Source of the DNA: an uncultured virus (IMG/VR IMGVR_UViG_3300017714_000002)
Lineage: Duplodnaviria > Heunggongvirae > Uroviricota > Caudoviricetes
IMG/VR virus record: IMGVR_UViG_3300017714_000002
DNA: 20,000 nucleotides
Strand: one strand, 5' to 3'
Made by a program: the position numbers and the translations under genes. Under the pieces are notes generated by a model. The model was given only the letters and a program-made list of their open reading frames with translations. It did not search any database and was not told where the DNA came from. Below, piece by piece: positions 1-20,000 of the stretch (its first letter is position 1; each line of letters starts with the position of its first letter).

Positions 1-2
1 GT

Positions 3-68
3 GTAGTAGAGAACACATTATCTGGACACGACAAACTTCGAAGTATGCTGAAAAGAAGTAATAATTAG
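3..68 (+). CDS. 3' end of a gene entering the window (VVENTLSGHDKLRSMLKRSNN*)
   Basis: Open frame from nt 3 to TAG at 66-68; the stop overlaps the late-promoter motif, as for other genes here. Identity cannot be determined. Confidence 0.55.
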   Translation, partial: VVENTLSGHDKLRSMLKRSNN

Positions 69-75
69 ATAAATA
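68..75 (+). promoter_or_regulatory. T4-type late promoter GATAAATA
   Basis: Matches the NATAAATA late promoter; intergenic, upstream of GGAG RBS and ATG 109. Confidence 0.75.
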
Positions 76-108
76 CAGTTATAAGTAAATTATTACTGGA
101 GAGATACA

Positions 109-357
109 ATGAAAAAACGCACTCGTAGCTTGTTAGAGGAAATAAACTCTTTAGCACCTAAGAAAGATAAAAACGCAATCCTTGAGAGTAGAGGTACCAA
201 TGCTATCAGTAGTATTATCAATATTCTTGAAATGATTGATGCAAATTTTGATTCTGAAACAGCTCAAGATTTAAACAAAAGGATTATGTTAAGTATTAAA
301 AATAGAGATCCCGAACGTTTTAATCGAGGTATCAAAAAAATCAGGACATCAAGATGA
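109..357 (+). CDS. small hypothetical late protein
   Basis: GGAG RBS, late promoter, ATGA overlap with the next gene. Confidence 0.85.
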   Translation: MKKRTRSLLEEINSLAPKKDKNAILESRGTNAISSIINILEMIDANFDSETAQDLNKRIMLSIKNRDPERFNRGIKKIRTSR

Positions 358-1505
358 AAATAAAAGAAATACTATTTGTTGGGTCTAAGAAACGTAAATC
401 CAGAGATAACAGAAAACACAGAATTATTCAAAAAGATTTGTACAAAGCAAATCTTAAAGAAAACGCAAGAATACAACATCTTGAAGATTTAATTCTTCGT
501 GATGGGGTAGCAGGCGGTAAAAAAGCAATCAGTACACTACATCAAGTTGAACAAAATCCTGGTTCAGTTACTATTAAATGGGACGGAAGACCAGCAATAG
601 TATTTGGGCGTAATGAAAAAGGTGAATTTGTTTTAACTGATAAATCAGGATTTGGTGCAGTAAAATATAATGGTAGAGTAACTAGTTCTAAAGGACTAGA
701 AGATATGATAGTTAACAGAAACCCAGATAATGCAGACTTTGCAAAAACAATGGGTGGTATATGGGATAAAGTAGAAAGCACAGTTCCAGAAGGATTCAGA
801 GGTTACGTTATAGGTGACCTATTATGGATGAACAAGCCTACTGAAGAAAATAATAAAATTACTCTTATGCCAAATACTACAAAGTATGAAGTTGTTGCTA
901 ATAGTGATATTGGCAAAAAGATACTCGCAAGTGAAGTAGGAGTTGTAATACATAAAGCTATAGGATTAGATGGTACTACTAGCAATGTTGATATGGGACA
1001 GTTCCAACAAGGAGCAACAATGATTATGCCACCAGTTACAATGCAAAAATCACCTGGAGTAGATCTACCTCAAGTAGATGAATTAGAAAATTATTTAAAT
1101 AAGAATGCAAAAGCAATAGATGATTTATTCAATGTACCAGCAGAACTTAAAATGAAAAATTTTGGTGAGATACTTTATCAATATATAAATGCTAGTGTAA
1201 AAAATAAATCACTAGATAATCTAGGAGCAAATTTTGTACAATGGGTACAAAGTAGTAATTTATCTGAACCTAAAAAAGAGAGATTATTAGATTATGTAAA
1301 TACTAAAGCAAAAGGCTTTAATGCTACATTTAGTTTTATTAAGGGAATTAAGACTGTAAAAAATAAAGTAATTGAATTATTAGATAATCAAAAAGCTGAT
1401 ATACAAGCAGTAAAAGATGGCGAAGGTTATGTAGTAGATAAAGATGTTAAGTTGGTTAATAGATCAACATTCTCACAAGCAAATTTTGCAAGGAATAATC
1501 CATGA
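354..1505 (+). CDS. ATP-dependent ligase/nucleotidyltransferase-fold protein (resembles DUF6267-type proteins of T4-like phages)
   Basis: Motif I-like TIKWDG (K75), motif III-like VIGDLLW, motif IV-like EGYVV, motif V-like VKLVNR; N-terminal QHLEDL signature. Confidence 0.7.
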   Translation: MKIKEILFVGSKKRKSRDNRKHRIIQKDLYKANLKENARIQHLEDLILRDGVAGGKKAISTLHQVEQNPGSVTIKWDGRPAIVFGRNEKGEFVLTDKSGFGAVKYNGRVTSSKGLEDMIVNRNPDNADFAKTMGGIWDKVESTVPEGFRGYVIGDLLWMNKPTEENNKITLMPNTTKYEVVANSDIGKKILASEVGVVIHKAIGLDGTTSNVDMGQFQQGATMIMPPVTMQKSPGVDLPQVDELENYLNKNAKAIDDLFNVPAELKMKNFGEILYQYINASVKNKSLDNLGANFVQWVQSSNLSEPKKERLLDYVNTKAKGFNATFSFIKGIKTVKNKVIELLDNQKADIQAVKDGEGYVVDKDVKLVNRSTFSQANFARNNP

Positions 1506-2266
1506 GCAAAGAAAAATATACATTAGAACAATATTCGGCAATGCAAGGCGGACACGAAATGCCCAAAGATAGCGAAGAGCCGTATTTAGAATTTATTAAT
1601 TCATTAGGCGAAGCTAGAATGTTTCGAACTCGTGATATGATTAAAGCTCAAGGTGCTAGATCATTAACAGATCATGTTTTTGTAAGTATGATGAGTTTAT
1701 ACGCAATGGCAAATGATTACAAATATGCACCAGTAGCAAAAGAATATGCACGTAGAACAAGTATGTTTTCAAATTGGAATAAACCTAGTCCTAGTGGAAC
1801 AGATTTATATCAAACAATACACTCTACATTAAAACCCACAGGATTAGCTGATTCAGAAGCAGATAAGTTATTACTTGCTAAAGTTAATGTAGAACAAAAA
1901 AGAATTAGAAACTTTTTAAAACAAATTGAATCAGGAAAGATAAACACAGGACAAGCACAGGCTTTCTTTTATAGATTAGAAAAAAATTTAGCAATACAAG
2001 ATCCAAAACTAAAAGCGGCTAGAAGACTAGTAGGTGAGTGGGATACTTTAAATACTACTCAAAGACAATTAGCGGCTACACAATTAACAAAATATTTTAG
2101 ATTAAATGCTAGAAGAAGTGATTTAAATCCAATATTTACAAAGTATGCAAACGAAGCAGGATTAGAGATAGACAATAAGAAAAAAGGTAGTATAGGTAAA
2201 CGTATTGCACGTGGAGCGGCGGCATTTGCGGCTGGATATACTGCTGGTAAAATGACAGGTATGTAA
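1502..2266 (+). CDS. hypothetical protein, probable virion component
   Basis: 254 aa ORF, ATGA-coupled to the ligase-like gene; basic and Ala/Gly-rich C-terminal helix (RIARGAAAFAAGYTAG). Confidence 0.8.
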   Translation: MSKEKYTLEQYSAMQGGHEMPKDSEEPYLEFINSLGEARMFRTRDMIKAQGARSLTDHVFVSMMSLYAMANDYKYAPVAKEYARRTSMFSNWNKPSPSGTDLYQTIHSTLKPTGLADSEADKLLLAKVNVEQKRIRNFLKQIESGKINTGQAQAFFYRLEKNLAIQDPKLKAARRLVGEWDTLNTTQRQLAATQLTKYFRLNARRSDLNPIFTKYANEAGLEIDNKKKGSIGKRIARGAAAFAAGYTAGKMTGM

Positions 2267-2267
2267 T

Positions 2268-2726
2268 ATGGCAGTTTCAAGGCCAGTTGAAGTATTAACA
2301 GGCTCAACTGATTTTTATACGGTTTACACCTTGATTGATATAACAGATTCTGGTGTAGTAAGTCCAAAAACAAGTGCAAGTGGGTATTTCCAAGCACAGA
2401 ACTTGAATACATTTATCCAAAGTATTAGTCTAAGATCTCAACCAGTTTTAAGTAGTGTACAAATTTTAGATTCGCAAGATATAAGCAAATATGAATTTGG
2501 CACAAATTTTACAGGCACTCATACCGTATGGGTGTTAAAATTTGCTAGTGAGACAGCAGATGCATGGAAAAAAGATAATAATGACGTTTATATGTTAAAA
2601 GAAGACTTTGATAAAATGCCAATACACGAAGATTTAAACGAAACAATAAGCATTGATCCAGAGATAATTGACACAAATACAGTGAATAAGAAAAATACTT
2701 ACTTTAAATATAGTGAAAACATATAA
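2268..2726 (+). CDS. hypothetical late protein
   Basis: 152 aa ORF starting 1 nt after the previous stop. Confidence 0.8.
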   Translation: MAVSRPVEVLTGSTDFYTVYTLIDITDSGVVSPKTSASGYFQAQNLNTFIQSISLRSQPVLSSVQILDSQDISKYEFGTNFTGTHTVWVLKFASETADAWKKDNNDVYMLKEDFDKMPIHEDLNETISIDPEIIDTNTVNKKNTYFKYSENI

Positions 2727-2729
2727 ATA
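2722..2729 (+). promoter_or_regulatory. T4-type late promoter TATAAATA
   Basis: Exact T4 late consensus overlapping the upstream TAA stop. Confidence 0.8.
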
Positions 2730-2805
2730 GTAGTAGAGTACGAATGATTGTACTCATACAAATCAGCTCTTAATAAGACGCTGTCAAAGAATGTGAGAAC
2801 ATAAT

Positions 2806-3093
2806 ATGGCAATGAATCAGTCAAGGCTTGAGCGTGAAAATCTAGAGGCACACGTTGATCTGTGTGCGGAAAGGTATCGCGTGTTGGAAGAAAAATTAAA
2901 TAGATTAGAAACTAAAGTGGATGGCTTAACTACGGCTATGAGTAAAGTAGCAGAAAAGCAAACATCAGCAAGTATGTCTAGTAACAAGCTAATCATTGGA
3001 GCCGCGGCAACGGTTATTGCAGGATTGCTCTCAACAATAGTATTGTTGTTACTAAATTTAAATACAGTAACTCCGTTATTGGGTGCAGGTTAA
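2806..3093 (+). CDS. coiled-coil protein with C-terminal transmembrane helix (holin/XhlA-like architecture)
   Basis: Heptad-like LEEKLNRLETKVDGL, then hydrophobic LIIGAAATVIAGLLSTIVLLLL. Function is inferred. Confidence 0.7.
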   Translation: MAMNQSRLERENLEAHVDLCAERYRVLEEKLNRLETKVDGLTTAMSKVAEKQTSASMSSNKLIIGAAATVIAGLLSTIVLLLLNLNTVTPLLGAG

Positions 3094-3380
3094 TGTTATT
3101 AAATGAGTCGTACAATACAGTAATTTCTGAAGCAAAATTAATTTTTGCTAGAAGAGGTAAAGCTGTAACTAGGAAGTTTCGTTGCACAGTTGGTATTCGT
3201 AAGAATAGAATTGTAGCAAATCCTAGTCAATGTGCGGCACCTATGGATCTCAAAAAGAGATTCGTAATGAGAAAAACAAGAGCACAAAAAGGTGCTCGTA
3301 TGCAAAAGGCGGCAGTACGTTCTAAAAGGTTAAATCCTGCAAGTCGTATTGTTGCTAGATTAAACAAAGCTAGAGGTTAA
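3093..3380 (+). CDS. very basic small protein, possible prohead core/DNA-binding head protein
   Basis: Strongly K/R-rich after a short MLLNE...VISE leader; TAATG coupling to the previous gene. Confidence 0.7.
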   Translation: MLLNESYNTVISEAKLIFARRGKAVTRKFRCTVGIRKNRIVANPSQCAAPMDLKKRFVMRKTRAQKGARMQKAAVRSKRLNPASRIVARLNKARG

Positions 3381-3381
3381 G

Positions 3382-3894
3382 ATGGAAATAGTAAATAATA
3401 GTACAGTAGATAGTGTAATAGATTATGCTAACGTTAAGTTCGGATTAGAACTTAAAAAAGATGACATCATGGAACAATTAAAAGGGTTATCTTTTGGCGA
3501 TACACTTAACTTATTAGATTCAATTAAAAATGAAGACAATGATAAATTTTCATCAATTATAGATTTAAGTAGAGTCAATGAAGCTGGGTATGGAACAATA
3601 CAAACAGCCAAGCCAAGTAATGCTACAATTAGAGCATCAAACAACGGCAATGATCAAAGAGACTTTACTAATGCACAACAAGATGCAAAAAGAGATTCAA
3701 GTAACCCACAAAGATATGTAGCGGGTTCAAATAAACAACCAACTGGTCAAGGAGCAGTAAGAGCAGGTAGTGCAGATCCAGATGATATTGAAAGAGCTGA
3801 AAACAAATATAAATCAGATGCAAACCAGCAACAATCAAATATAAATGCACAAGAAATTGAAAGACTTAAACAATTGGCAATGGGAGGTCGTTAA
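3382..3894 (+). CDS. hypothetical late protein
   Basis: 170 aa; GAGG RBS; acidic N-half and low-complexity N/Q-rich C-half separated by VNE. Confidence 0.8.
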   Translation: MEIVNNSTVDSVIDYANVKFGLELKKDDIMEQLKGLSFGDTLNLLDSIKNEDNDKFSSIIDLSRVNEAGYGTIQTAKPSNATIRASNNGNDQRDFTNAQQDAKRDSSNPQRYVAGSNKQPTGQGAVRAGSADPDDIERAENKYKSDANQQQSNINAQEIERLKQLAMGGR

Positions 3895-4103
3895 TGAAAA
3901 CGATTGAACAACCCGGAGGCATTCCAGTATTCATCTCAGTTCACGAAAGTGAATGTTATGAGAATTTGTTAGAACGTAAATGCAAAGACGATCTAAACGA
4001 ACGAGATTTAATTTTAATTCAAAACTTGGTTAACAAAAATGTTGTTAAAAAAATAGTTGAGAATAATAAAGTATTCTATGAAAGAATGAAAGGGAGCCTA
4101 TAA
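3894..4103 (+). CDS. small hypothetical protein
   Basis: GGAGG RBS; TAATG coupling on both sides. Confidence 0.8.
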   Translation: MKTIEQPGGIPVFISVHESECYENLLERKCKDDLNERDLILIQNLVNKNVVKKIVENNKVFYERMKGSL

Positions 4104-4711
4104 TGCCAACACACGAAGAAACAAAAGGAATGAAAGAACTTATTCAAAAGTTAAATGAGAGTTCAAAAGTTCCTACAGAAACTGAACAAAAAAGCAATCC
4201 AGAATTAAAAGCAAATTTGTTGAATAGTGTTAGCAAAAATGCTAAAGGTATGTATGACATACTGCAAAAACTAGACGAAGCTACAACACAAGTGGCTAAA
4301 GAAGCAGTAGAAGAAACATATGAAGATCCTACAATGGCTGTAGCAACAAAGCAAGGAAATAGTGTAAAGATTGCAGAATATGAGATCACTATGGACAAAG
4401 AACAAGTTGTTCCAGGTATTAAAAAGATGTTTTATACTATCAAGGAAGATGGTAAAGTATTGCACGAACAAATTGCATTATTTGAAACGGCAATGGGAAT
4501 AGTAAAAGGTATGATGCATGGCAAGACAAGTAATATTAAACAATTACTTGATTTAGATGTACGTTATGGTAGTCAACTAGCTGAAGCGGCGTTTTACAAG
4601 CAAAAATCCAAAGTAAGTGCAGGATTTAAGCTAGATTTAGCAATGGCCAAGCAAGGTCAAGCGGTTCAGAAGATGAACGAAGCCAAAAAACAGATCAAAT
4701 CCTGCCTATAA
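4103..4711 (+). CDS. hypothetical late protein
   Basis: 202 aa; GGGAG RBS; helical composition. Confidence 0.8.
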   Translation: MPTHEETKGMKELIQKLNESSKVPTETEQKSNPELKANLLNSVSKNAKGMYDILQKLDEATTQVAKEAVEETYEDPTMAVATKQGNSVKIAEYEITMDKEQVVPGIKKMFYTIKEDGKVLHEQIALFETAMGIVKGMMHGKTSNIKQLLDLDVRYGSQLAEAAFYKQKSKVSAGFKLDLAMAKQGQAVQKMNEAKKQIKSCL

Positions 4712-4712
4712 G

Positions 4713-4720
4713 CATAAATA
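4713..4720 (+). promoter_or_regulatory. T4-type late promoter CATAAATA
   Basis: NATAAATA immediately after a stop codon and upstream of ATG 4755. Confidence 0.75.
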
Positions 4721-4754
4721 CAATATATTAAGAAAAACCTGAAGGGGTCAAATT

Positions 4755-5522
4755 ATGGATTTAAAAAATTTAGAAGTAAACAAAATAACGAAATTAGATT
4801 CAGTTCTAAAAGAAGTATTTGGTGTTAACTTTAACTTTGGTGCAGACGGTGCCAAGCTACAAAAAGTTAAGACATTTACAGAATCTAAAATCAAGTCATT
4901 ACGTGATAATGGTATCGCAGTAAATGACAAACAATATCAGAAGTTATTGTTAGTATTAGAAGGTATAAAAGAAGCTATGTCAAATAAACCAGTAATGGAA
5001 AGCGAATTGGACCAAGCTGAAGTACTTCTAGCCGCAAAACAAATGGCTGACGACTTACAAAAAATGGCTGAAAATTTAGCAAGTATGCAAGTAGAAGAAC
5101 TAATGAGTATTACTAACGCAATGAAAGAAGAAGTTGGTACTGCTGAAGCTGAAGCATTCTCACAGAGTGCTGAAATGGCAATTGGTACAGCTCTTGATGC
5201 AGTTAAAAAAGCCAATGATGATGTAAGTAACGCAGTATTAGTAGCACAAGGTCAAGCACCAGCAACAGATATGAGTATGGAGCCTGCACCTGAAGCACCT
5301 ATGGATATGGATGCAATTGATGCACCTGCTGAAGAACCAGCTGGTGATGATTTTGAAGGTGCTGATGCCGCTAGTGCAGAGTCAGATGCTGAAGGTAGAG
5401 AGATGAAAGAAGAATCAGTTGATCCTTACCTAAAAGCAATCAAGATGGTTAAAGAAGCACAATCAGAAGGTAAAATTAGCAAAGACGTTCTTAAAAAAGC
5501 ATTTGCGGAACTAAAGAGGTAA
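4755..5522 (+). CDS. acidic coiled-coil protein, probable prohead core/scaffold-type protein
   Basis: E/A/M-rich helical protein with a disordered acidic PAPEAP/PAEEPA linker and several hydrophobic-X-E sites; own late promoter. Confidence 0.65.
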   Translation: MDLKNLEVNKITKLDSVLKEVFGVNFNFGADGAKLQKVKTFTESKIKSLRDNGIAVNDKQYQKLLLVLEGIKEAMSNKPVMESELDQAEVLLAAKQMADDLQKMAENLASMQVEELMSITNAMKEEVGTAEAEAFSQSAEMAIGTALDAVKKANDDVSNAVLVAQGQAPATDMSMEPAPEAPMDMDAIDAPAEEPAGDDFEGADAASAESDAEGREMKEESVDPYLKAIKMVKEAQSEGKISKDVLKKAFAELKR

Positions 5523-5527
5523 TTAAC

Positions 5528-5857
5528 GTGAGGTACTCTCAACTCTTCGAATTAAATTCTGAAGTAGATTCAAAAGTTATTGATCTACTCTCAATTCTAA
5601 GTAGTGAAGGTGTAGATAGTATTCCTCTAGAATCTTTAGTTAAAGAACTTAAAGCTATGGGTGTTGATGCTGATAACGAATCATTATTTGATGAGATATC
5701 AAATTTACCTATAGTTAATAATATAAAAGATGGAATGGTTTATTTTAATACTTCAAGTCTTGATGCTAGTAATTTAAACAAGGTTGACCCCGAAAAAGCA
5801 GATAAGACCGTAACTAATATGGCTAAGAAGCAAGTTAAAAAAGAGTTAAACAAATGA
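5528..5857 (+). CDS. hypothetical protein, probable head component
   Basis: GTG start with GAGGT RBS; N-terminus MRYSQLFE. Confidence 0.8.
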   Translation: MRYSQLFELNSEVDSKVIDLLSILSSEGVDSIPLESLVKELKAMGVDADNESLFDEISNLPIVNNIKDGMVYFNTSSLDASNLNKVDPEKADKTVTNMAKKQVKKELNK

Positions 5858-6471
5858 GTGTAGGACTAAACGCGGCACAAGCTAGATCAAAAGCATCACA
5901 AGATATGATTGTGTTTACTGAAACACAAGAAATAATGAAAGAAATTATTTCACAGAGTGCATTAGGTAATTTTGAAGCATATGTAGATGATACTACAACA
6001 ATGACAGAAGCTACGCCAAGTGTTCAAAAAATAGGAACTGCACTAAATCCAACAATAACAGTAGGTGACACTTTAATTTTTGATAATAATACAATAACAT
6101 TAGGCACCACAGGAACATCATTAAACGCAATAGTAGCAGATATCAACGATGCAGGAGTTGCAGGTTTAACGGCTTCAAAGGATAGTAATTACTTGATACT
6201 TACTATAACTGAGCCACAAGGTTCAACTTGGTCATATGAGATAGGTGCAGGAACTGCAAATACAGCTCTAGGATTTGTAGCAGGTGTATACAGTATATCT
6301 AATCCTACAAGTGTTGATTATTTTAATATTTGGCAAGGTACTGCCACTGATCGTGGACTAACAAATCAAATGGAACAAGTAATTAAATATTTTCAAAACC
6401 TAGGATACAAAATAGAAAGACTAACTAATACTAATACCAGTAAAACTTTTAAATGGTATGTATATTGGTAA
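5854..6471 (+). CDS. virion structural protein (putative)
   Basis: T/G/A-rich beta-type insert (TITLGTTGTSLNAIVADINDAGVAGLTAS) typical of phage tail/sheath-associated domains; ATGA coupling. Confidence 0.65.
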   Translation: MSVGLNAAQARSKASQDMIVFTETQEIMKEIISQSALGNFEAYVDDTTTMTEATPSVQKIGTALNPTITVGDTLIFDNNTITLGTTGTSLNAIVADINDAGVAGLTASKDSNYLILTITEPQGSTWSYEIGAGTANTALGFVAGVYSISNPTSVDYFNIWQGTATDRGLTNQMEQVIKYFQNLGYKIERLTNTNTSKTFKWYVYW

Positions 6472-6494
6472 TCAACAAAATCTCAAATAACTCA

Positions 6495-6523
6495 TTGACA
6501 TTTCTATAGAAGGCACATATACT
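6495..6523 (+). promoter_or_regulatory. sigma70-type early promoter TTGACA-N17-TATACT
   Basis: TTGACA 6495-6500, 17 nt spacer, TATACT 6518-6523. Confidence 0.85.
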
Positions 6524-6529
6524 ATGAGT

Positions 6530-7210
6530 ATGTTAAAAATAAAATCCCCTTATGATTATAAAGAATTTAAAAGAACCTCAGTAGACGGGAAACGTCTATA
6601 TGAGAATCCTTGGGGCGATCCTGTTCCAAGTGTAACCACTATTTTAAGTGCAACCCAATCAGCAGATAAAAAAGCAGGATTGGCTAGATGGAAAAAACGT
6701 GTAGGAGATGCTGAAGCACAACGTATTGTAACTGAAGCATCTAATGTTGGATCTGTAATGCATAATATATTAGAAAAATGGTTTAAAAATGAAGAATACA
6801 ATCCAGGAAACAATATGGTCCATAAACAAGCAAAAGGTATGGCACAAGTTGTAATAGACAATGTGGAACCTGATATTAGCGAAGTGTGGGGATCAGAGGT
6901 TAATTTAGTAGCAAAAGATTTATATGCAGGTACAACAGATTTAGTTGGAGTATATAAAGGTAAACAAACTATCATGGACTTTAAACAGACCAATAAACCT
7001 AAAAAACGTGAATGGATTGATGATTATTTCCTACAAGGAGCGGCCTATGCAAACGCCCACAATGAAATGTATGGAACAAACATATCAAACATAGCTGTTT
7101 TTATGTGCAGTAGAGCAGGTGAGTTTCAATTATTTGAAGCAGATAGTACAGAATTTAAACAATGGGAACTTAAATGGGCCGAACGTTTAGAACAATTTTA
7201 TAATCTATAA
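6530..7210 (+). CDS. PD-(D/E)XK exonuclease (MGME1/phage exonuclease type)
   Basis: PSVTTIL, G-x-x-MH, E-x-x-L...YAGTTDLVG...IMDFKQ and YFLQGAAYA motifs. Start moved from 6524 to 6530 because 6524 abuts the -10 box. Confidence 0.85.
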   Translation: MLKIKSPYDYKEFKRTSVDGKRLYENPWGDPVPSVTTILSATQSADKKAGLARWKKRVGDAEAQRIVTEASNVGSVMHNILEKWFKNEEYNPGNNMVHKQAKGMAQVVIDNVEPDISEVWGSEVNLVAKDLYAGTTDLVGVYKGKQTIMDFKQTNKPKKREWIDDYFLQGAAYANAHNEMYGTNISNIAVFMCSRAGEFQLFEADSTEFKQWELKWAERLEQFYNL

Positions 7211-7211
7211 A

Positions 7212-7219
7212 GATAAATA
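7212..7219 (+). promoter_or_regulatory. T4-type late promoter GATAAATA
   Basis: NATAAATA just after a stop and upstream of AAGGA RBS and ATG 7241. Confidence 0.75.
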
Positions 7220-7240
7220 CATTATATTAAGGAATAAACA

Positions 7241-7996
7241 ATGACAACAACGACAGCTAGAATGACAGTTAGAAAAGGTAATTTGGCAGATTTGCCAAAA
7301 TTACTACCAGGTGAATTTGGACTTGCACAAGACATTCAAAGATTATTCATAGGACAAGCTTCAGTAAATGGAACTTGCCAAGTAAGTAATAGTGATGCAA
7401 CGACAGCTAAAGTAGAATTTACTTCAGCAAACGGCGATCCTATTGATTTAGATTTAATCGCTAATTTAGATCAGTATACTTATGGAATCACAGTTAACCC
7501 AGCAAGTGATAATATTTCTATAACAGGTAATAACATAACATTCAAGGATGCAGTTGCATCATTCTCGCATGGCTTATCTTCAACTCCTACATCTAGTACA
7601 GTTTTTGAACTTTACTATAATAAAGAAGTTGGCTACCATGCAGAAGCATTCCCAAATCCAGTACAGTCTCAAAGTCTAAACAAACTGACAGCAGATTCTG
7701 CAGGACCTAAAGAATCAGGAATTGAATTTATTTGTGCAAATAAAGATAAGATTACTATTGATTATAGTTTAACAACAACGTCAGCTTCAAGACACGGACA
7801 GTTATCAATCCTAATTGATGACAATGCTGGCGTTCCTACAACAAGCTCAATCAAAGACGTATATGACATCAGCAATGGCGCAATGCCTTTAGTCTTTAGT
7901 CTTTCACATAATAGTACAGACAAATTTAGTTTAATGTTTGATACTACAGATCTTGATACCGTACACACATTAAAATACGTACAAAAATCATTTTAA
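7241..7996 (+). CDS. virion structural protein with Mtd_N/tail-fibre-like N-terminus
   Basis: VRKG...LPKLLPGEFGLAQDIQRLFIG resembles the L-x-x-GE-x-G...RL-x-IG head of major-tropism-determinant/fibre proteins; S/T-rich beta body. Confidence 0.65.
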   Translation: MTTTTARMTVRKGNLADLPKLLPGEFGLAQDIQRLFIGQASVNGTCQVSNSDATTAKVEFTSANGDPIDLDLIANLDQYTYGITVNPASDNISITGNNITFKDAVASFSHGLSSTPTSSTVFELYYNKEVGYHAEAFPNPVQSQSLNKLTADSAGPKESGIEFICANKDKITIDYSLTTTSASRHGQLSILIDDNAGVPTTSSIKDVYDISNGAMPLVFSLSHNSTDKFSLMFDTTDLDTVHTLKYVQKSF

Positions 7997-8000
7997 ATAA

Positions 8001-8438
8001 ATGGACGAAGTATGGCAATTGCCTCCTAGACAAAGAATTCAAAGGTGGCGTGAATTAAGGAAACGGATTTGTGGTGTTTCCAATATTTTAGAACAATTAC
8101 AAGTTGTTTTAGACTTTTGGAATACAACACCAGTAGGTACTAGAAAAGTTGATCCATTTGATGAGTCAACATGGAGTACACCTTGGGAAATGCTACATCA
8201 GAATGATTACGACGAAAATGTTGTGTCGTTGGGTATGGCATACACGTTACACTATAGTAATATAGCCTGTAGAATATTGCTTGTACAAACTGTGGAAAAA
8301 AATGATATAAAGTTAATAGTTTTAGTTGACAACAAGTACGTTTTAAACTATAATTATAACAATATAGACACCACTGACATTATAGACAAAGAACTAGAAG
8401 TTTTAAAAGATATTGATGTTAGTACATTAAGCAAATAG
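8001..8438 (+). CDS. hypothetical protein
   Basis: 145 aa Trp-rich ORF filling the gap before nrdA. Confidence 0.75.
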   Translation: MDEVWQLPPRQRIQRWRELRKRICGVSNILEQLQVVLDFWNTTPVGTRKVDPFDESTWSTPWEMLHQNDYDENVVSLGMAYTLHYSNIACRILLVQTVEKNDIKLIVLVDNKYVLNYNYNNIDTTDIIDKELEVLKDIDVSTLSK

Positions 8439-8458
8439 TTATCTATAGCTACAGCCGA

Positions 8459-8467
8459 TGTAAATAC
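8459..8467 (+). promoter_or_regulatory. possible variant late promoter (TGTAAATAC) upstream of nrdA
   Basis: TAAATAC core in the 52 nt intergenic gap, at a similar distance from the start as the other late motifs. Confidence 0.4.
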
Positions 8468-8490
8468 AAGACTATTTGAGATTTAGGACA

Positions 8491-10812
8491 ATGATGACAG
8501 CAATAAAAACAATAATCAAAAAAAGAGATGGTACAGAAGAAGAACTTGACCTTGAGAAGATGCATAAGGTTGTATTTTACGCCTGCGAAAATATTACAGG
8601 TGTAAGTGCTAGTGAAGTAGAAATTAAAAGTCACTTACAATTTTATAATGGAATTGAGAGTGCAGATATTCAAGAAACATTAATTAAAGCGGCGGCTGAT
8701 CTTATATCAGAAGAAACACCAAATTATCAATGGGTAGCTGGTAGACTTATTAACTACCATTTACGTAAACAAGTTTATGATAAATTTGAACCACCACATT
8801 TACGAGAGATAGCTCGTATGAATGTTGATCGTGGTTTATATGATCCAGAATTTTTTTCTGCTTATGATGAAAATGAAATTAATCAAATGGAAGAGTTTAT
8901 TAAACATGAACGTGATGAAGATATGACATATGCGGCCATGGAACAATTTCGTGGAAAGTATCTAGTACAAAATAGAGCAACAGGTGAAATATTTGAAACA
9001 CCACAAGTATGTTATATGATGATTTCAGCAACATTGTTTAGTCAATATCCAAAAGAAGAAAGAATGAAATGGGTTAAAGATTACTATGACGCAATTAGTA
9101 ATTTTGATATTAGTTTGCCTACGCCAGTAATGGCAGGTGTACGTACACCACAAAGACAATTCTCTTCTTGCGTTCTAGTAGAAACTGATGACGATTTAGA
9201 TAGTATTAATGCTACATCATCTGCTATTGTAAAATATGTTTCACAGAAAGCAGGTATTGGTATTGGCGGTGGTTCTATTCGTGCCATTGGTTCAAAAATT
9301 AGAAACGGTGATGCAACACATACAGGTGTTATTCCTTTTTATAAATTATTTCAAAGTTCAGTCAAGTCATGTAGTCAAGGTGGTGTTCGTGGTGGAGCGG
9401 CTACGTTATACTATCCTATTTGGCACTTAGAAGTTGAAGACTTGCTTGTACTTAAAAATAATAAAGGTACAGAAGATAATCGTGTAAGACATATGGATTA
9501 TGGCGTACAGTTTAATAAATTAATGTATGAACGTTTACTTACAAATGGTAATATTACACTTTTCTCACCTGCAGATGTTCCAGGCTTATATGATGCATTT
9601 TTTGCTGATCAAGATAAGTTTAAAGAAATATATGAGAAAGCTGAAAAGAAAACTGGAATTAGAAAAAAAGTTCTTAAAGCATCTGAGTTATTTGGAATGT
9701 TTATGGAAGAACGTAAAAATACAGGAAGAGTTTATTTGATGAATGTAGATCATGCTAATTCGCATGGTTCGTTCAAGCCTGAACTAGCACCTATTAAACA
9801 AAGTAACTTATGTTGTGAAATTAATTTACCTACTAAACCTTTGTATAGTGTTAGAGACAAAGAAGGTGAAATTAGTTTATGTACGTTAAGTGCAATCAAT
9901 TGGGGAAATATTAGTGAACCTAGTAAGTTTAAAAAAGTTTGTAAATTAGCAGTACGTGGATTAGATGCATTATTAGACTATCAACAATATCCAGTATTAG
10001 CGGCAGAATTAAGCACAATGAAACGTAGACCATTAGGTATAGGTATTATTAACTTTGCATATTGGTTAGCAAAAAATGATTTAACATATCAGAATATTGG
10101 CAAACGTGGATTAGCTAAAGTAGACGAATGGGCAGAAGCTTGGAGTTATTACTTAATAGAAGCAAGTGTAGAACTTGCAGAAGAATATGGACCAATAACT
10201 GGTACAGGTGAAACAAGATACGGTGATGGTATTACACCTAATATGACATACAAAAAAGAATTAGATGAACTAGTACCACATAAAGAACGTATGCCTTGGG
10301 AAGAACTACGTGAAAGATTAAGAAATAGTGGTATTCGTAACAGTACATTAATGGCTCTTATGCCTGCTGAAACGTCAGCACAAATAAGCAATAGTACTAA
10401 CGGTATTGAGCCACCACGTGCATTTGTAAGTGTAAAGCAATCAAAACATGGTGTTTTGAAACAGGTTGTACCTGGATATGCACGTCTAAAGAATAAATAT
10501 GATCTACTATGGACTCAAAAAAGTCCAGAAGGTTATTTAAAGATTATGGCCGTTCTCCAGAAGTATATTGATCAGGGCATATCGGTAAATACAAGTTATA
10601 ACCCGGAGTTTTTTCCAGACGAGAAGATTCCATTAAGTGTTATGCTACAACATCTTGTAATGTTTTACAAGTACGGTGGTAAACAGTTGTATTATTTTAA
10701 TACATATGATGGTCAAGGTGAGATTGAATTTAAAAGCAAACCACTTAAAGGCCGTGAAGACTTTGAATCAGATGAACAGTACGACGACTATTGTGAAAGT
10801 TGCGTAATTTAG
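8491..10812 (+). CDS. nrdA: ribonucleoside-diphosphate reductase class Ia alpha subunit
   Basis: ATP cone (KRDG), SLPTPVMAG, QFSSCVL, SCSQGGVRGG, QSNLCCEI, LMPAETSAQ, KQLYY, C-terminal CESC. AGGA RBS at 8485-8488 favours ATG 8491/8494 over TTG 8476. Confidence 0.98.
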   Translation: MMTAIKTIIKKRDGTEEELDLEKMHKVVFYACENITGVSASEVEIKSHLQFYNGIESADIQETLIKAAADLISEETPNYQWVAGRLINYHLRKQVYDKFEPPHLREIARMNVDRGLYDPEFFSAYDENEINQMEEFIKHERDEDMTYAAMEQFRGKYLVQNRATGEIFETPQVCYMMISATLFSQYPKEERMKWVKDYYDAISNFDISLPTPVMAGVRTPQRQFSSCVLVETDDDLDSINATSSAIVKYVSQKAGIGIGGGSIRAIGSKIRNGDATHTGVIPFYKLFQSSVKSCSQGGVRGGAATLYYPIWHLEVEDLLVLKNNKGTEDNRVRHMDYGVQFNKLMYERLLTNGNITLFSPADVPGLYDAFFADQDKFKEIYEKAEKKTGIRKKVLKASELFGMFMEERKNTGRVYLMNVDHANSHGSFKPELAPIKQSNLCCEINLPTKPLYSVRDKEGEISLCTLSAINWGNISEPSKFKKVCKLAVRGLDALLDYQQYPVLAAELSTMKRRPLGIGIINFAYWLAKNDLTYQNIGKRGLAKVDEWAEAWSYYLIEASVELAEEYGPITGTGETRYGDGITPNMTYKKELDELVPHKERMPWEELRERLRNSGIRNSTLMALMPAETSAQISNSTNGIEPPRAFVSVKQSKHGVLKQVVPGYARLKNKYDLLWTQKSPEGYLKIMAVLQKYIDQGISVNTSYNPEFFPDEKIPLSVMLQHLVMFYKYGGKQLYYFNTYDGQGEIEFKSKPLKGREDFESDEQYDDYCESCVI

Positions 10813-10825
10813 TAGAGGGAATAAA

Positions 10826-11953
10826 ATGGGCGTTATTAATATTAAGAATGAAAAATATCATACAGAAGCAAATGCTTTTTTAGATGGTGATTTAGGATTT
10901 CAAAGATACGATACTTTAAAATATAAACAGTTTGATAAATTGACTGATAAACAATTAGGTTTCTTTTGGAGACCTGAAGAAGTTGATGTAAGTAAAGATG
11001 CAAAAGACTTTAAAGATCTTACAGAGCATGAACAACATATTTTTACAAGTAATCTAAAACGTCAAATTCTTTTAGATAGTGTTCAAGGTAGAGCTCCTAA
11101 TGAAGCATTTAGTCCTATCGTTAGTTTACCAGAATTAGAAAATTGGATTATTACTTGGACATTCTCAGAAACAATTCACAGTAGAAGCTATACTCATATT
11201 ATTAGAAATGTATATGCTGATCCTACTAAAGTTTTTGATGAGCTAACTGACAGTAAAGAGATAGTTGATTGTGCAGGTGATATTTCTAAATACTATGATG
11301 ATTTAATTGAACTAACAAGTTATTATAATTTGTTAGGAACAGGTAAGCATAAAGTAAACGGAAAAGAAGTTAATGTTGATCTGTATGACTTAAAGAAAAA
11401 ATTATGGTTAACTTTAAATAGTGTTAACATTTTAGAAGGTGTTAGATTCTATGTTTCATTTGCTTGTAGTTGGGCGTTTGCTGAGCTTAAGAAAATGGAA
11501 GGTAATGCAAAGATTATTAAGTTTATTGCACGTGATGAGAATGTTCACCTAGCAAGTACGCAATATGCATTAACAAAAGTATTGCCAAAAGAAGATCCAG
11601 ACTTTGAAAAAATTAGAGTAGAATGCGAAGCTGAAGTTACAAAAATGTTTATAGACGCAGTTGATCAAGAAAAGCAATGGGCAGATTATCTGTTTAAAGA
11701 TGGATCAATGATTGGTCTTAATTCAAAATTATTACAAGATTATATTGAATGGATTTGTTGTAAACGTATGACAGCTTTAGGTATGAAGTGTCCTTATAGT
11801 CCTGGCCAAGCTAACCCGTTACCTTGGACACAAAAATGGATAGCAGGAGCAGAGGTTCAAGTTGCACCACAAGAAACAGAAATTAGTAGTTACGTTATTG
11901 GTGGTGTTAAAAAAGATGTAGGTGAAGACACCTTTGAAGGAATGAGTTTATAA
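10826..11953 (+). CDS. nrdB: ribonucleoside-diphosphate reductase class Ia beta subunit
   Basis: FFWRPEEVD, QILLDSVQGR, SETIHSRSY (radical Tyr), LEGVRFYVSF, RDENVH, VAPQETEISSY. Confidence 0.98.
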   Translation: MGVINIKNEKYHTEANAFLDGDLGFQRYDTLKYKQFDKLTDKQLGFFWRPEEVDVSKDAKDFKDLTEHEQHIFTSNLKRQILLDSVQGRAPNEAFSPIVSLPELENWIITWTFSETIHSRSYTHIIRNVYADPTKVFDELTDSKEIVDCAGDISKYYDDLIELTSYYNLLGTGKHKVNGKEVNVDLYDLKKKLWLTLNSVNILEGVRFYVSFACSWAFAELKKMEGNAKIIKFIARDENVHLASTQYALTKVLPKEDPDFEKIRVECEAEVTKMFIDAVDQEKQWADYLFKDGSMIGLNSKLLQDYIEWICCKRMTALGMKCPYSPGQANPLPWTQKWIAGAEVQVAPQETEISSYVIGGVKKDVGEDTFEGMSL

Positions 11954-12207
11954 TGATAGAGATATGGGGTAAACCACAATGTGGTTATTGCGATGCCGCA
12001 AAAAGATTATGTGAATCAAGAAAATTTGAATTCGTCTATAAACAGTTAGGCGTAGATTTCAATAGGGAGCAAGTTTTTGAAAACTTCCCTGAAGCTAGAA
12101 CATTTCCACAAATTAAAGTATATGGTAAAGTAGTTGGTGGATATGATCAGTTTCTAAAATACATTGAAGACACTGGTTTTAATGGAACTGGTGAATCAAC
12201 AGGATAA
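11953..12207 (+). CDS. glutaredoxin (NrdC/GrxA-like)
   Basis: CGYC active site, RTFPQI cis-Pro motif, VGGYDQF; coupled to nrdB. Confidence 0.93.
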   Translation: MIEIWGKPQCGYCDAAKRLCESRKFEFVYKQLGVDFNREQVFENFPEARTFPQIKVYGKVVGGYDQFLKYIEDTGFNGTGESTG

Positions 12208-12210
12208 TAT

Positions 12211-12516
12211 ATGTTAATAGAAACACAATACCAAGTAGGTGATGTAGTAAGTATTAAACTTTCTTCTGGTGAAGAAATGATTGCAAGATTAGATACAGAA
12301 ACTGATGAAACAGTTACGTTAGCTAAACCTTACATACTTGTTGCCGCTCAAAACGGCATGGCCTTAGCGCCTTATATGTTTACCGTTAGTCCAGATACTA
12401 AGATCAAATTAAAGATAAATAGTATTATATGCATAGTTAAGTCTGCTAAAGACGCAAGTGATATGTATATCAAACAAAGTACAGGATTAACAGTAGCAAA
12501 TGCAACCAGTTCATAG
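12211..12516 (+). CDS. small beta-barrel (Sm-like) phage protein
   Basis: GDVVSIKLSSGEEMIARL...VTLAKP pattern resembles Sm-fold phage proteins; fold is inferred. Confidence 0.6.
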   Translation: MLIETQYQVGDVVSIKLSSGEEMIARLDTETDETVTLAKPYILVAAQNGMALAPYMFTVSPDTKIKLKINSIICIVKSAKDASDMYIKQSTGLTVANATSS

Positions 12517-12784
12517 ACACGGAGATAAACGTTCATGTGGTGCCTCAACAGAAGCACAAGGACATAGTAACGTTCATGTAAATAATCAACCTATTAGTGT
12601 TGATAGAGATCCAAATAGTCATGGCGGAGGTGCTCTTAACGCACAATGCAAAAATGTATTTGTAGGCAACAAATTAGTTGTTGTCGTTCCAAACGATTCC
12701 GATGCAGATAGATTTTGTCCATTACCTGGACATTGCAATCCAAAATCAGATAGTGGTAGTCCTGACGTTTATATAGGACAATAA
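12500..12784 (+). CDS. PAAR-like spike tip protein (T4 gp5.4-like)
   Basis: PVHRHGD..CG, NVHVNNQP, NVFVGNK and GSPDVYIG repeats with Cys/His candidates for metal binding. Confidence 0.85.
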   Translation: MQPVHRHGDKRSCGASTEAQGHSNVHVNNQPISVDRDPNSHGGGALNAQCKNVFVGNKLVVVVPNDSDADRFCPLPGHCNPKSDSGSPDVYIGQ

Positions 12785-12785
12785 C

Positions 12786-12983
12786 ATGATTAAGAATTTA
12801 AAAGACCTAGTTATAGTAGCTCTAACTGTAGGGGTACTTACATTACTAGGTGTTATTATAATTGGTGACTATTATGTTGCCTTGCAAGAAAATAGACCAG
12901 TAGACGAATCAGTAATTACTTTAATGAAAATGTCATTAACAGGAATGATTGGAATTATTGCAGGCTACATAGGATCAAAATAA
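12786..12983 (+). CDS. small two-transmembrane protein
   Basis: Two hydrophobic helices flanking ENRPVDES; AGGA RBS. Confidence 0.75.
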   Translation: MIKNLKDLVIVALTVGVLTLLGVIIIGDYYVALQENRPVDESVITLMKMSLTGMIGIIAGYIGSK

Positions 12984-12984
12984 A

Positions 12985-14709
12985 ATGAGTGTAGGTGATT
13001 TTAAAGACGGTTTAGAAGATTTTAATGATTATATCAACGGAACCAAAGTTGACATACCAACTGGTCAAGTTGATGTAGATGTTAATGATGGCACAATCAC
13101 CGCACAAACTCAAGCATACAGTTTAAAAGAAATTATTTGTAGTTTACTAGCAGGTAACGGAATTAAGTTACCTAATTTACAAATATGTTTAAAAGTAAAT
13201 CTTGGTAGACTAATACCAGAAATTCCAGAAGCACTAGCAGATCTAAGAGGAGCATTAGAAGATGCTGAAAAAGCTCTTGATGATTTTATAGCACACACAA
13301 ATATTGATAATGCATTAGGTAGATTAAATTCTGCCGTTGCTGAATTTGCGGCCATTGCAAATATGATTAACTTCTGTGGTACACCAGTTGTTCCACGTGC
13401 TATTCCAAATGTTCTTAGAGATGCAATGGGTAGTTTTGTAGGAGCAGGTAAAGATATACTTGACACACTAGGAACTATGGCAGACGGTGACATAGGTGGC
13501 TGTATAGGAACTGATGGGAAATTTAATCCAAATTTATTTACGAGTGGTATCTTAAAACGTCTAGGTGATCAAGTTGGCAATCTTGCTAACTTACCAGCTA
13601 ACATTCAACAAGGATTAATTGATGATTTAAATGCTTTTAAAACTGATATGGAAAACTTAATTGAATTTGAAAATAATTTTAAAGGTTCAAGTTCAACAGG
13701 TGGAAGTATATTTGCTCCTACAAATAGAGTAAACACAAATGTTGGTGTAGCAGTAGATAACGAAAATATGACACTAGCAAAAAGTCAACAATATGCTAGT
13801 AATTTACAATCATTGTATAACAGTTTAAAAGCATACGAAGTAGATGAAGCAGGAAATAATATATTTGCATATCTACTTGAACCAGAACTATTAGCAAAAT
13901 TAGAAAACGACGGTGCTCCTACAGTAGCACTAGCAGAAAGACAACCAATATATGATCATTGTGGTAGAGTAACAGGCTATACACAAAGAAGTATTCAAGC
14001 AGTACAAGAAACAAGTGTAGGTGATCCAGAACAAACTAATACACAACCAGGCTTGGCAGGATTAGCTGAAAGTGGTACAGTAGTTACATCATCACCTGCT
14101 ACAACAACAAATTTAGGTGGCGGCGGTAGCACAAGCTCAGGCTCGTCAGCAAGTTCAGCAAGTGGTGCAATAACAAATACACAATTACAAACAACACTAT
14201 CTAATTATGTAACAAGCACACAATTACAAACAGAATTAGCAAACTATCAACCTTCGATAGATTTGACTCCGTATGCTTTACAAACACAATTATTTTCAGG
14301 CAGTTATATAGATTTAACAAATAAACCAAACTTATTTGATGGAAACTATAATAGCCTAACTAACTTACCAACTATTCCAACAGACCTAAGCCAGCTAACA
14401 GATAATAATAATTTACTGTCAAGTGGTGGCGGTGGAAGTTATCCAACAAACCCAACATTTACAAGTGTAACAACAAATAATTTTACAGTCACAGGTACAG
14501 GCAACATAGTACTCGCAAGTGGTAATAACTTATCACTAACTGCAACACAAAGAGTAGAAGTAACAGGAAAGGTGCCAATGAAACTTGCAACAATGACAAC
14601 AGTAGAAAGAAATCAAATATCATCACCTGAAAGTGGCGATATGATTTATAATACTGATATTAACAAGTTTCAAGGTTACGCCAATAATGCGTGGGTAGAT
14701 TTAAATTGA
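12985..14709 (+). CDS. virion structural / tail fibre-like protein
   Basis: Helical N-domain, Gly/Ser linker, TQLQT-x-L-x-NY repeat, FSGSYIDLTNKP / FDGNYNSLTNLPTIP fibre repeats, C-terminal T-x-x-ERN...GDMIYNTD..KFQGY...W domain common in phage fibres. Confidence 0.75.
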   Translation: MSVGDFKDGLEDFNDYINGTKVDIPTGQVDVDVNDGTITAQTQAYSLKEIICSLLAGNGIKLPNLQICLKVNLGRLIPEIPEALADLRGALEDAEKALDDFIAHTNIDNALGRLNSAVAEFAAIANMINFCGTPVVPRAIPNVLRDAMGSFVGAGKDILDTLGTMADGDIGGCIGTDGKFNPNLFTSGILKRLGDQVGNLANLPANIQQGLIDDLNAFKTDMENLIEFENNFKGSSSTGGSIFAPTNRVNTNVGVAVDNENMTLAKSQQYASNLQSLYNSLKAYEVDEAGNNIFAYLLEPELLAKLENDGAPTVALAERQPIYDHCGRVTGYTQRSIQAVQETSVGDPEQTNTQPGLAGLAESGTVVTSSPATTTNLGGGGSTSSGSSASSASGAITNTQLQTTLSNYVTSTQLQTELANYQPSIDLTPYALQTQLFSGSYIDLTNKPNLFDGNYNSLTNLPTIPTDLSQLTDNNNLLSSGGGGSYPTNPTFTSVTTNNFTVTGTGNIVLASGNNLSLTATQRVEVTGKVPMKLATMTTVERNQISSPESGDMIYNTDINKFQGYANNAWVDLN

Positions 14710-16205
14710 TAGAACGTGAATATATTGTTACATTAAAATCAGACGTTGATTATGCACAGTTTAATCAAGAAATGATTGCGTCTACTGGCGCAGGTGATAT
14801 TCCTAATAGAACTGTAGATGTAGCAAATGCTAGACCAGGTAGTAAAAGAAATACACACTATGCCTTGAACGCATTAGAAGTAATTAAATTAAGAAAAGAT
14901 TCAAGAGTAGATGCAGTAGAACTACCACCAGAGCAAGACGACAATTTAATTATTGAACCCCTTGCCACTCAAACAGGAAATTTTTCAAAAACAACATCAG
15001 ATAGTGGCAATTATATGAATTGGGGTATGCGTAGATGCATAGAACAAAATAATCCTTATACATTCTCATCTCCAAGTGATGATCAATTTGCTTATACATT
15101 AGACGGTACAGGAGTTGATGTTGTAATACAAGACACAGGTATACAAATAGGTCACCCAGAGTTTAATGATGCAGATGGTAATAGTAGAATAAAACAAATT
15201 GATTGGTATGCTGAAAGTGGTATAAGTGGTTCAATGCCTTCTGGACATTATTCAGATTGGAATGGACATGGATCACATTGTGCAGGAACAGTAGCAGGTC
15301 TAAATTATGGCTGGGCTAAAAATGCACATATCTATAGTGTTAGAGTAAATTTGTCAGGTGATACACAAGGCTTTCCAGTTTCAGGAGCATTTGATATCAT
15401 TAAACTATGGCATAGAAATAAACCAATTACAAGTACAGGATACAGAAGACCAACAATAGTTAATATGAGTTGGGGAACAGGTACAGGGTTTGTTAATATT
15501 ACAGGTGGTAATTACAGAGGAACAAATTGGACAGGAACTAGTAAAAGAGCAGACTATGGAATGATAGGTGGTGGATTTTTTAGTAGACATCCAATAAGAG
15601 TAATTAGTACAGATGCAGATGTGCAGGAATTAGCCGATGAAGGTATACACGTTTGTATAGCGGCAGGAAATTCAAGACAAAAAATAGATGAAACAGGTGG
15701 TATAGATTATAATAACTATTATACTAATACTAACGGAACAAAAAATTATTATCACAGAGGTGGATCACCATTTGGTAATAACGCAATGATGATTGGTAAT
15801 TTAGATAGTAACTTGCACAGTGGTGGACTAGAACAAAAAGCAAGTTCAAGCGAAACAGGACCAGGAATTACAGTATATGCACCAGGAACAAATATAATGA
15901 GTGCATGGACAAATGAGAGTGGAGGAAGTACATATCATGCCAATAGTAATTATAAACAAAATAATATTACTGGTACAAGTATGGCAAGTCCACAGGTTTG
16001 TGGACTAGGTGCTTGTATACTACAGTTAGAACCTTACCATACCGCCGCATCATTGAAACAAAAAATTAGAAACTTGGCAAGCCAAGATAATATATATTCA
16101 TCAGGACTAGATGACGATTATTCCAACAGTAGATCCATACTAAATTCGGCGAATAAACTGCTATATACGCCTTTTAACAGTGGTTATCCTATAAAGACCA
16201 GTTAA
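14706..16205 (+). CDS. subtilisin-like S8 serine protease with prodomain
   Basis: YIVTLK prodomain start; triad VVIQDTG, HGSHCAGT, GTSMASP; oxyanion AAGN. Start is TTG 14706 (TTGA overlap) or GTG 14691; no signal peptide. Confidence 0.92.
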   Translation: MIEREYIVTLKSDVDYAQFNQEMIASTGAGDIPNRTVDVANARPGSKRNTHYALNALEVIKLRKDSRVDAVELPPEQDDNLIIEPLATQTGNFSKTTSDSGNYMNWGMRRCIEQNNPYTFSSPSDDQFAYTLDGTGVDVVIQDTGIQIGHPEFNDADGNSRIKQIDWYAESGISGSMPSGHYSDWNGHGSHCAGTVAGLNYGWAKNAHIYSVRVNLSGDTQGFPVSGAFDIIKLWHRNKPITSTGYRRPTIVNMSWGTGTGFVNITGGNYRGTNWTGTSKRADYGMIGGGFFSRHPIRVISTDADVQELADEGIHVCIAAGNSRQKIDETGGIDYNNYYTNTNGTKNYYHRGGSPFGNNAMMIGNLDSNLHSGGLEQKASSSETGPGITVYAPGTNIMSAWTNESGGSTYHANSNYKQNNITGTSMASPQVCGLGACILQLEPYHTAASLKQKIRNLASQDNIYSSGLDDDYSNSRSILNSANKLLYTPFNSGYPIKTS

Positions 16206-16258
16206 TGTACATAAAAGTAAAAAAGTTTAAAAAAACCAATAAAAATAACATTTCTTGG

Positions 16259-16287
16259 TTGACAAAAGAAGCTCTTGCCTGTATATT
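16259..16287 (+). promoter_or_regulatory. sigma70-type early promoter TTGACA-N17-TATATT with A-tract UP element
   Basis: TTGACA 16259-16264, TATATT 16282-16287, A-tracts at about 16211-16250. Confidence 0.85.
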
Positions 16288-16317
16288 AATACTTAATAAC
16301 TAACAAAAGAGGTAATT

Positions 16318-16740
16318 ATGATTAAAGTAATCTTTACAATGGCGTTAATAATGGGAATGTCAAGTTCTGTATTTGCAGGACAAAAGGCAAAACATCAAAC
16401 ATCACTAGATGTTGCACAAGATGATCTACAACATACTTTGGTATGTTTGCCAGATAGTGCGACAGCTACAACAGATGGCGTAATAAATGAAGAAATGAGT
16501 AAACAAATACTAAATGCAAGTATTACAAACAACGAAACATCAATTTGGTTGTACACAAACGAGTATAACGTAAAACAAGATGTAGGCGGTCCTGATCATA
16601 CTTGGATTGGAGTTAAAAATGTAAATGGTGTAGAAACTGTAGCAGAAATGAACTTTGTTACAATGATTCATACTATTACATCAACTTCAAATAATACAGT
16701 AGGTATACTTGTAAGTAAGTGTCATACACCTTATAAATAA
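16318..16740 (+). CDS. secreted/periplasmic hypothetical protein
   Basis: GAGGT RBS; Sec-type signal peptide ending SVFA; two Cys in the mature part. Confidence 0.8.
   Translation: MIKVIFTMALIMGMSSSVFAGQKAKHQTSLDVAQDDLQHTLVCLPDSATATTDGVINEEMSKQILNASITNNETSIWLYTNEYNVKQDVGGPDHTWIGVKNVNGVETVAEMNFVTMIHTITSTSNNTVGILVSKCHTPYK
16732..16739 (+). promoter_or_regulatory. T4-type late promoter TATAAATA
   Basis: Exact consensus overlapping the upstream stop. Confidence 0.65.
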
Positions 16741-16780
16741 AAGTATGAACGGCAATTAAAGGCTAATAGAGTAAAATAAT

Positions 16781-17062
16781 ATGAGAGCAACAAAATATGA
16801 AGATGGGATCAAAAGGATAAAAGCTAAGATCGAAGTACCTATGTGTATTGACGATGTTAGCACATATATCTTAAGTGCTTTTACTAGTAATATTGTTGAT
16901 TTAGCAAAAATTCAGAAACTAAACAAAAGAGAATTATTGCAATTAGCAAAAGACGAAGTAAGAGACAAGGGTACCGGTAAAATTTCTATAGAAACTGTTG
17001 ATAATGATACAAAAGTCATAGTAAAGAACTATGTAAAGCAGATGTTTCCTGAGTTACAATAG
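16781..17062 (+). CDS. hypothetical protein
   Basis: 93 aa ORF downstream of the late motif. Confidence 0.75.
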   Translation: MRATKYEDGIKRIKAKIEVPMCIDDVSTYILSAFTSNIVDLAKIQKLNKRELLQLAKDEVRDKGTGKISIETVDNDTKVIVKNYVKQMFPELQ

Positions 17063-17271
17063 TGGGCGACGATTTAGATCTTATCAACAGATATGAGAAA
17101 CTAGCTAATGATATTAATGATATATATCAGAAGTCAGAAGATCTTATAGGAACTTACACTTATGATGATGAAAGAGATACCTTCATTGATCCCTGGTCAA
17201 AGTTAGAAGATGTACTTGGAGTAGATATATTACTGCAAGTGGCAAAGGTTAATAGACAAGTTCAAGACTGA
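17062..17271 (+). CDS. small acidic hypothetical protein
   Basis: GTG start overlapping the previous TAG; fills the gap before the tRNAs. Confidence 0.6.
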   Translation: MGDDLDLINRYEKLANDINDIYQKSEDLIGTYTYDDERDTFIDPWSKLEDVLGVDILLQVAKVNRQVQD

Positions 17272-17272
17272 A

Positions 17273-17279
17273 CTAAATA
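17273..17279 (+). promoter_or_regulatory. variant late promoter CTAAATA before tRNA-Thr
   Basis: TAAATA core ending 7 nt before the tRNA 5' end; a second CTAAATA is at 17601-17607. Confidence 0.45.
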
Positions 17280-17286
17280 AAATTAT

Positions 17287-17362
17287 GCCGTTATAGCTCA
17301 GCTGGTAGAGCAACTGATTTGTAATCAGTAGGTCCGCGGTTCGAATCCGTGTAACGGCACCA
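17287..17362 (+). tRNA. tRNA-Thr(TGT)
   Basis: Acceptor GCCGTTA/TAACGGC, anticodon arm ACTGA-TTTGTAA-TCAGT, GGTTCGAATCC, encoded CCA; 76 nt. Confidence 0.97.
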
Positions 17363-17372
17363 TTAAGTATTT

Positions 17373-17457
17373 GCCCTTGTGGTGGAATTGGTAGACACGC
17401 AGGTCTTAGGAACCTGTGTCGCAAGACGTGAGAGTTCGAGTCTCTCCGAGGGCACCA
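17373..17457 (+). tRNA. tRNA-Leu(TAG)
   Basis: Acceptor GCCCTTG/CGAGGGC, CAGGT-CTTAGGA-ACCTG, long variable arm GTCGCAAGAC, encoded CCA; 85 nt. Confidence 0.97.
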
Positions 17458-17460
17458 AAT

Positions 17461-17590
17461 CGGGTTGTGCCGTAATACACACGTTTAACACTCACGGTTA
17501 AGTGTTAAGGACATATAACTAAAATAAAATACACACAAAGGATATTACAGGACAGGGCCCTTTTGAAACAAAGCCCAACGCAGGACATAC
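17461..17590 (+). ncRNA. candidate structured ncRNA downstream of tRNA-Leu
   Basis: No long ORF; hairpins at 17461-17483, 17485-17508 and 17555-17576; loops CCGT/ACGG are complementary; repeated AGGA motifs. Family not recognised. Confidence 0.45.
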
Positions 17591-17698
17591 AAAACAAAGA
17601 CTAAATATAAAGAAGTACAAAATTACAAGAAGTAAATGAATAACATTGGAGTAAGCACTCAAGTAGGTTTATAGACGGTGTAGCTAGGAAAGGAATTT

Positions 17699-17905
17699 AT
17701 GTTGAAAGAAATAATTTTAGCGGCGGCAAAGAAACACGCAGAAGCAGAAATTGACCTTCATAAAGCTAACATTGAGGTTTATATGAGGCAAGTAGTAGGT
17801 ATTGGCGAACATTCAGACATCGTTGAAACGATCCAAAAAGAGCTAGATAAAATGGCTACTGCACATGACAGACTTGAAATGCTTAACAAATATTTCAAAG
17901 ACTAA
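17699..17905 (+). CDS. small conserved phage protein (VGIGEHSDI motif)
   Basis: AAGGA RBS; helical hairpin with a GIGEHSDI turn, recalled from marine T4-like phages; function unknown. Confidence 0.85.
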   Translation: MLKEIILAAAKKHAEAEIDLHKANIEVYMRQVVGIGEHSDIVETIQKELDKMATAHDRLEMLNKYFKD

Positions 17906-17910
17906 ACTTT

Positions 17911-17943
17911 AGTTAACACATTTAGGTGTGTTAACTTTTTTTT
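17911..17943 (+). terminator. rho-independent terminator
   Basis: AGTTAACACA-TTTAGG-TGTGTTAACT 10 bp stem followed by a T run ending at 17943. Confidence 0.8.
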
Positions 17944-18019
17944 GGGGGATTAGCTCAGTTGGGAGAGCGCCTGATTTGCATTCAGGAGGTCGCAGGTTCG
18001 ATTCCTGTATCCTCCACCA
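17944..18019 (+). tRNA. tRNA-Ala(TGC)
   Basis: Acceptor GGGGGAT/ATCCTCC with the G3:U70 Ala determinant, CCTGA-TTTGCAT-TCAGG, encoded CCA; 76 nt. Confidence 0.97.
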
Positions 18020-18036
18020 TTAAAAAAGAGATTCAT

Positions 18037-18981
18037 ATGGATATAATTATATACCAAAATAATACAGGTTCAGCACCAGCAATTAACTGGTGGTTATCAC
18101 AAGAATTAAACATAGGTCCAGAACTATATGCATTTAATGATGGGTATTGTAGACCTAGAGGACATCACGTAGGCGGTGTATTAATAGAAGATAGTCAATC
18201 GCCTTATCATGAAAAACATAGAAAATCATTAACACTACTAGAAACAACAAATCAACAGCCTAGCAATGTACCGCAGAGTGTTGTAGTAAATGGAAAACTA
18301 GTTAAGCACAATCCAGCCCATGAAGGAACTATTGATGTAACAAAACCTTTTATTAAAGATAAAAGTAAATTTGATTATTTTGTTTGGAGTAACTATGGCG
18401 GCAATTTAGTTAATCCAGAAACTATAATCAAAGCAGACAAAACTTTATTAGTTGATAATAGTGTTGAAGAACAGATGTTTTTTTATATAAGCCAGTATGC
18501 ATTCGCTTGGATTGAAACTCCAGATGATATTATTGAACAAACTGAATCATGGATACAAGAACATACCAGTGTTGAAAATTGGAAAGAAGTTTGGTATAAA
18601 AAATATCATGATGCTATGTTACGTAGATGGAAAGATGGAGATTTAAAATATATGTGGCAATTAAATTTTGCTCATAACGATTTAAGAACTGCATTAGAAA
18701 ATGGTAAAGATGATATTGATTTTATTGATGCAGAAGATCATAAAAGACTATTTGAAGTAAAAAGCCAAGAAGCAGATTTTACAGAAACACTTTTCTCATA
18801 TACAAATAAAGAAATAGATCATATTGTTGTTGGAGATGACTGGTTTACTAAAACAGAAGACATTATGGCATATTTGGGAATAGTTAATTCTTTTAGACTA
18901 AAAAAATATTTAATTGATTATATTAAAGTATATAAACAGAAAAAACAGTTATATACAGAAACATTTTCACAATATCTATAA
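18037..18981 (+). CDS. hypothetical protein (314 aa)
   Basis: Start corrected to ATG 18037 because the ORF-track start lies inside tRNA-Ala. Confidence 0.8.
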   Translation: MDIIIYQNNTGSAPAINWWLSQELNIGPELYAFNDGYCRPRGHHVGGVLIEDSQSPYHEKHRKSLTLLETTNQQPSNVPQSVVVNGKLVKHNPAHEGTIDVTKPFIKDKSKFDYFVWSNYGGNLVNPETIIKADKTLLVDNSVEEQMFFYISQYAFAWIETPDDIIEQTESWIQEHTSVENWKEVWYKKYHDAMLRRWKDGDLKYMWQLNFAHNDLRTALENGKDDIDFIDAEDHKRLFEVKSQEADFTETLFSYTNKEIDHIVVGDDWFTKTEDIMAYLGIVNSFRLKKYLIDYIKVYKQKKQLYTETFSQYL

Positions 18982-18984
18982 ATA
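18977..18984 (+). promoter_or_regulatory. T4-type late promoter TATAAATA
   Basis: Exact consensus overlapping the upstream stop; AGGA RBS follows. Confidence 0.75.
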
Positions 18985-19008
18985 CTAATAGAATAGGAAA
19001 ACATTAAA

Positions 19009-19479
19009 ATGAGAAACGTATATATTATACTAGGATTGGCAACAATACTTACAATAGCTCAATTATTATTTGGGCCAGCAGTAGCAAAAGAAGTTGAAAT
19101 GAAAGTATACAATTACGAAATTACTAGAGTGATTGATGGAGATACAGTAGCATTTGCGGCGCCATTTCTTCCGGCACCACTCAAACAAGAATTAAGTATA
19201 AGAGTATATGGAGTTGACACGCCAGAAAAAGGTTGGAGAGCTGAATGCGAATCAGAAGCCAAGTGGGGTGAAGAAGCATCACAGTTTACCAAAGATCAAT
19301 TAAACAATGCTAAAAAATTACAAGTAGCGATTGCTAAATGGGATAAATTTGGTGGCAGAGTGTTAGGCGACATTATTATTGATGGTAAAAGTCTTAGACA
19401 TATGCTTATTGAAAACGGCTTTGCCAGAGAATATTATGGCGACAAAAAAGAGACTTGGTGCAAACCAAAACGAAAATAA
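19009..19479 (+). CDS. thermonuclease (SNase family) with N-terminal signal/anchor
   Basis: RVIDGDT, IRVYGVDTPE, DKFGGRVLG and LIENGFA motifs; hydrophobic N-terminus ending AVA. Confidence 0.92.
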   Translation: MRNVYIILGLATILTIAQLLFGPAVAKEVEMKVYNYEITRVIDGDTVAFAAPFLPAPLKQELSIRVYGVDTPEKGWRAECESEAKWGEEASQFTKDQLNNAKKLQVAIAKWDKFGGRVLGDIIIDGKSLRHMLIENGFAREYYGDKKETWCKPKRK

Positions 19480-19486
19480 TCTAGTC

Positions 19487-19515
19487 TTGACATTTCAGTA
19501 AAACAGTAGTATAAT
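19487..19515 (+). promoter_or_regulatory. perfect sigma70 promoter TTGACA-N17-TATAAT
   Basis: TTGACA 19487-19492, TATAAT 19510-19515, directly upstream of tRNA-Asp. Confidence 0.9.
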
Positions 19516-19528
19516 TAAAACTTAAATT

Positions 19529-19605
19529 GGGGGTGTAGCTCAGTTGGTTAGAGCGTCTGCCTGTCACGCAGAAGGCCGAGGGTTCGAGTCCCTTCACTCT
19601 CGCCA
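19529..19605 (+). tRNA. tRNA-Asp(GTC)
   Basis: Acceptor GGGGGTG/CACTCTC, TCTGC-CTGTCAC-GCAGA, discriminator G, encoded CCA; 77 nt. Confidence 0.96.
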
Positions 19606-19623
19606 TTAAGAATTGGAGAAGTA

Positions 19624-20000
19624 ATGTATAAAGTATCAGCATACTTTAGAGATCACAAGGTTGTTGAAAAGTTTCACGATCTGTATGATGCAATAGATTT
19701 TAGAGATAGTGCAGATGCTAACTATCCTAAAAAAGTAAAATTTGAAAAGGTGAAAGATATGAGAGAATGGGTTTATGATTGTTGGAATAGTGTAATGGAT
19801 GATAAGAGAAATCCATTAAGTAATATTCCAGATTTTAGTACACGACATATGATTATGCAAGTATTGGCATGGATGTGGTGTACAGTATTTGGCATTATTG
19901 TAGGTAGTATGTATATGGGTGTGTTCAGCATGGTATTACATACACTATTGTTAGGTGCTATTGCAGTTACAGTAGCAACATTTGAAACTGCAAAACGTAA
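19624..20000 (+). CDS. membrane protein, 3'-truncated by window edge (not in ORF track)
   Basis: GGAG RBS, ATG 19624, open to the end: MYKVSAYFRD...MREWVYDCWNSVMD...RHMIMQVLAWMWCTVFGII...HTLLLGAIAVTVATFETAKR; two hydrophobic helices. Confidence 0.85.
   Translation, partial: MYKVSAYFRDHKVVEKFHDLYDAIDFRDSADANYPKKVKFEKVKDMREWVYDCWNSVMDDKRNPLSNIPDFSTRHMIMQVLAWMWCTVFGIIVGSMYMGVFSMVLHTLLLGAIAVTVATFETAKR

Follow-up and report, generated by a model that had tools for sequence, protein, structure and literature searches.

The window analyzed here comprises 20,000 nt of an uncultured virus of the Caudoviricetes (IMG/VR record IMGVR_UViG_3300017714_000002). One of its tRNA genes, tRNA-Leu(TAG) (17373..17457, + strand; ARAGORN; Rfam tRNA 56.2 bits), ends in CCA and is followed, after a spacer of 3 nt (AAT, 17458..17460, +), by an element in the same orientation that a preliminary description had presented as two adjacent hairpins (17461-17508). 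Its coordinates and letters agreed with the sequence: in hairpin 1, TGTG (17466-17469) faces CACA (17478-17481) across the loop CCGTAATA, and hairpin 2 (17485..17508, +) consists of an A+T-rich stem of 8 bp (17485-17492 with 17501-17508; TTAACACT and AGTGTTAA) and a loop of 8 nt (17493-17500; CACGGTTA). The surroundings were also as described. A gap of 241 nt extends to the next ORF at 17699, the element has a higher G+C content (0.438) than the rest of the gap (0.337) or the window (0.338), no U-tract is found 3′ of it, and ARAGORN and Rfam recognize four tRNAs in the window but no cloverleaf at the element. A terminator scan lists no intrinsic terminator at this position, where the A+T-rich stem is followed by GGACATATAAC and no U-tract.

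The base of hairpin 2 is overlapped by a 3′ tail specific to the clade of the window phage (TTAAGGAC ATATAAC, 17505..17519, +). Outside the motif, a second block of the spacer (17533..17595, +) is conserved in loci L005, L007, and L120. It contains AGGAC twice (17549-17553 and 17582-17586) as well as GGGC (17555-17558) with GCCC (17573-17576), and a related form sits directly 3′ of the tRNA in relatives that lack the motif. The next ORF (17699..17905, +; 68 aa, phrog_1811, unknown function) is followed by an intrinsic terminator (17911-17936) and then by tRNA-Ala (17944-18019). The string GTTAACAC occurs four times in the window (1.1 expected), and two of these occurrences are the arms of this terminator. 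AGGA(A/C)ATA(C/T)AA was considered as a genome-wide promoter or repeat and rejected, with 0-3 occurrences per record in five records.

The single-sequence features of the element lie within chance, and only its relatives show it to be real. Its minimum free energy (−10.5 kcal/mol) is close to that of shuffled sequences (−10.34 ± 2.49; z = −0.06), an equal or better fold arises in 85 of 200 shuffles, and hairpin 1 is missing from the predicted minimum-energy fold. Perfect 8-bp hairpins number 14 in the window vs 4.1 in shuffled sequence. Since the element is 100% identical among the nearest relatives, these yield no readable covariation; in L005 and L007, where it is likewise identical throughout, the DNA just 3′ of it has a 20-nt indel and substitutions.

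Pattern scans traced the family to at least 120 loci in metagenomes, and the viral scans yielded at least 119-120 loci each; 146 unique motif sequences with flanks were gathered. All patterns used for collecting members fixed parts of the motif, with TAATA left free in one scan, and the sequences are related by descent, so that member counts represent non-independent events. Because every pattern forced CACG, the conservation of these bases is independently shown only by a model match in the cultured OM43 phage Melnitz, which carries one copy (MZ577098.1, 46556-46617). Two models were built, R1 from the window element and its close relatives and R2 from 100 rows including the window element. 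The window element scores 87.7 bits with R1, which was trained on it, and 60.1 bits (E = 1e-17) with R2, of which it is one of the 100 training rows. Records G000-G003 gave one strong match each, as well as a weak 21-bit match in nrdA in three of the four; the corresponding match at 10459-10521 reached 21.6 bits with R1 but only 12.0 with the better model and is ascribed to chance. With the pattern that included the clade-specific TTAAGGAC tail, 8 of 34 matches were family loci and the remainder look like chance.

One copy per record was found in all five further records, including three genomes that are 92-100% complete (204-343 kb), and single-copy carriers span genomes of 141-343 kb. The family model found no copy in HTVC008M, P-RSM6, AG-345-P14, or MbCM1, the family motif had no match in 185,579 prokaryote genomes, and blastn, with five typical members as queries, returned nothing better than E = 0.3 from 50,697 phage records. 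Judged by these searches, the family is confined to phage-like DNA of large aquatic phages. It is abundant, with hundreds of contigs from seawater and lakes, and strictly phage-borne.

A covariance-model scan, which the preliminary description had called for, found no Rfam 15 family that fits the element, in agreement with its proposed novelty. Within 17200-18100 the sole overlap was mir-7594 (15.9 bits vs a gathering score of 80; E = 4.3), 12 typical member loci gave nothing at the motif with E ≤ 1, and in Melnitz a tmRNA and a glutamine riboswitch were detected with nothing at the motif. A full-text literature search found no description of it. The motif strings are absent from the searchable supplement text of PMC10690425, although the motif may be among the 8,495 IMG/VR candidates of that study. 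The window hairpins belong to a family of folded RNAs that is widespread in large aquatic phages, present once per genome, and uncatalogued.

The motif is highly conserved for an RNA this small, with about 25 of about 50 positions nearly fixed. The 5′ part of its signature is N-GGGTTG, with the first base Watson-Crick complementary to position 3 of loop 1 and a C at loop-1 position 2; the 3′ part comprises a second stem of 4 bp, A-A in loop 3, a CG linker, and a hairpin of 6-8 bp with a CA-N-GGTTA loop. The window has every one of these features, i.e. C17461-G17472, G17462-C17471, TGTG/CACA, TAATA, CG, the 8-bp stem, and CACGGTTA. Its boundaries are the base preceding GGGTTG on the 5′ side and the foot of hairpin 2 on the 3′ side.

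Because the base before GGGTTG (C17461) covaries with the loop-1 base G17472, hairpin 1 is better described as a small H-type pseudoknot than as a bulged hairpin. The fold is such a pseudoknot with loops GT and TAATA, the CG linker, and a hairpin with a CA-N-GGTTA apical loop. In the window, the 5′ strand of stem S1 (CGG, 17461..17463, +; columns 6-8 of alignment A3) pairs with CCG (17470..17472, +), which lies inside loop 1 of the original hairpin. Loop L1 (GT, 17464..17465, +) falls within the near-invariant GGGTTG, and stem S2, identical to the former hairpin-1 stem, joins TGTG (17466..17469, +) to CACA (17478..17481, +) with L3 (TAATA, 17473..17477, +) in front of its 3′ strand. The linker is CGT (17482..17484, +), of which CG is conserved, Melnitz included.

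This fold is supported by a test for conserved loops and covarying stems, as the preliminary description had asked for, in an alignment of 100 sequences. In total, 93.7% of cells were paired, compared to 71.0% after shuffling, and none of 500 shuffles reached 93.7%. The covariation score was 0.683 vs 0.227 for shuffled alignments, and slid controls gave 0.108-0.175. Pair 6-17 (C17461-G17472) is standard in 97 of 100 sequences and occurs in four Watson-Crick types (AU 40, CG 31, GC 21, UA 4; also GU 1, other 3). Its mutual information of 1.42 bits is the highest of any true pair. When loop 1 was not constrained by the pattern, in an independent scan, this pair was Watson-Crick in 66 of 68 sequences and C16 was found in all 68. 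Pair 7-16 is GC throughout (100/100) and pair 8-15 is GC in 43/100. Within S2, pairs 13-24 (UA 55, CG 45) and 14-23 (five pair types) are paired in every sequence, and compensatory changes at pairs 11-26 and 12-25 are seen in phage Melnitz. RNAalifold recovers pairs 12-25, 13-24, and 14-23 of S2 and all seven pairs of hairpin 2, whose seven family stem pairs all covary (96.0% of cells paired). The claim of two hairpins hence holds for both stems, which covary, but not for the form of hairpin 1. The outer CG:CG pairs assigned to it (17461-62 with 17482-83) give way in the family to pairing of C17461 and G17462 with G17472 and C17471. G-U pairs on the motif strand (UG 22 at pair 38-47, UG 11 at pair 14-23) would be C-A mismatches on the opposite strand, which assigns the fold to the motif strand.

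Several unpaired positions are likewise conserved. When not forced by the pattern, GGGTTG was present in 66 of 79 unique matches; four of the 79 look like chance. With L3 left free, TAATA was found in 50 of 68 sequences, and its two central A were kept in all nine variants (68/68). TAATA was also considered as a −10 box with an upstream −35, an idea rejected because it suits the few loci that have TTGACT upstream but not the tRNA contexts. The apical loop of hairpin 2 is CACGGTTA in 86 of the 146 unique members, followed by CATGGTTA (18), CACGGTCA (11), CACGGTAA (6), CAAGGTTA (4), and others (21). The GG-TT stretches resemble, over 5-7 bases, one 16S rRNA helix strand and the tRNA D-loop, a likeness on which we do not rely.

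The genomic neighbors of the motif are of two kinds, with same-strand tRNAs or a tmRNA beside some members and a late-promoter-like box and a T-run beside others. Among the 119 metagenome loci listed, 41 are flanked by same-strand tRNAs, none by opposite-strand tRNAs, and 78 have no tRNA in their flanks. At 29 of the 119 the tRNA ends 4-5 nt before GGGTTG, so that six different tRNA types precede the motif at a constant 3-4 nt past CCA; this placement would suit the release of the 5′ end by tRNA 3′ processing, as had been proposed. In two loci (L240 and L210) the motif stands between two tRNAs, with gaps of 4-5 and 6-11 nt. Of the 146 unique members, 23 show a CCA at 3-4 nt from the 5′ side of the first base of the motif, and 11 show a TAAATA box that ends 4-7 nt 5′ of it, seven of the latter with a T-run as well. 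A T-run 3′ of hairpin 2 is present in 49 members and absent from the window copy and all tRNA-array copies. An AGGAC tail occurs in six, all beside tRNA-Leu (identical in L005, L120, and L142), and the clade tail TTAAGGAC stands where other members have a T-run or an AAC tail. Neither T-run nor AGGAC tail is found in 91. The two bases 5′ of the motif are A/T-rich (position −1: T 74, A 39; n = 128). Both upstream and downstream ORFs are diverse. The motif often comes right after the stop codon of genes as different as gp32-like genes and genes for beta-barrel proteins ending in F, and many members lie 10-30 nt upstream of a start codon. Downstream genes include gp33-like, hsp20-like, lysozyme-like, and lipoprotein-like genes, tRNAs, and tmRNA.

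In RNA libraries of four studies, exact-match contigs cover the element, with DNA carry-over possible. These contigs are assemblies without ends, strand, or level, and coverage gaps in some runs carry no meaning. In one of them (X1) the depth was 14.6 over the element vs 12.1 over the upstream ORF, and in three of four runs the junction between tRNA-Leu and motif was bridged by at least 31 nt on both sides.

We consider the chances evenly balanced that the motif is a self-contained gene for a small stable RNA, which in the window would be freed from a tRNA transcript. The element 17461-17508 would encode one copy of an RNA of ~50-60 nt, co-transcribed in this phage with tRNA-Thr and tRNA-Leu, and the nucleases that trim tRNA 3′ trailers would release its 5′ end. 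In other phages the motif would form its own unit, with the late-promoter-like box 4-7 nt upstream and the T-run at its 3′ side. A locked first base at one end and a hairpin at the other would shield the RNA termini, and the invariant unpaired bases (GG-TTA loop, the A-A of TAATA, CG linker) may form a tertiary core or the surface for a conserved partner. The RNA would then be a stable small RNA that works in trans, like the adjoining tRNAs and tmRNA. Against a small RNA gene stand the low shares of members with CCA 3-4 nt upstream (only 23/146) or with a promoter-like box (11/146), and the 91/146 without T-run or AGGAC tail. The many members 10-30 nt before a start codon fit a cis-acting leader as well, and the RNA-library contigs, which give no ends, strand, or level, show a depth over the element similar to that over the upstream ORF.

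That phage tRNA clusters can harbor small folded RNAs has been clear since the species 1 and 2 RNAs of T4. In the T4 annotation these small stable RNAs, rnaC and rnaD, lie directly 3′ of tRNA-Arg, rnaD at a distance of 1 nt, which offers a precedent for a small RNA gene at such a place. Like them, our motif immediately follows a tRNA of a phage cluster in the same orientation, with a very short spacer between, but it differs in size (119 and 139 nt vs ~50-60 nt). R2, run unfiltered over T4 positions 69000-74000, detected no homology to rnaC or rnaD (top score 5.6 bits, E = 1). To our knowledge the function of rnaC and rnaD has not been established, and we know of almost no small RNA from such tRNA clusters with a known function.

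The motif could instead work in cis, as a module that forms or insulates RNA ends, i.e. a terminator where a T-run follows and, in tRNA arrays, a nuclease stop or recognition site guarding the flanking RNAs. The T-run in 49/146 members speaks for such a role, as do the frequent position after stop codons of diverse genes and 10-30 nt before the next start, and the A/T-rich bases in front of the motif. However, the window and all tRNA-array copies lack the T-run, an ordinary terminator needs neither invariant loops nor a pseudoknot, and one copy per genome of 141-343 kb would be odd for general punctuation. We regard this explanation as unlikely. Rather doubtful, too, is the proposal that the RNA is a trans-acting phage effector of a novel type. 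Such an RNA, single-copy, tRNA-sized, and matured by the tRNA machinery, might use its invariant GG-TTA loop and the pseudoknot surface to engage a universally conserved host machine for tRNAs or ribosomes, or act as a decoy for a tRNA-directed defense nuclease.

A leader that responds to a metabolite or protein, in which the pseudoknot senses and hairpin 2 terminates or anti-terminates for the downstream gene, appears quite improbable. H-type pseudoknots of similar size act as aptamers in several riboswitch classes, and many members combine the pseudoknot, a hairpin with T-run, a Shine-Dalgarno sequence, and an ATG within about 10-30 nt. Small H-type pseudoknots with an A-rich third loop include the one in the T4 gene 32 leader, which PMC10690425 mentions, and preQ1-I-type aptamers. 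The 21-nt pseudoknot of the motif is also of the H-type; its loop 1 is short and its loop 3 contains A. Unlike these, it resembles no Rfam aptamer in sequence, has no fixed downstream gene, and continues into a hairpin whose loop is invariant. The downstream genes are unrelated, and the next ORF begins 190 nt after the motif in the window and precedes it in L142. Furthermore, no pairing that competes with hairpin 2 was seen, and a conserved terminator loop is unexpected in an expression platform.

HDV-like ribozymes are nested double pseudoknots whose 5′ strand (P1) is paired to the segment after P3. Our motif does not fold in this way: columns 6-8, its 5′ strand, have their partners in columns 15-17, within the loop of the first stem, and there is no HDV-type Rfam match. 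A new small self-cleaving ribozyme that cuts 5′ of the first base and trims the tRNA 3′ trailer, as an aquatic counterpart of theta ribozymes, must nonetheless be weighed for three reasons: (i) the constant distance of 3-4 nt past CCA of six tRNA types (29/119 listed); (ii) a compact pseudoknot that takes in the very first base, with many invariant unpaired bases; and (iii) the precedent beside phage tRNAs. Theta (minimal HDV-like) ribozymes lie within ±5 nt of gut-phage tRNAs, with a proposed role in 3′-trailer processing, according to PMC10879173. They share with the motif a small size, conservation, a pseudoknot, and proximity to phage tRNA 3′ ends (3 nt in the window; 29/119 listed). In contrast, most motif members stand away from tRNAs (78/119 listed) and belong to aquatic, not gut, phages. 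No ribozyme family of Rfam matches, and in the 11/146 members whose promoter-like box sits 4-7 nt in front of the motif, a cut would remove almost nothing. The bridging of the putative cleavage site in three of four RNA-library runs is weak evidence against cleavage, since these contigs may derive from DNA or precursor. We judge a ribozyme very improbable.

Little credence can be given to a signal at the DNA level, e.g. single-stranded DNA hairpins at a site of recombination, replication, or mobile-element activity. The single copy per genome would fit, and within the clade of the window the motif stands on either side of tRNA-Leu and is missing in 19 of 26 loci that have this tRNA-Leu 3′ half in common, a pattern suggestive of movement. 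Yet it is co-oriented with neighboring tRNA genes (none opposite among 119 listed), tolerates G-U on the motif strand only, and has a terminator-like T-run in a third of members, and an unsystematic look noticed neither direct repeats nor a recombinase gene.

Least credible is the model of the preliminary description, in which two independent hairpins kiss through CCGT:ACGG. In the window, CCGT (17470-17473) and ACGG (17494-17497) are indeed reverse complements, and the match also exists in members with a loop 1 that starts with CCG, but for any two random loops of 8 nt the probability of at least 4 nt of Watson-Crick complementarity is ~0.10. Across 128 sequences the G17472 position holds T (51), G (41), C (32), or A (4), and it covaries with the base before GGGTTG rather than with loop 2, none of whose columns is among the 30 top mutual-information pairs with loop-1 column 17. 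Loop 1 reads ACT, ACC, CCT, CCA, etc. in most members, and the diverged copy in L142 has ACTT in place of CCGT. When left free, loop 2 contains CACGG, CATGG, CAAGG, CACAG, or CAACGG, so that ACGG is not conserved. The family alignment already contradicts the kissing. The guanidine-II riboswitch (mini-ykkC) consists of two hairpins with kissing ACGR tetraloops. The motif is similar in having two adjacent small hairpins, with ACGG in loop 2 of the window, but its loops are of 8 nt, loop 1 is N-C-N-TAATA without ACGR, and it has no conserved ACGG, loop-loop covariation, or Rfam match.

Returning to the small stable RNA favored above, its function is directly testable because the pseudoknot is well supported and a cultured carrier, OM43 phage Melnitz, is available. 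A trans-acting effector or a catalytic RNA would constitute a new RNA class for phage biology. If the former were true, it would be an RNA-based factor for host takeover or anti-defense common to T4-like and jumbo aquatic phages. Even if the motif were merely an elaborate transcript end, annotation would gain: in the Melnitz record, a probably spurious ORF on the reverse strand is annotated over the motif.

The 20-kb window derives from a 42.9-kb IMG/VR viral contig (CheckV completeness estimate 12%) whose genes all lie on the plus strand. The element (17461-17508) follows tRNA-Thr (17287-17362) and tRNA-Leu(TAG) (17373-17457), from which it is separated by AAT; the next ORF (17699-17905) belongs to phrog_1811, of unknown function. 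Re-reading of the sequence confirmed all coordinates and letters quoted in the preliminary description, as well as the absence of a U-tract, the gap of about 240 nt (241 nt up to the ORF) and the higher G+C content compared with the flanks (0.438 vs 0.337 in the gap remainder). Judged by the window sequence alone, the element is unremarkable. The minimum free energy of 17458-17520 was -10.5 kcal/mol (shuffles -10.34 ± 2.49; z = -0.06), 85 of 200 shuffles folded equally well or better, and hairpin 1 as initially drawn was missing from the predicted fold. A complementary 4-mer between two random 8-nt loops has a probability of about 0.10.

A degenerate pattern derived from features common to two lineages, that of the window and that of the diverged contig L142, matched at least 120 loci in metagenome contigs and none in prokaryotes (185,579 species, one genome each). 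Three more patterns, each leaving a different part of the motif free, matched at least 119-120 loci each in viral contigs. All scans together yielded 146 unique motif sequences, each with 40 nt or more of flank; chance-like matches (L194, L320, L375, L423, L479, L507, L508, and L544) were set aside. When left free, the 5′ string GGGTTG was retained in 66 of 79 unique matches; four were chance-like, and the remaining variants displayed single-base changes or one extra nucleotide in loop 1. With loop 1 left free, C occupied its second position in all 68 matches and TAATA was found in 50, with two central A in every variant. Pooled over all scans, only one of which left loop 2 itself unconstrained, the loop 2 sequences of the 146 members were CACGGTTA (86), CATGGTTA (18), CACGGTCA (11), CACGGTAA (6), CAAGGTTA (4), and others (21).

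Among the 119 listed metagenome loci, 41 have a same-strand tRNA flanking the motif and none an opposite-strand one. In 29 of these loci, the 3′ end of a tRNA on the same strand (Leu, Lys, Met, Ile, Val or Glu) lies 4-5 nt before GGGTTG; in 18, a tRNA starts within 40 nt 3′ of the motif, and some motifs are sandwiched by two tRNAs. In contig L197, a permuted tmRNA begins directly after the motif; in the cultured OM43 phage Melnitz, the gene order is tmRNA, glutamine riboswitch, motif, and late-transcription coactivator gene. Melnitz (141 kb) contains a single copy of the motif, as does each of five additional viral records, of which three are 92-100% complete (204-343 kb). Four records of the window clade each gave one strong match; in three of these records, nrdA contains an additional match of about 21 bits, which was attributed to chance. 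Neither the family model, run on four Kyanoviridae records other than Melnitz, nor blastn of five members against 50,697 isolate phage records yielded a copy. TAAATA, the core sequence of T4-type late promoters, ends 4-7 nt 5′ of the first motif base in 11 of the 146 members (seven of which also have a T-run), with only seven more occurrences elsewhere within 40 nt upstream.

The comparison establishes the fold, boundaries, distribution, and copy number of the motif. A self-contained small RNA gene is the reading that fits best, and we give it about an even chance: the conserved core has sharp boundaries, its neighbours on either side are unrelated among loci, each genome has a single copy, members in tRNA arrays are co-oriented with the tRNAs and spaced as tRNAs are, and some members form promoter-motif-terminator units. 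In the window, the small RNA would be released from the transcript of tRNA-Thr and tRNA-Leu, and it would be stable and act in trans. The nearest analogue by placement is T4 rnaC/rnaD, small stable RNAs annotated directly behind tRNA-Arg; they are analogous rather than related, since the family model matches nothing in that region. A cis-acting module that forms transcript ends or insulates is the foremost alternative, albeit an unlikely one; a T-run lies 3′ of hairpin 2 in 49 of the 146 unique members. That the motif is a riboswitch-like leader appears improbable: away from tRNA and tmRNA genes, the flanking ORFs on both sides are of many unrelated kinds. Slightly more doubtful still is a new self-cleaving ribozyme that trims tRNA trailers; theta ribozymes also sit beside phage tRNAs (PMC10879173), but their fold differs from that of the motif.

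The fold of the family was assessed in a 100-row alignment made up of the window, 98 unique metagenome members, and L142, a diverged contig that retains synteny. Standard pairs made up 93.7% of cells (71.0% in shuffles; none of 500 as high), and the covariation score was 0.683 (0.227 in shuffles, 0.108-0.175 in slid controls). Hairpin 2 (17485-17508) covaries at all seven pairs, and in hairpin 1 the two pairs that vary are formed in all 100 rows, with two and five pair types. Homologues with covarying stems, which the initial proposal called for, were thus found for both hairpins, and blind RNAalifold recovered both. C17461, the base 5′ of GGGTTG, covaries with G17472, the third base of loop 1 (AU 40, CG 31, GC 21, UA 4, GU 1, other 3; n = 100), with the highest mutual information among true pairs (1.42 bits); the equivalent pair was Watson-Crick in 66 of 68 matches of the independent loop-free scan. 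Next to this pair stands G17462-C17471, which is invariant, and then G17463-C17470 (G-C in 43 of 100 rows, compensatory A-T in one variant). Hairpin 1 is thus an H-type pseudoknot. It comprises S1 (17461-63 with 17470-72), pseudoknot loop 1 (G17464 and T17465), S2 (17466-69 with 17478-81), and pseudoknot loop 3 (TAATA, 17473-77), joined to hairpin 2 by the linker CG(T). In Melnitz, compensatory changes convert the two otherwise invariant S2 pairs to G-C and A-T. The copy in the window belongs fully to the family but is peculiar in two respects, its A+T-rich 8-bp stem 2 and the clade-specific tail TTAAGGAC instead of a T-run. The fold is strand-specific, since G-U pairs occur on the motif strand only in the 100-row alignment, and a single-stranded-DNA signal seems very improbable. 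The outer CG:CG pairs of the preliminary description are unsupported, as 17461-62 pair with 17471-72 in S1, and so is its kiss between CCGT (17470-17473) and ACGG (17494-17497), the least probable reading, given that G17472 covaries with C17461 and loop 2 varies in the family. Directly 3′ of hairpin 2, many members without a T-run carry AAC or CAAC, complementary to GTT(G) of GGGTTG, and Melnitz has CAACCCT 5 nt further 3′; the window copy is without such a complement. This complementarity may reflect an additional helix that closes the structure, or a different fold.

A 26-mer across both hairpins matched six viral contigs exactly. The 241-nt gap was 100% identical in four contigs and 79.7% in two more; the element is unchanged in the latter two and in L120 (linker minus one T), and directly 3′ of it these three contigs carry a 20-nt indel and many substitutions. 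Among 26 viral loci with the 3′ half of this tRNA-Leu, the element is present in seven and absent from 19, and of 80 loci containing a relative of the phrog_1811 ORF, only five carry the tRNA pair on its 5′ side. In L142, a diverged copy lies 5′ of tRNA-Leu, not 3′, with TGCT/AGCA as stem 1, GGGC/GCCC as stem 2 core, ACTTAATA as loop 1, and the loop 2 of the window; its sequence gave the earliest indication of compensatory change and the earliest evidence contradicting the CCGT:ACGG kiss. Throughout the window clade, motif and tRNA-Leu(TAG) are adjacent, the motif lying either 13-23 nt before the tRNA (L142, L186, L206, L217, L276) or 3-4 nt after it (window, L187, L237, L260, L300); this variable order suggests that the RNA-gene island has been rearranged locally. 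Hairpin 2 and an intrinsic terminator 3′ of the phrog_1811 ORF (17911-17936) have 7-nt arms in common (TTAACAC/GTGTTAA), which suggests that the unusual A+T-rich stem 2 of the clade may have originated by exchange with this terminator.

Assembled contigs matching exactly over the element were found in four RNA libraries from four studies (17429-17978, 17434-17896, 17394-17588, and 17398-17673), three of them bridging the tRNA-Leu/motif junction by at least 31 nt. They suggest only weakly that tRNA-Leu, the motif region and the downstream ORF are transcribed as one unit, as assembled contigs carry no ends, strand or level and DNA carry-over is possible.

The preliminary description had not recognised the family, and searches of the window, of Melnitz, and of 12 typical member loci placed no Rfam 15 family at the motif. 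The motif fails every defining feature tested of Guanidine-II, a known kissing two-hairpin RNA, and a literature search found no description of it. A string search of the text supplements of PMC10690425, a catalogue of 8,495 IMG/VR candidate RNAs, did not find the motif, which may still be among these candidates. We regard the motif as a new family within a familiar class of RNAs, the structured orphan small RNAs encoded in phage RNA-gene islands.

The tRNA-Leu/ORF spacer contains a second conserved block (17533-17595), and AGGAC occurs at 17508-17512, 17549-17553, and 17582-17586. Motif-less relatives (L089, L091, L100, L122-L141) carry a two-hairpin block directly after the tRNA, in which one hairpin loop contains A-N-GGA, and then TAGGAAATACAAA; this GGA-in-loop design is reminiscent of CsrA/RsmA-type binding sites. 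The block is not a genome-wide repeat. A tandem 39-nt direct repeat (79% identity, 14171-14247) lies within a 574-aa ORF (12985-14709) for which neither PHROG nor a tblastn search of isolate phages gave a match. The hypothetical CDS Melnitz3EXVC039M_89 of Melnitz-3 (MZ577098.1, 46492-46593; L430 1493-1594, minus strand), annotated antisense to the motif and overlapping it, is probably not a gene. In ten contigs (L193, L235, L268, L279, L288, L294, L309, L311, L403, L526), the late-promoter-like ATAAATAAA and then a second hairpin, conserved as GGATGCCAAT..GGGTCC, lie 10-40 nt after the motif, ahead of an hsp20-like ORF; this hairpin may be another uncatalogued leader element.
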